Part shown: in pieces, positions 1 to 64,000 of the stretch
Layout of the letters: every line of letters starts with the position of its first letter
How positions within the stretch are numbered: position 1 is the first letter of the stretch
Sequence record: MT887289.1
Origin: Escherichia phage SME50
Direction: 5' to 3' (one strand)
DNA length: 64,000 nt
Position numbers and translations under genes: made by a program
The notes under the pieces: generated by a model
What the model saw: the letters and a program-made list of their open reading frames with translations, nothing else
Told to the model about the DNA's origin: nothing
Database searches by the model: none

Positions 1-2259
1 ATGACCTATCAAGACTTCTTAGCTTCTTTCAAACTAGAAAGGTTTGTTCAGATTGCTGGGAGCACTATGACGGGGGATTTAGGTATTGTCAAGTTACTTT
101 ACGGTGGTAAGGCTGTATTTGACCCAACAGATTCTTCTGAGATTACTATTGGGGATATTTTAAAGACTTTTAAAATTAACTCAAATGGTCTTAAACTCAC
201 TATTGCAGATGCTTCAAGGTCGGCAACTGTTTATCATACTTTGAATAAACCAAGCCCTAATGAACTTGGTATGAGAACTAATGAAGAGAATGATGCAAGA
301 TATGCAAGGCTTGCTGTCACAAATAACTTCAGCATTAGGCAAGCAATCGTAACTGATGGTGAGCAGTTAACTCTTAAGAAGGCAACCAATGCAGGTGCTT
401 CATATATTCAAGGTAGAGATGCTAATAATCAGCAAACTTGGTATGTTGGACAGGGAAATGCAAACAGTACTAATGTTTATTTGTACAATCATGCTACTGG
501 TGCAATGTTAACCCTTGATGCAACAGCAGCATTTAATAAGTCACTTAGAATCACTGGTCAAGTCCAACCTTCAGATTTCTCTAACTTAGATGCTAGATAC
601 TTTACTCAGACAGTCGCTAATCAGAGATTTGCACAGTTAGCTGGTAATAACACTTTTACAGGTGCTAATACATTTAGGACTATGAGTATTATCTCAAATG
701 CTGCTGCTATCACACTACAATGTGCATCAGCAAATGAATCTCTGTATCTACTTGCAAAAGATTATCAAGGTGGTAACTTATGGTATGTTGGTAAAGGTAG
801 CTCAGGTGATGGTGTCACTATCTACAACTATACCACTAACACCTCTTTGGTCTTAGATGCTGCTGGAGTATCAGCAAATAAAAATGTCAGAATCACTGGT
901 CAAGTTCAACCTTCAGATTGGACTAACATTGACTCTAGATATATTCCGGCAGCTACTTTAAGTACGATTGCAAGAACTAATGCACAAAATACTTTTAATG
1001 GTGTGCAGAAAGTTGTTACGGATAATGAAGCCCTAATTGTGAAAAACTCCACTCAGAACAGACCATTGTATATTCGTGGTGTGGATACTGCTAATGTTTC
1101 AAGGTGGTGGGTGGGTGTTGGTGGTGCAGACAGCAATGATGTGACACTGAATAATAGCTTCTCTGGCACTCAGTTAGTTTTAGGTAACTCTTCTGCTTAT
1201 ATCAATAAGACACTGTCTCTAGCTGGACAGATTCAACCTTCAGATTGGTCTAACTTAGATGCTAGATACTATACCCAATCTACCGCAAACTCTAGGTATA
1301 TGCTTGCTTACTCTTCTGGCAGTGGTACAGAGGTGGGTGAGAGTGATGGTATTGTTTGGAATGCTAAAACTGGTCTGTATAATGTGTATAATAAATCTGG
1401 TGGCTCAACACAGTTAGTCTACCATATGTATCAGGGTTCAAGTTCTACACCATCTGCACAGTTTAAGTTTATCTACAGGAATGGTGGTATTTTTTACAGG
1501 ACAGCACGAGATGGGTATGGTTTTGAGCAGGCATGGGCTAAAATCTATACAGACCAAGATAAACCAACCCCTTCAGAAATTGGTGCATACACTAAAGCTG
1601 AAACTGACCAGAAGATTGCAGAAGCAATTAGTGACTCTACAGACCTGAATAAAATCTATCCAGTAGGTATTGTAACGTGGTTTAACAGTAATGTTAACCC
1701 TAATACAGCACTTCCTGGTCTAACTTGGACGTACCTGAATAATGGTGTTGGTAGAACTATTAGAATTGCAGCAGCAAACGGTTCAGATGTTGCTACAACT
1801 GGTGGTTCAGATTCTGTAACACTATCTGTTGGTAACTTACCTTCACACACGCATAGTTTCTCTGCTACCACTTCATCATTTGATTATGGTACTAAGACGA
1901 CAAATACGACTGGCAACCATGCTCATGATAGAGGTAACATGGAAATTTCTGGTGTGTTTGGTTGGTTCAGAAGTGATAACGGTGCATTCTACACTGCTAG
2001 TGGTGCATTTGTGATGGGTGGTAGTCAGGCTTCGCATGGCTTCACAGGCTCTAACTTCACTTATGGTGCGCCTGTTGATTTCCACGCGTCAAGAACTTGG
2101 ACAGGTGTAACCAACACGACTGGTAACCACGCCCACAGTGTAGGTATTGGCGCTCACAGCCACACAGTTAGTGGTAACACAGGTGGTACTGGTTCTGGTT
2201 CAGCATTTAGTGTTACTAACCAGTTCTATAAGCTAATGGCTTGGGTAAGGACTGCTTAA
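1..2259 (+). CDS. tail fiber / receptor-binding fiber protein (may be 5'-truncated by window edge)
   Basis: 752 aa; three internal repeats of the ITGQVQPSD(F/W)xN(L/I)D(A/S)RY type; C-terminal HxH motifs (GNHAHDRG, GNHAHSVGIGAHSH) typical of phage fiber tips; Gly/Ser/Thr/Asn-rich. Confidence 0.6.
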   Translation: MTYQDFLASFKLERFVQIAGSTMTGDLGIVKLLYGGKAVFDPTDSSEITIGDILKTFKINSNGLKLTIADASRSATVYHTLNKPSPNELGMRTNEENDARYARLAVTNNFSIRQAIVTDGEQLTLKKATNAGASYIQGRDANNQQTWYVGQGNANSTNVYLYNHATGAMLTLDATAAFNKSLRITGQVQPSDFSNLDARYFTQTVANQRFAQLAGNNTFTGANTFRTMSIISNAAAITLQCASANESLYLLAKDYQGGNLWYVGKGSSGDGVTIYNYTTNTSLVLDAAGVSANKNVRITGQVQPSDWTNIDSRYIPAATLSTIARTNAQNTFNGVQKVVTDNEALIVKNSTQNRPLYIRGVDTANVSRWWVGVGGADSNDVTLNNSFSGTQLVLGNSSAYINKTLSLAGQIQPSDWSNLDARYYTQSTANSRYMLAYSSGSGTEVGESDGIVWNAKTGLYNVYNKSGGSTQLVYHMYQGSSSTPSAQFKFIYRNGGIFYRTARDGYGFEQAWAKIYTDQDKPTPSEIGAYTKAETDQKIAEAISDSTDLNKIYPVGIVTWFNSNVNPNTALPGLTWTYLNNGVGRTIRIAAANGSDVATTGGSDSVTLSVGNLPSHTHSFSATTSSFDYGTKTTNTTGNHAHDRGNMEISGVFGWFRSDNGAFYTASGAFVMGGSQASHGFTGSNFTYGAPVDFHASRTWTGVTNTTGNHAHSVGIGAHSHTVSGNTGGTGSGSAFSVTNQFYKLMAWVRTA

Positions 2260-2338
2260 TCCCTTGTTGACTGATTGTTAAGATGGTGTTAATATTCTTT
2301 ATGGGTATTCTCACCATCTTGGCTGATGAGGTGATTAA

Positions 2339-2536
2339 ATGCCTACAATCCTAGCAATTCTTCTAAAAAATCTAGGTAGCTTCTTCTGGAAACTCATTTT
2401 ATCCCTTCTAAGTGAATACATGATTGAGAAAGTGTTCTTTAGGCTTGCAAGATACCTTGCGAGTAAGACAGACACACCTATTGATGATGAGTTCGTAGAT
2501 AACTTAGAAAAAGCTTTTAAGGGGGAGAATAAATGA
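2339..2536 (+). CDS. small hydrophobic protein
   Basis: 65 aa ORF immediately downstream of fiber gene; N-terminal hydrophobic segment. Confidence 0.35.
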   Translation: MPTILAILLKNLGSFFWKLILSLLSEYMIEKVFFRLARYLASKTDTPIDDEFVDNLEKAFKGENK

Positions 2537-2904
2537 AGTGGCTAGAGGAAGCTTTTAAAAATAATATTGGTGCAATTGTAGTTGGTATTTTTAGTGTTAT
2601 TGGGATGTATACCACCATGCAAGTCTCGGAAGGTAAACAAGAAGTGTCTATCACAACAAAATTACAGCAGTTAGATAATTATTCCAAAAGTAATTATTCA
2701 GCTATTCGTGATTTACAGTCTGATATGAGGCTGCTTCAGCTAGGGATGGAGAACCAGAAAGTCCAGTTAGAGAATGTTAAGGGTGAGAACGCAAAACTTA
2801 CTAAGACTCTTGATAAATTCTCTGATAGTGTGAACAATCTGGCTCAATCAGTATCAGCCCTCCAAGCTATTACTGAAAAGAACACAAAGAATACTGAAAA
2901 GTAA
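2533..2904 (+). CDS. membrane-anchored coiled-coil protein
   Basis: 123 aa; 4-nt overlap with upstream ORF; one predicted TM (IGAIVVGIFSVIGMY) then heptad-like Q/L-rich region. Confidence 0.45.
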   Translation: MKWLEEAFKNNIGAIVVGIFSVIGMYTTMQVSEGKQEVSITTKLQQLDNYSKSNYSAIRDLQSDMRLLQLGMENQKVQLENVKGENAKLTKTLDKFSDSVNNLAQSVSALQAITEKNTKNTEK

Positions 2905-2908
2905 AGTT

Positions 2909-2941
2909 TAAGGCTCCCGTAAAAAGGAGCCTTTTTTGTTT
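2909..2941 (+). terminator. intrinsic terminator hairpin between convergent genes
   Basis: aaggctcccgtaaaaaggagcctt followed by ttttgtttt. Confidence 0.6.
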
Positions 2942-3840
2942 TATTTACCTACTGACAAAGGTGCTTCAATCTTTCCTGCATGTTGGTAGTTGTTAATACC
3001 ACCAATAAAGTCACTTGCAGTGAGATGTTTTAAGTCACTTAAAGTGTTAAGTGGGATACCAATTTCAAAAGTAGGTGCATGAAACTCTTCATTATTCATC
3101 AGTTCATAAACCTGCTTCATATGATTCTGATAAATCTGAGTATCTCCAAAGACACCTATCAAGTACCGTGGAGTGTATCCAGTCATCTTGCAAAGAACTT
3201 CCAGAATAAAACCATAAGACGCAATGTTAAAGGGAAGTCCTAAAAAGGTGTCTACAGAACGCTGATACCATTGTAAGTCAACTTCACCCTCGTTAGTGAT
3301 ATAAATCTGAAACAGAACATGACAAGGTGCTAAAGCCATTGAGTTTGCTGCAATATCTGCTGCATTCCAAGCATTAACAAGCATGTAACGGTCTGTGATA
3401 TCACCCTTCATCTTTGTTACTAAGGTCTCTAACTGGTCTACAACACAACCATTATGACCTTCAAAGTTTCTCCACTGAACCCCATAGATTCTTCCACCTG
3501 CATCTTCTAACCAATCTTGTTCAGAAGAATAATTAGAGCTTAACCAGCGTTTAAAATCATCTGACCAGATAGTCCAGCGTTCTCCGTCATTTTCACCCCA
3601 AGTGCGGTAACGGAGTTCACCAAGCTTATTCTCTCCATTCAGGAACCATAAAGCTTCCCCAATAACTTGCCGTGTAAACACCTGTTTAGATGTTAAGAGT
3701 GGGAAACCAGTTCGCATATCAAAACGAAACTGAGGTGGAGCAAATGCAGAGATAACATCTCCAGTTCGTGTAGTACGCAGTTCACCGACGGATAAAACAT
3801 GGTTCAGGATATTTTTGTAACTTGAATCTGCTTGTGACAT
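2941..3840 (-). CDS. thyA: thymidylate synthase
   Basis: 299 aa; active-site LAPCHVLFQ motif and overall ThyA-like sequence. Confidence 0.9.
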   Translation of the reverse strand: MSQADSSYKNILNHVLSVGELRTTRTGDVISAFAPPQFRFDMRTGFPLLTSKQVFTRQVIGEALWFLNGENKLGELRYRTWGENDGERWTIWSDDFKRWLSSNYSSEQDWLEDAGGRIYGVQWRNFEGHNGCVVDQLETLVTKMKGDITDRYMLVNAWNAADIAANSMALAPCHVLFQIYITNEGEVDLQWYQRSVDTFLGLPFNIASYGFILEVLCKMTGYTPRYLIGVFGDTQIYQNHMKQVYELMNNEEFHAPTFEIGIPLNTLSDLKHLTASDFIGGINNYQHAGKIEAPLSVGK

Positions 3841-3841
3841 A

Positions 3842-4387
3842 TCAAAAGTGTCCTTTTACTTGTGGAACATAAATTTCAAAAGTTGCTTTACCATCCTCTG
3901 ATGGTTTTGACTGTACCTTTGTAAATACACGACCATCATACAACTTCTCGAAGAAGTTTTCAAAAGGTAAATGCACAGTGACCTCTTCAGTAACTTTATG
4001 GAAAACTGTATGGAACACTACATCAGCATACGGTAAAGCATTGACAAGGACACCTGCACCACCAATTACAAAGACATCTTCATCAATAGAGCTATCAAGA
4101 TACTTCAAAAATGCTCCAAATGATTCTTTACTGGCTTTAGCATACATTACATCATCTTTTCCAAAGTCTATGCCTAAGTATGGTACAGAGTTTGTTAAGA
4201 TGAGGTTTGCACGTTCTGGTAAAGGTTTACTACCCAGAGTCTTAAAAGTCTCATTCCCCATTACTACTAAGTTGTTTTTAGTGAGTCTCTTAAACTCTTG
4301 CATGTCCTGTTTATGTCGAGGCCACGGCATACCAGTTGGAGTACCAAACTCACCATTTTCACCACTTGCAAAGATTAATTTAATCAT
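3842..4387 (-). CDS. folA: dihydrofolate reductase
   Basis: 181 aa; N-terminus MIKLIFA...GMPW and VMGNETF motif resemble DHFR; adjacent to thyA. Confidence 0.8.
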   Translation of the reverse strand: MIKLIFASGENGEFGTPTGMPWPRHKQDMQEFKRLTKNNLVVMGNETFKTLGSKPLPERANLILTNSVPYLGIDFGKDDVMYAKASKESFGAFLKYLDSSIDEDVFVIGGAGVLVNALPYADVVFHTVFHKVTEEVTVHLPFENFFEKLYDGRVFTKVQSKPSEDGKATFEIYVPQVKGHF

Positions 4388-4644
4388 TTTATAAATCCTT
4401 TCTTAATGAACCAGTTGATAACATTCTTCACAGCTTTATTGCTATGGTAGATTAAGTGTGGTGTAGGCTGGTATGAGCCATAGGCCCAGAATGATAGATG
4501 CTCACCACAACCAACACATGTAGTACTTTCTTCAGCTATATGACCATTAACAATCACATGAACTTCACCTTGCAAGTCTGTACACCCACAATGTGGACAA
4601 CGGATAGGTGTTCCATCAGACTCATAGCAGTGTTCAATTTTCAT
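4384..4644 (-). CDS. zinc-ribbon protein
   Basis: 86 aa; CPHCGC...CVGCGEH cysteine pairs. Confidence 0.4.
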   Translation of the reverse strand: MKIEHCYESDGTPIRCPHCGCTDLQGEVHVIVNGHIAEESTTCVGCGEHLSFWAYGSYQPTPHLIYHSNKAVKNVINWFIKKGFIK

Positions 4645-5160
4645 TTATTTAACCTCAAAAACTGGTTCAAGAACCAATATAAAGTCTACACAGTCATCTT
4701 CTTCATCCAGAATACCATCAAAGTTCTTAGGAACGAAGTCGAAGAGGCTCATAACAAAACAGTCAGAAGTAACCCTAATAGTGCCTCCCATATTCTCTAC
4801 AGTCAACACTGTACGACTTTCTTTTACCTCTCGCAGAAGATTGCTCACAAAGTCATCTAAGAAGTACTTCATCAGTGACTTAAAACCTTTAGGGTAATCT
4901 GTACCAGAGTATGTTTCAATCTGAGGTACAAGCTTAACATTTATGCTAGTCTTCGTTAAGAACGTGCTAGAAAACATACTATCAGGTAACTTACAAACAG
5001 TCTTTCCAGTACCCTCATGTTCAATCTCAACAAAACCAGCTTCATCACCACATGTAACTATTTTAAAAGATGCTTCATTCTCACACTGTGAAGCCATAAA
5101 CTTTTTAAGCATCACTTTAAGGAAATCTGCATGAGCATCTTGTAAGTAGATATCAATCAT
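4645..5160 (-). CDS. hypothetical protein
   Basis: 171 aa ORF in tightly packed minus-strand operon. Confidence 0.5.
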   Translation of the reverse strand: MIDIYLQDAHADFLKVMLKKFMASQCENEASFKIVTCGDEAGFVEIEHEGTGKTVCKLPDSMFSSTFLTKTSINVKLVPQIETYSGTDYPKGFKSLMKYFLDDFVSNLLREVKESRTVLTVENMGGTIRVTSDCFVMSLFDFVPKNFDGILDEEDDCVDFILVLEPVFEVK

Positions 5161-5173
5161 AGTTAATCACCTA

Positions 5174-5533
5174 TTATGGGAACAGACACTTGATGTCATC
5201 ATTTTTGAAAACGAAGCTTGTGTAGTTGTGACCGTCAACATCCAGCCAAACAGCCTGAACATCTACACCATCAAGATTGTGGTAAAGCTCTTTGATGAAG
5301 TGGTCTTTCACAATCTGACTGCTAGTTGTTTCCAGCTTAATGTTTGAGATTGCTGAACCTACAGCCATATAACCCATGACACGTTTCTTCTCAGTATGCT
5401 TAATCTTACCATCTTTGTAAGCCATAATGAGATTGGAAAGAATCTTTACACCATAATACTTTTCAAGGTGAGTCGGTACACCATAAAAACCTAATGCGAA
5501 GTTTTCAGAGTGGATAATGTTTTCACGTTTCAT
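5174..5533 (-). CDS. hypothetical protein
   Basis: 119 aa ORF. Confidence 0.45.
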   Translation of the reverse strand: MKRENIIHSENFALGFYGVPTHLEKYYGVKILSNLIMAYKDGKIKHTEKKRVMGYMAVGSAISNIKLETTSSQIVKDHFIKELYHNLDGVDVQAVWLDVDGHNYTSFVFKNDDIKCLFP

Positions 5534-5534
5534 A

Positions 5535-5864
5535 TTAATCTGCCAGCCTTAAATTAAAATTAACACCAAATTTTTCACATACTTCCAACATAAACTCAAG
5601 AGAGACATTACCAGTGAGATTAATTATGTTGGATACACGAGCCTGAGAGATACCACAAATTTTAGCAACTTGCTCTTGAGAAAGACCTCTAGATTTAATC
5701 TCTCTCTTAAAACGATGTGCAACGAAATCTCTCATTTCGTCTACATCCATTGGACAAATATAACTCTCCATTTCAGCCTCTCTGTCAGCCTCCCAATCAT
5801 CTTGTGGAGCATAAGGGTCAAAAACCTCATTCATCTTTCTTCTTCCGTTTACGTGAAGTGTCAA
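5535..5864 (-). CDS. helix-turn-helix DNA-binding protein (XRE-like)
   Basis: 109 aa; LSQEQVAKICGISQARVSNI resembles XRE-family HTH. Confidence 0.5.
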   Translation of the reverse strand: MTLHVNGRRKMNEVFDPYAPQDDWEADREAEMESYICPMDVDEMRDFVAHRFKREIKSRGLSQEQVAKICGISQARVSNIINLTGNVSLEFMLEVCEKFGVNFNLRLAD

Positions 5865-6040
5865 GCAATGAATCTATGTTTGTAGCCCTAACCTTTTCAC
5901 GTTCATCGTTAAGATAATCGTCAAGAGCCTTTTCAATCTGTGAATCATCTTGACAGATAACTGTAAAGACTGTAAAGCCATCTGTATCATCAATTATCTT
6001 ACCATAGCCGCTTCTGGGATGTAACTTTTTAAGAGCCATA

Positions 6041-6424
6041 TCAAATACCTGTGCAGCTTCTGTTTTCTAAGAAATACTCAACACCATACATAGCTTTTTG
6101 CATCAAATCTTCTTTAAACTGAATACGATGATTGAGCATAGCCTGTACATCAATATCATCATGGTGCTTCTCTTTAATATTTGCAGATTGCAGGAAATAC
6201 TCTGCAAGAACGCGATATTGATAGTCAGTTACCTTATCAGTCATCTCTGTTAAAGACTCTTCAGAGATTGGTTTAAGTAACTCACCATTAGCCAAAGCAA
6301 CACCTTTAACAATCTGACAAGTGTCTTCTGGAACACCTGATAAGTCCACATTTGGAAGTTCTGTTGCATTGACTGGTAAATTCATTGCCATAACCATTGA
6401 AGCGGCTAATAAAATCTTTTTCAT
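6041..6424 (-). CDS. secreted/periplasmic protein
   Basis: 127 aa; N-terminal signal peptide MKKILLAASMVMAMNLPVNA. Confidence 0.5.
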   Translation of the reverse strand: MKKILLAASMVMAMNLPVNATELPNVDLSGVPEDTCQIVKGVALANGELLKPISEESLTEMTDKVTDYQYRVLAEYFLQSANIKEKHHDDIDVQAMLNHRIQFKEDLMQKAMYGVEYFLENRSCTGI

Positions 6425-6510
6425 GATGACCTCAAAGTTATATTAAATTTTGTATTACGTTGAGTATAAAAATAAGCTATAACACCTGACTTGTCAACAG
6501 ATTTTATAGC

Positions 6511-6959
6511 TTATTTGGCAGATTTTTTATAAGGCTACTGCCATCCTTCCATACTTTACCGAACATCACCCTACTGAACCCGACCCTACCTCACCCGACC
6601 CAACCGAACCGTACCGAGCACAGCCTTATTAAAAGACCCTGTTTAAAGACCTTTTAAAAAGGTAAGTCTCATTTTAATGTAGCTGAGACTAACTACCCGC
6701 ACCGAACCTCACCTGACCTGACCGCACCCGACCTCACCGCGCCATGCCATACCATACCTCACTTAAAAACCCTTTTCAAAGACTCTTAAGTGATGTAATC
6801 GAATTTTAATGTAGCTCCGATTAACTACCCATACTTTACCTAACCCGACCGCACCTAACCCGACCTGACCCTACCAGACCCCACCTAGCTAAACCTTATT
6901 AAAAGACCCTGTTTAAAGACCTTTTAAAAAGGAGCCTCCGAAGAGGCTGCCTAGTCAAC
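6511..6959. repeat. repeat locus 1: conserved hairpins plus (NNACC)n pentanucleotide arrays
   Basis: three C/A-rich 5-bp periodic arrays (e.g. cgacc ctacc tcacc cgacc caacc gaacc gtacc); conserved blocks ccttattaaaagaccctgtttaaagaccttttaaaaagg; hairpins agtctca-ttttaatgtagc-tgagact and aatcg-ttttaatgtagc-cgatt (compensatory stem changes). Confidence 0.8.
6921..6951 (-). terminator. intrinsic terminator (minus strand) after gene 6960..7400
   Basis: ggagcctccgaagaggctgcc hairpin with T-run on minus strand. Confidence 0.5.
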
Positions 6960-7400
6960 TTAGAAAGGTTTTCTACGTTGCTTGTTAATATTAGCTTTCA
7001 TAGCAGCTAAGTGGTTTTGCTGTTCAATTAGTCGTGAACGTTCTTGGTGGCTAAGTGCCATAGTATTCACATTCTCAATCGCTTGAGTGGCTTGCTTTAA
7101 AGCACGACCAATCTTACCAGACATTTTACGTTTTGCAATAGTTGCTTGATGCTTAGGTTCAACCACACGATAACCAACACCCATTGAAGCAACCAGATAA
7201 ATCTTCTCTTCTTTAAGAAGCTTTTCAATAAACTTCTCAAGTCGGTTTAGACGTGTAAGTGCATAAGCCTTCATTTCATCTTCGTACTTAACAATGTCAC
7301 CTTGATAAGTTGGCTTCACAATACCTAAGAAGGTGTCCATCTCAGAATGTGATACAGTGTCACCGTAACTAAACTTTGCTGCTAATGCTTTTGTATTCAT
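6960..7400 (-). CDS. hypothetical protein
   Basis: 146 aa; flanked by the two homologous repeat loci. Confidence 0.5.
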   Translation of the reverse strand: MNTKALAAKFSYGDTVSHSEMDTFLGIVKPTYQGDIVKYEDEMKAYALTRLNRLEKFIEKLLKEEKIYLVASMGVGYRVVEPKHQATIAKRKMSGKIGRALKQATQAIENVNTMALSHQERSRLIEQQNHLAAMKANINKQRRKPF

Positions 7401-7402
7401 AA

Positions 7403-8008
<606 letters not shown>

Positions 8009-8057
8009 TTAGTTTATTGTTAAGTTGTTTGTAAAGAACCCTCAACAGAAGACTCTT

Positions 8058-8400
8058 TAGAAACTTGGTAGATTTTTAACGTGGCTACTACCATCCACCC
8101 ATACCTCACATCACCATACTATACCTGACCGGACCTAACCAAACTCCACAGCACCATACATCACATCACACAACCTTATTAAAAGACCCTCTTCAAAGAC
8201 CTTTTAAAAAGGTAAGTCTCATTTTAATGTAGCTGAGACTAACTACCCATACTGTACCGCACCTGACCCGACCTGACCAGACCTAACATTACCGTGCAAC
8301 ACCGTACCGAACAGAACATTGCCATACCTCGCATCACTTAAAAACCCTCTTAGAAGACTCTTAAGTGATGCTGGTGAGTACCCGTGGGTCTATGCTGCTC
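8058..8400. repeat. repeat locus 2 (homologous to locus 1)
   Basis: hairpin tggtag...ctacca (locus 1 has tggcag...ctgcca); (NNACC)n arrays; same conserved block caaccttattaaaagaccctcttcaaagaccttttaaaaaggtaagtctcattttaatgtagctgagactaactaccc. Confidence 0.8.
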
Positions 8401-8434
8401 AGTATACTCACCAAATTTTCTATGTCAACAACTT

Positions 8435-9574
8435 TTATTCATAATCTCGTATAACCAGCCCAACAGGGAACTGTAAAGACCCCTTACGAGTCATCTTCTG
8501 GAACTGAACAGTTAAAGGTTTCCCGATAAACTCTTCAGGATGTTCAGCAAGATACTGTTTCTTCTCGTGTGTAGTTTTCCATGAGACATCTACAAAGACG
8601 TTAGGAAGAGTCTCTACAACGAACTTGCCATGACCACGCTTATCAGTCTTTACACCAGTCACTTTAAACTCTTCAGTGTGCATCTTCTTGTGCTTAATCA
8701 AGAAGTATGAACGGTGACAACACTCATAGAAGGAGTCTTCAGAGATTGAACGGTACATTGCACCTTCAAACTTAGCTTCAACCCACTTATCATGAGCTTC
8801 ATCAAACTCTTCCCAAGAATTTACACGACGAGACTTAACAGGGATAACTTTACAGCCATCTCTAAAGTCATTCAATGGTGAAGTCTCAATAATATCTCTA
8901 CGCTCAGGCCACGTCTTAGTACTGTCACAGATATCGTACCAGTAAAATTTGAGCAAGTGTCTGTCAGGATTGTCTTCATTTTTAATCATGGAGACGATAT
9001 CTTCTAAGTCCCACCCATGAGCATAAATCTCTCCATCAAATTCATCAACATCTTTGTGGAGCCTTAACATTGCCATAATGTCAGGTATTAGCTCAGTAGG
9101 TATTTTATAAACAGTATTCTCACGAGAGTATGCTGTAAATACACTACCAATGCTTAAGTGCCTTGAAATCCTACAACGGACACCATCAAGTTTCGGTTGA
9201 GCATCAGCAGGGAACTTCAGATACTTTGCATGACTAACCTTTGCAGCATCATGAGCAAGCTGTACACCCACCTTCTCAGTATTCTGTGCAGACTCTTTTG
9301 TGTAAGCATAACCTTTGCGGTCAACCTGCTTTTTATACTTTGCAGCAACTTCAAAGAGAGCTTGCTGTTCAGCGTTACGCTCATTCTTTTTACCGATGTT
9401 TTTAGGTTCTGCTGTATACTCTTCAAACATCATCTTGCCATTTTCTTTACCGTAGGTTGTAATAACTTTGTCACCTACAGCTACACATGACCAGACGTTG
9501 AAAGAGCCGTCTTTATTTTGTTTGTACAGTATTGTCATTTTATTCCTCTGAGTGATACCAAGTATTGCAAGCAT
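8435..9574 (-). CDS. ATP-dependent DNA ligase
   Basis: 379 aa; motif I KxDGxR present as PKLDGVRC; size like T7-type ligases. Confidence 0.65.
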   Translation of the reverse strand: MLAILGITQRNKMTILYKQNKDGSFNVWSCVAVGDKVITTYGKENGKMMFEEYTAEPKNIGKKNERNAEQQALFEVAAKYKKQVDRKGYAYTKESAQNTEKVGVQLAHDAAKVSHAKYLKFPADAQPKLDGVRCRISRHLSIGSVFTAYSRENTVYKIPTELIPDIMAMLRLHKDVDEFDGEIYAHGWDLEDIVSMIKNEDNPDRHLLKFYWYDICDSTKTWPERRDIIETSPLNDFRDGCKVIPVKSRRVNSWEEFDEAHDKWVEAKFEGAMYRSISEDSFYECCHRSYFLIKHKKMHTEEFKVTGVKTDKRGHGKFVVETLPNVFVDVSWKTTHEKKQYLAEHPEEFIGKPLTVQFQKMTRKGSLQFPVGLVIRDYE

Positions 9575-9731
9575 TACATGCGTAAAGCTCTAAGTCATTT
9601 TTATCTGGTTTATGAAAACAGTTTGCTCCGCAGTGGCAACGAAACGGCTTTCCACCAACTGTCAGGATGAAAGATTGAACCTTTCCATCAGGAGTTCGTA
9701 CAGCATTTTTATGCTTATCTTCTTTGTTCAT
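9540..9731 (-). CDS. small zinc-finger protein
   Basis: 63 aa; CHCGANCFH...CNACNTWYH. Confidence 0.35.
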   Translation of the reverse strand: MNKEDKHKNAVRTPDGKVQSFILTVGGKPFRCHCGANCFHKPDKNDLELYACNACNTWYHSEE

Positions 9732-10033
9732 TTTCTCTTACCACCAATCTCTACGTCAATAACCTGAACATCACCAGCAACATCAAACTTGTGAATGATG
9801 CTTTCCACAGTGTAAGTCCAACCCTCGATGCGAACCAATTCACCTTCTCGTGGAACTATTGGGTTACGTTGAGCTACGGTTGTAGTGGAGTGAACAACAT
9901 CATAACAATAGATATAGTTTACTAGGACTTCCATCGTGAAAACCTCACTCAATAACCGTAGTGTGCGATTGACCATTTTTGCCATAGCTATAAGATGTTG
10001 TTGTTTGAGAATTTGGACATCTGACAACAACAA
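9728..10033 (-). CDS. hypothetical protein
   Basis: 101 aa; overlaps lipoprotein ORF in another frame. Confidence 0.3.
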   Translation of the reverse strand: MLLSDVQILKQQHLIAMAKMVNRTLRLLSEVFTMEVLVNYIYCYDVVHSTTTVAQRNPIVPREGELVRIEGWTYTVESIIHKFDVAGDVQVIDVEIGGKRK

Positions 10034-10205
10034 TATCTCTGCTTATGGCATCACCATGTAACTTATAGACTTTGCAATCTTGCATCTCTGGTGGGAGGCT
10101 ATAAGAAGCGTTTTTGTCCTCGTAAGAGGGATTGCAGCCAGATAGAAAGATAACACTAAGCACAATTACTGCTTTCCACATAATACTTCTCCCATTACTG
10201 TTCAC
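9945..10205 (-). CDS. small lipoprotein
   Basis: 86 aa; signal peptide with lipobox LSGC (MWKAVIVLSVIFLSGCN). Confidence 0.45.
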   Translation of the reverse strand: MNSNGRSIMWKAVIVLSVIFLSGCNPSYEDKNASYSLPPEMQDCKVYKLHGDAISRDIVVVRCPNSQTTTSYSYGKNGQSHTTVIE

Positions 10206-10367
10206 GATGTTCTACTTCTCTGTACGTTCGTCGATAGTTTATAATAAGCTGTGCTAACTCGTTGCTTTTAACATCTGAACGTAGAAGTTGCCAATCAAAA
10301 CCTTTGCCGACTCTTCCATATAAACTAAAGAATTTTACTTTGCGTTTCATTTTGGTATCTCCAGTAC

Positions 10368-10595
10368 TCAGATGTCAATGCTAATACGTTCACCTTTAAG
10401 GACTCCTGTACGGTCCCTTGCAATCTTACCGTCAACAATAAGGATATGCGCAGACCTTAAAGACTCACTATTAAAACCTTTTACGAACTTGCTGGGCATC
10501 ACCACAATAAGCATCTCTTGAATCAGCTCTGGAGTATAGCAATTGTCGTGAAGTTGCTGAATAACGTCTGAAAGTGTCATTTTTGATGTCTCCAA
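10368..10595 (-). CDS. small protein, paralog A
   Basis: 75 aa; shares LIV(D/A)GKIA(R/K)D(R/K)TG(V/Y)LKGER(I/V) C-terminal block with ORF 10783..11001. Confidence 0.45.
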   Translation of the reverse strand: METSKMTLSDVIQQLHDNCYTPELIQEMLIVVMPSKFVKGFNSESLRSAHILIVDGKIARDRTGVLKGERISIDI

Positions 10596-10786
10596 TACTC
10601 AATATCAATAAGTTCTTGTGCAATGCTTTTCAGATTACCTTTCAAGAAAACCTTCTCAGAACCTGAAAGAGATGAATTGTCAATTAGCCTGTTCATTCTC
10701 TCAAACAACTTCTGCTTACGGTTCTTTATGGTTTCCTTTGAAGCACCTTTCATCATCGCTGCATGGGTTCTTCCACGGTGGCTCAT
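10577..10786 (-). CDS. small basic protein
   Basis: 69 aa; lies between the two paralogs. Confidence 0.35.
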   Translation of the reverse strand: MSHRGRTHAAMMKGASKETIKNRKQKLFERMNRLIDNSSLSGSEKVFLKGNLKSIAQELIDIEYWRHQK

Positions 10787-11001
10787 AGTAAACTCTCAAT
10801 ATTTACACGCTCACCTTTTAAGTAGCCTGTCTTATCTTTTGCGATTTTACCTCCAGCAATAAAGATATCTACTCTACGTAGAACTTCAGGGTTTACCTTC
10901 AAATTCCTACAGCTACTGCAAAGAACAATAAACATCCCTTCAATCTCTTTTTGAGAATAACCTGCACATTGCAACTGAACTTCAATCTCTGAAAGTGTCA
11001 T
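10783..11001 (-). CDS. small protein, paralog B
   Basis: 72 aa; paralogous to 10368..10595. Confidence 0.45.
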   Translation of the reverse strand: MTLSEIEVQLQCAGYSQKEIEGMFIVLCSSCRNLKVNPEVLRRVDIFIAGGKIAKDKTGYLKGERVNIESLL

Positions 11002-11062
11002 GTGACCTCCTATACAAGATATAGTATAAGGTACTCTTCCATGAGCACCTTGTCAATACTAA

Positions 11063-13792
11063 TTAGTGTACTTCAAGCCAGCTTTTGCCAACCTTACCAG
11101 TGCCTGTAACAAGCGTTTCTTTCTTAAGACCTAAGTTTTTAGAAGCTTGTCCATAATACCAGTCAGTAACTGCTTTCACATCTGCCGTCATACTTTCTGG
11201 ACATTCCCAACTCGTCTCATCGTGATATGCGCAGAGCAAACGAGCACCAATAGCTGGTTGACGACCATTCAACTTCATCAAACCTTCATCAATCATACGA
11301 CGACAAGCAAGGTTGATTGCCTCATTTTGAATCTGAGCCTCTGAACCCATCAAAAGATAGTTCAACAGTTTGTGTGGAGATTTACACCACAACCAAGCTC
11401 CAGCAACCTTTACAAAACCCCCTTTAGAGATTGCAGCAGTTTTACCAAACACCTCTTCAAGTGCCTTTTTAGTTGCTTTGTAGTCAGCTTCCAAGTCATC
11501 TAGCAACTTCTTAATTTTAGGCAAACGAATAAAGTAAGTCTGTTTAGTCAGTGCACCTTCCTGAGTAGTTGCAGCTTTAATCGTCTTAGCAAACTTCTCA
11601 TCACCTGCACCGAACAGTAGTGCATAGATACCATTCTTAGCTTTCTTACGACCCTTGCTAATCTCATGGAGAAGGTTCTCATCCTGAGTAGCTCGACAAG
11701 TCAAGATATCCTGCTCATCATTCAAGCTAAAGTAAATACTGTTCAGTGTGTGTGCATCAGTCCCTGAATAGACAACGTAAAGGTCGTTCTCAGAGTCATA
11801 GCGAAGGTACTTATCAATCTCTGGGTTGAGGTACTCATCAAAGTGTTTGCAGTAATAGCGTCCATCTTCTTGACGAATAAACTCAATCTCTTCTTTACCT
11901 TGCGTTACCGCTTTGGTGAAGTCTTTGTCACCCATAAAGTTACAAAGAAGAACTAGCTGGGCTGAGTTCATGTCTACAGAGACAACGTTAGTACCTTCCT
12001 CACAAATCCATACTGCCCTCATTGGTTCCCCATAGACAGCAGCACCAGACGGTACGTTTACAATACCATACTGTGTCATACGTCCAGTTGAAGTACCAAA
12101 TACCATTGCACCAGCACTAAGGCGACCATCAGGACGAATCTGGTTCAACCAACCTTTTTCATCATCCTTTGAGTTCTCAATAGTTCTGCGTCGGTGCATC
12201 AAAGTATAGTATTTCGCAATCTTCTGTCCAAGCTCACCCTCAATCGTATCATAAGATGATTCAGTGAGTTTTGGTGAAGTACGGATTAAGCAAGGCTCAA
12301 GCAAATCTGTGTATTTCTTCACAGACCAGTTATGCTCGATGTACTGAACACCCTCGTGTTCAACATAACTCAAACCACACCGTTCCACCATCTCCTGCCA
12401 CTTAGGATGCTTTGTAATCATCTTTTTGTTATCTTTGAAACGACAAACTTTGACAGGACGACCGTCAGAGTCTTTCTTGTAGTTCCAGTCATCTGGAATC
12501 CAACCAACTGATTTCAAGTAGTCTTTAACAACTGCTACCTGAGTCATACGAGAAACTTCGAACTCAATTGGTGTATATGGTGCATCAATCAAACCTGTGT
12601 AGCGACTTGACTCAAGCTCAAAGTGGTTAACGACATGGCTGTTATAGTACTTCACAGTTTTAACTGTTTTTACTGGCTTCCAGTCTTTGCACTTCTTACC
12701 AATCTTTGCATTCAACTCATTGCAAATTGCACGAGCATCCTTCATTGCTACAAAACCCTCCTTGTACTCTTCACCAGTTACAGAGTTGGTTGGTGTATAG
12801 CAATTCCGCTTTTCAATGTTAAAAATCTTTGTAGTTGGCTTACCAAATGGCTTGATTTCGTATGTCTGCATCTCACCGTTACGTACCTGTTGACGATACT
12901 TTGTCTTAGGGTACTTGGTAATTCTCTTCAATCCATCTGCATGACCGAATGCTTCAACATACTCATTCCAAGCTTTTGCAAACTCTTCTCCAGTGACTTT
13001 ACCTTTGGTCTTAATAGTTGGAGGAAGATGTGGTTCAACCTCTGAAGCAAGCTCGTTAGTCAACTTGTCAAGTTCCTTTACATGAAACTCCATAAGCTCT
13101 TTATCAGCTTTCCAACCATTGATAGCCTGTTGACTCATCCAGAAAGATGTTTCTTTAGCTCGCATGTAGGTTTCATAAGTGTCTATGCCACACTTCTTCA
13201 GCTTGAGATATTCATTGTCCAGTGCACGTTTAGTTTTGGCGTTAATACGGATATCTTCCACAACACGAGTGAAGATTTCTGCATTCCACACACCCCAATG
13301 TTCAATCTCTGGTTTACGTACACCAACACGAGCACCCCATGCTGCCAAGCCATGAGCACCTTTATAACCTTTTGGAGTTGGTCTATCCATCCACTGAACA
13401 CGAGACTGGATAAGAGAATCCTGAAAGAAATTACTCCACGGCTTACACTTTGGATTATCAAAGTTCCACAAATCAGGTGCAATGTGATTGAAAACCCACC
13501 AGTCATACCCCAGACCATTATGGATGCAAAGTCGTTTTGCCTTTAACGCAAACTCAATACCTTCACGCAAACCACCCTTAATGTACTTGGTATACTTGTG
13601 ACCGAGGATAGGTTCATCTGTAAAGACCCATACAGGCGGCTCTTCATCGTCAGATTTATAGTCTGCGAAAGCCATTACGTGCACTTTAGTGAACTCAAGG
13701 AGTAAACCATCAGTTTCTGTATCACCAACTAAATGTAAGTTTTTAAAATCTACGTTTTCCATTTTTACTCCCTCTAAAATCATTAACCTCAT
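11063..13792 (-). CDS. DNA polymerase, family A, with N-terminal 3'-5' exonuclease
   Basis: 909 aa; Exo I motif DTETDGL at N-terminus; Pol A motifs: SVDMNSAQLVLL (A), KNGIYALLFGAG (B), YHDE (C). Confidence 0.9.
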   Translation of the reverse strand: MRLMILEGVKMENVDFKNLHLVGDTETDGLLLEFTKVHVMAFADYKSDDEEPPVWVFTDEPILGHKYTKYIKGGLREGIEFALKAKRLCIHNGLGYDWWVFNHIAPDLWNFDNPKCKPWSNFFQDSLIQSRVQWMDRPTPKGYKGAHGLAAWGARVGVRKPEIEHWGVWNAEIFTRVVEDIRINAKTKRALDNEYLKLKKCGIDTYETYMRAKETSFWMSQQAINGWKADKELMEFHVKELDKLTNELASEVEPHLPPTIKTKGKVTGEEFAKAWNEYVEAFGHADGLKRITKYPKTKYRQQVRNGEMQTYEIKPFGKPTTKIFNIEKRNCYTPTNSVTGEEYKEGFVAMKDARAICNELNAKIGKKCKDWKPVKTVKTVKYYNSHVVNHFELESSRYTGLIDAPYTPIEFEVSRMTQVAVVKDYLKSVGWIPDDWNYKKDSDGRPVKVCRFKDNKKMITKHPKWQEMVERCGLSYVEHEGVQYIEHNWSVKKYTDLLEPCLIRTSPKLTESSYDTIEGELGQKIAKYYTLMHRRRTIENSKDDEKGWLNQIRPDGRLSAGAMVFGTSTGRMTQYGIVNVPSGAAVYGEPMRAVWICEEGTNVVSVDMNSAQLVLLCNFMGDKDFTKAVTQGKEEIEFIRQEDGRYYCKHFDEYLNPEIDKYLRYDSENDLYVVYSGTDAHTLNSIYFSLNDEQDILTCRATQDENLLHEISKGRKKAKNGIYALLFGAGDEKFAKTIKAATTQEGALTKQTYFIRLPKIKKLLDDLEADYKATKKALEEVFGKTAAISKGGFVKVAGAWLWCKSPHKLLNYLLMGSEAQIQNEAINLACRRMIDEGLMKLNGRQPAIGARLLCAYHDETSWECPESMTADVKAVTDWYYGQASKNLGLKKETLVTGTGKVGKSWLEVH

Positions 13793-13821
13793 ACATTACT
13801 GCAAAAAATTATAAAAAGCAA

Positions 13822-13883
13822 GTTGACAATGTGCTTGACAAGGTGTTAATCTTTGCGAAGTGGGTTTTTACTTAAAAGGTTAC
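13822..13883 (+). promoter_or_regulatory. conserved early-promoter/regulatory motif
   Basis: gttgacaatgtgcttgacaaggtgt followed about 25 nt later by acttaaaaggtt; near-identical copy at 61222..61282; divergent intergenic region. Confidence 0.5.
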
Positions 13884-14019
13884 TTAACAGTTTAACTATA
13901 CAGATACTTTAAAACTCTTAAAAGATTATTTAATAGCTTTTAAAAAGCTTTAAAGTATAACGTATAGAATACGTTAAGATAAAAGATTAAAACTTAATAG
14001 TTACTTAAAAGAGGCTTAC

Positions 14020-14442
14020 ATGCAGAAAATGTTTGTTCACCCAGACATAGCTGACTTTGTTAGAGCTTTGCAGAAGTTGGAAGAACTTGACATTGCTGCT
14101 CAACGGGAATATGCTCACCATCACAGGAGAATGGTTGATATACAACATGAAATAGAGTTGTCTGAAAACTATGAAGATGACTTAAAATGCTCTGTGTTTG
14201 AGCACATGAAAGATGTTGCTACAGCGAGACGTAAAGCTAAAGACACAGTTGCTTTACTAGATTCTCTTAAAAAGAGGTTGCAAAGTGGTACAGACCTGTG
14301 TAATCTAGCGTCACTGATTAACGATGTTGAAACTTCTTGGGATAGACATTACTATCCACGTTCTGAAAAGACACTTGACTTTTCTTCATCAGAAAACTTA
14401 AAATGTTCTAGAAAGAAACTTAACCAACTGAGAGAGAAATAA
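14020..14442 (+). CDS. hypothetical protein
   Basis: 140 aa; first gene after promoter region. Confidence 0.5.
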   Translation: MQKMFVHPDIADFVRALQKLEELDIAAQREYAHHHRRMVDIQHEIELSENYEDDLKCSVFEHMKDVATARRKAKDTVALLDSLKKRLQSGTDLCNLASLINDVETSWDRHYYPRSEKTLDFSSSENLKCSRKKLNQLREK

Positions 14443-14443
14443 T

Positions 14444-15256
14444 ATGAATACTACTGTAGACCAGATGCTTGAAGAAAAAGGTATTGACGAAGCATTCTTA
14501 ATCAATGCCGTAGAAAGCATGGCTATGATTCTTCGTGGAAACAACTACACAGAACAGTTTATGCCTGCAAGCTATAACTTGCCTAAAGACAAGTCTGATA
14601 ACGGTGCTTTTGCAGAACAGGTTAATATGATGCTGTGTGATAAAACACTTGCTTTAGCATCTATCGTTGTAGGTGTTGATGCTCTTGCAGAGTTCATTTT
14701 CTATGAGATGCAGAAAAATGACTATATTGCCATGACCTCTGAAGAAAAAGACTCGCTACTGCTCTTAGGTTATGATGAGCTAGTTGACCTGTTAATTTCG
14801 TCAACAAGTGCTGTTATGGCTGCTCTTGAGAAGCGAATGGAAGAGAAGCTGTCACGATATGAAAAACTTGATTGGGGTGTAGAAGAGTTAAACCCACGAA
14901 TCAAAGAGATTATCCAGCAAACTAAAGACTCTTTAGCAGAAGCTGTGAAAGATGATTCTGTAGCTGATGTAGAACCACTACAGGTGAAGGTTGCTCTGAT
15001 GATTCCAGCTATCTCTACAATGATGAATATCGTTGCACTAATCCAACTTTCTCAGATGTTGGGTGTAACCATTGAGTTTGTTGAGGAGATGACTGGTGGT
15101 GTCAGTATGCAAGCAATCAATGATGTTTTGGTAAACATTGGCGCTTCAATCATTGAAGAGAAGCTTCGCATTAACTTTGGTGACGATTTTGTGAAGCAAG
15201 TCTCAGCTATGGCTGAAAAAGAGTATTCACAGATTACTAGTGACCAACTGCACTAA
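14444..15256 (+). CDS. hypothetical protein
   Basis: 270 aa; acidic. Confidence 0.5.
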   Translation: MNTTVDQMLEEKGIDEAFLINAVESMAMILRGNNYTEQFMPASYNLPKDKSDNGAFAEQVNMMLCDKTLALASIVVGVDALAEFIFYEMQKNDYIAMTSEEKDSLLLLGYDELVDLLISSTSAVMAALEKRMEEKLSRYEKLDWGVEELNPRIKEIIQQTKDSLAEAVKDDSVADVEPLQVKVALMIPAISTMMNIVALIQLSQMLGVTIEFVEEMTGGVSMQAINDVLVNIGASIIEEKLRINFGDDFVKQVSAMAEKEYSQITSDQLH

Positions 15257-15274
15257 GTCTTTATAAATCTTACA

Positions 15275-15299
15275 AGCCTCCTTAGTTGGGGGCTTTTTA
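15275..15299 (+). terminator. putative intrinsic terminator
   Basis: agcctccttagttgggggct plus ttttt. Confidence 0.45.
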
Positions 15300-15317
15300 G
15301 TAATTAAGGGAGACAAA

Positions 15318-16061
15318 ATGAGTAATATTATCGCATTTACTGGAAAGGCACGTTCTGGAAAAGATACCTCATGCTCTATTGTTAAGAATATCCTAGAAGA
15401 TGAGTATGGCTACAATGTTGCAGTGATGGCCTATGCAGACAATCTTAAACTTTCTGCATCAAAGATATTTGACTTGACATGGAATGACCTGTACGGCGAA
15501 ACTAAAGAGACTCCACAGGTTTTTGATTTATCATACTCTGAACTTATGTTCAAAGTTACGGAAGCTATGGAGTTCACCTTCAGAGATGAACGTTACCATA
15601 TGGACTTTAAGCTTATGTCAGAGTTAACCGGACGATTAATTATGGAACTTAAGAAGGTCGCTAAACCGACTCTATTGACACGTCTGGGATTTAGCAAAAA
15701 GTATAAATTCTCATCAAGACAAATTCAACAGATTTGGGGCACTGAAGTAATCCGTAAAGTTATGGGTGACAAGTTCTGGTCTAAAGACCTTGAAAAAAGA
15801 ATGGTAAACTTCTTTGACGTTTGCTCACTTAGGAATCAAGAAGGTGTTGTTTTAATCAGTGACTTAAGGTTTGACTCTGAAGCTGAGTGGCTGAGCAGAT
15901 TTGCACACCAAACTATTGAAGTAAAAAGAGACAATGTGGACAAGGTTTCATCACATGTTTCAGAAAATGGAATTTCTACCAAATATGCGCGTGACATTAT
16001 CCATAATAATGGTACTCTTGAAGACCTTGAAAGCAAGCTAAGAGCTATCCTGAAAATTTAA
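15318..16061 (+). CDS. deoxynucleoside monophosphate kinase
   Basis: 247 aa; N-terminal P-loop IIAFTGKARSGKDT resembling T4 gp1-type dNMP kinase. Confidence 0.6.
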   Translation: MSNIIAFTGKARSGKDTSCSIVKNILEDEYGYNVAVMAYADNLKLSASKIFDLTWNDLYGETKETPQVFDLSYSELMFKVTEAMEFTFRDERYHMDFKLMSELTGRLIMELKKVAKPTLLTRLGFSKKYKFSSRQIQQIWGTEVIRKVMGDKFWSKDLEKRMVNFFDVCSLRNQEGVVLISDLRFDSEAEWLSRFAHQTIEVKRDNVDKVSSHVSENGISTKYARDIIHNNGTLEDLESKLRAILKI

Positions 16062-16069
16062 AAGAGAGA

Positions 16070-16270
16070 ATGAAGATGAGAGTAAAAGATAATTTTAAAG
16101 TTATTGACCATCGTTTAGTGGAACTCTCATCTCTTTCCAATGAGGTAATGATTGAACGTCTTAAGAGAGTTGAATCACGAAGGAAAGAGATTGCAGACGA
16201 AATCCATGAACTGGACAAGATTGAAAATGGATTGAAGGCAGAACTACAACGAAGAGGTGCTAATGTCTAA
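16070..16270 (+). CDS. hypothetical coiled-coil protein
   Basis: 66 aa. Confidence 0.4.
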   Translation: MKMRVKDNFKVIDHRLVELSSLSNEVMIERLKRVESRRKEIADEIHELDKIENGLKAELQRRGANV

Positions 16271-18248
16271 AGGTCGTAAATTGAAAGAGGCTGGTCAGTT
16301 TATTGGTCATTGTGCATGTCCACGTTGTGGTTCATCAGATGCTGGTTCAATCTACCACCATGACGATGATTCTTATTCGATGACTTGCTTTAGCTGTAAC
16401 AAAGGTTTCCCAGAGTGGGATTTTGATAAAGGACAAATCGTGAGCACTTATTCTACTGGTTCAGATAATAAAAACCGTACTTTCCGTGGAATGGATTTAG
16501 ATGATGTAAAAGAAAACCTAGAAGCAATGGACTTGAAAGACAGGAAGATTCCTGCAAAAGTCCTTGAACGTTTAGGTATCAAGGTTGACATTGATAGTGA
16601 CGGTGAAATTGACGCACATTTCTATCCAACTTACAAACGTAATGAAGATGGTAAGCTAGAGCACGTCGGTTATCGTGTACGTCACCGTTACCCAGAAGAC
16701 CACCCAAAAGAACATCTACGCGGTAAGTTAAAAGACTTTTCAGGTGGTGTTGGGGACATTAAAGGTGAACTGGCAATGTTCGGTTCATGGATTGCTCCAG
16801 AAGGTGGTAACCGTCTATTCATTTGGGAAGGTGAGATGGAATGTGCCACAGCAATCTACATGACTTCTCTGGCGATTAAAGATAAGTCTCGTCGTAAGAA
16901 TTACTGTCACGTATCTGTTCCATCAGGTGCAAACATTAAGTCTATCAAAGACAACTATCAGTACATTACATCATTTGATGAGATTTACTTGTGTTTTGAT
17001 AACGATGAGGCAGGTGCTAAAGCTACCAAAGAGGCTGCTGGTATCCTACCTATTGAGAAGGTTCGTTTATTCCAGTATCCAGAAGGCGTAAAAGACCTTA
17101 ACGAATGGTGGACAAAGTTCTATAAAGAGAAAGACACAGTTCTGGAAGGATTTAAACAGCGTATCTACAATGCACCTCGTTACTGCCCTGCTGGTATTAA
17201 GAACTTTGCAGATGGTTTTGAGGCAATGAAGAATCGTGGTCAGATTCCATTGATTCCCTTCCCAGAATCTTTCGGAGATTTGAACAGGTTGACTTATGGT
17301 GGTTACGGTTTAGGTGAGATTACAACTCTGGCAGCACCATCTTCAGTAGGTAAATCAGCATATACCCGTGAAATGATTTACACTGCTTGGAAGGAAACCG
17401 ATTACAATATTGGTGTAATTCCAGTTGAAGATACCTATGAAGAGTTGATGGAGATGCTCTGTGCAATTCATCTAAGCAAGCAGATTTCTGAGATTCCTTA
17501 TGACGAACGTGATTGGGATGAATTGAAGGAAGCACACGCAGAACTATCTAAAGGCCGTCGTATCCATATCGTTGACCATCAAGGGGCAATTGACCAAGAT
17601 AACCTGCTGGAATTTGTTGACTATCTTGTTAACAGCTTAGATTGCAAGATTATCATTCTTGACCCTATCACGTTGGCTCTGTCACGTTCAGATACGGATG
17701 AAGAGGAAGTTTTGTCTGAGCTATTGCGTCGTTGCAAACGCTACCAGTATGCACAGGTAAACGTATGTCACGTTCGTAAGAGTGCAGGTGGTCAGAAAGC
17801 TAACTCTGAAGGTGGAGATATCTCTGAAGAGGATATTAAGGGTTCTGGTGCATACTTCCAGATTTCCATGAACAACATTCTGTTAATGCGTAACAAGGTT
17901 GACCCAGACCCTGTTAAGAAAAACTTGACAAAAATCAAGTTAACTAAGTGTCGTCGTCATGGTAAGTCAACAGGTATTGCTGGTCATACTTGGTACAATC
18001 CAGATACAGGACGTCTTATCAAAGCTTCTGGATGTGGTGTTGACATTGATGGTGCAGCAGAAAATATTCGTCAACAGTTTGGTATTGGTGAAGCTGAAGA
18101 CCATTACGATGACTCTTTACCTCATTATGAGGATGAAGTGTTTGACCGTGAGACTGGTGAAGTCTATACTGAAGAACAGCGTCAAAGTTCAACAATTCCA
18201 CCTGTATTAAGCGAGGATGCAGATGACTGCCCGTTCGAAACTGAGTGA
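16257..18248 (+). CDS. DNA primase-helicase (T7 gp4-like)
   Basis: 663 aa; N-terminal Cys4 zinc ribbon (CPRCGS...CFSCN), TOPRIM-like region (EGEMECA...DNDEAG), Walker A GLGEITTLAAPSSVGKS. Confidence 0.85.
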   Translation: MLMSKGRKLKEAGQFIGHCACPRCGSSDAGSIYHHDDDSYSMTCFSCNKGFPEWDFDKGQIVSTYSTGSDNKNRTFRGMDLDDVKENLEAMDLKDRKIPAKVLERLGIKVDIDSDGEIDAHFYPTYKRNEDGKLEHVGYRVRHRYPEDHPKEHLRGKLKDFSGGVGDIKGELAMFGSWIAPEGGNRLFIWEGEMECATAIYMTSLAIKDKSRRKNYCHVSVPSGANIKSIKDNYQYITSFDEIYLCFDNDEAGAKATKEAAGILPIEKVRLFQYPEGVKDLNEWWTKFYKEKDTVLEGFKQRIYNAPRYCPAGIKNFADGFEAMKNRGQIPLIPFPESFGDLNRLTYGGYGLGEITTLAAPSSVGKSAYTREMIYTAWKETDYNIGVIPVEDTYEELMEMLCAIHLSKQISEIPYDERDWDELKEAHAELSKGRRIHIVDHQGAIDQDNLLEFVDYLVNSLDCKIIILDPITLALSRSDTDEEEVLSELLRRCKRYQYAQVNVCHVRKSAGGQKANSEGGDISEEDIKGSGAYFQISMNNILLMRNKVDPDPVKKNLTKIKLTKCRRHGKSTGIAGHTWYNPDTGRLIKASGCGVDIDGAAENIRQQFGIGEAEDHYDDSLPHYEDEVFDRETGEVYTEEQRQSSTIPPVLSEDADDCPFETE

Positions 18249-18504
18249 TAGTTATAAAAGAGAGGGGTTTATACCCTTCTTTGAAGAAAAAAGTTTAAAT
18301 AAATTTCAGGAAGAGTGTTTGACAAAGATTGATAGGTTCTATAGAATGCTCCTCATGAAATGCGATGGGGAGGTTGCTATAAAAGAAGATTCCTACCAAA
18401 GCACGATTACAGTCATCATTACACTGCCTCAGCATAATATTAGTTGGCTGTTTATAATTAAAGAAAATGTGTTTGAATATCAAGTATATCGGAGAATATC
18501 ATGA
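18217..18504 (+). CDS. hypothetical protein
   Basis: 95 aa; overlaps end of primase-helicase. Confidence 0.3.
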   Translation: MQMTARSKLSDSYKREGFIPFFEEKSLNKFQEECLTKIDRFYRMLLMKCDGEVAIKEDSYQSTITVIITLPQHNISWLFIIKENVFEYQVYRRIS

Positions 18505-18650
18505 AGCACTCTAAAGCATTTGAAAAAGTTTTTGGGGATTCCTTAAAAGCCACTGCTGGCAAACCAGCAAAATACTATGAAGAGAAGCGTGTAAGAACTG
18601 GAAAAACTGCACGCAAAGCAGCTTCTAAAGATAAGCACAACTTCCAGTAA
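18501..18650 (+). CDS. small basic protein (below ORF-track cutoff)
   Basis: 49 aa ORF, ATG at 18501 preceded by ggaga; Lys-rich. Confidence 0.3.
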   Translation: MKHSKAFEKVFGDSLKATAGKPAKYYEEKRVRTGKTARKAASKDKHNFQ

Positions 18651-18722
18651 TTAATGTTTGACAATAGAGTATCAACAAATTAGAATTGGTACTCTTCATA
18701 AATTGAGATAGAGGTTTAAATA

Positions 18723-19580
18723 ATGTCTAAAGTTGTTAAAATGAAAGCTCCGGTAGAGAAGTACAATGGTACTGAACGTCAAACTCTGCGTTACCTGCTG
18801 AAAGATGTTTGGTTTTATTATCTGAACACTTCACCACGTCCGGGAAAAGGTAAATCCATTGATAAGAAATTCCCAGGAAAAGACTGCAACTATAGTGTTT
18901 CAATTCTGGCAGAAGATGGTAACAAGCTGTTTAAAGAGTTTACTAAGTCTAAGAAAAACCCAGAAGGTTGGGATAAAGTTACTACTGAAGCAGTTGATGC
19001 AGATGACTTCGAAGAGAAGTTTGGTTGCAAACCACCATTTGAAGCAGACACTTACTACATCTTGAAAGTAAGTCGTGCAGCAGCTTATAAAGATGGTGCT
19101 GTGTGGACAGCTAAACAATCATTCCCTGTAATGCTGATTGAAGAAGTAAATGGTAAGCGTGTAGCTGTTAAACAGCCGATGAAGAAAATCAAAGCTCAAG
19201 CATCTGATAAGCATGAAGATGACAAGAACTATGATGTAATTCATCCAGATATTGCAGTTGGTAACGGTTCTTTTGGTAGTGTGATTCTTTCTACTCACTT
19301 CTACACCTTTGAGAACAATGTTCTGACAAAACCTATTCAGGAACAGTTTATCATTGATACTCTTGTACCTTACACTGGTGGTAACGGTGCTAACGGCGAA
19401 CCTGAACTGGATGAAGATGAACTGGCTATGCTTGGTCTTGATGGTGTTGAAGATAACGGTGAAATCACTGAAGAAGATGCAACAGACCACAAACCTTCGA
19501 ATGCTTCTGATGATGGTGATGATGAAGACTTGCCAGACCCAGATGATGAAGAAGATGAAGACTTCGATACAGAAGACTAA
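18723..19580 (+). CDS. putative ssDNA-binding protein
   Basis: 285 aa; strongly acidic C-terminal tail (DDGDDEDLPDPDDEEDEDFDTED) as in phage SSBs; located in replication cluster. Confidence 0.35.
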   Translation: MSKVVKMKAPVEKYNGTERQTLRYLLKDVWFYYLNTSPRPGKGKSIDKKFPGKDCNYSVSILAEDGNKLFKEFTKSKKNPEGWDKVTTEAVDADDFEEKFGCKPPFEADTYYILKVSRAAAYKDGAVWTAKQSFPVMLIEEVNGKRVAVKQPMKKIKAQASDKHEDDKNYDVIHPDIAVGNGSFGSVILSTHFYTFENNVLTKPIQEQFIIDTLVPYTGGNGANGEPELDEDELAMLGLDGVEDNGEITEEDATDHKPSNASDDGDDEDLPDPDDEEDEDFDTED

Positions 19581-19598
19581 TCTCTAAAAGTTACTTTA

Positions 19599-19628
19599 AA
19601 GCCCTGTACTTAGTATGGGGCTTTTTCA
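19599..19628 (+). terminator. putative intrinsic terminator
   Basis: aagccctgtacttagtatggggctt plus ttttt. Confidence 0.5.
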
Positions 19629-19642
19629 TATGGAGAGTCACA

Positions 19643-20683
19643 ATGGAGAAGTATACACTAACAAAACTTCCCGATTCAGTTACACATGTCTTTATTGACT
19701 CTGATAGTATTGCCTATAAAGGTGCTTGTGTAGTTGAGAAAGCAAAATATAAATACGTCAATAAACTCACAGCAGAAGAATCTGAACCATTTGATAATGC
19801 AAAAGATGCTGCAAGATGGTTAGCAGACCAGAGAATCCTTGTAGAAGAGCTTGGCCTAACATTTGATGAAGATGAATGGGAAAGACAGACTTGGAAAGAA
19901 GCTAAGAGTGAAAAAGAAGCTATCATGGCTACTCAGCAGGTTCTTCAGGAATGGCTTAAGGTTGTTGGTAAAGAAAGAACTTGGGTAGGTTACTTAACAG
20001 AGAAAGGTGTACATAAACATAAAGACGTTAAAGGTCTTGAGCACCAATATCAAGGTAACCGTAAAGATGCTGTCACACCAACACACTTAGTCGCTTGTCG
20101 TGAATATCTTTTATCCAGACCAGAGTTCAAACTCTTAAAGGGTGGATTCGAAGCTGATTCAATCGTAATTGCTAAAGCTGAAAAGATGGGTAAGAAAGCT
20201 GCTCTTATGAGTATTGACAAAGACCTTCGACAAGCTGAAGGGACTTATTGTATTGATATGACTTATGAAAAGTCACCACTAATTTTTATTGCTGATAATA
20301 ATGTTGGTGATATCTGGGATTGTCCTATCAAATCAAAACCAAAAGCTGCAAAAACAGTTGGTGTAGGTTTTAAATTTTTGTGTTATCAGGCTGTTGCTGG
20401 AGATAATGCAGACAACTACTTTGGCCTTAAAGGTGCTGGAAAAGTAGCTGTGATGAATGCTTTAGATGGTAAAGAGACTTATAAAGAGTGTCTTGATGCT
20501 ATCTATGAACTCTATGCTAAAAAAGAGTCTTATACCTATGTATCGTGGGATGGACAGACTGTTACCAAAACACCATTAGAGTTAATGGAACAGCATTTCT
20601 GGATAGCATATCAAGAGAGAAATCCAAAAGATAATTTCTCTTTTAAGAAATATAATTGGGAGCCGTGTATGAATGAAGATTAA
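19643..20683 (+). CDS. putative 5'-3' exonuclease / flap endonuclease (RNase H-like)
   Basis: 346 aa; acidic clusters FIDSDS, GFEADS, SIDKD and H3TH-like GLKGAGKVAVMNAL. Confidence 0.45.
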   Translation: MEKYTLTKLPDSVTHVFIDSDSIAYKGACVVEKAKYKYVNKLTAEESEPFDNAKDAARWLADQRILVEELGLTFDEDEWERQTWKEAKSEKEAIMATQQVLQEWLKVVGKERTWVGYLTEKGVHKHKDVKGLEHQYQGNRKDAVTPTHLVACREYLLSRPEFKLLKGGFEADSIVIAKAEKMGKKAALMSIDKDLRQAEGTYCIDMTYEKSPLIFIADNNVGDIWDCPIKSKPKAAKTVGVGFKFLCYQAVAGDNADNYFGLKGAGKVAVMNALDGKETYKECLDAIYELYAKKESYTYVSWDGQTVTKTPLELMEQHFWIAYQERNPKDNFSFKKYNWEPCMNED

Positions 20684-21170
20684 AGGATTTGGCAATTGTC
20701 CTACCTATGGTCATTGGGTATCTTTATGTGGGGAAGTTGACCCCACTAAACATTTTGGCTTTGTCTATTTAGTATACTGTAAGAAAACCGGACAATATTA
20801 TATCGGAAAGAAACAGCTTAATAGCGTGACCAAAAGAAAAGTTGCTGGCAAGACTCGGAAGAAGGTAGTCACTAAGGAGAGTGATTGGATGACTTATGAG
20901 ACTTCTTCTGAGTATATTAAAAAAGATATTGAGAGCTTTGGAAAAGAATTTTTTGACTTTTACATTATCCAAACCTACTACACGAAAGGTGGTCTAGTTT
21001 ATGGTGAAGCAAACCTCCAACATAAATTCGATGTAATGACAAAAAGGATTGACTCTAAGCTCAGACTCTTCTACAATGCCAATATTGCAGCAATTAAGTT
21101 TATTACTAAAGAAACTTATGAAGATGCTGAAAAAAGAATCCATAAGGTAATGAAAGCGAATTGTGCTTAA
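20673..21170 (+). CDS. GIY-YIG domain nuclease
   Basis: 165 aa; FVYLVYCKKTGQYYIGKK resembles GIY-x10-YIG motif. Confidence 0.4.
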   Translation: MKIKGFGNCPTYGHWVSLCGEVDPTKHFGFVYLVYCKKTGQYYIGKKQLNSVTKRKVAGKTRKKVVTKESDWMTYETSSEYIKKDIESFGKEFFDFYIIQTYYTKGGLVYGEANLQHKFDVMTKRIDSKLRLFYNANIAAIKFITKETYEDAEKRIHKVMKANCA

Positions 21171-21176
21171 TAACTA

Positions 21177-21422
21177 TTGAGAGAGAATAAAATGTTTAAC
21201 AAAAGTAAAGCTGTGAGTCATGTAGCAAAGGTTGACAGCAAGATTGAAGAACTTGAGCGCATTCTTGCAAATGCCAGAGAGTCAATAATTAAAGAAGTTG
21301 AAGCTGTTGAATCTCAAATGCAGCACCTAATGCTTAAACGTCAAGAGTTACGTGAGCATCTGGAATATATTGAAACACGAGAGCTAAAAGTTAACAGATT
21401 TTTAAGGAGTCCGAATGTTTAA
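21177..21422 (+). CDS. hypothetical coiled-coil protein
   Basis: 81 aa. Confidence 0.4.
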   Translation: MRENKMFNKSKAVSHVAKVDSKIEELERILANARESIIKEVEAVESQMQHLMLKRQELREHLEYIETRELKVNRFLRSPNV

Positions 21423-22170
21423 CTCAAGAGAATCAGTAAAAAACTGGAATCTTCGTTGCGGAAACACCCAAAAGCAACCTTACAGTGATGAGTATTGGGA
21501 ATCTTTGAAATCCCAGTCTCTGTGTATGCTTGAAGAAGCAAAAGAGCTTGTAAAAGCAATTGAAGAGAAAGACCCCATTGAGACACTGGATGCTCAGGCA
21601 GATTTGCAATATGTTCTTGACGGTTTGATTTACCTGTCACAACATGACCATAACGGTGCTATGAAAGCTGTTTGCCATAATAATGACCTGAAGTATACAG
21701 ACGACTATGAAGAAGCTTTAAAACGTCTTGCAGATATTGAGAAGCGTACTGGTCAAGAGTGTATTATCAGAATGTCAGTAGTTGATGGTAAAGAGTGGTA
21801 TGCGATTGTCCGTGCAGCCGATGGGAAGATTATGAAGCAATCAAATCTCCCTAAAGTACAGCTTGGTGAATACATTGTAGAACTTGAAAGCCAAGAACTT
21901 TTTGTGGTAGTATCTGAGACATGCGTTATCTGCAAAGGTATTGTAGGTAGCTTAAAGGATTTGGGTGTAGATGGTTTTGTAGAAGTTAATCCAATTACCT
22001 CTAAAGCAGATAAAGATTTCTGTAAAGAGAATGGACTATGGATTGCAGATATTGTCTACTATGATGGTGAGCAGTTCCATGTAACCTCATACCCGAAACT
22101 GAATTATGATGCTAATAACCTGAAGTGCTGGTTAAAAGGGGTTGGTTATAATGGATTCACAGAACATTAA
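21415..22170 (+). CDS. hypothetical protein with possible MazG-like NTP pyrophosphohydrolase motif
   Basis: 251 aa; EEAKE...ETLD spacing resembles EExxE/ExxD metal-binding motif of all-alpha NTP-PPases. Confidence 0.3.
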   Translation: MFNSRESVKNWNLRCGNTQKQPYSDEYWESLKSQSLCMLEEAKELVKAIEEKDPIETLDAQADLQYVLDGLIYLSQHDHNGAMKAVCHNNDLKYTDDYEEALKRLADIEKRTGQECIIRMSVVDGKEWYAIVRAADGKIMKQSNLPKVQLGEYIVELESQELFVVVSETCVICKGIVGSLKDLGVDGFVEVNPITSKADKDFCKENGLWIADIVYYDGEQFHVTSYPKLNYDANNLKCWLKGVGYNGFTEH

Positions 22171-22474
22171 TAAAGAAGGTGTGGCTCAGAAGAGCCACTT
22201 CTCAAACTACAATATCTCTATGACGGTGTTTATGAATGACCCGTTACTTGAGAAGTATGGTGAGACTCCAGATACACTTCTGGATAATGAACAAGTTTTA
22301 AAAGCAGTCCTGTACAAATATGGGATTGATATTGAGAAAGAGTATTCCTTTGAAATCTGCCAACACAGAAATACTTTTGGTAAAGTTGTGATGGCTCCAC
22401 TCTTCATGGGTGTAGAAAGAACCGACTATGGTTGGTTATATCTAAAAAGAAACTTGGAGAAATACCGTGTCTAA
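22142..22474 (+). CDS. hypothetical protein
   Basis: 110 aa. Confidence 0.4.
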   Translation: MVIMDSQNINKEGVAQKSHFSNYNISMTVFMNDPLLEKYGETPDTLLDNEQVLKAVLYKYGIDIEKEYSFEICQHRNTFGKVVMAPLFMGVERTDYGWLYLKRNLEKYRV

Positions 22475-22808
22475 AGCAAAAAAGTTATCTTATGATGACA
22501 TTATCTCAGGTGCTAAGTTAGGTGTTGACAGTATCGGACAAGACGTTAAGCACGGAGACACAGTTATGTACTGTGATGACCGAAGAGGTAGAAGTGCAAT
22601 CTTGTTTGGAAGAATTGTTTGCAAGATGCGAGGTAATTACGTTGTTGCAGACATGGATGTGAACGTTACACAAAAACTTGAAACACTTATGGATGATAAT
22701 ACATCATCATCATGGTTCTTCCTGAATTGTATGCACACTTCTTCAGTCACAAAAGTAAGTGATAAGTTTTACGATATGTGGCAGAATGAGCAAATTTTCA
22801 AGATTTAA
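22467..22808 (+). CDS. hypothetical protein
   Basis: 113 aa. Confidence 0.4.
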   Translation: MSKAKKLSYDDIISGAKLGVDSIGQDVKHGDTVMYCDDRRGRSAILFGRIVCKMRGNYVVADMDVNVTQKLETLMDDNTSSSWFFLNCMHTSSVTKVSDKFYDMWQNEQIFKI

Positions 22809-22812
22809 ACTA

Positions 22813-22838
22813 GGGAGCCTCTTCGGAGGCTCTTTTCA
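22813..22838 (+). terminator. intrinsic terminator
   Basis: gggagcctcttcggaggctc plus ttttcat. Confidence 0.6.
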
Positions 22839-22854
22839 TCTGTAGGATTCAAAA

Positions 22855-25089
22855 ATGATTAAGACAATTAAAAAATCAAACGGTACAGTAGTAAGCTTTG
22901 ACCCAGAAAGACTGAATAAGTGGGCATCATGGGCAGATAAGCGTGGAATTATCTGGTCAGAAGTCACTATGGAAGCTATGAAACGTGTCTATGAGGGTTG
23001 CACTACAAAAGAGATGCACCAAGCCATGATTGATGTTTGTGTTGATAAGCAAACTCAAGAGTACTCAGATATGGCTGGACGGCTACTTCTGGGAATTATC
23101 TACAAAGAAGCCTTTGGAGGCTTTACTAAGGTTCCTACGCTGGTTACCTTCGTTAAAAATATGGAGAGAGCAGGACTTTGGGAGAAGATGGACTATTCTC
23201 AGGAAGAGCTTGAATACCTGCAAGGTTACATCGTGCACTCAAAAGATATCTCTTACGGTTATGCAGTCTTGAAACAGTTCAGAGACAAGTATGGTATCCG
23301 TGATATTAAAACTGGAAGATTGTTTGAGTCACCACAGTTTATGTTTATGGGTATGGCTATGAAAGCCTTTGAGAAGCAACCAAAGCACCGTAGGCTGCAA
23401 GATGTTATCAAGCTGTACACTTACCTATCTGACCTGAAGATTAACGCTCCTACGCCTTATCTGAATGGTTTAAGAGCTACTAAATCGGGTTATGCGTCAT
23501 GCTGTTTGATTAAGGCAAATGATACTGCTGAATCACTCGGTATTGCTGCAAAGGTTGCTTATGATATGACTACAAAGCAAGCTGGTATTGGTATGTTGAT
23601 GGAGACTCGCACTATTGGTGATGGTATTCGTCAAAATACTATTGAGCACATGGGTAAACTACCTTATTACAAGCTTGTACGTTCATCTGTAGAGGCAAAC
23701 AAACAGAAGAGTCGTGGTGGTTCAGCTAACAACTTCTACACTGCTCTAGACCCGCAGATTGAAGATTTACTACGTTTGAAGCACCCTACAACGGTTCCTT
23801 CAAAACGTATTAACGAGATGGACTACTCATTTGGTACAAATGATTATTTCTGGCAGTGTGTTCAATATGATACAGACTGGTTGCTATTCTCTTACAAGGA
23901 TGCACCAAAGCTCTATGACATGTTCTACACAGCATCTGCTGATGAGTTTGCTATGGCAGTTGGTCATGCAGTGCATTCAGGTGTTAAACACAGACGGGTG
24001 AAGGCTCGTGAAATTGCTAAACTGTTTATCCAACAGCGTTATGCAACAGGCCGTGTGTATCCATTCTTCACAAATAATGCAAACACACATACACCATTTA
24101 AAGAGCCTTTGAAGATGTCAAATCTTTGTATGGAAATTGTGTTGCCAGTGTACGGCTTTGAGAAAGAGACAGACCTTTACAGAGATGATGCTGTGAAAGA
24201 GGATGGTGAGGTAGCTCTTTGCTTCCTAGCTAGTTTGGTTGCAGGGAGAATTTCAGAAGATGAATACGCTGACGTTGCTTATTATGCTCTTGCAATGGTT
24301 GACTCCGTTATTGACCTTATGGACTATCCGTATCCGTCGATGCGCAACCATGTTCAGAAGCGTCGTTCTGTTGGTATTGGCCTTACAAATGTGGCTCATT
24401 ACCTTGCAAAAAATTACGTGAACTACTCTTCAAGAGCAGGTAAGACGAAGCTTCATGAGCTTGCTGAAATGCACTCTTACTACTTACACGAAGCTTCTTT
24501 AAGACTTGCTAAAGAACGTGGTGTACCTGAGTATATGCAGTTCACTAAGTATCCTGAAGGTTGGGTTCCTCCAAAGACAGCTAACAGGAAGATTGATGAG
24601 AAGCATGATGCAAAACTAAGATATGATTGGGATGACTTAGCACAACGTATTAAAGAAAATGGTGGAATCCGTAACTCTGTATTAGAAGCTTACATGCCTA
24701 ATGAGAGTTCTTCACTGGCAACTAATACGACAAACGGCTTGTATCCAATTCGTGACTTTATTTTAACTAAAAAGTCTGCAACTGGTAACGTACTGTTTAT
24801 TGTTCCAGATTACGAAGAGTTGAAGTATGTCTATGAAATTGCTTGGGATATTGACACCTTTGACCTGATTGATTGCTATGCAATTGTTCAAAAGTTCACT
24901 GGTCAAGCTATCTCTTCAGATTTCTATGTTGACTACGCAAAAGCTAAGAAGGTATCATTGGCTCAAGCTTTGAAGTACATGATTTATGCCAACTCAGTAG
25001 GTATGAAAACCATGTACTACCTTAACAGTCGCATCGGTGTAGGTAAATCTGCACTGCAAGACGCTTATTGCGAGGGTTGTGGTGTTTAG
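22855..25089 (+). CDS. nrdA: ribonucleotide reductase class I alpha subunit
   Basis: 744 aa; N-terminal ATP-cone (VKKSNGTVVSFDPERL); followed by nrdB and glutaredoxin. Confidence 0.9.
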   Translation: MIKTIKKSNGTVVSFDPERLNKWASWADKRGIIWSEVTMEAMKRVYEGCTTKEMHQAMIDVCVDKQTQEYSDMAGRLLLGIIYKEAFGGFTKVPTLVTFVKNMERAGLWEKMDYSQEELEYLQGYIVHSKDISYGYAVLKQFRDKYGIRDIKTGRLFESPQFMFMGMAMKAFEKQPKHRRLQDVIKLYTYLSDLKINAPTPYLNGLRATKSGYASCCLIKANDTAESLGIAAKVAYDMTTKQAGIGMLMETRTIGDGIRQNTIEHMGKLPYYKLVRSSVEANKQKSRGGSANNFYTALDPQIEDLLRLKHPTTVPSKRINEMDYSFGTNDYFWQCVQYDTDWLLFSYKDAPKLYDMFYTASADEFAMAVGHAVHSGVKHRRVKAREIAKLFIQQRYATGRVYPFFTNNANTHTPFKEPLKMSNLCMEIVLPVYGFEKETDLYRDDAVKEDGEVALCFLASLVAGRISEDEYADVAYYALAMVDSVIDLMDYPYPSMRNHVQKRRSVGIGLTNVAHYLAKNYVNYSSRAGKTKLHELAEMHSYYLHEASLRLAKERGVPEYMQFTKYPEGWVPPKTANRKIDEKHDAKLRYDWDDLAQRIKENGGIRNSVLEAYMPNESSSLATNTTNGLYPIRDFILTKKSATGNVLFIVPDYEELKYVYEIAWDIDTFDLIDCYAIVQKFTGQAISSDFYVDYAKAKKVSLAQALKYMIYANSVGMKTMYYLNSRIGVGKSALQDAYCEGCGV

Positions 25090-25402
25090 TTTTAATAACT
25101 ATGAGGGTCGTAAAAGACCCTCTAAAATTAACTTTGGAGAAACTATGAAAGACCTAATAGAAAAACATGAGAAACCAATATACTTGTTCTACAAACCCCG
25201 CAAAACATTATACTACGTGAGCAGCACAGGCATCATGATAAAGCAGAATGATGACTTATGGGTAACTGGAGCCTCTTACATCTCTACAGCAGATGGTAAA
25301 ATCTACGCAAGACCTTACGAGATGTTCAATGAAGAAAATTGGGAAGTTTTAGACAGAAAACAAGCCTTAGAGATGATAAAGAAAGGAGAAATCACACTAT
25401 GA
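25079..25402 (+). CDS. hypothetical protein
   Basis: 107 aa between nrdA and nrdB. Confidence 0.4.
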   Translation: MVFSFNNYEGRKRPSKINFGETMKDLIEKHEKPIYLFYKPRKTLYYVSSTGIMIKQNDDLWVTGASYISTADGKIYARPYEMFNEENWEVLDRKQALEMIKKGEITL

Positions 25403-26472
25403 TTAACCAACACCCAATCTTTTTAGGTGGTGAAAGAAAAACATTTGACTCCCTTAATAAACACTACCCAAAAATCTTTGAGCTATACAAACAACAAAAA
25501 GCGCAAGACTGGTCAGAAGATGAGTTCCCTTTTGAACAATCACGTCTTGATTTTGAGAGTGTGCCAGCATCAATGTCAGGTGTAATGCTTGAGATTCTTA
25601 AGTGGCAGTGGGAAGCAGATACCCAAGTTGCTAAGAGCTTAGCGTTTGCCTTTGCACCATTCATCTCTGATGACATTTATGCAACTGCAATTATGAAGCA
25701 GTCTGAGATTGAAAACCTACATGCTCTTACTTACTCGGAGATTGTAAGACAATGTATTAAAAATCCTGAAACAATCTTAGATGAGATTAACCAGAACATT
25801 GCTGTACAAGACCGATTAAAAACTGTGAATCGTGTTCTTGAAGAATTACTAGATGAAGGCATAAACTATCGACTAAGCTATGTCCGTGACTCACTTCTGG
25901 ACAAAGACCCTTTACACTTCCATAAAGTGATTCTAAAAGGTCTATTTGCAGTGACTGCACTTGAAGGTATTTCTTTTATGGCATCCTTTGCATGTACTTT
26001 TGCACTTGATGCTCAAGATAAATTTCAAGGTATTGCTCAAGCTGTCCAGAAAATTATGCTTGACGAAATCCTTCACACTAAAATTGATATTGAAGTTTTA
26101 AAAGAAACTTTAAGAGATGATGAGTGGCAAAAAGCTTTCCAACAAATTCTTCCAGAGATTAAAGTAATCTTAGATGAAGTAGTTGAAAGTGAAGAGAAAT
26201 GGTCGTATTATATCTTCTCCGAAGGACGTGCTGTAGTTGGGTTAAATACAAAACTTCTTCATGAGTGGGTTTACTATAATGCTGCCCCACTGTATGATAT
26301 GTTTGGCATTCCCAGAGATTTTGTAGCTCCTAAAGAACCACCTTTGAAGTATATGATTAAGAAGATGGAAATTGATAAAGAGCAGAATGCTAATCAGGAG
26401 CAACAGAACGGTGCGTATTTATTGAATACTGTTGTAGATGATTTGAATAGTGGATTTTTAGAGGTTCCTTAA
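25399..26472 (+). CDS. nrdB: ribonucleotide reductase class I beta subunit
   Basis: about 357 aa from ATG 25399 (RBS aaaggag upstream); tracked ORF 25339.. is probably an N-terminal over-extension. Confidence 0.8.
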   Translation: MINQHPIFLGGERKTFDSLNKHYPKIFELYKQQKAQDWSEDEFPFEQSRLDFESVPASMSGVMLEILKWQWEADTQVAKSLAFAFAPFISDDIYATAIMKQSEIENLHALTYSEIVRQCIKNPETILDEINQNIAVQDRLKTVNRVLEELLDEGINYRLSYVRDSLLDKDPLHFHKVILKGLFAVTALEGISFMASFACTFALDAQDKFQGIAQAVQKIMLDEILHTKIDIEVLKETLRDDEWQKAFQQILPEIKVILDEVVESEEKWSYYIFSEGRAVVGLNTKLLHEWVYYNAAPLYDMFGIPRDFVAPKEPPLKYMIKKMEIDKEQNANQEQQNGAYLLNTVVDDLNSGFLEVP

Positions 26473-26714
26473 TGACTTATGTAATTTACTCCAAAACTGG
26501 ATGCCCTCAGTGTGAGACTGCAAAGAATTTTGCAAAAGCTCGTGGTATTGACCATGTTGTGAGAATGTTGGGGCAGGATTATGAACTGTCAGACCTGATT
26601 GATATTGCACAGATGCCAGTTCGTCAGATGCCATTCATCATGAAAACTGACGGTCAAAACCTAAAACCTGTTGGAACGCTACAGAATTTTATGGCAGAGG
26701 TGAATAATGCTTAA
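26472..26714 (+). CDS. glutaredoxin-like redoxin
   Basis: 80 aa; CPQC active site at N-terminus; adjacent to nrdAB. Confidence 0.6.
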   Translation: MTYVIYSKTGCPQCETAKNFAKARGIDHVVRMLGQDYELSDLIDIAQMPVRQMPFIMKTDGQNLKPVGTLQNFMAEVNNA

Positions 26715-26913
26715 ACGCCTTTGGGAAGGTTTGGTTGTTGATGCACCAGCTATTGTGATTGGTATGCTTGTTGTTAACCTATTTACTGATTTTGAACAAG
26801 GTTCGTTGTTCGGAGCCATGTTACTATGGGTTATCTTTGAAATATTAGAAATACAGTTAGGCATCACTGAAAAACTAAGAGAACTTGTTTCGAAGTTTTC
26901 TAAAAAGATTTAA
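26707..26913 (+). CDS. small membrane protein
   Basis: 68 aa; two hydrophobic segments. Confidence 0.35.
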   Translation: MLKRLWEGLVVDAPAIVIGMLVVNLFTDFEQGSLFGAMLLWVIFEILEIQLGITEKLRELVSKFSKKI

Positions 26914-26917
26914 AATG

Positions 26918-26943
26918 AAAGGGTCTCTTCGGAGACCTTTTTA
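26918..26943 (+). terminator. intrinsic terminator
   Basis: aaagggtctcttcggagaccttt plus tt. Confidence 0.6.
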
Positions 26944-26961
26944 GCATGTAAAGGGGCAATA

Positions 26962-28158
26962 ATGAACAAAGTACAGATTATTAAAAAGAACGGCTCACTT
27001 GAAGAACCTGATATCAAAAAAGTTTTAGCAGCAGTAACTAAGTCAGCTAACAGAGTTGGGTATAAAGAACTCCCACCAGATGTTACCCAAGCTCTTGAGT
27101 CAGCATTTATGAGGATTCTGGTAAAGTCCACTAAGCAGAATAATTTGCTCATCTCGGTAAACGATATTCACAGTATTGTTGAAGGTGCTTTGGCAGAAGT
27201 CAATCACGAGATTTATGAGTCTTACTCAACATACAGAAATTACCGTAAAGAGGTTGCTCAAAATTGGGATGAGCTTTACCAAAAGACTAAAGACACACTC
27301 TTCTTAGGTGACCGTGAAAACGCTAACTTTGACAGTAGTTTAATTTCTACAAAAGGCTCAATTATTCGTGGTTACCTGACTAAAGAAATCTTTAAACAGT
27401 ACCATTTAACACCAGAGGAACTTGAAGCCATTGAAAAAGGGTTTATCTACATCCATGACTTAAGAGACCTAATTTTTGGTGGGATTAACTGTTGCCTGTT
27501 CGACATTGGTAAAGTACTGAAAGGTGGCTTTGAAATGTCTGGCATCGAATACTGTGAACCAAAGTCTGTACTGTCAGCCTTACAAGTTATCGGTGATGTA
27601 GTTCTTTCAGCAACTGCACAGCAATTTGGTGGATTTACTTTAGCAGAGATTGATAAGGTGCTTGTACCGTATGCTAAGAAGTCTCTACGCTATCATGCTG
27701 AGAAAGCAGCATCTTACGGTATTCCTAAAGAACATTACCATAATTATGTCATGGAGCAGCTACAGATTGAATTAACTCAAGGTTTCCAGTCACTAGAGAT
27801 GAAGCTAAATACTGTACCTTGCAGCCGTGGTGATTTCGCATTCACAACTTTAACATTTGGTTTACTTGACTCAGACATGTCTAATGAAGACAACCGACTA
27901 CAATACATGATTGCAAACACCATTCTTGATGTTCGCATGAATGGACAAGGTAAGAGCAAGAAGCCTGTTGTATTCCCTAAACTGGTTTATATTCATGACC
28001 AGAAGAGACACGATGAGAATATCTGTCAAGGTCAACTGTACAGTAAAGCTATTGAGTGTTGCTCTAAAGCAATGTATCCAGATTTCTTAAGCGTATCTGG
28101 TCATGGTGCTGTAGCAGAGGCTTTTGAGCGTTCTGGCAAGGTCATTTCACCGATGGGT
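26962..28158 (+). CDS. nrdD: anaerobic ribonucleotide reductase, exon 1
   Basis: N-terminal ATP-cone; reading frame ends ...KVISPMG then stop; last exon nt is T. Confidence 0.8.
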
Positions 28159-28900
28159 TAACAAGCTCTATAGCTCATCTAAAACGTGCCTAAACAGGGA
28201 AACTCTACAGGTGTAGACAATCCTGTGCTAAATGATGTACGATGTAAGAAACTATATAAAATAGGAGTATTACATGCCAAATTATCATGTTACTGAGGAC
28301 GGAAGAGTCTTTAGGAAAAATGGTGTAGAACTTACGCAGTGGAAATCCAACACTGGTTATATGAAAGTAAGGTTTTATGGAAGGAAGAATCGTGACATGT
28401 ATGTCCATAGGTTAGTTGCTGAAAAGTATGTACCTAACCCTAACAATCTTCCAATTGTAAAACACAAAGATGATAACAAACTGAACAACCATGCTTCTAA
28501 CTTAGAATGGGGAACTCATTCTGAGAATGTTAAAGAAGGCTATGAGAATGGTTGCTACAAGTTTTGTAAGCGTTCATATGCTGTGAAGGCTACACATAAA
28601 GTGACAAAAGAAGTTATTGTTGCTAAGTCAATACGAGAGTTATCTAATGTACTTGGGTATAATCGCAAGACTATCTCTTCAATATTGAAGGGTGTAAAAG
28701 AGTATAATAACTTTGAACATGATTTTGAGTACATTTAAATGCCGAACGACTAACCGTGATGAATGTAGCGGTGTAGGGTCAAGCGACTCGAAATGGTACG
28801 CTACTTAGAAATAAGTAGAAGATATAGTCTGGACTTACTGGTGACAGTAAGCAGCTTGAATAAAGCGGGGTAAGCGTAGCGAACTTACCTGAACAACAAG
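28159..28900 (+). mobile_element. group I intron in nrdD carrying an HNH homing endonuclease
   Basis: exon 1 ends in U, intron ends in G; joining 28158 to 28901 restores in-frame ...SPMG-CRAFLSPYLNEDGEEFYVGR...; in-frame stop at 28877 upstream of exon 2. Confidence 0.75.
28274..28738 (+). CDS. HNH homing endonuclease (intron-encoded)
   Basis: 154 aa; HRLVAEKYVPNPNNLPIVKHKDDNKLNNHASNLEWGTHSEN resembles HNH motif. Confidence 0.7.
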   Translation: MPNYHVTEDGRVFRKNGVELTQWKSNTGYMKVRFYGRKNRDMYVHRLVAEKYVPNPNNLPIVKHKDDNKLNNHASNLEWGTHSENVKEGYENGCYKFCKRSYAVKATHKVTKEVIVAKSIRELSNVLGYNRKTISSILKGVKEYNNFEHDFEYI

Positions 28901-29848
28901 TGTAGAGCGTTTTTATCACCATATCTTAATGAGGATGGGGAAGAGTTCTATGTTGGTCGTGCTAACATTGGTGCTGTATCTTTGAACTTGCCTATGATTT
29001 ACCAGTATTCTAAAGAGAATGGTTTAGATTTCTGGAAAGAGCTTGATAAGTACCTAGAGATGATTCGCAGCTTCCACAAGAAACGCTACGAAATGATTGC
29101 TAATATGCCAGCAAGTTCTAACCCTCTTGCATTCACACAAGGTGGTCTGTACAAAGGGACTAAGAAACCTACTGATAAGGTTGGTTGGGATATTGTGAAG
29201 TCTTTCACAGCTTCTTTTGGGGTTACTGCTCTTGATGAGTTGTCGGTTCTTGCTGAGGGTAAACGACTCCATGAAGTTGGAAGCTATAGTTTTGCATACG
29301 ATGTTCTGGCATACATTAACATGAAAACTGAGGAGTTTAAAAATGAAGATGGCTTCTTATATGCCGTCTATGGTACTCCAGCAGAATCACTTTGCGGGAC
29401 TCAGCTAAAACAGTTCAGAGATATGTTTGGCGTTATCAAAGGTGTTTCTGATAAGGAATACTTTACAAACAGTTTCCATATGAATGTTGCAGCGGATATC
29501 TCACCATTTGAGAAGCAGGACTTAGAAGAACCATTCTTCCATATCTGTAGAGGCGGCAGAATCCAGTATGTGAGGGTAGCTAACCCAGAAAACTTACCAG
29601 CACTTAAAAGTTGTATTACAAGAGGCATGTTGAAGGGTTTTTATCAGGGACTTAACTTTGACTTAGCAATCTGTGAACATTGTGGTAACAGACCAAAGGC
29701 TGATGTTGAAGAATGTGAGGTTTGCCATTCACATGACATCTCTGTGATTAACAGGGTGTGTGGTTATCTTGGATGGACTAAGATTAAAGGTGAATCACGA
29801 ATGAACGATGCAAAAATTGCTGAGATTCGTGACAGGGTTTCTATGTAA
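28901..29848 (+). CDS. nrdD: anaerobic ribonucleotide reductase, exon 2
   Basis: C-terminal glycyl-radical motif RVCGYLG and CxxC zinc site (CEHCGN...CEVCHSH). Confidence 0.8.
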   Translation, partial: CRAFLSPYLNEDGEEFYVGRANIGAVSLNLPMIYQYSKENGLDFWKELDKYLEMIRSFHKKRYEMIANMPASSNPLAFTQGGLYKGTKKPTDKVGWDIVKSFTASFGVTALDELSVLAEGKRLHEVGSYSFAYDVLAYINMKTEEFKNEDGFLYAVYGTPAESLCGTQLKQFRDMFGVIKGVSDKEYFTNSFHMNVAADISPFEKQDLEEPFFHICRGGRIQYVRVANPENLPALKSCITRGMLKGFYQGLNFDLAICEHCGNRPKADVEECEVCHSHDISVINRVCGYLGWTKIKGESRMNDAKIAEIRDRVSM

Positions 29849-30002
29849 AACTTGACAAGGTGGTGTGAGTCTTGATAGGCTTACATCACCTTTTTTATTG
29901 GATGTTAGATATGGCAGAGAGCATCATGGGCCTGTTCATAGGTTCTGTCTTACTGGGGTTCTTTTTAGGACTCTCTTATTGTGAGTTGAGAGATAAGTTA
30001 AA

Positions 30003-30203
30003 ATGTTTAAAATATCAAAAACGTTGATATACATACTTCACATTCTAATCTTCTTTTTTGGAGTTAGTGTTATGGTATGGGGTTTTTCAGACCCACAATG
30101 GAGTTTCGCATATCATGGTCAGATGGATTTATGGTCATGCTTCAAACCATTTTTAGGGTTAGCTATAGCATTCAGTGCATTACCAACTAGGGTGAAATTA
30201 TGA
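30003..30203 (+). CDS. small membrane protein
   Basis: 66 aa; two hydrophobic helices. Confidence 0.4.
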   Translation: MFKISKTLIYILHILIFFFGVSVMVWGFSDPQWSFAYHGQMDLWSCFKPFLGLAIAFSALPTRVKL

Positions 30204-30595
30204 TTAAGTTGAACCAAAAACAGTTAGAGTGGGTTAAAGACTACGCCTCAGAGTGTGGCTCTTGCGAAAAGAATCACGTAAGATACTCAACATTCCATAC
30301 AGTCTTCACATTGTACATCAGCGACAATGTTCTAAGTGATTCCGTGGAAGACGGTGTAGCGTTACCTAATGAGTTACTTGATAAACTAGCTGTAGTCACT
30401 GGAACTTGGTCTGAAGAAGACGGTCATGAATTATCTGATGATATTGTCTTCTACACTCTTGAAAACATCATGAATCCAGAGTACATTATGCTAATGACTT
30501 GTGCACAAGACTGTGTGCCATTACAAAACTTCATTAAAGAACACTGTGAAGAATTTATTACTAAACAGGTTCCTTGTCAGGTTGTGTTTGAATAA
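30200..30595 (+). CDS. hypothetical protein
   Basis: 131 aa. Confidence 0.45.
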   Translation: MIKLNQKQLEWVKDYASECGSCEKNHVRYSTFHTVFTLYISDNVLSDSVEDGVALPNELLDKLAVVTGTWSEEDGHELSDDIVFYTLENIMNPEYIMLMTCAQDCVPLQNFIKEHCEEFITKQVPCQVVFE

Positions 30596-30630
30596 GTAAA
30601 ACAATTAAATAATATTGGTGAGGTAACTAG

Positions 30631-31116
30631 ATGAATTACATGGAGATTCGACCATTCGACACAGCTAATGGTGAAGGGGTTCGTGTAAGCCTCTTCGTAG
30701 CTGGCTGCAAACATCACTGTGAAGGCTGCTTTAACAGGGAGTCTTGGAAGTTTAATGCTGGTAAAGAGTTTACTTATGCAAACCTCTACGGCATCATTAA
30801 ATTAATGGATGATGAGGCCATCAGTGGGTTGTCAATACTTGGTGGAGAACCTCTTGATGACAGAAACATTCAAGAAGTCACCAACATATGTAAACGTATT
30901 AAAACTGTTTACCCAGAAAAGTCTATCTGGCTCTGGACAGGTTTTCAGTTACACGAAAAAATTCATCTAGATGTGATGAAATATGTTGACGTGGTGATTG
31001 ATGGTAAGTATGATTCTTCTAAACCAACAGTTAAACCATATCGTGGTTCTGATAACCAAAACCTCTGGAGAAAAGAGTATGGATGGCAAGGCGATTGTCA
31101 ATGGCGAGCAGAGTAA
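30631..31116 (+). CDS. nrdG: anaerobic ribonucleotide reductase activating protein (radical SAM)
   Basis: 161 aa; CxxxCxxC as AGCKHHCEGCFN; downstream of nrdD. Confidence 0.8.
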   Translation: MNYMEIRPFDTANGEGVRVSLFVAGCKHHCEGCFNRESWKFNAGKEFTYANLYGIIKLMDDEAISGLSILGGEPLDDRNIQEVTNICKRIKTVYPEKSIWLWTGFQLHEKIHLDVMKYVDVVIDGKYDSSKPTVKPYRGSDNQNLWRKEYGWQGDCQWRAE

Positions 31117-31153
31117 ATCTCGTCGTAAAATTGGCTACGGAAAAGGTGAGATA

Positions 31154-31456
31154 ATGATTATCTCTTTTAATAGTGCTTTATTAGGCACTTATAAGGTTAA
31201 GACTGAACTCCTTGATGAGTGGAAAAAGTATACAAACTCACTTTTTGGTAATGTTGGAATGGAAGCCTTAGCAGAGATTGAGAAGGCTGGAACATTCGAA
31301 GTTGTTGGTAAAGGCCACTTTACAATGTTCTACAAAACAAATTTAAACGTTGGTGACAGTGTTGTTGGTGTCACTGAAGAAGAACTTAAAACATTTTGTG
31401 AAAAGATTGAGAGAGATATCAAATGGGAATCTGGAACAGTTTTAAATCAAAAGTAA
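31154..31456 (+). CDS. hypothetical protein
   Basis: about 100 aa from ATG 31154 with RBS aaaaggtgag; tracked ORF 30998.. overlaps nrdG. Confidence 0.4.
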   Translation: MIISFNSALLGTYKVKTELLDEWKKYTNSLFGNVGMEALAEIEKAGTFEVVGKGHFTMFYKTNLNVGDSVVGVTEEELKTFCEKIERDIKWESGTVLNQK

Positions 31457-31680
31457 AAGCAGCATTGGCATCACTAGGTATGCTCACTGGTGTTGACGTT
31501 ACTCATCTCATGCAGAATTTCAAGATGGATGAGAGGCTGGCTAATGAGATTATGAAAAGCATCTATGTAGGTCGTGGAAAAGGTGGTAAAAAACAAGCAC
31601 ATCGACCAACTGGTGCAGCAGCAATTAAACGTGCAGCTAAAAAAGCTCGTAACCGTAAACGTAACAAGAAGGCTAAATAA
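31423..31680 (+). CDS. small protein with basic C-terminus
   Basis: 85 aa; C-terminal KRAAKKARNRKRNKKAK. Confidence 0.4.
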   Translation: MGIWNSFKSKVKAALASLGMLTGVDVTHLMQNFKMDERLANEIMKSIYVGRGKGGKKQAHRPTGAAAIKRAAKKARNRKRNKKAK

Positions 31681-31682
31681 TC

Positions 31683-32003
31683 ATGAGCAAAGTTTATAAC
31701 ACTCGTAAATTACAGATTTTCGTACTGTGCCAGTTTATGGCTAAAGAGTATAACTGCTACTATTGTGGTACAGGGTTCATCAGTGACAATGACGGTTCAT
31801 ATCTACCATTCAAAGAGGCTGTAAAACTCTTCAATGAAGAGAAAAGCTCTAAGAAAGATATTGAAAAGGTTAAGCTAACCTACAGCAAGAAAGATAAGAA
31901 GATTATCTGCCTAGATAACTTTGTGAAAGTTACTGGAGAAGCAAAAGAGTTTATGGATGAGAGTGAAATCTCATTCACAAGCATCTTGAAAGTAGCTCAG
32001 TAA
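31683..32003 (+). CDS. hypothetical protein
   Basis: 106 aa. Confidence 0.4.
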   Translation: MSKVYNTRKLQIFVLCQFMAKEYNCYYCGTGFISDNDGSYLPFKEAVKLFNEEKSSKKDIEKVKLTYSKKDKKIICLDNFVKVTGEAKEFMDESEISFTSILKVAQ

Positions 32004-32015
32004 ACAGATACTATA

Positions 32016-32045
32016 AGGGGACTGTAAAGGTTCCCTTTTTTATTT
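32016..32045 (+). terminator. intrinsic terminator
   Basis: ggggactgtaaaggttccc plus ttttttatttt. Confidence 0.55.
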
Positions 32046-32055
32046 TGGAGATAAT

Positions 32056-32571
32056 ATGTATCTGTCAAATCTGAAACGTTCTGCTGCAATGTCAGTTCTA
32101 AGACTCAGCTTCGAGGAACGTCAAGAGTTCATTGACTCCCACCAATACGACCCTTCTAACTCAAATCACATGATTCTCTGGAATCGTGATAGTACCCGTG
32201 AAAGAGCACTATTCCGATATTACCCACACTACACTGTAGATAACTTGTATGAATGTTTTGTTGTGAAGAACACCATTGCAGTTCTCAATAAACTTTGCAG
32301 ATACACAGGTAGTCAATCCTTCACATTAGGTCACCACAAGCCTGTTACAAAAGGTGGTGAACATCACTGCGCAAACTGGTTTATCCAAACTAAAGCTGAT
32401 AACCAGAAGCAAGGAGATAGCCTTCTAAGCACTCCTAAGATGACCTATGAAGAGCAAGAGAAATATATCAAAAATAATATGCCAGATGTGCTTGACAACA
32501 ACTATACAGATTTGGCAATATCTCTCCTGTTGAAGTTCGAGACAGTTTATAGGGCAACTTACAATGGCTAA
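32056..32571 (+). CDS. hypothetical protein, possible HNH-like nuclease motif
   Basis: 171 aa; GHHKPVTKGGEHHCANW...NQKQG loosely resembles His-Me finger. Confidence 0.3.
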   Translation: MYLSNLKRSAAMSVLRLSFEERQEFIDSHQYDPSNSNHMILWNRDSTRERALFRYYPHYTVDNLYECFVVKNTIAVLNKLCRYTGSQSFTLGHHKPVTKGGEHHCANWFIQTKADNQKQGDSLLSTPKMTYEEQEKYIKNNMPDVLDNNYTDLAISLLLKFETVYRATYNG

Positions 32572-32842
32572 AGAGAAGTGGGAGATTTTACCACTAGTCA
32601 GTGAGGGTGGTAATGGTTGTGAAATGTATATGATACGAGGTCATGTTCCAGAACCAATTGCACTTGAGATGGTAAACAATTTTACAGATGGCTCTTACAA
32701 AGATTTAGGAGAACCAACTGTCAAGCAACAATGGGTTAAACCTGTACCAGACAGCACAGGTAACTGTAGTGTACTTTATCACGTTGTAGACCCTGCAAAA
32801 TGCAAATCTGCAATGGCAGTAACAAACGTAACTTTTAATTGA
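32564..32842 (+). CDS. hypothetical protein
   Basis: 92 aa. Confidence 0.4.
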   Translation: MAKEKWEILPLVSEGGNGCEMYMIRGHVPEPIALEMVNNFTDGSYKDLGEPTVKQQWVKPVPDSTGNCSVLYHVVDPAKCKSAMAVTNVTFN

Positions 32843-33735
32843 GAGAGAAAACTATGAAAACATCTATCCGTGTTACAGTTCATTCACCAACTAAAGGGAC
32901 TCATGAAGAAGAGTTTAACATCATCCAATTCCCTTCTGGTGAGATTGGTGGACACTTTTCACCAGAGTTTGTTGACTTCACTGCTTATGCAGCATCATCT
33001 ATCAACAATGTGATTATGATTGTAAAAGGTTATGATAAAGATACATTGTTTGCTGTGGCACTTGCTAAAGAGGCGGTGGACAACTTAGTACCTCATAAGT
33101 TTGCTATGAAGACTGTCATCTTTTACTATTTGCCAAATGCACGTTACGACCGTCACATGTTTAAAGGTGATGCAGCAGCTTTGAAAGTGTTTGCACAACA
33201 GGTTAATGCAATGGGTTTCGATGCAGTCTGTGCAGTTGACTCTCACAGTTATGTACCAGATAACCTGTTTAACTGCTTCCAGAGTATCCCCCAAAAGGAG
33301 ATTGCAGTCCACTATGCGAATGACCCACTGGTTGATTACTTAGTAGCCCCAGATGCAGGTGCTGCTAAGAAGATTGCAGAGACCGCTAAAGAGGTGGATA
33401 AACCATACATCACAATGTCTAAAGTGCGTAACCTTAAGACTGGTGAGATTACCGGTATGCGAATCCTCGATGATGTTGATTTGACAGATAAAACTGTCAT
33501 GATTCTGGACGACATCTGTGATGGAGGTCGTACCTTCATAGAGGCAGCTAAACATCTCCGTGAAGCAGGTGCAAAACGTGTGGAACTCTATGTAACACAT
33601 GGTATCTTCTCTAAAGATGTTGAAAACCTTCTTGACAACGGTATTGACCACATCTACACTACAAACTCTTTAGGGGAAGCTAAAGACCGTGGATTAACAC
33701 ATTATAGTCAAGTTACTGTAGCAAATTTGGATTAG
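32839..33735 (+). CDS. ribose-phosphate pyrophosphokinase (Prs)-fold enzyme; candidate ADP-ribose pyrophosphate synthetase
   Basis: 298 aa; PRPP-binding-type motif VMILDDICDGGRT; N-terminal half diverged from housekeeping Prs; adjacent to Nampt-like gene. Confidence 0.65.
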   Translation: MREKTMKTSIRVTVHSPTKGTHEEEFNIIQFPSGEIGGHFSPEFVDFTAYAASSINNVIMIVKGYDKDTLFAVALAKEAVDNLVPHKFAMKTVIFYYLPNARYDRHMFKGDAAALKVFAQQVNAMGFDAVCAVDSHSYVPDNLFNCFQSIPQKEIAVHYANDPLVDYLVAPDAGAAKKIAETAKEVDKPYITMSKVRNLKTGEITGMRILDDVDLTDKTVMILDDICDGGRTFIEAAKHLREAGAKRVELYVTHGIFSKDVENLLDNGIDHIYTTNSLGEAKDRGLTHYSQVTVANLD

Positions 33736-33743
33736 GTATTAAA

Positions 33744-34235
33744 ATGGATAAGGGTTACTTCGAAAAATACCTAAGATACGAACCAGAGACAGGTTTACTA
33801 ATTTGGAAAGTAACCCTTTGCAATACCGCTATTGCTGGCAATGTTGCTGGCACAAGGTCTAAGAAGGGTTATATCCAAGTTCAGATAAATAAGAAGAGGT
33901 ACTATGCACATAATATTGCATGGATTATGTCTGGAGGTGAGATACCAAGTGGATATGAGATAGACCACATAGACCTTGATAAAACTAATAATAAGTTGGA
34001 GAACTTAAGACTTAGCACAAAGTCACAAAATCAGAGGAATAGAGGCATACACAAGAATAATAAAACTGGTGTGAAGGGTGTAAGTTTTTGTAAACAAACA
34101 GGTCTTTACAAAGCAAGAGTCATGCTTTACCATAAAGAATACTTTTGTGGAAGATTTAAAACGGTAGAAGAAGCAAAAGAAGCTGTAATTAAAAAGCGAA
34201 TAGAACTTCATGGTGAGTTTGCAAGACATAACTAA
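33744..34235 (+). CDS. HNH homing endonuclease with AP2-like DNA-binding domain
   Basis: 163 aa; EIDHIDLDKTNNKLENLRLSTKSQN (HNH) plus GVKGVSF...YKARV... (AP2-like); free-standing between Prs-like and Nampt-like genes. Confidence 0.7.
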   Translation: MDKGYFEKYLRYEPETGLLIWKVTLCNTAIAGNVAGTRSKKGYIQVQINKKRYYAHNIAWIMSGGEIPSGYEIDHIDLDKTNNKLENLRLSTKSQNQRNRGIHKNNKTGVKGVSFCKQTGLYKARVMLYHKEYFCGRFKTVEEAKEAVIKKRIELHGEFARHN

Positions 34236-34249
34236 GAGAGAGATAAAAT

Positions 34250-36031
34250 ATGAGTAATTCACTTTACGCAGTACCAGCAGGTCTTAATGCAGATGCTTAC
34301 AAGGCATCACATATATATCAGTATCCAGATGCTACACAGTATCTTATGTTGAACCTGACACCACGTAGTGACAAATGGTTTAACAGCCCCTTAGCAATTG
34401 ACGGTGTAGTGGCTTTTGGTATTCAACGTTTTGTTAAAGATTACCTGATAGACCACTGGAACGCCACCTTCTTCGAACGTGACAAAAAAGAAGCAATTGA
34501 TGAAATCTTAGAAGTCATGAACGGCGTTCTGGGTAAAGATGCTATTGGTCGAGAACATTGGGAAGCACTCCACGACTTAGGTTATCTACCAGTTGAAGTC
34601 TACGCTGTAGAAGAAGGTACAGTTGTCCCTATGCGTGTGCCAATGATTGTCTTCCAGAACACTGTTTCAGGTTTCCATTGGGTAGCGGGGTATCTGGAAG
34701 ATGCTTTCTCTGCTGAGATTTGGAAGGCTTGTACCATTGCAACTATTGCATTGCACTACAAACGTATCTGTAAGAAGTGGTCTGACCTTACTTGTGACAA
34801 CGACTTGCATTTGCCTTATCAGTGCCATGATTTTGCTATGCGTGGTATGTCCGGCTTTACTGATGACGCATTTAACGCTGTAGGCCACTTAACCAGCTTT
34901 AAAGGGACTGATAGCTTCCCTGCTGTATATACAGCTAAACGCATCTACGGTCAGTCCTACCCAATCTCTGATATTGGTAGCTCTGTACCAGCCACTGAAC
35001 ACTCTGTAATGTGTGCAAACATTGCTTGGGAAGGTGGTAATGAGTTGATTGAAGAAGAAAGACGCTTTAAAGGTGAGTTACAAACCTTCCGTCGATTCTT
35101 AACAGAGACTTACCCAACTGGTATTGCAAGTGTTGTTTCAGATACTTATAATTTCTGGAGAACTGTATCAGTCATATTGCCAGAACTCCGTAAAGAGATT
35201 ATGGAACGTGATGGAAAACTGGTAATTCGTCCTGACTCTGGAGACCCTGTACATATTGTCACAGGCTATAAAGCAATCCACTTAGAGTGTGCTAAAAAGG
35301 CTTATTACGAACACCTAAGCAAGCTGGAAGCCAGCGACACAATGTTGAATGCTGTTCTGAACATGAAGCTTGAAAACATCAACTATGGTATTGCTGGGTG
35401 GCTACTGTCAGAAGGCTACGAAATGGTTGTTGACAGAGAAGACTTTGAAGTTGCTGATACAGTGCTGTTGAAAAATGCTTACATGGTTGGTTCTGCAAAC
35501 GTTGTAACACGTCCTGTAGCAGAGATTGATGGTGCTATTAAGACCCTGTATAACATCTTTGGAGGGACTATCAACTCTAAAGGTTTTAAGGTACTGGATG
35601 AGCACATTGGCCTTATTTATGGTGACTCTATCACGTTGGAACGTGCAAACGAAATCCTGAAACGTTTGTATGAAATGGGTTTTGCAAGCTCTAACGTAGT
35701 GTTTGGTGTAGGTTCTTATACTTACCAGTACATGACTCGTGACACCTTTGCATTTGCTGTCAAAGCAACTCTTGCAAGTATTGGTGGTAAAGAGATTATG
35801 CTTGCAAAAGACCCTAAAACAGATAGCGGTGTTAAGAAGTCTGCTTTTGGTGGTGTAGCACCCATGTGGGATGGTGATAAGCTGAAAGCTGTAGATGGCT
35901 ATGGATTCCAGAGCTTTGCAGATGTGCTTGAACATCCAGCTTGTGCTTTACGTTTAGTCTTTAGTGACTCTGAGCAGTTCGGTTACACAACTCTTGGTGA
36001 TATTCGAAATAATATTGACAAGCAACTTTAA
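34250..36031 (+). CDS. nicotinamide phosphoribosyltransferase (Nampt)-family enzyme; candidate nicotinamide ADPR transferase
   Basis: 593 aa; Nampt-like core including SVVSDTYNFW and GDSIT motifs. Confidence 0.7.
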   Translation: MSNSLYAVPAGLNADAYKASHIYQYPDATQYLMLNLTPRSDKWFNSPLAIDGVVAFGIQRFVKDYLIDHWNATFFERDKKEAIDEILEVMNGVLGKDAIGREHWEALHDLGYLPVEVYAVEEGTVVPMRVPMIVFQNTVSGFHWVAGYLEDAFSAEIWKACTIATIALHYKRICKKWSDLTCDNDLHLPYQCHDFAMRGMSGFTDDAFNAVGHLTSFKGTDSFPAVYTAKRIYGQSYPISDIGSSVPATEHSVMCANIAWEGGNELIEEERRFKGELQTFRRFLTETYPTGIASVVSDTYNFWRTVSVILPELRKEIMERDGKLVIRPDSGDPVHIVTGYKAIHLECAKKAYYEHLSKLEASDTMLNAVLNMKLENINYGIAGWLLSEGYEMVVDREDFEVADTVLLKNAYMVGSANVVTRPVAEIDGAIKTLYNIFGGTINSKGFKVLDEHIGLIYGDSITLERANEILKRLYEMGFASSNVVFGVGSYTYQYMTRDTFAFAVKATLASIGGKEIMLAKDPKTDSGVKKSAFGGVAPMWDGDKLKAVDGYGFQSFADVLEHPACALRLVFSDSEQFGYTTLGDIRNNIDKQL

Positions 36032-36044
36032 AAGTATATGATAA

Positions 36045-36070
36045 GAGGCTCCTACGGGAGCCTTTTTAAT
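36045..36070 (+). terminator. intrinsic terminator
   Basis: aggctcctacgggagcct plus ttttaattt. Confidence 0.6.
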
Positions 36071-36084
36071 TTCTGGAGAAGATT

Positions 36085-36420
36085 ATGAAAATCAAAGAAA
36101 TGAATATCAACATTGTCTTAGAAGAACGTTGGGAGAACATCAAGAAGCCTGAAAATGGTCATAAGTTCCTCAACAAAATCTTAGTGGCAGCTAAAGAAGA
36201 ACTGACTGGCAAGGTTGCAGCAGCAATCACAATAAAGGTGTGTGTAAAAGGTCTTCCAGACAATCACCAATTTGCACTTGACGAGTTTAAAGAAAGCTTC
36301 TACAATCCAAACAAACAGATGCTTGAAAGTAACTTTGCAGTATCTACAAGTATCGTTCATGACAGAAGCTTTATCCTTTACAAGAATATGAGAGGTGAGT
36401 CATGCAAGCATATTGGATAG
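36085..36420 (+). CDS. hypothetical protein
   Basis: 111 aa. Confidence 0.45.
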   Translation: MKIKEMNINIVLEERWENIKKPENGHKFLNKILVAAKEELTGKVAAAITIKVCVKGLPDNHQFALDEFKESFYNPNKQMLESNFAVSTSIVHDRSFILYKNMRGESCKHIG

Positions 36421-36578
36421 AAATTTTACTGTCACTTGGTAGTGTAGCAGTGTTCGTTTACCTTCTTTGCAAGTACTATGCAGAGCACAAAAAATGTGAC
36501 TTCTGTGACGGAGAAGGTTATACAAGAGCAGGTTGCTGCCCTATGTGTGGCGGTTCTGGTAAAATGTTTAATAAGTAA
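36402..36578 (+). CDS. small membrane protein with C-terminal zinc ribbon (below ORF-track cutoff)
   Basis: 58 aa; MQAYWIEILLSLGSVAVFVYLLC TM then CDFCDGEG...CPMCGGSG. Confidence 0.3.
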   Translation: MQAYWIEILLSLGSVAVFVYLLCKYYAEHKKCDFCDGEGYTRAGCCPMCGGSGKMFNK

Positions 36579-36606
36579 TTTAACAGTAAACTAAGAGGAA
36601 AGTATT

Positions 36607-38973
36607 ATGCGCATGGTAAATGACCACGCAGAAGTGATTAAGAGTTCAACTTCTTTAGAGACGTCTCAAGCACAGATTACAATGACACCTGAAATGTTCA
36701 GCCTTTTGAGTTCTGGTGTATATACCTTTAAAGAAAGGGCAGTTATTCGTGAACTGTCATGTAACGCAGTAGATGCTCAGAAAGAAGCTGGAAAAGAGAA
36801 CATCCCGTTCCATGTGCATTTACCTACTCGTTTTGAGCCTTACTTTGAAGTTCGTGATTTTGGAACTGGATTGACTCATGATAAAGTTATGAGTTTGTAT
36901 CTAAATTACGGGGCTTCTACGAAGAATGACTCTAATGACTACATTGGTGCAATGGGTATCGGCTCAAAATCCCCATTTGCAATTGCTCAGTCATTCACAG
37001 TATCTAGCTATGTTGATGGTGTTGTCAATAAGTACTCTGTTTACCTTGAGAATGGTATCCCTCAAGTAACTAAGCTGACCACTAACCCAACAAAAGAACC
37101 TAATGGTTTAGCTGTACGTGTAGCAGTTGCTGACCACCGTATTTCAAAGTTCTTTGAAGAAGCTGGTCATGTGTACTCATACTTTGCTGTAAAACCAGAA
37201 AGTAATATCGAGTATGATGATGTATTAGCAGATATGAATGTCATTGCCCGTGAAGAAGGTGTTTATGATGCCATGATTCACAAACAAAGCTGGCGTTCTA
37301 GTGGTAACAGGACAGAGTTTAATGTGGTGATGGGTAATATCGCCTATCCAGTGAACATGGAAGCACTACTTGGTGATGATTTCTTCAAAGTCTTGCCAGA
37401 GTTTTTCCGTAGAAGCGTAGACCTTGTAAACATCTACATGCCTATTGGTTCAGTTGCTATTGCAGCTTCTCGTGAAGCATTGCAGATGAACGACACGACA
37501 AAAAATGTTATCATCGAGGCTACTAAAAAGATAACTGAAGCAATTACAAAGGATGTTATCAAGAAAGTTAATAGTCAACCTACACTCATGGATGCTGCAC
37601 AGGCTTATGCTGAGTTACGCTTGAACTCACGAGAGATGTTTAATGCTGTGTGTCCAAAGCTAGAGTGGGGAGGCGTTAAGCTTGATTCTCTGGAAGAAGA
37701 ATTACTAAACATTCGTCGTGGAATTATCTACGCAGAAGACGGCTCAGTTATCTATGAACGTGATGGTAAAGGTAATATTAAGGTTGATAGGAACGGAAAC
37801 AATATCCCTAAAGTAGATTATCTTTATAATCCAGTTGCTTATGTTAAGTTCAACTCTTTAGAAAGTAAGATTCGTGCAACAGCACTTTCCTACACTCAAG
37901 AGGCAAGTATGTTCAATATCTTTGGTGCAATGCGCAAAAGCCAAATTGAACAGTTTTTGTTTGTTATCAATGACCGTCGCAATAAAAACGGTACTGAGAA
38001 AACTGTAGGACGCAACCAGATTCTGCGTGGTGCATGTCGAGACTATGCCAGTGAGTCAAGTCTGTTTCACAGATACAATGGCATTGTCTTTGTATTCTCT
38101 ACTGAGAAAGAGCTAGACGACTTAATCAATCTGCACAAACTTGATAAAAGCTTGTTAAAGATTGTGAAGATGTCTGACAAGGAACATCATTATCAGCGTA
38201 AAGAAGCTGTAAGAGGTGTTGTAAAACTCTGGAAAGCTGTTCCAGCAGAAGGTGTAGCTTCATACAAAGAGGTGTCAGAAGACTTAGATACGATTGAAGA
38301 ACCTCAGCTTTACATTAAGGCAGTCGGTGACACAGTTGATGGTGAATGTTTTTGCTCATCTCCAGAAGATGTAGCTAAGTCAGTTGCCAATGTCATTGAA
38401 AAGACAGTCTATGTTTTCCGAAAAGCAAATTGGAAAAAGATACCAGAAGACTGGATTGAAGTAGATGAGAAGCTCTTGAACGACAGCTTAACTGATATTC
38501 ACTGGATTAATCATAACAGGTATATGACACGTATCTATATGAATGGTGTCCTAGACCTTACAAGCAGTTGGATTATTGCCAGAAACTTTACGTTCAATAA
38601 CAGGAAGATTTCTCGCGGCTATTGCTATTCACGAGACACAAACAAAACTATCTTCTTAGAAGGTAATGAAGATGCTGTTGAGGCAATGTTCGGTAAAATC
38701 CAATACGTTGCTGCACCATTTGCATACACTTACACTATTAGTGTGTTGCAAGATTTGAAAAGGTGTCTTGATAATGATACAAAGCTTTACAAGAAAATTA
38801 AGAAAGCTGGTGACCGTATGGTCATTAAGGTGACAAACTATCTTTTAAAAAGAAAACAAGAAAACTTCTTGCTTTCTCATTTAGATTGGAATAAAGTGTC
38901 ACCCATCGAAGTGAGTAAGTTCTTAGGCTTTGATGTGAAGTGTGTTCCAGAAGGGACTACAATTTACGATTAA
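36607..38973 (+). CDS. rIIA: rIIA-like protein with N-terminal GHKL ATPase fold
   Basis: 788 aa; GHKL N-box ELSCNAVDA, G1 VRDFGTGL, G2 IGAMGIGSKS; followed by rIIB-like gene. Confidence 0.55.
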   Translation: MRMVNDHAEVIKSSTSLETSQAQITMTPEMFSLLSSGVYTFKERAVIRELSCNAVDAQKEAGKENIPFHVHLPTRFEPYFEVRDFGTGLTHDKVMSLYLNYGASTKNDSNDYIGAMGIGSKSPFAIAQSFTVSSYVDGVVNKYSVYLENGIPQVTKLTTNPTKEPNGLAVRVAVADHRISKFFEEAGHVYSYFAVKPESNIEYDDVLADMNVIAREEGVYDAMIHKQSWRSSGNRTEFNVVMGNIAYPVNMEALLGDDFFKVLPEFFRRSVDLVNIYMPIGSVAIAASREALQMNDTTKNVIIEATKKITEAITKDVIKKVNSQPTLMDAAQAYAELRLNSREMFNAVCPKLEWGGVKLDSLEEELLNIRRGIIYAEDGSVIYERDGKGNIKVDRNGNNIPKVDYLYNPVAYVKFNSLESKIRATALSYTQEASMFNIFGAMRKSQIEQFLFVINDRRNKNGTEKTVGRNQILRGACRDYASESSLFHRYNGIVFVFSTEKELDDLINLHKLDKSLLKIVKMSDKEHHYQRKEAVRGVVKLWKAVPAEGVASYKEVSEDLDTIEEPQLYIKAVGDTVDGECFCSSPEDVAKSVANVIEKTVYVFRKANWKKIPEDWIEVDEKLLNDSLTDIHWINHNRYMTRIYMNGVLDLTSSWIIARNFTFNNRKISRGYCYSRDTNKTIFLEGNEDAVEAMFGKIQYVAAPFAYTYTISVLQDLKRCLDNDTKLYKKIKKAGDRMVIKVTNYLLKRKQENFLLSHLDWNKVSPIEVSKFLGFDVKCVPEGTTIYD

Positions 38974-39052
38974 AGTGTTTGACAAGGGGCTTTGAAGCCC
39001 CTTAGAATATCCTTACAAAATGATTTATTAACTGACAAGAGAGAGTAATAAG

Positions 39053-40162
39053 ATGACTACTAAAACTAAAGCACAGATTGACGCAGAAATTTACAAACTG
39101 GTTAAAGAAGGTAAGCTGACTAAAACAGCTATTGCACAGAAGTTCAATACTTCAACCCGTTCAGTTGGTCGTGCTGTAGAGCGTCATGAAGCAACCTTAA
39201 AAGGTAAGAAAAAGGTAGCTTCGACACCAGCTAAGAAGACTTTGAAGCAAGTTGCTAAGACCTTTAAAAAGAAAGCTGACAAACCAGTTGAAAAGGTTGT
39301 TAAAGAGTCTGTACAGAAAGCTCCAGTAAATAAACTGCATGAAGCTATGCAGAAAGATGACAAGATTGAGTACATGATTACTGGTGACTCTGTAATTATG
39401 ACTTACGGTTCAGAATCTGAAATTGTTGAGTCTACTCATCCGAACTATCAAGAGATTGTAGTCCATGTTGTGAAAGGTGAGTTCAAGAAAGCCTTTGAAC
39501 TGATGAATATTCGTAAGTCTATCGAAAACTTCACTCAGGGTGCTATCACAATCAAAGGTGACAAGTTATTCTACGGTGCTGTTGAGATGCGTTCTACTCT
39601 GGTTGACCGTATCCTTCACATGATGAAGACTGGTGATAAAGGTTTTGAACGCCTTGTAATGTTCTTCGAAAAACTGATGGAAAACCCATCTAAAGATTCT
39701 GTAGAACAACTTTGGGGATTCGTATCTCACCTTGATGTTGAAATTGATGAAGAAGGCTACATCATTGGTTGGAAGAAAGTCTCTACTCGTGAAGGCAAGC
39801 TGGTTGACTCTCACACCTACAAAGTACCTAATGATTTGGGTAACATTGTAGAAATGCCACGTTGGATGGTTGATAACAACCGTAACGTAACTTGCTCTCA
39901 GGGTCTTCATGTTGGTGCTTGGGATTATGTTCGTTGCTTCTCAGGCGATACAATCCTGAAGGTTCGTGTCCATCCACGAGATGTTGTATCTGTTCCGACT
40001 GATTACAACGATATGAAGATGCGTTCATCCCGTTATGAAGTTGCAGCAATCGTTGATAATCAACGTAAAGTGCTGAAAGCATGGGATGGTAAGACTGAAG
40101 CTTTGCATGTCATCGTTGGCACTGCTGGTGAACTCATCTCTCAACGTAAACGTGAAATCTAA
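39053..40162 (+). CDS. rIIB: rIIB-like protein
   Basis: 369 aa; N-terminal HTH-like region; conserved blocks LVDRIL...LMENPS and CSQGLHVG...VHPRDVVSVPTDYNDMKMR recalled from T4 rIIB. Confidence 0.55.
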   Translation: MTTKTKAQIDAEIYKLVKEGKLTKTAIAQKFNTSTRSVGRAVERHEATLKGKKKVASTPAKKTLKQVAKTFKKKADKPVEKVVKESVQKAPVNKLHEAMQKDDKIEYMITGDSVIMTYGSESEIVESTHPNYQEIVVHVVKGEFKKAFELMNIRKSIENFTQGAITIKGDKLFYGAVEMRSTLVDRILHMMKTGDKGFERLVMFFEKLMENPSKDSVEQLWGFVSHLDVEIDEEGYIIGWKKVSTREGKLVDSHTYKVPNDLGNIVEMPRWMVDNNRNVTCSQGLHVGAWDYVRCFSGDTILKVRVHPRDVVSVPTDYNDMKMRSSRYEVAAIVDNQRKVLKAWDGKTEALHVIVGTAGELISQRKREI

Positions 40163-40177
40163 TAAGTAATTTCTTAA

Positions 40178-40206
40178 AAGGCTGCTTCGGCGGCCTTTTT
40201 TATTTG
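40178..40206 (+). terminator. intrinsic terminator
   Basis: aaggctgcttcggcggcctt plus ttttatttg. Confidence 0.55.
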
Positions 40207-40262
40207 TATTTTGTGCAGAGTGCTGTATAATTGTTGTCACGATAAACTAAACAGGAGAACCA

Positions 40263-40811
40263 ATGAAGAAGTTGATTCTAGGTTTGTGCTTAATGTTTAC
40301 AGCACACTTATCTTATGCAGTTGACTGCCCAGAGCTATCAATTAGCCAAAAAGTAAACATGTTAAAAGCTTACCAGTATGGTGAGAATAATATGGGTAAA
40401 GGTTGGGGTATCACTCTAGCTGCTATAGCCTTACAAGAGTCAGAGTTAGGTCTGAAGGTAGAGAATAAAAAGACCCATGACTATGGTATCTTCCAGAATC
40501 ACTTGAAGACTGTTGTAAAGCGTAACAAAATCAGTCCTAATGTGGCTAAAAAGAAACTCTTAAAAGACTTTGACTATGCTGCAAAGGAAACACACAAAGA
40601 GCTTGAGTTTTGGACTAAGGTACATGGTCAACCAAAGTCAAAGAAGACTTTACAAAAAGTTTTAGCGTCATATAATGCTGGGTATTCGTACAAAATCCCT
40701 AAAGCTAAGAAATACTCTCAAGATGTTTACAACAATATGAAAGTCATCGCTCAATGTGAATTTGCAACAAACATTTCTAAGGTAAACCATGAAAAAATTA
40801 AGAAAGTCTGA
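40263..40811 (+). CDS. lytic transglycosylase (SLT domain) with signal peptide
   Basis: 182 aa; signal peptide MKKLILGLCLMFTAHLSYA; SLT-like motifs ALQESELG, YGIFQN, ASYNAGYS. Confidence 0.55.
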   Translation: MKKLILGLCLMFTAHLSYAVDCPELSISQKVNMLKAYQYGENNMGKGWGITLAAIALQESELGLKVENKKTHDYGIFQNHLKTVVKRNKISPNVAKKKLLKDFDYAAKETHKELEFWTKVHGQPKSKKTLQKVLASYNAGYSYKIPKAKKYSQDVYNNMKVIAQCEFATNISKVNHEKIKKV

Positions 40812-41484
40812 TGAAGTCCTGTGCCATGCTTACGACTTGCACCCTCATGAGTTAGGTCTTGATTCCTGTGTATGGACTCCAGAACAGTGCAGAGATTTTG
40901 AAGATACTGCAAGAGAAGTTGTATGTTCACTTGAAGAGTTCCACACATCAGAACCAATTGTGAGCGTTGTGGACAAAGAGACTGGACAATCTATAGGTGT
41001 AAGACGTGACAGTTTAGTCATAGTCAATAAAGACCTTGTAGAAAAAGGTAACCTAATCTTAGCAGATATTGATGGTGTTCTTACAAATTTTAATCACGAA
41101 GATTGCTCAACGGAATTGACTGATGGGTCATTCTCACAGTACACTAATCTTCTTGACTCTGTAAGAGCAAAACCAACGTATGTTTTCAGTATCATTGATG
41201 CAATTGCTAATCATGCTGCCATTGGACTCTTGACAGCAAGAGGTGAATCTCAGAGAATACCTACTGAGATGTTTTTAAGGCATAACATAGAGCATGATTA
41301 CATGCTTTTTATGCGTGGTTTTGGAACTAACTCTATAAGTGCAGAAAGTTTAAAAGTTAGGATGATTCAGTCTTGCATTCTTCCTTACTTTAATATAGTA
41401 TGCTTTATAGAAGATACAGAGAAGAATGTTCAGAAGGTAAACAGAATCCTTCCACACATTAAAACCATGTTAGTAAAACATTGA
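40789..41484 (+). CDS. HAD-superfamily phosphatase (possible deoxyribonucleotidase)
   Basis: 231 aa; HAD motif I LADIDGVLT and motif II-like GLLTARG. Confidence 0.45.
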   Translation: MKKLRKSDEVLCHAYDLHPHELGLDSCVWTPEQCRDFEDTAREVVCSLEEFHTSEPIVSVVDKETGQSIGVRRDSLVIVNKDLVEKGNLILADIDGVLTNFNHEDCSTELTDGSFSQYTNLLDSVRAKPTYVFSIIDAIANHAAIGLLTARGESQRIPTEMFLRHNIEHDYMLFMRGFGTNSISAESLKVRMIQSCILPYFNIVCFIEDTEKNVQKVNRILPHIKTMLVKH

Positions 41485-41494
41485 GAGAAAACTT

Positions 41495-41959
41495 ATGAAC
41501 AATATCATTACGGTAGCACTGGACGTTACGGCAAACAAATCTGAAGTGGTTCGTAACATTATCAAAAGCAACTTTGAGGGTAAAATCTTTCGTGCTGTCA
41601 ATGTAAAAGCAGACGGTAACATCCGAGAGTATCGTGCTCTTCTAAATGTTAAGAAACACGTCAAAGGTGCTGGTTCAACGACTGCACACAAAGAAAACCT
41701 GATGACTATCTATGATATGGGTATGGCTTCAGAGTTAGGTGCTGAAGGTATCGTTAAAGAAGGTGCTCCGTATCGCTCTTTCAATCTGGAAACTGCTCTT
41801 ATGCTTTCCTTTACAAGTGGTTCTAAAACAACTACTTATCTCTTTACTGATGCTGCAACGGTATCTGCTATCAAGGATAGCACCGTCAAAGCTGGGGTAG
41901 CTGCTGCTGCAAAAGCTTCTTCGATGGCTGCAAATGTCCTTGCTAAAGTCCTCGGTTAA
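41495..41959 (+). CDS. hypothetical protein
   Basis: 154 aa; Ala-rich C-terminus. Confidence 0.45.
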   Translation: MNNIITVALDVTANKSEVVRNIIKSNFEGKIFRAVNVKADGNIREYRALLNVKKHVKGAGSTTAHKENLMTIYDMGMASELGAEGIVKEGAPYRSFNLETALMLSFTSGSKTTTYLFTDAATVSAIKDSTVKAGVAAAAKASSMAANVLAKVLG

Positions 41960-41970
41960 GGTTAAGATAC

Positions 41971-41997
41971 AGGCTCCTTCGGGAGCCTTTTTCATTT
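41971..41997 (+). terminator. intrinsic terminator
   Basis: aggctccttcgggagcct plus ttttcattt. Confidence 0.6.
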
Positions 41998-42011
41998 CAG
42001 GAGATTGTTAA

Positions 42012-42359
42012 ATGACATTTAAAGAGTTCTGTCAAGCTACTTTCATAATTGTTTTCTTAGTTGGAGCAGGTGTCTGGGGAGGATACTCTTACAGAGACTA
42101 CCAAGTTGCTGAGACTGAGCTAAATAATGAGAAACTAATAAGTGTTGCTAAAGATGCTTATCAGGAAGGTTTAGCCACACTCAGCACCAATTACAAAAAT
42201 GATTTGAAAGATGTGCTTGCTAAGAATAAGCATACAAAAGAGGTACTAACATATGAAAAAACTAAGCCAGAGTTTTATAATGTTTGTGTTACTGATAATT
42301 ATGTCAGGGTGTTCAACGAACAAAGTGAACAGTACATTCAAAAACTCCCAAGTAAGTGA
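42012..42359 (+). CDS. putative inner-membrane spanin (i-spanin)
   Basis: 115 aa; N-terminal TM (FIIVFLVGAGVWGGY) then charged, helical periplasmic region. Confidence 0.4.
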   Translation: MTFKEFCQATFIIVFLVGAGVWGGYSYRDYQVAETELNNEKLISVAKDAYQEGLATLSTNYKNDLKDVLAKNKHTKEVLTYEKTKPEFYNVCVTDNYVRVFNEQSEQYIQKLPSK

Positions 42360-42522
42360 GAGTGACAAGTACACTCAAGAAGAGTCAAGATTCACTGTCA
42401 AAGGTAATACTGGTAGTGATGTGGCAGCAGCCCTTGAGTTTTATCGTGACGGTTTTTACCAGTGCACAATCAAAGCTAATAACCTTATTGATATGATTTT
42501 ATTAGGAAACAAACAGCAATGA
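42253..42522 (+). CDS. putative outer-membrane lipoprotein spanin (o-spanin), overlapped
   Basis: 89 aa; starts inside i-spanin ORF in another frame; lipobox MSGC. Confidence 0.4.
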   Translation: MKKLSQSFIMFVLLIIMSGCSTNKVNSTFKNSQVSESDKYTQEESRFTVKGNTGSDVAAALEFYRDGFYQCTIKANNLIDMILLGNKQQ

Positions 42523-42788
42523 CAGAGAATGAAGACACTTTCTATGTAGAAGGGTACTTACTGCTACCACGACCAAAAGAAACTTATATGCGGGTTGATT
42601 TCTCACCAACCATTATGGATAACGTGATGTGCCATATCTTTATGCAAGGTGTCACAGCACAGCTTAAGCATGTTGGTAAAGAGTGCAAAATAAAGGTTGA
42701 CACTCATCCAGAAATCAAAGAGAATCACTACACATGGTTCTTACCAGACTCTAAAGAAATCTTAGCAGTTCTTAAAACGAGGAAATGA
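42519..42788 (+). CDS. hypothetical protein
   Basis: 89 aa. Confidence 0.4.
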   Translation: MTENEDTFYVEGYLLLPRPKETYMRVDFSPTIMDNVMCHIFMQGVTAQLKHVGKECKIKVDTHPEIKENHYTWFLPDSKEILAVLKTRK

Positions 42789-43099
42789 TTATGCAATTCC
42801 AGCCAACAAATCGTGGATTTTCTTATGCAGAATTTAAAGATGCTAAAGGAGAGATTTGTACTTTACAAGAAAGTTCATCATATGAACCATGTATCTGGTT
42901 AGGTGCTAAAGAGGTCTCTGTTCAGTACCTAGATGGTGGCTGGAAAACACTTGATATCCCAGCATTAGTAGGCAAAGATTTTGTAGGTAACCAAAGAATG
43001 AAACTCAACCAAGAACAGGTGAAAGAGTTATTGCCATACCTTCAGTACTTTGCTGAAAATGGTGAATTACCAACAGAGGAACTTACAAATGCAGATTAA
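42785..43099 (+). CDS. hypothetical protein
   Basis: 104 aa. Confidence 0.4.
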   Translation: MIMQFQPTNRGFSYAEFKDAKGEICTLQESSSYEPCIWLGAKEVSVQYLDGGWKTLDIPALVGKDFVGNQRMKLNQEQVKELLPYLQYFAENGELPTEELTNAD

Positions 43100-43415
43100 T
43101 GGAAGAGACTTTGTAGCTGTTTACTATGAGAAAGATAAAGAAGTTGGCGTAGCACAAGTATCTTATGGTAATGGTAAGTGGTTGTATGGAACAATCGCAG
43201 TAGTCGGAACAAGGAGTGATACAAAAACTTTTAAAGATTGTGTTGACCTTCTTGAAGAATCCATCCACAATCATTGGTGTCTGATATGGATGACTGACAA
43301 CGAAGTGATAGAACGCTTCAAAAAGATTGGTATCAACATTGATAGCATTGAGCATGTTGATTTGTATGAGCTAACTGAGAAGGTAAACTATGAAAGTAAT
43401 ACTAGCCAGAGATAA
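43089..43415 (+). CDS. hypothetical protein
   Basis: likely start ATG 43089 (RBS gagga); tracked ORF begins 43050. Confidence 0.4.
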   Translation: MQINGRDFVAVYYEKDKEVGVAQVSYGNGKWLYGTIAVVGTRSDTKTFKDCVDLLEESIHNHWCLIWMTDNEVIERFKKIGINIDSIEHVDLYELTEKVNYESNTSQR

Positions 43416-43623
43416 AAAGACACGTAAGATTGTAAGTTCAGCAGTATTCAAAGGGAGACATGAAGTCGTCCCGTTTGCAGGAGAAGATGTGTTAACTTAC
43501 AAGAAGGTGATGAAACGTGAGTTCAGTAACCATTTCCGTGACTTCTTCTCTGAACCATTAGAAGATTTTAAAAGTCGTTGTGGTAAAGGTATCATCACTC
43601 AAGAGGTAATTATTCATGGCTGA
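43390..43623 (+). CDS. hypothetical protein
   Basis: 77 aa. Confidence 0.35.
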   Translation: MKVILARDKKTRKIVSSAVFKGRHEVVPFAGEDVLTYKKVMKREFSNHFRDFFSEPLEDFKSRCGKGIITQEVIIHG

Positions 43624-43816
43624 CTTCTGCAAAGACTGCTCTATCGAAATGTTCGGACGTGATACAGGTGACTTAAAAGGTCTTATCACTGAAGACGACT
43701 TTAAAGCTGGCTATGCAATGCCAGTAATCTGTGAAGGTTGTGGATGTATCTGGGTAGACCATGAAGGGCAACGTGTAAAACCTTCAGAAGATAAAGAATC
43801 TTGGGAGAGATGCTAA
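43616..43816 (+). CDS. small Cys-rich protein
   Basis: 66 aa; CKDCS...CEGCGC. Confidence 0.35.
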   Translation: MADFCKDCSIEMFGRDTGDLKGLITEDDFKAGYAMPVICEGCGCIWVDHEGQRVKPSEDKESWERC

Positions 43817-44602
43817 ATGGGTATTGTAAAAATTATCAATGGGGATATCTTCTCAGCATTTGATAAAGGTAAGTTTGATATCATTGGTCACGGTTGCAAC
43901 TGTATGAACTTAATGGGTGCAGGTATCGCTGACAAGATTTCTAAACTTTACCCAAAAGCATATGAGACTGATACAGAAGTTTATCTGTATGCAGGAGGTA
44001 TAGGTCACAAACCCTGTGAAAATTTACTAGGCAACTTCTCTGTAGCACGTTTAAAACAAGGACGTATAGCTAACCTTTACACTCAGCTTAAGACTGGTAA
44101 AGATGCCCGATACAGTGCTTTAGAGTCATCTTTGAAACAGCTTAACAGATACTGTGAAGTCAATCAGTTGAAGAAAGTTGGGTTACCTATGATTGGTGCA
44201 GGTATCGGTGGACTAGACCCTCAAGCCGTCACAGTTATCATTAATCAGGTGATGAAGAGTGTAGATGTGTATCTGTATGTCTACGAAGGAGAGATGTACC
44301 ACAAGTTACGCTCAGGTTGGAAGAACTACTGTGAACCAGAATACTTTGCAGGTGTAGTAGTGTTCACTGATGATGCAGTTACCCTCTTCAGACGAAGAAA
44401 AGGTAAGATACATCAAAGTAACCCTCCGGTTGAAAAGATGTCTCTAAGTAACGCTCTAGTTACCCACCTGTCGAAGAGCAATCACAGAATTGCAGTAACA
44501 TTTGGCAGTGATGCAGATACATATATCTATGCAAGAACTGATGAGGATGTTGAGGAAATTTTCTCTTCACCGGAAGTAACCTTCTTAGACGCAAAGAACT
44601 AA
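43817..44602 (+). CDS. macro domain protein (ADP-ribose binding/hydrolase fold)
   Basis: 261 aa; INGDIF...DIIGHGCNCMNLMGAGIADKI and second Gly-rich loop LPMIGAGIGGLDP match macro-domain signature. Confidence 0.6.
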   Translation: MGIVKIINGDIFSAFDKGKFDIIGHGCNCMNLMGAGIADKISKLYPKAYETDTEVYLYAGGIGHKPCENLLGNFSVARLKQGRIANLYTQLKTGKDARYSALESSLKQLNRYCEVNQLKKVGLPMIGAGIGGLDPQAVTVIINQVMKSVDVYLYVYEGEMYHKLRSGWKNYCEPEYFAGVVVFTDDAVTLFRRRKGKIHQSNPPVEKMSLSNALVTHLSKSNHRIAVTFGSDADTYIYARTDEDVEEIFSSPEVTFLDAKN

Positions 44603-44675
44603 GAAACTCTGTAGAATATTCACAATAGGTTAAGCCTTTCTTATCTGGTAAATTTTTCAGGTAAGGAGGGCTTTT

Positions 44676-44860
44676 TCATTTCAGGATTGTGCAGGTAGAG
44701 TTCTGGACAGAAATCTGTAGAGAAAATTTTGAACTCCAAAGAGAAAATTCATTTTCAAACTGTGCAGGTAATCTCCAAAGAGCTTTTTCATTTTCAAAAC
44801 GTGCAGACCCCGCTCAGGTCGGGCAAGAAAAATCATTTTAGAATTGTGCAGGTAGGTGGG
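44676..44860. repeat. four direct repeats of a roughly 20-nt motif ending in ttgtgcagg
   Basis: ttttcatttcaggattgtgcaggta / cattttcaaactgtgcaggta / cattttcaaaacgtgcaga / cattttagaattgtgcaggta(ggtgggtgcaggtgg). Confidence 0.6.
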
Positions 44861-45030
44861 TGCAGGTGGGGATGTCGCCATTTCTCACAAGGCTACCACA
44901 TCTGAAAAGAAAAGTCAACAGAAAAATTTGTAGCGGATTGAAAAATAATTCTTGATTGTAGTTCTGTTTTGTGGTAGTCGCGTGCGCCCGTTTCATTACA
45001 GTTTTTGCAAAAATATTTTTAAAATTCCTA

Positions 45031-45059
45031 TTGACTCTTTGAATATGGTTATCTAATAT
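45031..45059 (+). promoter_or_regulatory. sigma70-like promoter heading the small-gene array
   Basis: -35 ttgact, 17-nt spacer, -10 taatat. Confidence 0.55.
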
Positions 45060-45109
45060 TTGCATCAGACGGGCAATCAAGCCCACTTCCTAAACTGGAG
45101 AATCAAAAA

Positions 45110-45316
45110 ATGCTTTACAGTCGTGAATTGATGGTTACAACTAACGTTAACACAAAGGTAAAACGTTTTTATATGCAAGTGTGCGGCGCATGGCGTAGAA
45201 TATCAGAAGCTGATTATTGCAACTATGTAGAAACGGCAATCAATTCTAATTGCTACCTTACGAAGAATACAAAGCGACATATAAAACAGACAGCGGTTTA
45301 CTATTACGATATATAA
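45110..45316 (+). CDS. array ORF A, hypothetical
   Basis: 68 aa; RBS ctggag. Confidence 0.45.
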   Translation: MLYSRELMVTTNVNTKVKRFYMQVCGAWRRISEADYCNYVETAINSNCYLTKNTKRHIKQTAVYYYDI

Positions 45317-45406
45317 AAAGTACTTTACAGGGGGCTTAAAAGCTGATATCTTAAGCCCCAGATAAAGAGCTTTACTTAATTAACCCTTAAACTAGGAGAT
45401 TCAAAA
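45317..45406 (+). promoter_or_regulatory. type-1 leader cassette (GC hairpin plus conserved RBS leader)
   Basis: agtactttacagggggcttaaaagctgatatcttaagccccagataaagagctttacttaattaacccttaaactaggagattcaaaa-ATG. Confidence 0.7.
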
Positions 45407-45787
45407 ATGGCTTATCGTGCACCTAAATTCATCAACAAAGACAACTTTCGCAACGCACTGGAGAAGTCACTTGATGAAAATTTTAAAGGTAACATTATCG
45501 TTGTTCACGCATTCAATTTTAAGTATGATGTAAACGGGAATAGAATCAACCATTACACAGCAACCATGTTAGATGGTACGCTATCAAGTGAAAAAGCTGT
45601 ACTGAATGCACTTGCAGGACGTGGTAAAAACCTGATAAGATGCGATAAGAGACGTTATCAGGGTGGCGCATATGGTTATGATGATGCTGTTTATCATCTT
45701 GAAAATATGGGCTATTCAGTGGAAAAAGCTGGAGTGTCTCAAATAATCGGCAGTGACGGCTATGTGACAATTTTCAAAATTAACTAA
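45407..45787 (+). CDS. array ORF B, hypothetical
   Basis: 126 aa. Confidence 0.5.
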   Translation: MAYRAPKFINKDNFRNALEKSLDENFKGNIIVVHAFNFKYDVNGNRINHYTATMLDGTLSSEKAVLNALAGRGKNLIRCDKRRYQGGAYGYDDAVYHLENMGYSVEKAGVSQIIGSDGYVTIFKIN

Positions 45788-45878
45788 TAAAGTACTTTAC
45801 AGGGGGCTTATAGTTCGATAAAGTAAGCCCCAGATAAAGAGCTTTACTTAATTAACCCTTAAACTAGGAGATTCAAAA
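45788..45878 (+). promoter_or_regulatory. type-1 leader cassette
   Basis: same unit; hairpin variant ggggcttatagttcgataaagtaagcccc. Confidence 0.7.
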
Positions 45879-46169
45879 ATGGCTATTATTAAAAACGTTG
45901 TAATTCCTGCAAAAACTCGTGATGACGCTCGCATCATGGCGAAAAAGTTAGGCGGGAAAGTGGTTGACAACGGAAAACAAACTGCTGTAAGGTGGAACGT
46001 GAAGGCGGATAAACAAATGAATTTAAAAAATTCACCAATAAACCTTTTTACATGTGTAAACACTATCGGGAAAACGAATGTATACACTAAAAAGGCATAT
46101 ATCAGACGCATCGCCATGACGTCACCTATTCGCACAATGAGAAGTCATGCAAAGCTGAAAATTAAGTAA
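45879..46169 (+). CDS. array ORF C, hypothetical basic protein
   Basis: 96 aa. Confidence 0.5.
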   Translation: MAIIKNVVIPAKTRDDARIMAKKLGGKVVDNGKQTAVRWNVKADKQMNLKNSPINLFTCVNTIGKTNVYTKKAYIRRIAMTSPIRTMRSHAKLKIK

Positions 46170-46259
46170 TAGAGTACTTTACAGGGGGCTTAAAAGCTGA
46201 TATCTTAAGCCCCAGATAAAGAGCTTTACCACTCAATCCTTAAACTAGGAGATTCAAAA
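46170..46259 (+). promoter_or_regulatory. type-1 leader cassette
   Basis: same unit. Confidence 0.7.
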
Positions 46260-46772
46260 ATGAAAACTGTAGACGCTACCTTTGAAGTTGTAAAAGAAAA
46301 ATTTTCCATCATTTACGAAGCTGTCAATTGCTACGAAGCAAGCCATAATCTTGATAATTGGAAGTTTACAGATGACCATCAAGGCGGTGTGACTATTAAA
46401 AACCCCAACTGTCAGCGTAATGGATTTAAATATGCAATTCCTTTACATTACAGCCTTAAACAGCTTTCAATTGACTATGCAAAACAAGGCCGGGAAAATC
46501 CATCGAAAGAGGCTTACATCAGCTTACAGAAAGAACTAGAAAGAGATTTAGAGGCTTCAGAATATAACATCGCCGCGAAAGTTGTAGATGCAAACGGTAG
46601 CACGGTTTTAGAGAGTTTTTATATTGGTTATGCTTTCGATTGGTGCTACAGTGACGGCGATGATTTAGATGACAGACTAAAAGAGGAAGTGAACAACGCA
46701 GACGCAGAATCTGAAGTATTAGAACGCTTGGAAGCATTAAAAGATTCAGTGATGAATATCTTTAAGAACTAA
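46260..46772 (+). CDS. array ORF D, hypothetical acidic protein
   Basis: 170 aa. Confidence 0.5.
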   Translation: MKTVDATFEVVKEKFSIIYEAVNCYEASHNLDNWKFTDDHQGGVTIKNPNCQRNGFKYAIPLHYSLKQLSIDYAKQGRENPSKEAYISLQKELERDLEASEYNIAAKVVDANGSTVLESFYIGYAFDWCYSDGDDLDDRLKEEVNNADAESEVLERLEALKDSVMNIFKN

Positions 46773-46863
46773 ATAGACCTCTTTACACGGGGCTAACAAG
46801 CGGATATGATAGCCCCAGATAAAGAGATTTATCAAATTAACCCTTAAACTAGGAGATTCAAAA
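46773..46863 (+). promoter_or_regulatory. type-1 leader cassette (diverged hairpin)
   Basis: hairpin ggggctaacaagcggatatgatagcccc with compensatory stem changes. Confidence 0.65.
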
Positions 46864-47160
46864 ATGAAACTATCAAATAAAGTCCGTGAAAATCTAAGCA
46901 AGTTGCTTAATAAAATTGATTTCATTGAAACATCAAGGAATAGCCATGATGTTATGGAATGGTTACACGGAAAAATCAAAGGCCGTCGTGTAGTGATTTG
47001 CTTATGGAATAGTTGCAGGGAATATAAAAAACCTGTATTACAAGTCAATATCTATGATGATACTTTTAAAAGCCCTGTAAAGTCTAAAAGCGATTTATTA
47101 GAATCTTATGAGATAACTGTAAATGGCAAGGTATCACGTAAAGAGGAAGCACCATGTTAA
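46864..47160 (+). CDS. array ORF E, hypothetical
   Basis: 98 aa. Confidence 0.5.
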   Translation: MKLSNKVRENLSKLLNKIDFIETSRNSHDVMEWLHGKIKGRRVVICLWNSCREYKKPVLQVNIYDDTFKSPVKSKSDLLESYEITVNGKVSRKEEAPC

Positions 47161-47486
47161 TGATGGGTATCACTGCAATCATTGCCATTATAGCACTTTA
47201 CAAGGCTTATAGCGCATATAATTTGGCAAGTAAGGCAATCACGCAGCAGGTCAATAATAACCTTGTAATGAGCTTTCTGGAGCGTTTAAGCGATGAACAA
47301 ATAAAACGGTTAGAAATGAGCTTCAGATTTCAATCAAAAACTTATCAAATCAGCGACATTTTCAAAGATGATTTTCAGCTCGTCGATGATTATAACTCTC
47401 TGATAAATGCTTTAAATATCAGTGATTTAAAAGATTATCATGCTGTAATAGTTCAAGAATTGAGCAAACGAAAACAAAATTCTTGA
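47154..47486 (+). CDS. array ORF F, membrane protein
   Basis: 110 aa; N-terminal TM MLMMGITAIIAIIALY. Confidence 0.45.
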   Translation: MLMMGITAIIAIIALYKAYSAYNLASKAITQQVNNNLVMSFLERLSDEQIKRLEMSFRFQSKTYQISDIFKDDFQLVDDYNSLINALNISDLKDYHAVIVQELSKRKQNS

Positions 47487-47575
47487 CACTGATTTTTAGA
47501 TAGATTAAATTACTCATCAACGGGGAGGGATTAACCTTCCCACTAAGTAAAGTCCTTAAACTAGGAGATTCGAAA
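47483..47575 (+). promoter_or_regulatory. type-2 leader cassette (promoter plus 5' hairpin plus RBS)
   Basis: -35 ttgaca, 17 nt, -10 taaatt; then hairpin ggggagggattaaccttccc; then actaagtaaagtccttaaactaggagattcgaaa-ATG. Confidence 0.7.
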
Positions 47576-47734
47576 ATGATTCAAATAGGTGATAAAGTTG
47601 TCTGGAACGATATAGACAATGATTTATGCACAAAAATTGTAATTGTCTTAGAGCTTGATTATATAATTGGTGTTGCAACTGTTGCAGATAATGATATAAT
47701 CTTTGATGTTTTAATCAGTGAGCTATCGAAATAA
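47576..47734 (+). CDS. array ORF G, small protein (below ORF-track cutoff)
   Basis: 52 aa; preceded by type-2 cassette. Confidence 0.4.
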   Translation: MIQIGDKVVWNDIDNDLCTKIVIVLELDYIIGVATVADNDIIFDVLISELSK

Positions 47735-47757
47735 GCCTTAAACTAGGAGATTCGAAA

Positions 47758-48030
47758 ATGTATACTACTAACAACGGTCGCACTTTGAACGTAACCCTGC
47801 GCCACTATGTGAACGGTGTAATGCACTTCGAGGATTTACAAGCCGAACAACATATCTTGGATTGGCAAGTAGCAGGACTCCAAAAAACTGCTACAGGATA
47901 CGGGAAAAAGATTCCAACTAGTTGGAAAGTATACTACGAAGGGCGTTTGCGCAGAATTTATCAAGATGTATACAGTAATAGCGCATCAAGTTACATCATA
48001 GTAAAAGGTAAAAAGCTGCATTTAGTATAA
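47758..48030 (+). CDS. array ORF H, hypothetical
   Basis: 90 aa; conserved RBS leader ccttaaactaggagattcgaaa. Confidence 0.5.
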   Translation: MYTTNNGRTLNVTLRHYVNGVMHFEDLQAEQHILDWQVAGLQKTATGYGKKIPTSWKVYYEGRLRRIYQDVYSNSASSYIIVKGKKLHLV

Positions 48031-48115
48031 AGTACTTTACAAGGGGCTTATAGTTCGATAAAGTAAGCCCCAGATAAAGAGCTTTAACACTCAATCCTAA
48101 ATTGGAGATTCTAAA
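48031..48115 (+). promoter_or_regulatory. type-1 leader cassette
   Basis: same unit. Confidence 0.7.
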
Positions 48116-48520
48116 ATGGCTATTAATAATCGTGAGTTATCAATCTTAAAAGCACGTTTGACCGTTAATCGGATTAATGTTATTACATCATCAGCACCGG
48201 ATGAGACATTGCACAACATTATCGGGAAGATTCAAAGTGTTATCTTAGACGTTGAAAACGTAAAAAACTCACTGGCTGACGTTGCAGCAGGTATCACGCT
48301 AGACGGTGCGCAATATGAAATGGCTGACATGTTAGGCAAATCTAAGGTAATGAATAAAGAGTTAGACTTGAAAATGTTTAGATTTGCTGTTAAAGTGTGG
48401 CTATCTGTCGAGTATGACGCAAATTTTGCAATCGCTGACTTTTTCGCAACATGGTTGCAACGTAATTTAACAAATCATGATTTCCGTGATGTCTGTGATG
48501 CAATTTATGCGGAACTCTAA
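48116..48520 (+). CDS. array ORF I, hypothetical
   Basis: 134 aa. Confidence 0.5.
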   Translation: MAINNRELSILKARLTVNRINVITSSAPDETLHNIIGKIQSVILDVENVKNSLADVAAGITLDGAQYEMADMLGKSKVMNKELDLKMFRFAVKVWLSVEYDANFAIADFFATWLQRNLTNHDFRDVCDAIYAEL

Positions 48521-48533
48521 AAAAAAAAAACTG

Positions 48534-48627
48534 TTGACACTGATTTTTAGATATATTAAATTACGCATTAACGGGGAGGGAATGAACTTCCCCACTAAGT
48601 AAAGTCCTTAAACTAGGAGATTCTAAA
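48534..48627 (+). promoter_or_regulatory. type-2 leader cassette
   Basis: ttgaca-17-taaatt promoter then hairpin ggggagggaatgaacttcccc and conserved RBS leader. Confidence 0.7.
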
Positions 48628-48831
48628 ATGGCTATTATTAACGGCTTAACCATTGAAACAACACACATCAAAGACATTAAAGTTGGTGATGTAGTCCTTT
48701 CCCACGGCGTAGAGAAAACTGTTACTGCAAAGGATATTAAAGAGGATTCTTTCATGGGTAGGACTCTCTTCGGTGATTCTTATTGCTTGGGTTATCTTGC
48801 AGTTTTAAAAGTTGTCAAAAATAACCGTTAA
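48628..48831 (+). CDS. array ORF J, hypothetical
   Basis: 67 aa. Confidence 0.45.
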   Translation: MAIINGLTIETTHIKDIKVGDVVLSHGVEKTVTAKDIKEDSFMGRTLFGDSYCLGYLAVLKVVKNNR

Positions 48832-48923
48832 AGTACTTTACAAGGGGCTTATAGTTCGATAAAGTAAGCCCCAGATAAAGAGCTTTACCACTCAATCAAG
48901 TCCTTAAACTAGGAGATTCAAAA
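48832..48923 (+). promoter_or_regulatory. type-1 leader cassette
   Basis: same unit. Confidence 0.7.
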
Positions 48924-49487
48924 ATGAAATGCTATCACGGCACTACTCTGAAAAACTTTGTAAACCTGCTGAATGGTGGCGACAAGCCTGAAGGAATCTG
49001 GAACTGCTCCTACATGGATGATTGTTTCTACGTTTACCCAATGAACAAGGTTATCAAAACGGAATGTCTGGAAGATGAGGAAGATTCTTATATCCGTGAA
49101 CGCTGCATTCAAAGCGCCTTAGAGTCTGGACTTATTACGGCAGCTTTCCAAATGGAAACGCAGGAAGTGATTGTTATCGAAATGGATATCCCAGAGGAAG
49201 AACTTGAGGACGATTATTCTTGTGACAACATGAGCGAAATTGCCAGCTTTACCGGATACTTTGATAAGAATTGGATTATCGGTATACACTCGACGAAATT
49301 TAGTGCGATGTATGCGCCTTTCTTTGTACCGGATACAACTAACCGTAATTTAGGATATATTGACGATGATTTGTTAAGTATGGCGAAAATTGTACAGAAT
49401 AGCGGTGATAGTTCCGTGTTTTGTGACCTACTTGATAAAATCACGGCAAACATCACAGAACGCAATTTAAAAGACTTTTTAGGTTAA
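48924..49487 (+). CDS. array ORF K, hypothetical acidic protein
   Basis: 187 aa. Confidence 0.5.
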   Translation: MKCYHGTTLKNFVNLLNGGDKPEGIWNCSYMDDCFYVYPMNKVIKTECLEDEEDSYIRERCIQSALESGLITAAFQMETQEVIVIEMDIPEEELEDDYSCDNMSEIASFTGYFDKNWIIGIHSTKFSAMYAPFFVPDTTNRNLGYIDDDLLSMAKIVQNSGDSSVFCDLLDKITANITERNLKDFLG

Positions 49488-49550
49488 TCAGTACAAAGAC
49501 ACCAACTTCCAACTTAAGGCCCGTACAGGGCCATTTAGAGGGCTTCAATC

Positions 49551-49784
49551 ATGCTTACAACCATTTACCTCATCCTTTCCATTTGTAATGGTCATTCATG
49601 CGATTTTAAAGGGCTTGAGGAGTTTACAGGGAGTAAAGAAAATGTTATTCATACCTGTCAGATAGCAAGGCAAGACTATCCCGCCAGTGATGATATACAA
49701 TGTTACTTTAAGACAGAAGATAATGACGGCGTTTATTTTGATAGCGTAGACGGTCAATATGAAATTATCATTGAAAAAGACTAG
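49551..49784 (+). CDS. array ORF L, small protein with N-terminal hydrophobic segment
   Basis: 77 aa; atypical leader, no cassette. Confidence 0.4.
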   Translation: MLTTIYLILSICNGHSCDFKGLEEFTGSKENVIHTCQIARQDYPASDDIQCYFKTEDNDGVYFDSVDGQYEIIIEKD

Positions 49785-49874
49785 ACAAGCCTGATAAAAG
49801 TCTGTAAATTGTCAATCAACGGGGAGGTAATAACCTCCCTACTAAACAAAATCCTTAAACTAGGAGATTCGAAA
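49785..49874 (+). promoter_or_regulatory. type-2 leader cassette (partial promoter)
   Basis: taaatt ... ggggaggtaataacctccct hairpin plus conserved RBS leader. Confidence 0.6.
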
Positions 49875-50216
49875 ATGGCTTATGTAACCGTAATTACCAA
49901 TAAAGAAGATTCATCTTGGTCAACTCAAGTAAGTGACAAGATGTCACCTATGCAGTGCCTAAAATACTTTGAGCAATGGAACAAAGGTGAGGAAACAAGC
50001 CCCTTTCAAGTAATGCAGATTATCCATACAGACAACGAAGGGAATAAAACTGTTTTGAATAGTGAGTACTATGCAACCAGATTCGAAACGAGAAGTAAAG
50101 CAATGAAACTCTTACGTGAATCCGGTTATTCTCATATTGCCGCGCTAATCTGGGATGACCTCCTAAAAAGTCAGCGTATCAGTTATGTAAAACCTGAAAA
50201 AATATTCATCAGTTAA
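49875..50216 (+). CDS. array ORF M, hypothetical
   Basis: 114 aa from ATG 49875; tracked ORF begins 49809. Confidence 0.5.
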   Translation: MAYVTVITNKEDSSWSTQVSDKMSPMQCLKYFEQWNKGEETSPFQVMQIIHTDNEGNKTVLNSEYYATRFETRSKAMKLLRESGYSHIAALIWDDLLKSQRISYVKPEKIFIS

Positions 50217-50436
50217 TCAACAACTTACAAAAAACTTTTAAAAAAGTGTTGACAATGCCCCTTGACATTGGTAACTTTGTTCGAGGGGGTTTATCTAAAA
50301 GGGATTAACTTAAAAGATTCTTTATAGATAAACTTAAAAAATTGCTTGCAATCAGATATCAAAACAAGTAAATTACTAATCAACGGGAGGGATAACCTCC
50401 CCACTAAGTAAAGTCCTTAAACTAGGAGATTCAAAA
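50217..50436 (+). promoter_or_regulatory. promoter region plus type-2 leader cassette
   Basis: gttgacaatgccccttgacattgg, acttaaaag motifs, then cgggagggataacctcccc hairpin and RBS leader. Confidence 0.6.
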
Positions 50437-50967
50437 ATGAACAAATTTCAAGCTATCAATTACATCCGCTCAAATAGTGTTATGTCAAAGCCTGTTAAAG
50501 ACACCTATGAATTTCGTTGCAATGGTGTACACTTTGCAACCATCACCAAATCAGAAAACGGGGCTTATTACGTTCATCGCCGTAATGTTGCAACCGTTGT
50601 AGTCTCTCACTTTATGCAAGCTGTCGCGGAACTTCTCCCGATGTTTTTAGGGCTTTACTTAGATGAGTGTAAGCACATTCATAACCATGTTAAAAGCCTT
50701 TTAAACGGTTATAAAATGGCTTATGAGCGTTCTATCAAGTCCTTAAACAAGTTTTACAACGCACCTGAAAACACCGTATCAATGGCATACGCTGTAAAGG
50801 GTGAGGCGGTGAGTCTCTTCGAAGTGGAAGAAATCGAGCTTTATGACCATCGCCCCAATGGTTACGCTAAAACTCTCGGTGAAGGTTTAACGTTCAATAT
50901 CAAGAACTTAGAAAAAACTTTAAAAGATATTGAAAAAGATATTGACGAGACAATCAAAAGTCTGTAA
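50437..50967 (+). CDS. array ORF N, hypothetical
   Basis: 176 aa. Confidence 0.5.
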   Translation: MNKFQAINYIRSNSVMSKPVKDTYEFRCNGVHFATITKSENGAYYVHRRNVATVVVSHFMQAVAELLPMFLGLYLDECKHIHNHVKSLLNGYKMAYERSIKSLNKFYNAPENTVSMAYAVKGEAVSLFEVEEIELYDHRPNGYAKTLGEGLTFNIKNLEKTLKDIEKDIDETIKSL

Positions 50968-51033
50968 ATTGTCAATCAACGGGGAGGGAATGACCTTCCC
51001 CACTAAGTAAAGTCCTAAACTGGAGTTATCAAG
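50968..51033 (+). promoter_or_regulatory. type-2 leader cassette
   Basis: taaattgtcaatcaacggggagggaatgaccttcccc... Confidence 0.6.
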
Positions 51034-51297
51034 ATGGAAAACGTCGAACTGACCACACTTTTACAAATTGCAACCGACAAAGAGGATGTAGCATTATTCC
51101 ACCGTATCGAAAGTGATTTGTTCAATGGTGAAATCATTAAAGAATCTTACGAAGTGGTCGGATTCAAAGATGGTAAATCATTTGGATTCTTTGACCTCGA
51201 CAAAGGCAACGCTATTACAGAGTATGATGTTTTATCTTGTGAGATTCTGACAAAATACAACGAAAAAAGACTTGCAACATACGCCAACATGCAGTAA
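51034..51297 (+). CDS. array ORF O, hypothetical acidic protein
   Basis: 87 aa. Confidence 0.5.
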   Translation: MENVELTTLLQIATDKEDVALFHRIESDLFNGEIIKESYEVVGFKDGKSFGFFDLDKGNAITEYDVLSCEILTKYNEKRLATYANMQ

Positions 51298-51365
51298 ATT
51301 ACTAATCAACGGGGAGGGAATGACCTTCCCCACTAAGTAAAGTCCTTAAACTAGGAGATTCTAAA
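51298..51365 (+). promoter_or_regulatory. type-2 leader cassette
   Basis: taaattactaatcaacggggagggaatgaccttcccc... Confidence 0.6.
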
Positions 51366-51614
51366 ATGGCAACTATCCGCGCAATTGTAAATTCTTATGG
51401 CTGCTACACTCTGGACGTTAAATTTGATATAGGTGGGACCGATGAGTGTTTCGAACTGGTGAAAACAGTCATTAAACAAGTTATCCCAGACTATAACCCT
51501 ACTGATGACTTCTGGAAAGATGCAGTAAAAGAGGCATTGAACGATGAATATCATTACCATTATTGGGGTGATTTGATTGTCTCCCTGTACTACAATAAAC
51601 AAGGTTGCAACTAA
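51366..51614 (+). CDS. array ORF P, hypothetical
   Basis: 82 aa. Confidence 0.5.
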   Translation: MATIRAIVNSYGCYTLDVKFDIGGTDECFELVKTVIKQVIPDYNPTDDFWKDAVKEALNDEYHYHYWGDLIVSLYYNKQGCN

Positions 51615-51651
51615 TCGGCGCAACGGGGCAAATAGCCCCAGATACCTTTAT

Positions 51652-51676
51652 AGCCCCTTAAATGGGGCTTTTTTAC
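51652..51676 (+). terminator. intrinsic terminator ending the plus-strand array
   Basis: agccccttaaatggggct plus tttttac; preceded by second hairpin ggggcaaatagcccc. Confidence 0.6.
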
Positions 51677-53240
51677 GTCTTATCAAATCCTATACAATCC
51701 TTTTCCTTTCCTTTCCAGAGTCTTACTAGACCTTAAAAGCAATAACTCTATAGCTTACTCTATAACCTTTTATCAAATCAACTTAAATATAAGCCCATAA
51801 CCCGAAAGGGAAGGGCAACCGTTTAAACGCTCTATAAAGCTCTATAACAGCCTTATCAACCTAACTTAAGGGATTGCATTAACTCACCCTAAAAAGCCCT
51901 TTATAAAGCTTCCTAGAGGCTTAAAAGAATCTTATAAGGGTGTAAGCTTTATCATCTCGTTAGTTCCTTGTGAATATCTAGAAAGGGCTTGTTAGTGTCT
52001 TAAAAGTATGTTATAGGGGCTATAAAGTAGATTAAAAGTTACTTCAAAGTTACGTAAATGCTAGCCCCCTTAACATTTTCTTAACAATTTCTTAACAAAT
52101 CCTACATAGTTATGCTTTTAAGGTACTTGTTAGCAACTTGTTAGCCCCTTGTTAAATCTCTGTTAATACCTCGTAAAAGCCTTGTAAGAGTCTTTGGCAT
52201 AGCCTTTAAAGCCTCTGTAAAGCCCTATAAAGAGCTTTCTACATAGTTGGGGTGTAATTACTAGGAAGAGACTAAAAAGAGCTTATAAGGAGCTATAAAG
52301 GGCTTTTAAGAGGGCTATTTAAAGAATCACTAAGAGAGAAAGGGAATGATAAGAAAAGAGATAGTGACCATGTTAACAGCTTGTTAAAAAGGTTAAACAC
52401 TTGTTAGGAACTTGTTAATTATCTTAACAAAATAACTCTTTAAAATTAACTTGTTAGCTCTTGTTAGTCATCTGTTAAGCCTCTGTAAAGACTATGTATC
52501 AACTGTTAAGAAACTGTTAAGCTCTTGTTAGTTCTGTTAAGAATCTGTTAAGACCTCTGAAGAGATGTTAAGAGGATGTAAGAACTGTTAAGAGATTGTT
52601 AATGATATTTTAAAATTCTGCAAAGGGGATGTTACAGGGATGTTAAGGGCTACCAAGCAGATATACATCCTAGACAGATATTTTTCAGTTCCTTCAAAGA
52701 CCCTAAAAAATGACTTGATAGTCCTATTTTATAAAAATTTTAAAATTCTGAATAATTACCTAGACAGTCTTCTAAAAATACAGGCATAAACAGGTTTATA
52801 AGATACCTTGTTAGTACCGTGTTAGACCTTGTGAGATAAGGTCTGTAAAGATATTCCTGTTAAGTTTGTTAAAACAGTCTATATAGAGGCTTAGTAATAC
52901 CTAGTGAACACCTATAGAGGGTAACATAGCTGACATAGAGATTAAGAGGTGTATAGGGGCTTCTAAGAGGGTGTAGAGAGATGGTTAAGGTGATTGTATA
53001 GGTTGTTAAGAAGGATTGTTAGAGGGCTATTTAGAAGGGCTATACAGAGGGGCTATTAAGACCACTAGATAGATACTAAGATACTATATAGTACTATATA
53101 ACTATATATATAGAGAGTAAGCTTAAGAAGGTTGTTAAGAAGGTTAGATATTTTATTCACATATGATGGTGACCCAGAGGTTGGGACAACCGATAAAATT
53201 TTATAAAAATTAAAAAGCCCCCAATTAAGGAGGCTCTTAA
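51676..53240. repeat. ORF-free iteron-rich region (candidate origin, packaging or protein-binding array)
   Basis: dozens of short motifs in both orientations: (c/t)tgttaag, ttgttag, ctataaag, cttataagg, ctgtaaag, cttaaaag; AT-rich tract ctatatagtactatataactatatatatagag. Confidence 0.75.
53205..53240 (-). terminator. putative terminator for minus-strand block
   Basis: minus-strand reading gagcctccttaattgggggct plus tttttaattttt. Confidence 0.4.
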
Positions 53241-53246
53241 GATATT

Positions 53247-53840
53247 TTAAACCAGTGTTTCCAGAACTGTCTTCAGTGATGACTTGGTTGTCTGATAAAA
53301 ATGAGTAAATCCATTGTTGTTATCGAATACCTGCATCATGATATCATCTCCCTTGATTGGGTACACTCGGATATCATAGTGGAACCCGTTAAAGACAGCA
53401 GAACCATTACAGAATGAACTAAAGTCATCCACTGAGATGTACTCTTCGTGACCTGTGATTTTTATACAGACACCTTTGCTCGGTCTCTTAGGGTTAATAT
53501 CTTCCATCACAGACATATTCTGTCCACCAAGAGATACCATAGTGACCACTTTACGGTTCTTCTGTTTAAAGTACATCTTAACTTTCTGTAAAGTATCTTC
53601 ATAGAACGGATAAGACTTCTCTACAAAGATTCCTTCAAGTGGCTCTTTACCATTTCTAACTTCTCTGATATGACGTACTGAGAAGATAAGTTGCTCTAGT
53701 ATGTCAAGGCTTTCTTTGGAGAGTGCTTCCCGAACATCAGCCCAGTCAAGGACTAGGTAGTTGCCTTCAACTTCTTTCAAGTTATCTTTTTCCATAGCTA
53801 TCACACCATTATTGTAAAACTTGGTAATCCGGTACTGCAA
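53247..53840 (-). CDS. hypothetical protein
   Basis: 197 aa. Confidence 0.5.
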   Translation of the reverse strand: MQYRITKFYNNGVIAMEKDNLKEVEGNYLVLDWADVREALSKESLDILEQLIFSVRHIREVRNGKEPLEGIFVEKSYPFYEDTLQKVKMYFKQKNRKVVTMVSLGGQNMSVMEDINPKRPSKGVCIKITGHEEYISVDDFSSFCNGSAVFNGFHYDIRVYPIKGDDIMMQVFDNNNGFTHFYQTTKSSLKTVLETLV

Positions 53841-54273
53841 ACTTGTTGTTGTTGTTCTTAATGAGGTCTTCTTCTGTTACTAAGAATGTAAGACCACACA
53901 AGTGTGTATATCTGCTATCATACTCAAATATTTTAAGTAAGTATTTACCATCATGGTAAACAAATTCTACTACACCTTTTGCAACAATCTTTCCAGTCTT
54001 GAAATCTTTAAGAGGGTATACATTACCAACTTTAGGAACTGTTTTCATCTCAGGTTCTTTTAGCTTCTCACCAACTTCTACATCACCTAACAAGTGAGAA
54101 CTCTCAAACGCTACATATTGCATATAAGCTTCTGAGCATTCCCAAATAAAACAATGTACAAGAACCTTAGCAGCATGTCTTGAACAGTTCAACTCATCAC
54201 AGATTTCTTTGTACATTTCATCTTTAGTTGAATTGGTAAGCATTGCTTTTCGAACTGTTTCTTTAATTTTCAT
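53809..54273 (-). CDS. hypothetical protein
   Basis: 154 aa. Confidence 0.45.
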   Translation of the reverse strand: MKIKETVRKAMLTNSTKDEMYKEICDELNCSRHAAKVLVHCFIWECSEAYMQYVAFESSHLLGDVEVGEKLKEPEMKTVPKVGNVYPLKDFKTGKIVAKGVVEFVYHDGKYLLKIFEYDSRYTHLCGLTFLVTEEDLIKNNNNKFAVPDYQVLQ

Positions 54274-54691
54274 AAGCTCTCCGAATAACCCTATTAAGCA
54301 TCTCTAAAGTCAGCTTTCCAGACTCTAAATGTGGCATAACAAGCTTTAAAGCTTTTTCAACATCATGCACAACATCTATTATACCTTCTTCATAGGCTTC
54401 TACAAGGATATCTTTTACATTTTGTGATTTACCTTTTTGTGGTATCACTAGACGCATATCAAACTCATTTGCTTGAGGATGGTTCTTACCTTGCCAATAA
54501 CCATCTTTGTTAAAGCTGATGTAGTCACCGTGGTAAAAGTGTACACCATTAGCTTTAAACTTCTCCAGCACAAGGCATTGAATTGGGTATTCAGTATTCC
54601 ACTCCCTGACTCCTATAACCTTCACTGTTGCGATGTACTCCTGTGTTTTTGCATCTATGATGTCAAGTTCTTGACCAGCTATGATTTGCAT
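54263..54691 (-). CDS. hypothetical protein
   Basis: 142 aa. Confidence 0.5.
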   Translation of the reverse strand: MQIIAGQELDIIDAKTQEYIATVKVIGVREWNTEYPIQCLVLEKFKANGVHFYHGDYISFNKDGYWQGKNHPQANEFDMRLVIPQKGKSQNVKDILVEAYEEGIIDVVHDVEKALKLVMPHLESGKLTLEMLNRVIRRAYEN

Positions 54692-54745
54692 ATTCGCTAC
54701 CTTCTAAGTTCCTACAAAGGGGCTACCAAGTAACCCCTCAAGTTA

Positions 54746-54970
54746 TTACTCAGACTTCTCAGTCTTCTTATCAGATTTCTTACTAGTCTTCTTCTCAGCT
54801 TTCTGTTCAGGTTCCTTCTCAGAAGTTACCTTGATAACCATGTCAAGAAGCTCTGATAGGTCACTCTTCAGCAAAGTAACAGGCTGCTCATTGTAGAAGT
54901 TTTTGTCAAGATAATCTTTGAACTCTTCAATAGAAGGAAATCCAAAAATTGGTACAGGTGTCTTAATCAT
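54746..54970 (-). CDS. small protein with Lys/Glu-rich C-terminus
   Basis: 74 aa. Confidence 0.4.
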   Translation of the reverse strand: MIKTPVPIFGFPSIEEFKDYLDKNFYNEQPVTLLKSDLSELLDMVIKVTSEKEPEQKAEKKTSKKSDKKTEKSE

Positions 54971-55046
54971 TACTTAGTTTCTCCATAGGCATCTTTTAAG
55001 ATTGCCTTGTTAATCATTTCAGCGATTGCAAAACGAACACATACGG

Positions 55047-55580
55047 CTATAATTGTAGGTTGCATTCTTTACTTACCTCTTCAAGTTTAACCTCAGAGTC
55101 CTTGAGTCGTTTCTTATGAACTCTGAATCTCATTAGTGCGATGATGATACCAACTAAAGGGACAGCATACAAGTACCAAACATCATATACCTTTGCAGTA
55201 ATCTGTGTAATGGTTAAGTCTTGAGCTATGGAACTGATTGCTGATACTGCCAGTAATGTTGCTAGGAAAAATGCCAGTACCATTACCGTACTTAAACAAC
55301 CTCTGGCATGGTGTTCATGCTTAATACACTTATTCTTTTCGTCAACGACCCTGTTGTAGTCATTTGTAAAGTCTCTGTAGAAAGCTTTCAAGTATTCTTT
55401 ATTGTAGCCTTCAAAGCAACCTGTACCGTACCAATAATCACCACCAAAATGTGCTATGATACCAGTTTCTCCGTTTGGTTTAGTTACTCTCAAAGATGTG
55501 TGATGACGAGTATCTTGATAGTCTATTTTGTATCTTTCTTCGTAAATCATTTTCCAACCCCTCTCAATCGTTTGTTCCAC
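55047..55580 (-). CDS. membrane protein
   Basis: 177 aa; two C-terminal TM helices. Confidence 0.5.
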   Translation of the reverse strand: MEQTIERGWKMIYEERYKIDYQDTRHHTSLRVTKPNGETGIIAHFGGDYWYGTGCFEGYNKEYLKAFYRDFTNDYNRVVDEKNKCIKHEHHARGCLSTVMVLAFFLATLLAVSAISSIAQDLTITQITAKVYDVWYLYAVPLVGIIIALMRFRVHKKRLKDSEVKLEEVSKECNLQL

Positions 55581-55765
55581 TCAAGGTCAACAAGTCTTTG
55601 TAGGACTTTACCTCTAGGTGTTACACCTTTTAAATCTGCATCGTAGCAATGGTAAAAGTCACCTTCAGCGTGTTTACCATAGCATTTCCTGATATTCTGA
55701 CTTCTACGATACTGCTCTAGTAGGGATAGTCTGTAGTAATCTTCAACTGTAGTTAGTTTTTTCAT
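55547..55765 (-). CDS. hypothetical protein
   Basis: 72 aa. Confidence 0.4.
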   Translation of the reverse strand: MKKLTTVEDYYRLSLLEQYRRSQNIRKCYGKHAEGDFYHCYDADLKGVTPRGKVLQRLVDLEWNKRLRGVGK

Positions 55766-55848
55766 TCTTTCACCACGAATCCTTTTAAGAAACTAAAAAG
55801 GGAACTACCTCTCGATAGCTCCCATCATAGTTAACATTGTATACTCGG

Positions 55849-56430
55849 TCAAGAGTATTTTTTAGGCAGTAATGCACTACGCTTGTTACTCTCTTCACTC
55901 AATAGTGCGATAAATTCATCGCCTTTCCCTTTCCACGGACTGAATGTAGGGATGTGCTCTCTGATAGCCTCAATCACTGTTTTCAGGGCATTGTTCTTTA
56001 ACCACCAATCAGACACTGCCGAAGCTACAATGTAGTAAGCACCATCATCTGTGAAAATTGGCTCAGAGATACATGGTGAAATCATAGTGGTAATGATAGA
56101 GCCATTATTCATGTAGTATGTTCTTTTTTCAACCTTGTCAAGAAGTTTATGAAGGTCTGCAAAGAGACTTACCACCTCTTTATGGTCAATATCTTTTTCA
56201 AGATTTGCTCTATATTTTAATAGTGCAGCATCAACCTCTTTATCATTGAATTTGAAGTATTGGACTTCTTCATTCACACATACACTGATATTATTTGTGT
56301 TTATCGTCAATTTGCACAGTTTGACTGGAGAGTTGATGTTGGTCTGGAAAAGTGCTACACAGCCTTCTACATTCCCGAAATGTTTGACTAGTGTAACTTC
56401 TGGTTGAATGTGCTCATGTTCTTCGGACAT
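55849..56430 (-). CDS. hypothetical protein
   Basis: 193 aa. Confidence 0.5.
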   Translation of the reverse strand: MSEEHEHIQPEVTLVKHFGNVEGCVALFQTNINSPVKLCKLTINTNNISVCVNEEVQYFKFNDKEVDAALLKYRANLEKDIDHKEVVSLFADLHKLLDKVEKRTYYMNNGSIITTMISPCISEPIFTDDGAYYIVASAVSDWWLKNNALKTVIEAIREHIPTFSPWKGKGDEFIALLSEESNKRSALLPKKYS

Positions 56431-56774
56431 TACAGTTTCCTCATTAAATACTTTTTAAGTTGTGTATTAGGTTTCTCAAAAACTTCTATAGAAGATATCT
56501 TGACAGACTCACCACGCATACCAGTGTGTTTGAAAATATAGTATTCTAACATACCTATGTATTTTGCTGGTAAGTCATACTTGACGTACACTGTTACAGA
56601 ATCTTCAAATTCAACAACCTTTGTACCATCTTTGTAGTTAAACTCTTTAGGATGGTTGTAATTGTCGATGTCGTACATTAAAAAGAGTCTTTTACGCTGC
56701 ATATCTAGCTTATTTGTCAAAGACTCTTTGATATCTGAAAAGTTTTTATAGACTGTGACATGGAGCTTACTCAT
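56430..56774 (-). CDS. hypothetical protein
   Basis: 114 aa. Confidence 0.5.
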   Translation of the reverse strand: MSKLHVTVYKNFSDIKESLTNKLDMQRKRLFLMYDIDNYNHPKEFNYKDGTKVVEFEDSVTVYVKYDLPAKYIGMLEYYIFKHTGMRGESVKISSIEVFEKPNTQLKKYLMRKL

Positions 56775-57060
56775 CGTTAAACTCTCTGACGAAGAAATAG
56801 TTGACTTTGTTATTACCTACCATAAGGTCAAAGCAGGTGTTCTCAAAAGGTTTGTTGTAGGCATCATATGAAGTGTACGTATCAGCTACTTGTTTAGTGT
56901 TGAGCTTTTTACTTGATGGATTTAAGAGGCCACCATACAGTTTCTTGATAGCCTCTTCTACAACAGACCAGATGATTTCGTCAGTAATTTCTTCGTACAG
57001 GTCAAGTTCACGCTCTAGTGAGAAGTCACAAATAGGGAAAATAACCTGCACTTTACTCAT
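56767..57060 (-). CDS. hypothetical protein
   Basis: 97 aa. Confidence 0.45.
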   Translation of the reverse strand: MSKVQVIFPICDFSLERELDLYEEITDEIIWSVVEEAIKKLYGGLLNPSSKKLNTKQVADTYTSYDAYNKPFENTCFDLMVGNNKVNYFFVREFNDE

Positions 57061-57455
57061 TAACGGATAACCTGTGTGACTTGAATTGCTTCAGTTACGG
57101 ACAATTCACCTACTTTCTCTTCTTTGATAAAAGTGAAGGTGAGTTCAACAGGTTCTTCCTCTTCTTGCTCAACTGGAACACCATTAAGCTCATCAAAGAT
57201 TGATTGGGTTGTCCAGTCTTCACCACCATCTGGGTAGTGGACTGCGTAAAGAGGAAACTCTAAATTATACCAAGCAAAAACAGGGCAACCATCTGCATCA
57301 TCTCGGCATCTGTGGAGATATGTGTTTGTACCTTCAAAATGCAAATGGAGATTACCATTCTTCTCAAAGAGAAGAGCATCTCGCAGGTCTAGTTCCTCAT
57401 TTTCGCTGTAACGGCTGACATCAACTTTAACGTGGATATGACTGTTATTATTCAT
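57060..57455 (-). CDS. hypothetical protein
   Basis: 131 aa. Confidence 0.5.
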   Translation of the reverse strand: MNNNSHIHVKVDVSRYSENEELDLRDALLFEKNGNLHLHFEGTNTYLHRCRDDADGCPVFAWYNLEFPLYAVHYPDGGEDWTTQSIFDELNGVPVEQEEEEPVELTFTFIKEEKVGELSVTEAIQVTQVIR

Positions 57456-57846
57456 AAAAACCTCTCTCTGCTTGTTCGATTTTTTCTCTTAAAATTTCGC
57501 AATGTTGTAAATGGTAGTTAGCTTCTTGTTCATGTGTTGCTAACTGCCTTTCCAGAACAGTTTTATAGTAACCTGCAAGTTGCTCTTTTGTCAATGGGTG
57601 CTCTGAAATAATATCAAGCCCACTTTCACCAAGAGGGTTGAATTGTCCATGCTCATTGACATTGTAAGTCTCAAACTTGAACAGGCCATTGTTCACAGAT
57701 TCAATAGGTGACAATTCAACAAGCTCTACAGTAAATCGTGTATACACCTTGTCGCCTCTTGAAACCACATTGTTTCCGACAATGCGTACAAGCGAACCAT
57801 TACGTGTGTACTTAAAAGTTCCAAAGTCACTAGCCCAAAGCTTCAT
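57448..57846 (-). CDS. hypothetical protein
   Basis: 132 aa. Confidence 0.5.
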   Translation of the reverse strand: MKLWASDFGTFKYTRNGSLVRIVGNNVVSRGDKVYTRFTVELVELSPIESVNNGLFKFETYNVNEHGQFNPLGESGLDIISEHPLTKEQLAGYYKTVLERQLATHEQEANYHLQHCEILREKIEQAERGFYE

Positions 57847-57857
57847 AGTTTTCTCCT

Positions 57858-57888
57858 TAGAAAATAAAAAAGGCTCCCGAAGGAGCCT
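57858..57888 (-). terminator. intrinsic terminator (minus strand) after lysozyme gene
   Basis: aggctcccgaaggagcct with minus-strand T-run. Confidence 0.55.
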
Positions 57889-57897
57889 ATGAAGATA

Positions 57898-58362
57898 TTA
57901 CTTTGGGTATACACTGTCAAGATAAATGTCAGCTTCCATTCTACGTCTGTTTTTCAGACCATTTGAAGTGACCTTCTTACCTTTGACTGTAACCTTGTTC
58001 CACCACTGCATAGCTTCTGCACAACCTACCTTGTTACCAGCATTGTGGCGCTTGATAAATGTAGACTCCTGCATAGCTGTGATACCGATGTTGTATGTTT
58101 CACTTACAAGTGCATCGAACTCATTCTGAGAAGTTGGAGCCTTGATAGCTTTATTCACTGCTGCAACAAACTTCTCAACATCTGCGAGAAGATACTGTTC
58201 AGCTTGTTCAGCCGTGATTTTCATACCCATCTTAACAGGTTTTCCGTCAATACGGATTGTACCATACCCGATTGTTGGGATTCCGGCAGAGTCTTCGTAA
58301 GCCTCTAACTTCAGACCTTCAAAGAACTTAATAGCTTCTAAACCTTTTCTTGAGAGTTGCAT
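57898..58362 (-). CDS. T4-type lysozyme (GH24 endolysin)
   Basis: 154 aa; FEGLKLEAYEDSAGIPTIGYGT matches T4 lysozyme catalytic region (Glu/Asp/Thr). Confidence 0.85.
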   Translation of the reverse strand: MQLSRKGLEAIKFFEGLKLEAYEDSAGIPTIGYGTIRIDGKPVKMGMKITAEQAEQYLLADVEKFVAAVNKAIKAPTSQNEFDALVSETYNIGITAMQESTFIKRHNAGNKVGCAEAMQWWNKVTVKGKKVTSNGLKNRRRMEADIYLDSVYPK

Positions 58363-59747
58363 TATGCCTCCCCTGCTGGGTTAACTGTAACTGTTGCCGC
58401 ATTAGATGTTACAGAGCCACCTGCACCAGTCACTACACAAGTGTAGCTTCCTGCATCAGCAGCAGTTGCACCTTCTTTGGTGTAAGTTGCAGTCGTTGCG
58501 TCTGGGATGACTTCCTCACCTTTCTTCCACTGGTAACCTGTTGCACCAGTTGCCACAACATTCAGCGTTAAGGTCTCACCTTCAGTGATTTCTTGATTGG
58601 CTGGTTGTTGAGTGATGACTGGAAGAGCATTAACGGTAACAGTTGCAGCATTAGATGTTACTGTTGTACCACCTGCACCAGTAACTACACAGGTATATGA
58701 ACCAGCATCGGCAGGGTCTGCTTTAGCTTTCGTGTAAGTTGCACCAGTTGCACTAGGGATGTTCACATTATCTTTCTTCCATTGATAACCTGTTGCACCT
58801 GTGGCCTCAATACTCAGCGTCAAACTGCCACCTTCATTGACTACTTGGTTAGTTGGCTGCTTGGTAATAACTGGCAAAGCATTTACCGTGACAGTTGCAG
58901 GGTTAGAAGTAACAGAACCTCCAGCACCAGTTACAACGCAAGTGTAAGAACCTGCATCTGCTGGAAGCGCACCAGATTTGCTATAGTTAGCATTTGTAGC
59001 TGATGGGATGTCAGAGCCATCTTTCTTCCATTGGTAGCCTGTTGCACCTGTTGCAGTAACTGATAAGTCAATGTTTCCACCCTCATTAATGGTCTGGCTA
59101 GAAGGTTGCTGTGTAATCACAGGCAGTGCGTTCACAGTAACTGTTGCTGCATCTGAGGTGACACTTGTTCCACCATCTCCAGATACAGCACAAGTGTATG
59201 AACCAGCGTCAGAAGGTGCTACAGATTGTTTTGTATAGGTTGCAGATGTGGCACTGGAGATATTCTCACCATCCTTCTTCCATTGATACCCAGTGGCATT
59301 AGTTGCGAGAACACTTAGGGTAAGTGCTCCACCTTCATTGACTGTTTGGTTTGTCGGTTGCTGAGTAATTACTGGTGGCTTAATGGCATCCTTCAACTTA
59401 GCATTCAACATTGAGAACGGTTTAACTCTTGCCAACCATTCACAATACACTGTGTCAACGTCTTTACCATTGATAATTGCATATTGTAAATCCATGAAGA
59501 AGTCAGAAGTTCTCATTTGAGCACCGACGCTGTAAAGCAAATCATCACTAAAAGGAACTTTGTAGTCTGGTTTGTAGTCAAACTTCTTAACCTCTGCGAT
59601 ATCAGCTTCAGGCCAATATGAGCTATAGGTGAGTGGTAAAATAGCTTCTTGATATGTTCTAAAATCATATCTCTTACCAGCCTTTACATTTGCGATGAAG
59701 CCCTTCACAAATTCTTTGAAGTCTGGGTAAGTCTTTGCTTTAATCAT
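58362..59747 (-). CDS. Ig-like repeat protein (Hoc-like decoration/adhesin candidate)
   Basis: 461 aa; N-terminal domain paralogous to ORF 59744..60115; four tandem roughly 90-aa Ig-like repeats each with YQWKKDG...DAGSYTC...VTVNALPVITQQP. Confidence 0.65.
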   Translation of the reverse strand: MIKAKTYPDFKEFVKGFIANVKAGKRYDFRTYQEAILPLTYSSYWPEADIAEVKKFDYKPDYKVPFSDDLLYSVGAQMRTSDFFMDLQYAIINGKDVDTVYCEWLARVKPFSMLNAKLKDAIKPPVITQQPTNQTVNEGGALTLSVLATNATGYQWKKDGENISSATSATYTKQSVAPSDAGSYTCAVSGDGGTSVTSDAATVTVNALPVITQQPSSQTINEGGNIDLSVTATGATGYQWKKDGSDIPSATNANYSKSGALPADAGSYTCVVTGAGGSVTSNPATVTVNALPVITKQPTNQVVNEGGSLTLSIEATGATGYQWKKDNVNIPSATGATYTKAKADPADAGSYTCVVTGAGGTTVTSNAATVTVNALPVITQQPANQEITEGETLTLNVVATGATGYQWKKGEEVIPDATTATYTKEGATAADAGSYTCVVTGAGGSVTSNAATVTVNPAGEA

Positions 59748-60115
59748 TTCTTTTTAGCCTCTAAACGTGCGTTTAATCTAAAATAGCCTTTATGTTGTGG
59801 AGACACATCACCAACAACGATACCTTCAACTTTATAACCTTTACCGATTACATACTGGATATCCATAAGAAATGTACCAAGTCCTACAATGTGGAACATT
59901 GGATATAATAACTTATCTGAATCTGGGAGATTAATATCTGGGTTGTAGGTAGGTTGTTTACTAGTAGGTGTAATATCTTCTTCAGGCCATTTACTTAGTC
60001 TCCATGTCAAAGGTGTTGGGATAACATCATTAAGATTGTACCTCCCACCATTCTCCACGGAATGGATATAGGATTGTAGGAAGCAATAAAAGTCTTTTGC
60101 ACTCTTAGCTTTCAT
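59744..60115 (-). CDS. paralog of N-terminal domain of the Ig-like protein
   Basis: 123 aa; shared blocks KAK..DF, WPE.DI, SD.LLY, MD(I/L)QY.I..G. Confidence 0.55.
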   Translation of the reverse strand: MKAKSAKDFYCFLQSYIHSVENGGRYNLNDVIPTPLTWRLSKWPEEDITPTSKQPTYNPDINLPDSDKLLYPMFHIVGLGTFLMDIQYVIGKGYKVEGIVVGDVSPQHKGYFRLNARLEAKKK

Positions 60116-60162
60116 TAAATATCCTTATAAATAGATAAAGGGGCATTAGCCCCTGTTTATAC

Positions 60163-60753
60163 TTAAGCTTTGGTCTTAAGTAGGTTCTTAAGTTTTTTGA
60201 GATTCATGCTCTCGTCAAACTTAAAACCAAATCCATTGACATAATCAATGAACTCGGATTTCTTACTAAGTGATAGCGCGTAACTCATATCAAAGTTATT
60301 ACTTGTTTCTGCGTCTGGACTAGAGTTCACATCAAATGAAATTTCTGTAGGCTCTTGCTTGCTACTTCTCATATTATCAATTAATAGGCATGTATAGTTC
60401 GCTGGATAGAAGTTTGCACTGCCATCAACATACCCATACTTATTGTTGTGAATAAGGTTTGAAAATACCTTAAGAAATGTTTCTGAGTCGTGGCATACAA
60501 GTTTGAATTGGCTGCATTCTCCAAGAGCCACTAAAGAATAAGGGCTTTCACTATCAATGTCGTAGTTTGGATTTGATGTTGTAACCGTCACACGCATCAA
60601 GTTATTAGCAATAGTCTTCTGCTTGAAAGAATTTGGGACATAGTGAAGACCTCTATCACACTGATTAACTAACTCTTTAAGTAGGTCGTTTGCATATGGT
60701 GAATTAATTGATACAGAGCCATCACTATTATAGTTAAAACTTACTGTTAACAT
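60163..60753 (-). CDS. hypothetical protein
   Basis: 196 aa. Confidence 0.5.
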   Translation of the reverse strand: MLTVSFNYNSDGSVSINSPYANDLLKELVNQCDRGLHYVPNSFKQKTIANNLMRVTVTTSNPNYDIDSESPYSLVALGECSQFKLVCHDSETFLKVFSNLIHNNKYGYVDGSANFYPANYTCLLIDNMRSSKQEPTEISFDVNSSPDAETSNNFDMSYALSLSKKSEFIDYVNGFGFKFDESMNLKKLKNLLKTKA

Positions 60754-60980
60754 TTTTCAGTTCTCCTGCGATTTATGATTTTGCTGCAATAGAGAAACGA
60801 AGTAAACTCACTGGAAGAAACCATTAAGTGTTGTTCACTAGATTGAGCCATTGCCCTGAAATACATTCCAGTCAAAGCATCGTAGTGACTATTCTTTCCA
60901 ATTGAGGTTATATAGCTATGACTCTTTGCAGTTTTATATAAATCTATAATATCTGCGATTTCTAATTGGGAACTACACAT
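60747..60980 (-). CDS. hypothetical protein
   Basis: 77 aa. Confidence 0.35.
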   Translation of the reverse strand: MCSSQLEIADIIDLYKTAKSHSYITSIGKNSHYDALTGMYFRAMAQSSEQHLMVSSSEFTSFLYCSKIINRRRTEKC

Positions 60981-61221
60981 AGATAATCCTCTTGTCTTCT
61001 GTAATTTTGAAAGAACAGGTACAGACCAATTTCAGAGGATGAATAGTAGAGTAACTCTACCCTTTTTGATTCCTTACAGTGATTGGTATTTTTACCTTTC
61101 TTCGGGTTGTTTGATTTTCTCATTAAGTCTCCTTTGTAGAACAAGGCAGACCTACAGCTTTAAGTAAGATGGTACAGTAATCCATACAACAAGTCAAGAA
61201 CTATTGCAAGTTAAAAAAGTT

Positions 61222-61282
61222 GTTGACAAAGTACTTGACAAGGTGTAGGCTTATAAATACTTAGAAGATAACTTAAAAGGTT
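61222..61282 (+). promoter_or_regulatory. conserved early-promoter/regulatory motif (second copy)
   Basis: gttgacaaagtacttgacaaggtgt ... acttaaaaggtt; divergent intergenic region with probable minus-strand promoter ttgact-17-taccat about 61170..61200. Confidence 0.5.
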
Positions 61283-61372
61283 CCTCTAAAAAGGCTATTT
61301 AAACAGATATCTTTCTGGATATCTATCTTTTATCTTAAAAGCCTTTTAAGAGGTCTTATAAGAGGCATACCA

Positions 61373-61744
61373 ATGAAAAACAGAACAAACAAAGGCCAGT
61401 TTAAAAAAGGCCAGTCTGGTAACCCATCTGGAAGACCGAAAGGTTCTCGTAACAAAAGCTCACTTGTAAAAGCTCAACTGACCATTGATAATTCTGCTGA
61501 GTTTGCTGCAAAGTTGTTTGAAGCGATTGTTACAAGGGACGCTGCTAAGCTTGCAGAGTTCGGGTTAAACACAGATGACGTAACCATCAAGAGCATGATT
61601 GAGGTCGGTAAAACTATCTTTACTCACTCAGCAGGTGAGATGAAAGCACTTGCAGCAGACACTAAGAAGACTTCTGATAATGGTGGTCAGTCACAGACAG
61701 ATAACAAACCAACGTTCTCTGCTGTAGCGACTCTCAAAAAATAA
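61373..61744 (+). CDS. hypothetical protein with GNPSGRPKG motif
   Basis: 123 aa; basic N-terminus. Confidence 0.5.
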   Translation: MKNRTNKGQFKKGQSGNPSGRPKGSRNKSSLVKAQLTIDNSAEFAAKLFEAIVTRDAAKLAEFGLNTDDVTIKSMIEVGKTIFTHSAGEMKALAADTKKTSDNGGQSQTDNKPTFSAVATLKK

Positions 61745-61824
61745 TTTTAAAAGGTGTTGACAGACTCTACAAAGTTGCTCTAAAGTCTGTCACATCAACC
61801 AACAATGAGAGAAGAGAGTAAAAT

Positions 61825-63240
61825 ATGAGCGAATTATTTAAACATGCGCACCTTCATGCAGGTCGAACTGAAAATGGTGCTGTAAACCATACTTCATCAA
61901 TGTCTGCTCTGGTAGACTTCTACAAAGCCGCTGGCTCAAGCCGTAGCAATGTAGAAATCTTACCAGACCTGTTCTACAAAGCTTTGCGTGAGGATGTTGA
62001 TGTTGCAGTTCGTATTTTACTGCATATGCGAGATGTACGAGAAGGTATGGGTGAGCGTAAAGCTTTCCGAACTGTTTTACTTCAAGCGATTGAAGATAAG
62101 GTTTTAGAACCTACACAGGTTCTTCGCATTATGGATAAGATTGCAGAACTTGGTCGTTTTGATGACTTCAAAATCTTTGTAGGTACTCGTTTTGAGACAG
62201 ATGCCTTCAAACATTTAGAAGCAGCATTACTAGACCCTGCAACAGCAGGTTTAGCGGCTAAGTGGTTACCACGAGTAAAACCACGCCACAAACAGTTTGT
62301 AAAACGTTTCTGTAAGTTTGCAAACTTAAGTGAGAAGGAGTATCGCACACTGTTATCTGCACTGTCCGATACGGTTGAGCAAAAAATCTCTGCTAATGAG
62401 TTTGGTAAGATTGACTACAGCAAGATTCCTTCACTCGCTGCTGCACGTTACCAAAAGCTCTTTAACCGTAAAGATGGTGAACGTTACAAAGCTTATATCG
62501 AGTCACTCTCAAAGGGTGAGGCTAAGATTAACGCTGGTGCCGTTTACCCATACGATGTGATTAAATCTATCAAGTATGGTAATGCAGGTGTTGCTAATGA
62601 GCAGTGGAAAGCACTACCAAACTGGATGGCAGAGGGTGAAAACATCTTGTGTATGACTGATGTTTCAAGCTCAATGTCTTGGGTGAATCTTGGTTCAATC
62701 ACTGCCCTTGATATTGGCGTATCACTTGCCTTGTATGTAGCAGAACGCAATACAGGTTGCTTTAAGAATGAGTTAATGGTTTATTCAACAAACCCTCACT
62801 TCATCGAACTGAGTGGTGATTTGAGAAACCGTCACCGTCAGGTAATGCGTCATGTTGAATATGGTTCAACTAACTTACAAGCAGCTTTTGACCGCATTCT
62901 TGAAATAGGTAAGAGAAACAACTTGACTCAGAAAGATATGCCAAGTAAGCTTATTATCTTCTCTGATATGGAGTTTAATCAGGTTGATGGTGCAAATGGT
63001 CGTACAAACTTTGAAGCAATTCAGAGTAAGTACAAAAAAGCTGGATACGAAATGCCACAACTAGTATTCTGGTACTTAGCAAACCGTAATGGTACTTGCG
63101 AAGTATCTGTTAAAGATAATGGTGTAGCAATGGTATCAGGGTTCTCTCCAGCCACTTTAAAAGCTCTGCTTGGTGGTGAGAAGTTTGACCCAATCAGCGT
63201 AATGCTCAAAGCAGTAATGATTGACCGTTACATCTGGTAA
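61825..63240 (+). CDS. vWA-like domain protein (MIDAS motif)
   Basis: 471 aa; MIDAS-like DVSSSMS; conserved N-terminal TENGAV...LHMRDVREGMGERKAFR block. Confidence 0.5.
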   Translation: MSELFKHAHLHAGRTENGAVNHTSSMSALVDFYKAAGSSRSNVEILPDLFYKALREDVDVAVRILLHMRDVREGMGERKAFRTVLLQAIEDKVLEPTQVLRIMDKIAELGRFDDFKIFVGTRFETDAFKHLEAALLDPATAGLAAKWLPRVKPRHKQFVKRFCKFANLSEKEYRTLLSALSDTVEQKISANEFGKIDYSKIPSLAAARYQKLFNRKDGERYKAYIESLSKGEAKINAGAVYPYDVIKSIKYGNAGVANEQWKALPNWMAEGENILCMTDVSSSMSWVNLGSITALDIGVSLALYVAERNTGCFKNELMVYSTNPHFIELSGDLRNRHRQVMRHVEYGSTNLQAAFDRILEIGKRNNLTQKDMPSKLIIFSDMEFNQVDGANGRTNFEAIQSKYKKAGYEMPQLVFWYLANRNGTCEVSVKDNGVAMVSGFSPATLKALLGGEKFDPISVMLKAVMIDRYIW

Positions 63241-63258
63241 AAAGTTTCAAAAAGGGTA

Positions 63259-63287
63259 TTGACAATGTGTTTGATACCCTTTAATAT
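63259..63287 (+). promoter_or_regulatory. sigma70-like promoter upstream of tRNA cluster
   Basis: -35 ttgaca, 17-nt spacer, -10 taatat; embedded in inverted repeat gggtat...ataccc. Confidence 0.55.
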
Positions 63288-63349
63288 GTTCTACATAGAA
63301 ACGAAATGAGAGCTTTTCTAAGATACTGAAAAATATTTTAAAAAAGTTC

Positions 63350-63378
63350 TTGACAATCACTAAAAAATAATGTTAAAG
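63350..63378 (+). promoter_or_regulatory. second putative promoter upstream of tRNA cluster
   Basis: -35 ttgaca, 17 nt, -10 ttaaag. Confidence 0.4.
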
Positions 63379-63405
63379 TGGTTACATAGAGTTTGAAAAG
63401 TTTAT

Positions 63406-63482
63406 CTCTGTTTAGCTCAGCTTGGTAGAGCGTTCCGTTTGGGGCGGTAAGGCCGGAGGTTCAAGTCCTCCAACAGAGACCA
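63406..63482 (+). tRNA. tRNA-Pro (anticodon UGG), CCA encoded
   Basis: hand-folded cloverleaf: acceptor ctctgtt/aacagag, D-arm gctc...gagc, anticodon loop tttgggg, T-arm ggagg-ttcaagt-cctcc; one U-U mismatch in anticodon stem. Confidence 0.6.
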
Positions 63483-63489
63483 AATTAAT

Positions 63490-63567
63490 GTTCCAGTAGA
63501 CAAAACGGTAAAGTCACCACTCTTTCAAAGTGGATATTTGAGGGTTCAAATCCCTTCTGGAACGCCA
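63490..63567 (+). tRNA. tRNA-Glu (anticodon UUC), CCA encoded
   Basis: acceptor gttccag/ctggaac, anticodon stem ccact/agtgg with loop ctttcaa, T-loop ttcaaat. Confidence 0.65.
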
Positions 63568-63658
63568 GTTTTGACAGAAGACCAATTGCAGCAAACTTAA
63601 TCTTATTCATCTGACACGAAATCGGACAAAGAAGATATTTGGTCTGGTCATTAAGAAT

Positions 63659-63735
63659 TGCGGGTATAGAGAAAGGGCGTCTCACATGTCTCATTAGCAT
63701 GGTATCGGCAGGTTCGACTCCTGCACCCGCCTCCA
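63659..63735 (+). tRNA. tRNA-Met family (anticodon CAU), CCA encoded
   Basis: T-arm gcagg-ttcgact-cctgc, anticodon stem catgt/gcatg with loop ctcatta; position 1-72 appears mismatched, so could be initiator-like or Ile2-like. Confidence 0.55.
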
Positions 63736-63812
63736 ATTTTGCAGAAGACCGTATTCAGCAACAAAATACTTTTTGCGGATAAAAGAAAAAACACGGTCTG
63801 GCAATGTATTAA

Positions 63813-63886
63813 GGTTAGGAAGCACATAAGGTATGTGCGGTCGCCTGTTAAGCGAATGGCACAGGGTTCGAATCCCTGACTAACCG
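63813..63886 (+). tRNA. tRNA-Asn (anticodon GUU)
   Basis: acceptor ggttagg/actaacc, D-stem gcac/gtgc, anticodon loop ctgttaa, T-arm caggg-ttcgaat-ccctg; CCA not encoded. Confidence 0.6.
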
Positions 63887-63898
63887 CAAAATTTAAAT

Positions 63899-63986
63899 GT
63901 GTCGTTATCCCGTAGATGGTAGCGGTGGGGACTGTAAATCCCTTGTCATTGAGACTCGGTAGGTTCGACTCCTACACGGCACACCA
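63899..63986 (+). tRNA. tRNA-Tyr (anticodon GUA), long variable arm, CCA encoded
   Basis: acceptor gtgtcgt/acggcac, anticodon loop ctgtaaa, long variable arm ttgtcattgagactcgg, T-arm gtagg-ttcgact-cctac; resembles bacterial tRNA-Tyr. Confidence 0.7.
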
Positions 63987-64000
63987 ACACTTAGCGAGAT

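What the first reader, a model, noticed from the sequence alone, without database searches (positions are those of the whole stretch)
58362..60115. Ig-repeat protein created by domain duplication plus acquisition of four tandem Ig-like domains
ORF 59744..60115 (123 aa) and the first roughly 120 aa of ORF 58362..59747 are clear paralogs (shared blocks WPE.DI, SD.LLY, MD(I/L)QY.I..G). The longer copy adds four nearly identical roughly 90-aa Ig-like repeats (YQWKKDG...DAGSYTC...VTVNALPVITQQP). The nucleotide-level similarity between repeats suggests recent expansion. Such Ig arrays on phage virions (Hoc-like) mediate weak adhesion to mucus or cell surfaces.
Basis: seen in the sequence. Interest (0 to 1): 0.4.

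Follow-up and report, generated by a model that had tools for sequence, protein, structure and literature searches.

The report
Felix O1-type Hoc-like capsid decoration gene
The long gene is the already-described capsid decoration protein of Felix O1-like phages (a capsid anchor carrying four Ig-like domains), so it is ordinary; the small gene upstream is an old, conserved, anchor-only copy of unknown role that I did not find discussed in the papers I read.

Summary
The window comes from a Felixounavirus (99% identical to phages ZX4221 and vB_EcoM_Shy). ORF 58362..59747(-) is the ortholog of Bas63 Hex-Dec (PDB 9NCF chain S, E 3e-269, about 90% identity) and Sf14 gp20 (PDB 9C2D). Both have been placed by cryo-EM as monomers at the centres of the 60 pentamer-proximal hexamers of a T=9 capsid.

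[quoted passage not shown] The 123-aa upstream ORF is a true paralog of the CapBD (36% identity, E 1e-16).

- **Repeat similarity.** The repeats are 67-76% identical in protein and 64-71% in DNA, not nearly identical. Synonymous sites are saturated in five of six pairs. Each repeat has a 88-98% identical counterpart at the same position in other phages. They are old cassettes, not a recent expansion.
- **Polarity.** Outgroup Ounavirinae (phiEa21-4, a Hafnia phage) have one CapBD+Ig gene and no short copy. The Ig-bearing gene is probably ancestral and the short gene derived.

Copy number ranges from 1 to 4 in relatives, and reaches 7 in one metagenomic contig, through in-register recombination.

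The paralog is under purifying selection (dN/dS about 0.1). It has lost both capsid-anchoring arginines and is deleted or fused in some isolates. Its function is unknown.

The parts
59744..60115 (-). Stand-alone paralog of the capsid-binding domain (123 aa; phrog_4463; = Felix O1 ORF37, bas63_0125, CHB7_gp94). AAGGA ribosome-binding site upstream. Its TGA stop overlaps the Hex-Dec ATG (ATGA).
   Evidence: 36% identity and E 1e-16 to Hex-Dec aa 2-119. AF2 model (pLDDT 66) matches only 9ncf_S (TM 0.64) and 9c2d_S (TM 0.59) in the PDB. dN/dS is 0.07-0.16 against relatives. Hex-Dec R79 and R107 are replaced by G and Q/H. Junction sequences.
59376..59747 (-). [quoted passage not shown]
   Evidence: Aligns end to end with the modelled CapBD of 9NCF chain S and 9C2D chain S. 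Sf14 gp20 R79 and R107 salt-bridge to capsid protein D221 (PMC11821841). Both arginines are present in the window protein.
59124..59375 (-). Ig-like domain 1 (aa 125-208, cassette type A)
   Evidence: Pfam Ig_3/I-set. Type A is shared at about 92% identity with 23 repeats in other phages.
58875..59123 (-). Ig-like domain 2 (aa 209-291, cassette type B)
58623..58874 (-). Ig-like domain 3 (aa 292-375, cassette type C). This is the variable slot: absent from the common 377-aa form and replaced by a different cassette in Bas63.
   Evidence: The 377-aa relatives have architecture ABD. Bas63 is ABED, with its third repeat only 71% identical to the window's.
58374..58622 (-). Ig-like domain 4 (aa 376-458, cassette type D, the usual terminal cassette)
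   Evidence: 93-98% identical to the last repeat of the 3- and 4-repeat relatives compared. Type D is the terminal cassette in most Felixounavirus architectures.
58362..59747 (-). Whole Hex-Dec gene (461 aa), annotated 'tail protein' or 'immunoglobulin-like domain protein' in relatives.
57898..58362 (-). Endolysin (Phage_lysozyme). Its ATG overlaps the Hex-Dec TAA stop (TAATG). It is the last gene of the three-gene unit.
   Evidence: Pfam PF00959 E 2e-40. Junction sequence. The same order is found in all Ounavirinae loci examined.
60139..60154 (-). GC-rich hairpin between the upstream 196-aa ORF and the paralog. It may bound the transcription unit.
   Evidence: Consensus scan only; sequence.
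57871..57888 (-). Terminator-like hairpin plus T-run just after the endolysin stop.
   Evidence: Consensus scan only.
60163..60753 (-). Conserved 196-aa ORF (phrog_4034, unknown function). It is the syntenic left neighbour of the locus across Ounavirinae.
   Evidence: It is 29% identical, E 1e-22, to phiEa21-4 gene 39, which sits directly upstream of the single CapBD+Big_2 gene there.

Best explanation
**Identity of the long ORF.** ORF 58362..59747(-) is the Felixounavirus hexamer-centre decoration protein (Hex-Dec of Bas63, gp20 of Sf14, gp36 'tail protein' of Felix O1).

**How it works, as shown for orthologs.** The basic N-terminal domain of about 120 aa docks as a monomer into the centre of each of the 60 pentamer-proximal hexamers of the T=9 capsid. 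Arg79 and Arg107 bind capsid-protein Asp221.

**How it works, as inferred.** The four acidic Ig-like domains project outward as a flexible fibre. By analogy with T4 Hoc, they would give weak, non-essential adhesion to surfaces or glycans, or modulate aggregation.

**History of the repeats.** The four Ig domains are distinct, old cassettes (A-B-C-D), not fresh copies. Copy number in the family changes through in-register homologous recombination between cassettes.

**The short ORF.** The 123-aa upstream ORF is an ancient tandem paralog of the capsid-binding domain alone.
- It most likely arose in the common ancestor of Felixounavirus and Mooglevirus from an already Ig-bearing gene.
- It is kept by purifying selection and is probably translationally coupled to Hex-Dec.
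- It is dispensable in some natural isolates.
- It has lost both anchoring arginines.

My best guess for the paralog, at low confidence, is an accessory that modulates Hex-Dec loading or occupies capsid sites differently.
For: **Orthology**
- 9NCF_S at E 3e-269 and 9C2D_S at E 1.6e-165.
- 99% DNA identity to Felixounavirus genomes.
- Same gene order as Bas63, Shy and Felix O1.

**Published placement**
- PMC12609058 and PMC11821841 report cryo-EM placement, virion mass spectrometry for Sf14 gp20, and the R79/R107-D221 contacts.
- Felix O1 gp36 was found in virions with 14 peptides and 44% coverage (PMC3185647).

**Ig fold**
-.
- The Ig part has pI 4.4 and the CapBD pI 8.5.

**Old cassettes**
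-.

**Recombination**
- The second Ig domain of SP3_SHan-2021 is a B/C/D mosaic. The first Ig domain of REP5 is an A/B chimera.
- Architectures seen include A, D, AD, ABD, ABC, ABCD, ABED and ABDD.
- Copy numbers 1-4 occur in 28 IMG/VR loci, and 7 in one ENA contig.

**Paralog**
- Homology and fold.
- dN/dS is 0.07-0.16.
- It is present in 27 of 28 IMG/VR loci, with the 4-nt overlap in the Felixounavirus-type loci.
- It is present in about 233 of 252 phage records.

**Polarity**
- phiEa21-4 gp38 is CapBD plus one Big_2 domain. The Hafnia phage gp85 is CapBD plus other beta domains.
- Both are single genes in the same synteny.
- The outgroup CapBD matches Hex-Dec at E 7e-13 and the paralog at E 4e-7.
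Against: - Nothing was measured for this particular phage. Capsid location rests on orthologs about 90% (Bas63) and about 85% (Sf14, CapBD) identical.
- The adhesive role of the Ig array is untested in any Ounavirinae. The only functional datum is that Bas63 gp124 is more needed on host S17-1 (bioRxiv 10.1101/2024.10.10.617714).
- AF2 models the CapBD poorly (pLDDT 30-60).
- The polarity argument is by parsimony. The paralog is demonstrably lost often (REP5-type deletion, SP3 fusion, the 7-Ig contig), so repeated loss in the outgroups cannot be excluded.
- There is no evidence at all on where the paralog protein goes. It is not among the 17 Felix O1 virion proteins listed. Neither cryo-EM study reports extra density on the other hexamers.
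Confidence: 0.85

Rival explanations
1. One reading: a short ancestral gene was duplicated, and one copy recently acquired and expanded four nearly identical Ig-like repeats.
For: The two genes are adjacent paralogs. At a deeper level, different Ounavirinae genera carry different Ig-like families on homologous anchors: Big_2 in phiEa21-4 and I-set/Ig_3 here. Display domains have therefore been exchanged at some time. Repeats 3 and 4 share more codons than chance predicts, 0.58 against 0.42.
Against: Repeats are 64-71% identical in DNA, and synonymous sites are saturated in 5 of 6 pairs. Each repeat has a 88-98% identical ortholog at the same position in other phages. Outgroups have one Ig-bearing gene and no short gene. 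The paralog is the more divergent copy relative to outgroups.
Confidence: 0.08
2. The protein is a tail protein, as most GenBank records annotate it.
For: Best PHROG is phrog_3995 'tail protein'. Many records say 'tail protein'. Felix O1 gp36 was called 'major tail protein' after it was detected in virions (PMC3185647).
Against: Cryo-EM maps of two relatives place the N-terminal domain in capsid hexamer centres (9NCF, 9C2D; PMC12609058, PMC11821841). The Felix O1 label rested only on presence in the virion proteome. The Ig domains also match Hoc-like and T5 pb10 head-decoration families: phrog_2973 at 4e-56, 5lxk at 4e-12.
Confidence: 0.03
3. The 123-aa paralog is itself a minor capsid protein. 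It would be an Ig-less cap for hexamers that Hex-Dec does not occupy (the 20 true three-fold hexamers), or a competitor that sets Hex-Dec occupancy.
For: It keeps the full CapBD fold and length and stays basic, pI 8.9. It is probably co-translated with Hex-Dec, given the ATGA overlap. It is under purifying selection. Hex-Dec leaves the three-fold hexamers empty because their Asp221 geometry differs (PMC11821841), so a copy with altered contact residues could in principle fit there. The natural SP3 chimera shows that paralog residues 1-48 can replace the Hex-Dec N-terminus in a viable isolate.
Against: Both anchoring arginines are replaced, R79 by G and R107 by Q/H. Both cryo-EM papers report no density on the other hexamers, although Bas63 and Sf14 each encode the paralog. 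It is not among the 17 listed Felix O1 virion proteins, while smaller proteins of 9.7-13 kDa were detected. REP5-type phages delete it and are still isolated as plaque formers.
Confidence: 0.15
4. The paralog is a non-virion helper, a chaperone or loading regulator of Hex-Dec, or has taken on an unrelated intracellular role.
For: It is conserved and probably translationally coupled to Hex-Dec. It has lost the capsid-contact arginines. It is absent from the published virion protein lists and maps (PMC12609058; PMC11821841). It is non-essential in nature.
Against: There is no direct evidence and no family annotation: Pfam gives nothing and phrog_4463 has unknown function. Single-gene outgroups and the 7-Ig contig load or encode Hex-Dec without it.
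Confidence: 0.4

Closest known systems
Bas63 (Escherichia phage JohannRWettstein) Hex-Dec, PDB 9NCF chain S; Sf14 gp20, PDB 9C2D/9C3A chain S; Felix O1 gp36
   Same: Orthologs. They share the N-terminal capsid-binding domain (E 3e-269 and 1.6e-165), the Arg79 and Arg107 anchors, the I-set/Ig_3-type repeats, the position between a 123-aa ORF and the endolysin, and a location far from the structural module. Bas63 also has four Ig domains.
   Different: The window protein has cassette order ABCD. Bas63 has a different third cassette (ABED, 71% identity at that slot). Sf14 has three Ig domains and Felix O1 two.
[quoted passage not shown]
   Same: It works alike: a monomer at hexamer centres, dispensable, with a string of acidic Ig-like domains projecting from the head. 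The Ig domains hit 'Hoc-like head decoration' PHROGs (E 4e-56 and 2e-50).
   Different: Domain order is reversed, since Hoc binds the capsid through its C-terminal domain. The Bas63 capsid-binding domain is larger, topologically distinct and pseudo-two-fold (PMC12609058). A CapBD profile search of the PDB finds only 9C2D and 9NCF. Hex-Dec occupies only 60 of 80 hexamers.
T5 pb10 decoration protein (PDB 5LXK, 8ZVI)
   Same: [quoted passage not shown] The Ig domain is detectably homologous (E 4e-12 and 8e-12).
   Different: It has one Ig domain only. Its capsid-binding domain is not detectably related.
phiEa21-4 gp38 'conserved structural protein' (Kolesnikvirus) and Hafnia phage SarahDanielle gp85
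   Same: Homologous CapBD (36% and 29% identity, E 7e-13 and 4e-12). Same synteny: conserved upstream ORF, decoration gene, endolysin.
   Different: The display domain is a different Ig-like family (one Big_2 domain, PF02368, E 2e-21) or other beta domains. Neither has a short paralog.

Membership tests
Ounavirinae Hex-Dec / Sf14 gp20 hexamer-centre decoration proteins | N-terminal capsid-binding domain of about 120 aa, homologous to the modelled part of 9NCF_S and 9C2D_S | tested here: met
   phmmer E 3e-269 and 1.6e-165, aligned from residue 1. The CapBD profile hits only these two PDB sequences, at E about 1e-53.
Ounavirinae Hex-Dec / Sf14 gp20 hexamer-centre decoration proteins | Arg79 and Arg107, which salt-bridge to capsid protein Asp221 in Sf14 | tested here: met
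   Both arginines are present in the window protein. The capsid protein itself lies outside the window, so the partner residue could not be checked.
Ounavirinae Hex-Dec / Sf14 gp20 hexamer-centre decoration proteins | C-terminal string of Ig-like domains | tested here: met
   Four Ig_3/I-set stretches. AF2 pLDDT is 93-97. Foldseek matches multi-Ig proteins at E down to 9e-28.
Ounavirinae Hex-Dec / Sf14 gp20 hexamer-centre decoration proteins | Physical location at the centres of pentamer-proximal hexamers of the T=9 capsid | not testable with these tools
   Shown only for Bas63 and Sf14 (PMC12609058, PMC11821841).
T4 Hoc family | N-terminal Ig-like domains followed by a C-terminal capsid-binding domain homologous to that of Hoc | tested here: not met
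   The order is reversed: CapBD at aa 1-124 and Ig domains at aa 125-458. The CapBD profile finds no Hoc chain in the PDB. The Bas63 paper reports a distinct topology. Only the Ig domains are related.
Hex-Dec capsid-binding-domain family (tested for the 123-aa paralog) | Full-length homology and fold of the CapBD | tested here: met
   BLASTP E 1e-16 over 121 aa. phmmer to 9ncf_S gives 3e-12. The AF2 model has moderate confidence (pLDDT 66) and matches only 9ncf_S (TM 0.64) and 9c2d_S (TM 0.59).
Hex-Dec capsid-binding-domain family (tested for the 123-aa paralog) | Capsid-anchoring Arg79 and Arg107 | tested here: not met
   Replaced by Gly and by Gln/His (Arg in one variant) across the paralog family. 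phiEa21-4 gp38 keeps Arg and Lys at these positions.
Hex-Dec capsid-binding-domain family (tested for the 123-aa paralog) | Presence in the virion | not testable with these tools
   Not among the 17 Felix O1 virion proteins listed. Not mentioned in the Bas63 or Sf14 papers.

The most novel reading that the evidence does not exclude
The conserved 123-aa anchor-only paralog is a functional partner of Hex-Dec that the structural papers I read do not mention. It could be a second, Ig-less capsid ligand for the 20 three-fold hexamers that Hex-Dec cannot bind. It could instead be a competitor or loader that sets how many Ig fibres a head carries. Either way, Felix O1-like phages would have a two-component system for tuning head decoration.
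Probability: 0.2. Interest if true: 0.45.

Novelty: already known. Interest (0 to 1): 0.22.

Why it matters
The main feature adds nothing new. The protein, its capsid position, its Ig array and its variable copy number were published in 2025 for phages about 85-90% identical.

Three things go slightly beyond those papers:
- There is a conserved anchor-only paralog next to the gene. It is under purifying selection and has altered contact residues.
- The Ig domains are old, exchangeable cassettes. They are shuffled by in-register recombination, and I found up to seven in one relative.
- Natural deletion and fusion variants (REP5-type, SP3_SHan-2021) are ready-made material for testing what the paralog and the anchor lobes do.

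This matters mainly for annotation, because 'tail protein' is wrong. It also matters for anyone engineering Felix O1-type phage heads for display.

Tried and rejected
- **Tandem Repeats Finder** on 57000-61500 found nothing, because the repeats are too diverged.
Alignment A1 produced a 461-position profile that included the Ig columns. It returned only giant bacterial Ig-repeat proteins: 95,958 hits, none informative about the capsid-binding domain.
- **The third homolog search**, with a CapBD-only profile (A5), found only 96 proteins. All were 1-Ig Hex-Decs, fragments or paralogs. It gave no new architectures and did not even list the Erwinia phage homologs.
- **Published evidence on the paralog.** I searched the Bas63, Sf14, PhageMaP, VpaE1, wV8 and Felix O1 papers and the supplements held here. 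I found no mention of the paralog. The VpaE1 proteomics table is not held as text.
- **Capsid protein Asp221.** I looked for the major capsid protein in the window to check this residue, but it is not in the window.
- **'Tail protein' reading.** Rejected; see the rival explanations.
- **Decaying pseudogene reading of the paralog.** Rejected, given dN/dS of 0.07-0.16 and conserved length across two genera.
- **Extra copies.** There is no further CapBD or Ig copy elsewhere in the window.
Full report
**1. What is there**

The region carries a tight three-gene unit on the minus strand:
- a 123-aa ORF at 60115..59744;
- a 461-aa ORF at 59747..58362;
- a 154-aa phage lysozyme at 58362..57898.

The first stop overlaps the second start (ATGA). 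The second stop overlaps the third start (TAATG). A GC hairpin lies upstream at 60154-60139, and a terminator-like hairpin lies just downstream at 57888-57871. Both come from a consensus scan only.

The window is a Felixounavirus. The 3-kb region is 99.0% identical to Escherichia phage ZX4221 and 98.7% to vB_EcoM_Shy. It matches 239 phage records, nearly all Escherichia, Salmonella, Shigella or Citrobacter Ounavirinae.

**2. Checking the observation**

The paralogy is real:
- The short protein aligns over its whole length with residues 2-119 of the long one, at 36% identity and E 1e-16.
- The two PHROG families cross-hit each other.

The four Ig-like units are also real:
- Pfam Ig_3 gives E 4e-43 and I-set 2.7e-31, each in four stretches.
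- The boundaries are aa 125-208, 209-291, 292-375 and 376-458.
- An AF2 model gives pLDDT 93-97 across the repeats, with all-beta secondary structure.
- Foldseek matches it to Robo1/2 Ig1-4, titin I65-I70 and Aureispira GhpA at E down to 9e-28.

The description 'nearly identical, nucleotide-level similarity, recent expansion' does not hold:
- Units are 83-84 aa. They are 67-76% identical in protein and 64-71% in DNA.
- Tandem Repeats Finder finds nothing.
- Among residues conserved between two repeats, the same codon is used in 0.34-0.41 of cases for five of six pairs. The gene's codon usage alone predicts 0.42. Synonymous sites are saturated.
- Only repeats 3 and 4 show an excess, at 0.58.

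**3. What it is**

The long protein matches two chains of solved phage capsids:
- 9NCF chain S, 'Immunoglobulin-like domain protein', E 3e-269;
- 9C2D/9C3A chain S, 'tail protein', E 1.6e-165.

These are Hex-Dec of phage Bas63 and gp20 of Shigella phage Sf14. The two papers (PMC12609058, PMC11821841) show the following:
- The N-terminal ~118-122 residues form a capsid-binding domain (CapBD).
- The CapBD sits as a monomer in the centre of the pentamer-proximal hexamers of a T=9 head.
- The true three-fold hexamers stay empty.
- Sf14 gp20 Arg79 and Arg107 salt-bridge to capsid-protein Asp221.
- The Ig domains are flexible and unresolved.
- The number of Ig domains varies from one to four in the genus.

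Other published data fit this picture:
- Sf14 gp20 was detected in virions by mass spectrometry.
- Felix O1 gp36 is the same gene (ORF36). It was found in virions with 44% coverage and was then called 'major tail protein' (PMC3185647). That is evidently where the widespread 'tail protein' label comes from.
- In a knockout screen, Bas63 gp124 was dispensable on most hosts but more needed on E. coli S17-1 (bioRxiv 10.1101/2024.10.10.617714).

The window protein keeps Arg79 and Arg107. Its CapBD is basic (pI 8.5) and its Ig part acidic (pI 4.4).

Three levels of support should be kept apart:
- Identity and capsid placement are shown for close orthologs.
- They are inferred for this phage.
- Adhesion to mucus or cells is an inference from T4 Hoc and has not been tested in any Ounavirinae.

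**4. History of the Ig array**

I cut the repeats out of 35 Hex-Dec proteins: the window, Bas63, two GenBank variants, 27 IMG/VR loci and four database proteins. I then clustered them.

They fall into cassette types:
- The window is A-B-C-D.
- The commonest form (377 aa) is A-B-D.
- Others are A, D, A-D, A-B-C, A-B-D-D, and A-B-E-D (Bas63, whose third cassette is only 71% identical to the window's).
- Mooglevirus and divergent contigs have different sets.

Same-position cassettes are 88-98% identical between phages. Different cassettes within one protein are about 70% identical. The cassettes therefore diverged long before these phages did.

Copy-number change happens by in-register recombination, and some junctions can be seen directly:
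- The second Ig domain of SP3_SHan-2021 is a B/C/D mosaic.
- The first Ig domain of REP5 is an A/B chimera.

Among the 28 IMG/VR loci, 27 were scored because one gene is cut by a contig end. Counting repeats by the split used, 6 carry 1 Ig domain, 11 carry 2, 8 carry 3 and 2 carry 4.

One ENA contig carries a 725-aa version with seven Ig domains in the same synteny. That is beyond the published range of one to four.

**5. The short paralog**

Distribution and conservation:
- It is conserved at 67-95% identity and about 123 aa across Felixounavirus and Mooglevirus.
- It is present in 27 of 28 IMG/VR loci, with the 4-nt overlap in the Felixounavirus-type loci.
- It is present in about 233 of 252 GenBank records. 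These include Bas63 (bas63_0125), Sf14 and Felix O1 (ORF37).

Selection and age:
- dN/dS against relatives is 0.07-0.16, similar to the CapBD (0.02-0.08) and to Ig domain 1 (0.05-0.21).
- Synonymous differences between the paralog and the CapBD are saturated, pS 0.72. The duplication is old.

Structure and contact residues:
- An AF2 model of moderate confidence (pLDDT 66, pTM 0.67) matches only 9ncf_S (TM 0.64) and 9c2d_S (TM 0.59) in the PDB.
- The two capsid-anchoring arginines are replaced throughout the paralog family, R79 by G and R107 by Q or H.

Natural variants show it is dispensable:
- REP5 and one IMG/VR phage share a deletion of about 235 bp inside it.
- The 7-Ig contig has none.
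- In SP3_SHan-2021, which is 99.9% identical to the window over the DNA upstream of the junction, the paralog and Hex-Dec have recombined. The crossover lies in the roughly 17-nt stretch encoding the shared WPE(E/A)DI block.
- The result is one gene whose first 48 residues are paralog and whose remainder is Hex-Dec.

I found no mention of the paralog in the Bas63, Sf14 or PhageMaP papers. It is not among the 17 Felix O1 virion proteins listed, although smaller proteins were detected.

**6. Polarity of the duplication**

Other Ounavirinae have a single CapBD gene in the same slot, between the homolog of the 196-aa ORF and the endolysin:
- Erwinia phage phiEa21-4 gp38 is 204 aa, annotated 'conserved structural protein', with a CapBD plus one Big_2 domain (PF02368, E 2e-21).
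- Hafnia phage SarahDanielle gp85 is 321 aa, with a CapBD plus other beta domains.

Neither has a short copy. Their CapBD is closer to Hex-Dec (E 7e-13 and 4e-12) than to the paralog (4e-7 and 9e-7). phiEa21-4 keeps Arg and Lys at positions 79 and 107.

The parsimonious reading is that an Ig-bearing gene is ancestral and that the short gene arose later, in the Felixounavirus/Mooglevirus ancestor. I put this at about 0.65, because loss of the paralog is demonstrably easy.

Homologous anchors carry different Ig-like families in different genera.

**7. Comparison with known systems, and verdict**

The protein is a member of the Hex-Dec/gp20 family. It works like T4 Hoc but is not a Hoc-family member:
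- The domain order is reversed.
- The anchor is unrelated. A CapBD profile finds only 9C2D and 9NCF in the PDB.

It shares domain order and a homologous Ig domain with T5 pb10 (E 4e-12), but not the anchor.

The finding is real but already explained by published structures.

The modestly new elements are the conserved anchor-only paralog, the cassette view of the Ig array, and the natural fusion and deletion variants. The function of the paralog is open. I favour a non-virion helper or regulator of Hex-Dec loading (about 0.4) over a second capsid ligand (about 0.15).

Noticed in passing
window 61825..63240 (+) and 63406..63986: A 471-aa protein with DUF2828 + DUF7788 and a weak VWA_2 hit (annotated 'RNA-binding protein' in Felix O1 ORF42 and REP5) sits directly upstream of a tRNA array (Pro, Glu, Met, Asn, Tyr). 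The pairing is conserved in Felix O1, Bas63 and Shy. The divergent 7-Ig contig also keeps the DUF2828/DUF7788 gene in this position.
   Followed up: partly
window 61373..61744 (+): A 123-aa DUF5681 protein (E 2e-14), divergently transcribed from the decoration/lysis unit. Function unknown.
   Followed up: no
L003 (MW296865.1 Salmonella phage SP3_SHan-2021) 2501-3379; window 59973/59615 junction: A natural in-frame fusion of the paralog (aa 1-48, 100% identical to the window's) with Hex-Dec. The crossover lies in about 17 nt of microhomology encoding WPE(E/A)DI. The upstream DNA is 99.9% identical to the window.
   Followed up: yes
L004 (OQ174504.1 Escherichia phage REP5) 2305-2498; IMG/VR locus L025: Both carry the same internal deletion of about 235 bp in the paralog (window 60056 to 59820), leaving only its two ends. 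Viable phages therefore exist without an intact paralog.
   Followed up: yes
L035 (ENA ERZ28583233 scaffold_161) 3001-5178: A 725-aa Hex-Dec with seven Ig-like domains, above the published range of 1-4. It has the same synteny (201-aa ORF, Hex-Dec, lysozyme) and no paralog.
   Followed up: partly
GU169904.1 'Staphylococcus phage SA1' 142819-143190: A 147-kb record labelled as a Staphylococcus phage contains Felix O1-type Hex-Dec and paralog genes at about 97% identity. It is most likely a chimeric or contaminated record.
   Followed up: no
window 58362..59747 (each Ig repeat): Each Ig-like repeat has a single cysteine, in the DAGSYTC motif. I saw no second cysteine in any repeat, so the classical intradomain disulfide of Ig domains cannot form.
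   Followed up: no

What the first reader, a model, noticed from the sequence alone, without database searches (positions are those of the whole stretch)
61825..63240. vWA/MIDAS protein immediately upstream of the tRNA cluster
A 471-aa protein with a MIDAS-like DxSxS motif (DVSSSMS) and a conserved N-terminal block sits directly 5' of five tRNA genes and two structured spacers. vWA-containing Ro60/TROVE-like proteins are known to associate with tRNA-like Y RNAs; the juxtaposition is suggestive but unproven here.
Basis: inference. Interest (0 to 1): 0.4.

Follow-up and report, generated by a model that had tools for sequence, protein, structure and literature searches.

The report
Phage Ro60-like protein with partner RNAs
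The gene encodes a phage relative of the RNA-binding Ro60 protein, already shown in a sister phage to block a bacterial defence, and the two odd "spacers" among the tRNA genes next to it belong to a widespread, apparently undescribed family of small RNAs that are its likely partners.

Summary
A 471-aa ORF (61825-63240, +) with a complete MIDAS motif sits 165 nt upstream of five tRNA genes separated by two non-tRNA spacers.

The window is a Felixounavirus. The protein is 98% identical to Bas63 gp130, which a 2024 preprint describes as Ro60-like, notes to lie upstream of the tRNAs, and shows to counter the Ppl defence. The protein part is therefore already known.

- **Family and fold:** it belongs to DUF2828/DUF7788 (PHROG 850, "RNA-binding protein"). 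Its full-length model matches only Ro60 structures. Its vWA domain is profile-related to Ro60's, but no TROVE signal is found by sequence.
- **What appears new:** the two spacers (63572-63650, 63739-63804) belong to an RNA family with a covarying 7-bp closing stem, a UWCAGCAA motif and a 3' CUG.
- **How widespread:** a model trained on other phages finds exactly these two elements in the window. It gives 90 hits, all on the gene strand, in 55 of 76 distant loci, mostly within 500 nt of the gene. It also hits isolates infecting Campylobacter, Staphylococcus, Listeria and Mycobacterium.
- **Resemblances:** longer copies carry YrlA-like permuted tRNA domains. Short copies closely match the consensus of Dictyostelium Class I RNAs.

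No binding has been demonstrated.

The parts
61373..61744 (+). DUF5681 protein gene (123 aa), co-oriented, immediately upstream
   Evidence: ORF. Pfam PF18932 E 2.2e-14. The same family sits upstream of the homologue in distant locus L007. It is not a general neighbour.
61757..61786 (+). sigma-70-like promoter (TTGACA-18-TAAAGT) in front of the Ro60-like gene
   Evidence: Consensus scan, 10/12 matches. Sequence shown. Consensus match only.
61825..63240 (+). Ro60-like protein gene (DUF2828 + DUF7788 / vWA-MIDAS), orthologue of Bas63 gp130
   Evidence: ORF. Pfam PF25043 E 1.8e-43 and PF11443 E 5e-29. PHROG 850 E 3e-183. 461/471 identical to bas63_0130. Fold matches Ro60.
62659..62673 (+). codons of the MIDAS DxSxS motif (D279-V-S281-S-S283); further MIDAS residues T349 (62869-62871) and D381 (62965-62967)
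   Evidence: Invariant in 49 homologues. Aligned with DVSGSM of true Ro60 proteins by hhalign.
63259..63287 (+). promoter-like site 1 in the 165-nt gap before tRNA-Pro
   Evidence: TTGACA-17-TAATAT, 10/12.
63350..63379 (+). promoter-like site 2 before tRNA-Pro
   Evidence: TTGACA-18-TAAAGT with TG, 10/12.
63406..63567 (+). tRNA-Pro(tgg) and tRNA-Glu(ttc)
   Evidence: ARAGORN. Rfam tRNA 57.7 and 60.6 bits.
63572..63650 (+). E1, a Y-like / Class-I-like small RNA element: outer helix UGAC/GUCA, internal loop AGA/G, helix AGACCAA/UUGGUCU, motif UUGCAGCAA (63586-63594), 3' CUG
   Evidence: CM R1, trained on other phages, scores 28.7 bits, E 1.6e-5 at 63577-63648. The MFE fold contains the closing helices. 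Paralogues with covarying outer helix are shown.
63659..63735 (+). tRNA-Met(cat)
   Evidence: ARAGORN.
63739..63804 (+). E2, second Y-like / Class-I-like element: outer helix UUGC/GCAA, loop AGA/G, helix AGACCGU/ACGGUCU, motif AUUCAGCAA (63753-63761), 3' CUG
   Evidence: CM R1 scores 38.3 bits, E 2.3e-8 at 63744-63802. Rfam Dicty_Class_I_RNA aligns full length at 24 bits, below the gathering score of 41.5. Fold.
63813..63986 (+). tRNA-Asn(gtt) and tRNA-Tyr(gta). The array, plus elements E3 and E4 (E4 has a permuted tRNA-like core), continues beyond the window end
   Evidence: ARAGORN. The continuation is read in the 99%-identical locus L002: E3 at 12224-12295, E4 at about 12303-12450.

Best explanation
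The ORF is the Felixounavirus orthologue of Bas63 gp130. It is an early-expressed protein with Ro60-like architecture: an N-terminal alpha-helical repeat domain plus a C-terminal Ro60-type vWA domain with an intact MIDAS. It belongs to the large DUF2828/DUF7788 phage family. I propose that it works as a Ro60-type ribonucleoprotein. It would bind small phage-encoded RNAs that share a closing stem (5'-AGR...YCU-3'), a single-stranded UWCAGCAA motif directly after the 5' stem strand, and a 3' CUG. Two such RNAs (E1, E2) lie in the window between tRNAs and are presumably released by tRNA-processing enzymes. The variable interior of these RNAs would act like the effector module of Y RNAs, and takes several forms: an A-rich loop, a permuted tRNA-like domain as in YrlA, an acceptor-less tRNA body, or other hairpins. 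The RNP would serve RNA and tRNA surveillance and counter-defence during infection. What is shown: the gene, the motifs, the fold similarity, the orthology, the existence, covariation and synteny of the RNA family, and (by others) the anti-Ppl phenotype of the orthologue. What is inferred: the protein-RNA binding, the processing, and the cellular role of the RNP.
For: - **Protein family:** Pfam DUF7788 and DUF2828; PHROG 850 'RNA-binding protein'.
- **Fold:** the model has pLDDT 88.7 and pTM 0.88. The top 11 PDB matches are all Ro60, including phage phiLo Ro60 (9KOP/9L5Y), Xenopus Ro60 and D. radiodurans Rsr.
- **Sequence relation to Ro60:** hhalign against true Ro60 (TROVE + vWA_Ro60) gives 88% and E 3e-6 for the whole protein, and 93% and E 2.6e-7 for the vWA half. 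The VYPYDV/VHPINV linker and DVSGSM are aligned.
- **Orthology:** 98% identity and identical synteny with bas63_0130. That protein is reported as Ro60-like and as a Ppl counter.
- **Paralogues in the array:** four copies in the Felixounavirus tRNA array share a covarying outer helix: TGAC/GTCA, TTGC/GCAA, GAGC/GCTC, TTAC/GTAA.
- **Covariance model:** CM R1 was built from 30 elements of other phages. It finds only E1 and E2 in the 64-kb window. Across 76 loci it gives 110 hits at E<=1, 108 of them on the gene strand. At E<=0.01 there are 90 hits (60 not in the training set) in 55 of 76 loci. 53 of these lie within 500 nt of the gene, where only 6% of the sequence lies.
- **Covariation:** 98% of cells are paired. 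There are 241 double-sided changes against 63+-14 in shuffles. All 7 pairs covary, and slid controls pair at about 40%.
- **Independent replication:** further loci and cultured phages of Campylobacter, Staphylococcus, Listeria, Mycobacterium and Bacillus give 15 of 15 hits on the gene strand, flanking the gene. Bas63 also has the elements.
- **Independence from tRNAs:** 25 of 39 loci without any tRNA still carry the element.
- **tRNA-like cargo:** long copies carry T arm, closed acceptor hairpin and D arm in the YrlA order. Rfam YrlA hits them at 28.7-38.9 bits.
- **Specificity control:** a canonical Ro60 phage (Bxz1) has a YrlA core next to its gene but no R1 hit in 50 kb.
Against: - No TROVE domain is detectable by sequence.
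- The N-terminal domain modelled alone has no significant PDB match; the best Ro60 match has TMq 0.44 at E 1.4.
- The RNA motif (UWCAGCAA) differs from the GNCGAA/CGAA motif of known Y RNAs (PMC4201824; PMC12135203).
- Thermodynamic stability of E1 and E2 is unremarkable (z -1.2 and -2.2).
- Bas63 gp130 expressed alone from a plasmid or from the T7 genome rescues T7 on a Ppl host. The phage RNAs are therefore not needed for that phenotype.
- 21 of 76 loci have no short-form hit at E<=0.01, although several of these carry long forms.
- No binding, expression or processing data exist for the RNAs.
Confidence: 0.68

Rival explanations
1. The protein acts alone as a direct inhibitor of the Ppl defence. 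It could bind Ppl through the vWA/MIDAS face, or thread and cap single-stranded 3' ends in a Ro60-like ring so that the Ppl 3'-5' ssDNA exonuclease cannot use them. On this reading the neighbouring small RNAs are functionally unrelated and merely share the early tRNA transcription unit.
For: gp130 alone, from a plasmid or inserted into T7, restores T7 plaquing on a ppl strain, and deleting g130 cripples Bas63 on ppl (bioRxiv 10.1101/2024.10.10.617714). Ppl is described as an ssDNA 3'-5' exonuclease that senses 3'-OH ends (PMC12904381). From established knowledge, Ro60's central hole binds single-stranded 3' ends.
Against: This does not explain why the RNA module accompanies the gene, on the same strand and within 500 nt, in phages of at least five bacterial phyla and in loci without tRNAs. 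It also does not explain why no protein neighbour is conserved while the RNA is. The two roles are not mutually exclusive.
Confidence: 0.2
2. The ligands are the phage tRNAs themselves. The protein would be a tRNA chaperone or quality-control factor for the adjacent tRNA array, and the spacer elements would be processing signals of the polycistronic tRNA precursor.
For: tRNA arrays lie on the same strand next to the gene in many lineages: 36 of 75 loci, with 293 tRNA/tmRNA genes on the gene strand and 0 on the other. This also holds in Bacillus, Campylobacter and Listeria phages. Some elements enclose a tRNA body (L033:9734-9833, L039:9757-9854).
Against: 39 of 75 loci have no tRNA within the flanks, and 25 of those still carry the element. 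The elements often stand alone directly after or before the gene with no tRNA to process (for example L084 7446-7509; Staphylococcus phage 6ec). The conserved single-stranded motif and 5'/3' ends are typical of a protein-bound RNA rather than of a spacer.
Confidence: 0.1
3. The resemblance to Ro60 is only a generic helical-repeat plus vWA arrangement. The protein would be a metal-dependent protein-protein adaptor (a vWA co-chaperone type) with no RNA role.
For: There is no TROVE hit by sequence. The N-terminal domain alone matches only generic helical repeats at E>0.1.
Against: All full-length PDB matches are Ro60 and nothing else. The vWA is specifically closest to the Ro60 vWA. No MoxR/AAA+ partner is found among 150 neighbouring ORFs. 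YrlA-like RNAs sit next to the gene.
Confidence: 0.05

Closest known systems
Bas63 (JohannRWettstein) gp130, Felixounavirus (bioRxiv 10.1101/2024.10.10.617714)
   Same: 461/471 residues are identical, the length is the same, and the position directly upstream of tRNA-Pro/Glu/Met/Asn/Tyr is the same. It has been described as structurally Ro60-like, with the suggestion that some neighbouring 'tRNAs' might be Y RNAs. It is an experimentally shown counter of the Ppl defence.
   Different: Nothing material at the protein level. The preprint did not identify the RNAs. The candidates found here are the unannotated spacers, not the annotated tRNAs.
Ro60/Rsr with Y RNAs (YrlA/YrlB, Yrn1), including mycobacteriophage Bxz1 gp220 and Thermus phage phiLo Ro60 with Yrl1/Yrl2
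   Same: Helical-repeat domain plus vWA/MIDAS architecture. The vWA is profile-related. Small RNAs are encoded within about 1 kb on the same strand, with several RNAs sharing one binding module but carrying different cargo. Some cargo is a permuted tRNA-like domain in V-T-AS-D order (PMC4201824; PMC12135203).
   Different: There is no Pfam TROVE or vWA_Ro60 hit; the protein falls in a different Pfam family pair (DUF2828/DUF7788). The helical domain is about 100 residues shorter. The RNA motif is UWCAGCAA next to a plain 7-bp stem, instead of GNCGAA/CGAA in a bulged stem. The R1 model does not hit the Bxz1 locus. The elements are embedded in tRNA arrays.
Class I RNAs of Dictyostelia (Rfam RF01414; Kjellin et al. 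2021, PMC7919456)
   Same: Length about 60 nt. A 6-7 bp covarying terminal stem. A conserved 5' G paired to the C of a 3' CUG(U). A motif directly after the 5' stem strand, with Rfam consensus CUUACAGCAA against phage consensus uUACAGCAA. An A/U-rich variable remainder. All six RF01414 hits seen in my Rfam searches fall exactly on R1-defined elements on the gene strand.
   Different: Scores of 19.7-24.4 bits are below the gathering score of 41.5. The Dictyostelium genes are eukaryotic and have their own upstream promoter element (DUSE). They are reported as restricted to Dictyostelia. The known direct binder is the RRM protein Rnp1A/CIBP. I could not test for a link to a DUF2828 protein in Dictyostelium.
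Stable non-tRNA RNAs in phage tRNA clusters (T4 species 1 and 2, rnaC/rnaD) - from my own knowledge, not tested here
   Same: Small stable RNAs of unknown function encoded between tRNA genes and processed with them.
   Different: T4 has no DUF2828 gene as far as I know. No sequence comparison was made.

Membership tests
DUF2828/DUF7788 phage family (PHROG 850) | Pfam PF11443 and PF25043 above gathering score; full-length PHROG 850 match | tested here: met
   PF25043 scores 148.8 bits (cut-off 27.1). PF11443 scores 101.8 bits (cut-off 29). PHROG 850 gives E 2.9e-183 over residues 1-471.
Bas63 gp130 orthologue (Ppl counter-defence protein) | High identity and conserved genomic position | tested here: met
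   98% identity over 471 aa. Same neighbours: DUF5681 gene upstream, tRNA-Pro/Glu/Met/Asn/Tyr downstream.
Bas63 gp130 orthologue (Ppl counter-defence protein) | Protects the phage from the Ppl system | not testable with these tools
   Known only from the preprint for Bas63.
Ro60 / TROVE family | TROVE domain (PF05731) detectable by sequence profile | tested here: not met
   No Pfam TROVE hit at E<=1. A profile of 49 homologues finds no Ro60 chain in the PDB sequences. hhalign of the N-terminal halves gives E 0.25, probability 0.2%. The positive control Bxz1 gp220 hits TROVE at E 9e-50.
Ro60 / TROVE family | Ring of helical (HEAT) repeats closed by a vWA domain (fold) | tested here: inconclusive
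   For the full-length model the top 11 PDB matches are all Ro60, with TMq 0.44-0.61 and 504-570 aligned columns. The N-terminal domain modelled alone has no significant match; Ro60 9l5y gives the highest TMq (0.44) but at E 1.4.
Ro60 / TROVE family | Ro60-type vWA domain with MIDAS | tested here: met
   hhalign of the vWA halves gives 93%, E 2.6e-7. D279, S281, S283, T349 and D381 are invariant. Pfam itself files the domain under DUF7788, not vWA_Ro60.
Ro60 / TROVE family | Cognate small RNAs encoded nearby on the same strand | tested here: met
   90 CM hits at E<=0.01, all on the gene strand, 53 within 500 nt of the gene. Two are in the window.
Ro60 / TROVE family | Protein binds Y RNA and misfolded RNA | not testable with these tools
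YrlA-type Y RNA (Rfam RF02553) | Score above gathering (69 bits); GNCGAA motif near the 5' end; V-T-AS-D tRNA-like domain | tested here: not met
   The window elements E1 and E2 have no tRNA-like domain and no YrlA hit. Long elements in related loci have the T-AS-D core and score 28.7-38.9 bits, but the outer stem and motif do not fit the model.
Dictyostelium Class I RNA (Rfam RF01414) | 5' G, 6-bp terminal stem, 11-nt motif with U3/C6/C9/A10/A11, 3' CUG(U), about 60 nt | tested here: met
   E2 aligns full length to the model, with GACCGU/ACGGUC as stem, AUU-CAGCAA as motif and a CUG end. E1 reads AAUUGCAGCAA, with all five invariant positions present. The feature list is taken from PMC7919456.
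Dictyostelium Class I RNA (Rfam RF01414) | Score above the Rfam gathering threshold (41.5 bits) | tested here: not met
   19.7-24.4 bits.

The most novel reading that the evidence does not exclude
The stem-UWCAGCAA-CUG RNAs that accompany DUF2828 Ro60-like genes in phages may be the same RNA class as the abundant Class I RNAs of dictyostelid amoebae. Those RNAs are so far considered unique to Dictyostelia and have no known mechanism. DUF2828/DUF7788 proteins also occur in giant viruses and in eukaryotes (plant papers). On this reading, DUF2828/DUF7788 proteins with these RNAs would form a second, cross-kingdom branch of Ro60/Y-RNA-type ribonucleoproteins. The uncharacterised Class I RNA pull-down protein DDB_G0281243 (bioRxiv 10.1101/2020.04.05.026054) would then be a candidate DUF2828 family member.
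Probability: 0.3. Interest if true: 0.85.

Novelty: new variant of a known kind. Interest (0 to 1): 0.6.

Why it matters
The protein itself is not new. Its orthologue in Bas63 is already described as Ro60-like and as a transferable inhibitor of the Ppl defence. Public records already call family members "RNA-binding" or "Ro-like".

What this analysis adds is a concrete, testable RNA partner.

- **Scale:** the RNA family is found next to the gene in most of 76 distant loci. The protein family occurs in 709 of 50,697 phage records. The RNA itself is absent from Rfam and unannotated in genome records.
- **A definite experiment:** the vague suggestion that "some tRNAs may be Y RNAs" becomes a test of whether gp130 binds E1-E4 through the CAGCAA motif.
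- **Phage genome organisation:** it would explain part of why tRNA arrays and Ro-like genes travel together.
- **A second recognition code:** it would define a second recognition mode within Ro60-type RNPs.
- **Dictyostelium:** it offers the first mechanistic lead for Class I RNAs.

It also flags spurious small CDS annotations laid over these RNAs.

Tried and rejected
- **Sequence searches of the PDB.** Both the single protein and a 49-sequence profile found nothing relevant.
- **NCBIfam and PADLOC.** No hits.
- **TROVE homology of the N-terminal half.** hhalign gave E 0.25. A separate AlphaFold model plus Foldseek gave no significant hit. I therefore do not claim TROVE membership.
- **A loose regular expression for stem plus motif.** Background was too high: 341 hits on the gene strand, 299 on the other, 165 in shuffles. 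A stricter pattern gave 149, 38 and about 19. I then replaced it with a covariance model.
- **A conserved protein partner.** Among 150 neighbouring ORFs no family occurs more than 4 times. RNA ligase, metallophosphatase, Band_7, RNase HII, HAD_SAK_2 and a CCA-enzyme-like head domain occur only sporadically.
- **Rfam at the E4 element of L002.** No YrlA hit, only a 22-bit partial tRNA match.
- **Is Dictyostelium DDB_G0281243 a DUF2828 protein?** Avesson et al. 2011 and Aspegren et al. 2004 are not held. No other paper mentions the gene. I had no way to reach eukaryotic family members with the capped protein searches, so one protein search and the representative search were left unused.
- **Thermodynamic folding of E1 and E2.** The expected helices form but z-scores are weak. 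The case rests on comparative evidence.
- **A cis-regulatory or terminator reading of the elements.** Rejected because copies lie both up- and downstream of the gene. Copies also occur 5-9 kb away inside tRNA arrays.
Full report
**1. The observation**

The ORF is real: 61825-63240 on the + strand, ATG start, 471 aa, containing CMTDVSSSMSW. Five tRNA genes follow on the same strand: Pro 63406, Glu 63490, Met 63659, Asn 63813 and Tyr 63899. Two gaps of 91 and 77 nt between them are not tRNAs.

In an alignment of 49 homologues at 42-89% identity, D279, S281, S283, T349 and D381 are invariant. That is a complete MIDAS motif. Several N-terminal blocks are also invariant: TxNG, RDxRxGxGER, GRxDD and KW.

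A sigma-70-like promoter (TTGACA-18-TAAAGT) lies 40 nt upstream of the start codon. Two more lie in the 165-nt gap before tRNA-Pro. The gene heads a rightward block that diverges from the leftward lysis and tail genes.

**2. What the window is, and prior art**

The region is 98-99% identical to many Felixounavirus genomes. Some records call the gene "RNA-binding protein" or "vWFA protein".

The protein is 461/471 identical to bas63_0130 of phage Bas63 (JohannRWettstein, MZ501086), which has identical neighbours. A 2024 preprint (bioRxiv 10.1101/2024.10.10.617714) reports the following for gp130:
- It is structurally similar to Ro60.
- It lies directly upstream of the tRNA genes, and some of these "tRNAs" might be Y RNAs.
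- Deleting g130 cripples Bas63 on hosts carrying the Ppl defence.
- gp130 alone rescues T7 on such hosts.

Ppl is described elsewhere as an ssDNA 3'-5' exonuclease that senses 3'-OH ends (PMC12904381).

**3. The protein**

- **Family assignment.** Pfam assigns DUF7788 (E 1.8e-43), DUF2828 (E 5e-29) and a sub-threshold VWA_2, with no TROVE hit at E<=1. PHROG 850 "RNA-binding protein" matches end to end.
- **Full-length fold.** The AlphaFold model built from the alignment is confident (pLDDT 88.7, pTM 0.88). It has helices from residues 28-263 and an alpha/beta vWA domain from 274-471. Against the PDB, the 11 best matches are all Ro60 proteins aligned over their full length. They include Thermus phage phiLo Ro60 (9KOP, 9L5Y), Xenopus Ro60 with and without RNA, and D. 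radiodurans Rsr. E-values run from 5e-8 to 2e-6 and TMq from 0.44 to 0.61. All further hits are isolated vWA domains with TMq 0.21-0.26.
- **Viral structure library.** The nearest relatives are DUF2828/DUF7788 proteins of a jumbo phage and of giant viruses. An annotated "Ro-like" actinophage protein follows at E 1e-7.
- **Profile comparison with true Ro60.** I took Bxz1 gp220 (TROVE + vWA_Ro60 by Pfam) and 24 relatives. Profile-profile comparison links the two families at 88% and E 3e-6. For the vWA half alone it gives 93% and E 2.6e-7. The link covers the vWA domain and the helix before it.
- **N-terminal half.** This gives no signal by hhalign (E 0.25). Modelled alone (pLDDT 80.8), it finds only generic helical repeats. 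Ro60 9l5y has the highest TMq (0.44) but a non-significant E-value.

I therefore call the protein Ro60-like in architecture and in its vWA domain. It is a member of DUF2828/DUF7788. TROVE membership is not shown.

**4. Distribution and context**

tblastn finds the family in 709 of 50,697 phage records. These include KVP40-type vibriophages and Campylobacter, Listeria (A511 gp57), Staphylococcus, Bacillus and Enterococcus phages, cyanophages, and cluster-L-type mycobacteriophages. In the mycobacteriophages it is already annotated "Ro-like RNA binding protein".

In 75 distant metagenomic loci, 36 contain tRNA or tmRNA genes. All 293 are on the gene's strand, and they often directly abut the gene. 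The same holds in isolates.

No protein neighbour is conserved. Among 150 flanking ORFs the commonest Pfam families occur 3-4 times. RNA-repair-type genes (Rnl1, metallophosphatase, Band_7, HAD_SAK_2, CCA-enzyme head domain) appear only sporadically.

**5. The RNA elements**

The two in-window spacers share their ends. The 99%-identical locus L002, which extends beyond the window, has four such elements:
- E1 and E2, the copies also present in the window.
- E3 at L002 12224-12295.
- E4 at about L002 12303-12450.

Each has an outer 4-bp helix that covaries between copies (TGAC/GTCA, TTGC/GCAA, GAGC/GCTC, TTAC/GTAA). This is followed by an AGA/G internal loop, the helix AGACCRN/NYGGTCT, and then WTWCAGCAA.

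E4 encloses a hairpin, a T arm (GAAGGTTCGATTCCTTC), a closed acceptor-like hairpin (CTCGGC-AGAT-GTCGAG) and a D arm. This is the V-T-AS-D order that defines YrlA Y RNAs (PMC4201824).

Orphan T arms next to the gene in many distant loci sit in elements of the same plan. Their closing stems differ in sequence but stay complementary. The cargo between motif and 3' stem varies:
- A-rich loops of about 35-50 nt.
- Permuted tRNA-like domains.
- tRNA bodies lacking the acceptor stem.
- Other hairpin modules.

The general consensus is 5'-(A)AGRNNNN-(N)UWCMGCAA-cargo-N'N'N'N'YCU-G(A/U).

**6. Statistical tests of the RNA family**

A strict pattern gives 149 elements on the gene strand, 38 on the other and about 19 in shuffles.

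I built a covariance model (R1) from 30 short elements, none from Felixounaviruses. Results:
- **Window.** In the 64-kb window it finds E2 (38.3 bits, E 2.3e-8) and E1 (28.7 bits, E 1.6e-5). Nothing else is significant.
- **Distant loci.** In 1.24 Mb from 76 loci it gives 110 hits at E<=1, 108 of them on the gene strand. At E<=0.01 there are 90 hits, 60 outside the training set, in 55 loci. 53 lie within 500 nt of the gene, where 6% of the sequence lies.
- **Covariation.** 98% of cells are paired. There are 241 double-sided changes against 63+-14 in shuffles. All seven pairs covary. Slid registers pair at about 40%. The alignment is model-fitted, which favours the structure, but the margins are large.
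- **Independent loci.** Loci fetched by another route also have hits directly after the gene (L084, E 1e-9; L086).
- **Cultured phages.** Phages of five host phyla have hits, 15 of 15 on the gene strand, in the gaps flanking the gene. Bas63 has hits as well.
- **Loci without tRNAs.** 25 of the 39 loci that lack tRNAs still carry the element.
- **Negative control.** Bxz1 has a canonical Ro60 gene and a YrlA core 190 nt upstream of it, but no R1 hit in 50 kb.

**7. Relation to known RNA families**

Rfam has no family that reaches its gathering score on these elements.
- **Long forms.** These get sub-threshold full-length YrlA hits: L077 at 36.7 bits, L072 at 38.9 and 28.7 bits. The T-AS-D core fits, but the outer stems do not.
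- **Short forms.** These get sub-threshold full-length hits to Dicty_Class_I_RNA at 19.7-24.4 bits. All six such hits in my searches coincide with R1 elements.

The two consensus sequences were derived independently and read as follows:
- Rfam: GaUcuC-CUUACAGCAA-A/U-rich-GagAuC-UG.
- R1: AAAGGAUgc-uUACAGCAA-A/U-rich-gcAUCC-UGau.

The published key features of Class I RNAs are all present in the phage elements (PMC7919456):
- About 60 nt long.
- A covarying 6-bp terminal stem.
- An invariant 5' G paired with the C of a 3' CUGU.
- A motif with U3, C6, C9, A10 and A11.

That paper reports the class as unique to Dictyostelia and does not mention Ro60 or Y RNAs. Its preprint lists an uncharacterised pull-down protein, DDB_G0281243. 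I could not check that protein's domains. This remains a hypothesis.

**8. Mechanism**

The most likely reading (about 0.68) is a Ro60-type RNP. The protein would recognise the closing stem plus the single-stranded CAGCAA motif. The cargo would recruit or mimic tRNA-handling factors. The RNAs would be released from the tRNA precursor.

The strongest counter-evidence is that gp130 alone suffices against Ppl in T7. The anti-Ppl activity may therefore be RNA-independent. One possibility is capping of single-stranded 3' ends in the ring, or direct inhibition of Ppl. The RNP may serve another role, such as RNA or tRNA surveillance or decoy functions.

By analogy, phiLo Ro60 binds two phage Yrl RNAs and host PNPase (PMC12135203).

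**9. Verdict**

- The protein is a known kind.
- The associated RNA family, its breadth and its likeness to Class I RNAs appear to be new and are directly testable.

Noticed in passing
L089 1465-2016 (Listeria phage A511, DQ003638.2, about 26.2-26.7 kb): A ROOL RNA match (Rfam RF03087, 87.5 bits, E 3e-16, just under the gathering score of 99.1). It lies between tRNA-Pro and the DUF2828 gene gp57, on the same strand and unannotated in the record.
   Followed up: no
L023 1317-1767; L027 15822-16176; L030 16119-16479; L032 16694-17067; L047 13168-13521; L057 18753-19121: Phage-encoded tmRNA genes lie 3-7 kb from the DUF2828 gene on the same strand in several distant loci.
   Followed up: no
L077 3231-3307, L078 4374-4450, L027 20038-20110, L079 14760-14833: Suppressor-type tRNAs lie close to the gene: anticodon tta (ochre) 821 nt downstream in L077/L078, and cta (amber, called 'Pyl') in L027 and L079. 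This hints at stop-codon recoding in these phages.
   Followed up: no
L023 about 4280-4400: A tRNA-like sequence in normal order (acceptor, D arm, then T arm, acceptor 3' strand and CCA-like end). Its anticodon region is replaced by a long insert containing TTTACAGCG, which may be a non-permuted variant of the element or an intron-bearing tRNA.
   Followed up: no
L001 8652-8828 (Phi87_09), L098 16749-16901 (bas63_0137), L001 9543-9722 and others: Public Felixounavirus records carry small 'hypothetical protein' CDSs laid over tRNA genes and over the E elements, often on the opposite strand. These are probably spurious calls. UAB_Phi87 also lacks annotation of tRNA-Met and tRNA-Asn and marks tRNA-Tyr as a pseudogene.
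   Followed up: partly
window 58362-59747 (-): A 461-aa protein with four tandem Ig-like repeats of about 90 aa (…ALPVITQQP…GATGYQWKK…AGSYTC…). It shares its N-terminal ~120 aa with the adjacent 123-aa ORF at 59744-60115. Relatives annotate it as a tail or immunoglobulin-like domain protein.
   Followed up: no
L040 2982-3017: A DUF805b RNA motif match (RF02914, 30.1 bits against a gathering score of 35.6, E 1.3e-4). It lies about 100 nt downstream of a short E element and 470 nt after the DUF2828 gene.
   Followed up: no
window 14903-14962 (+): A weak hit of the R1 model (16.4 bits, E 0.065) with a CCAGCAA motif and an imperfect stem, far from the gene. It is probably chance.
   Followed up: no
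L008 3133-3232, L011 149-280, L014 1265-1373, L022 9734-9828: One cargo type recurs in four loci of one phage group: a conserved block 'gaacctttctggaggggaaagcaaaaactcgcc' inside the stem-CAGCAA frame. It has an unknown fold and may be a distinct effector module.
   Followed up: no
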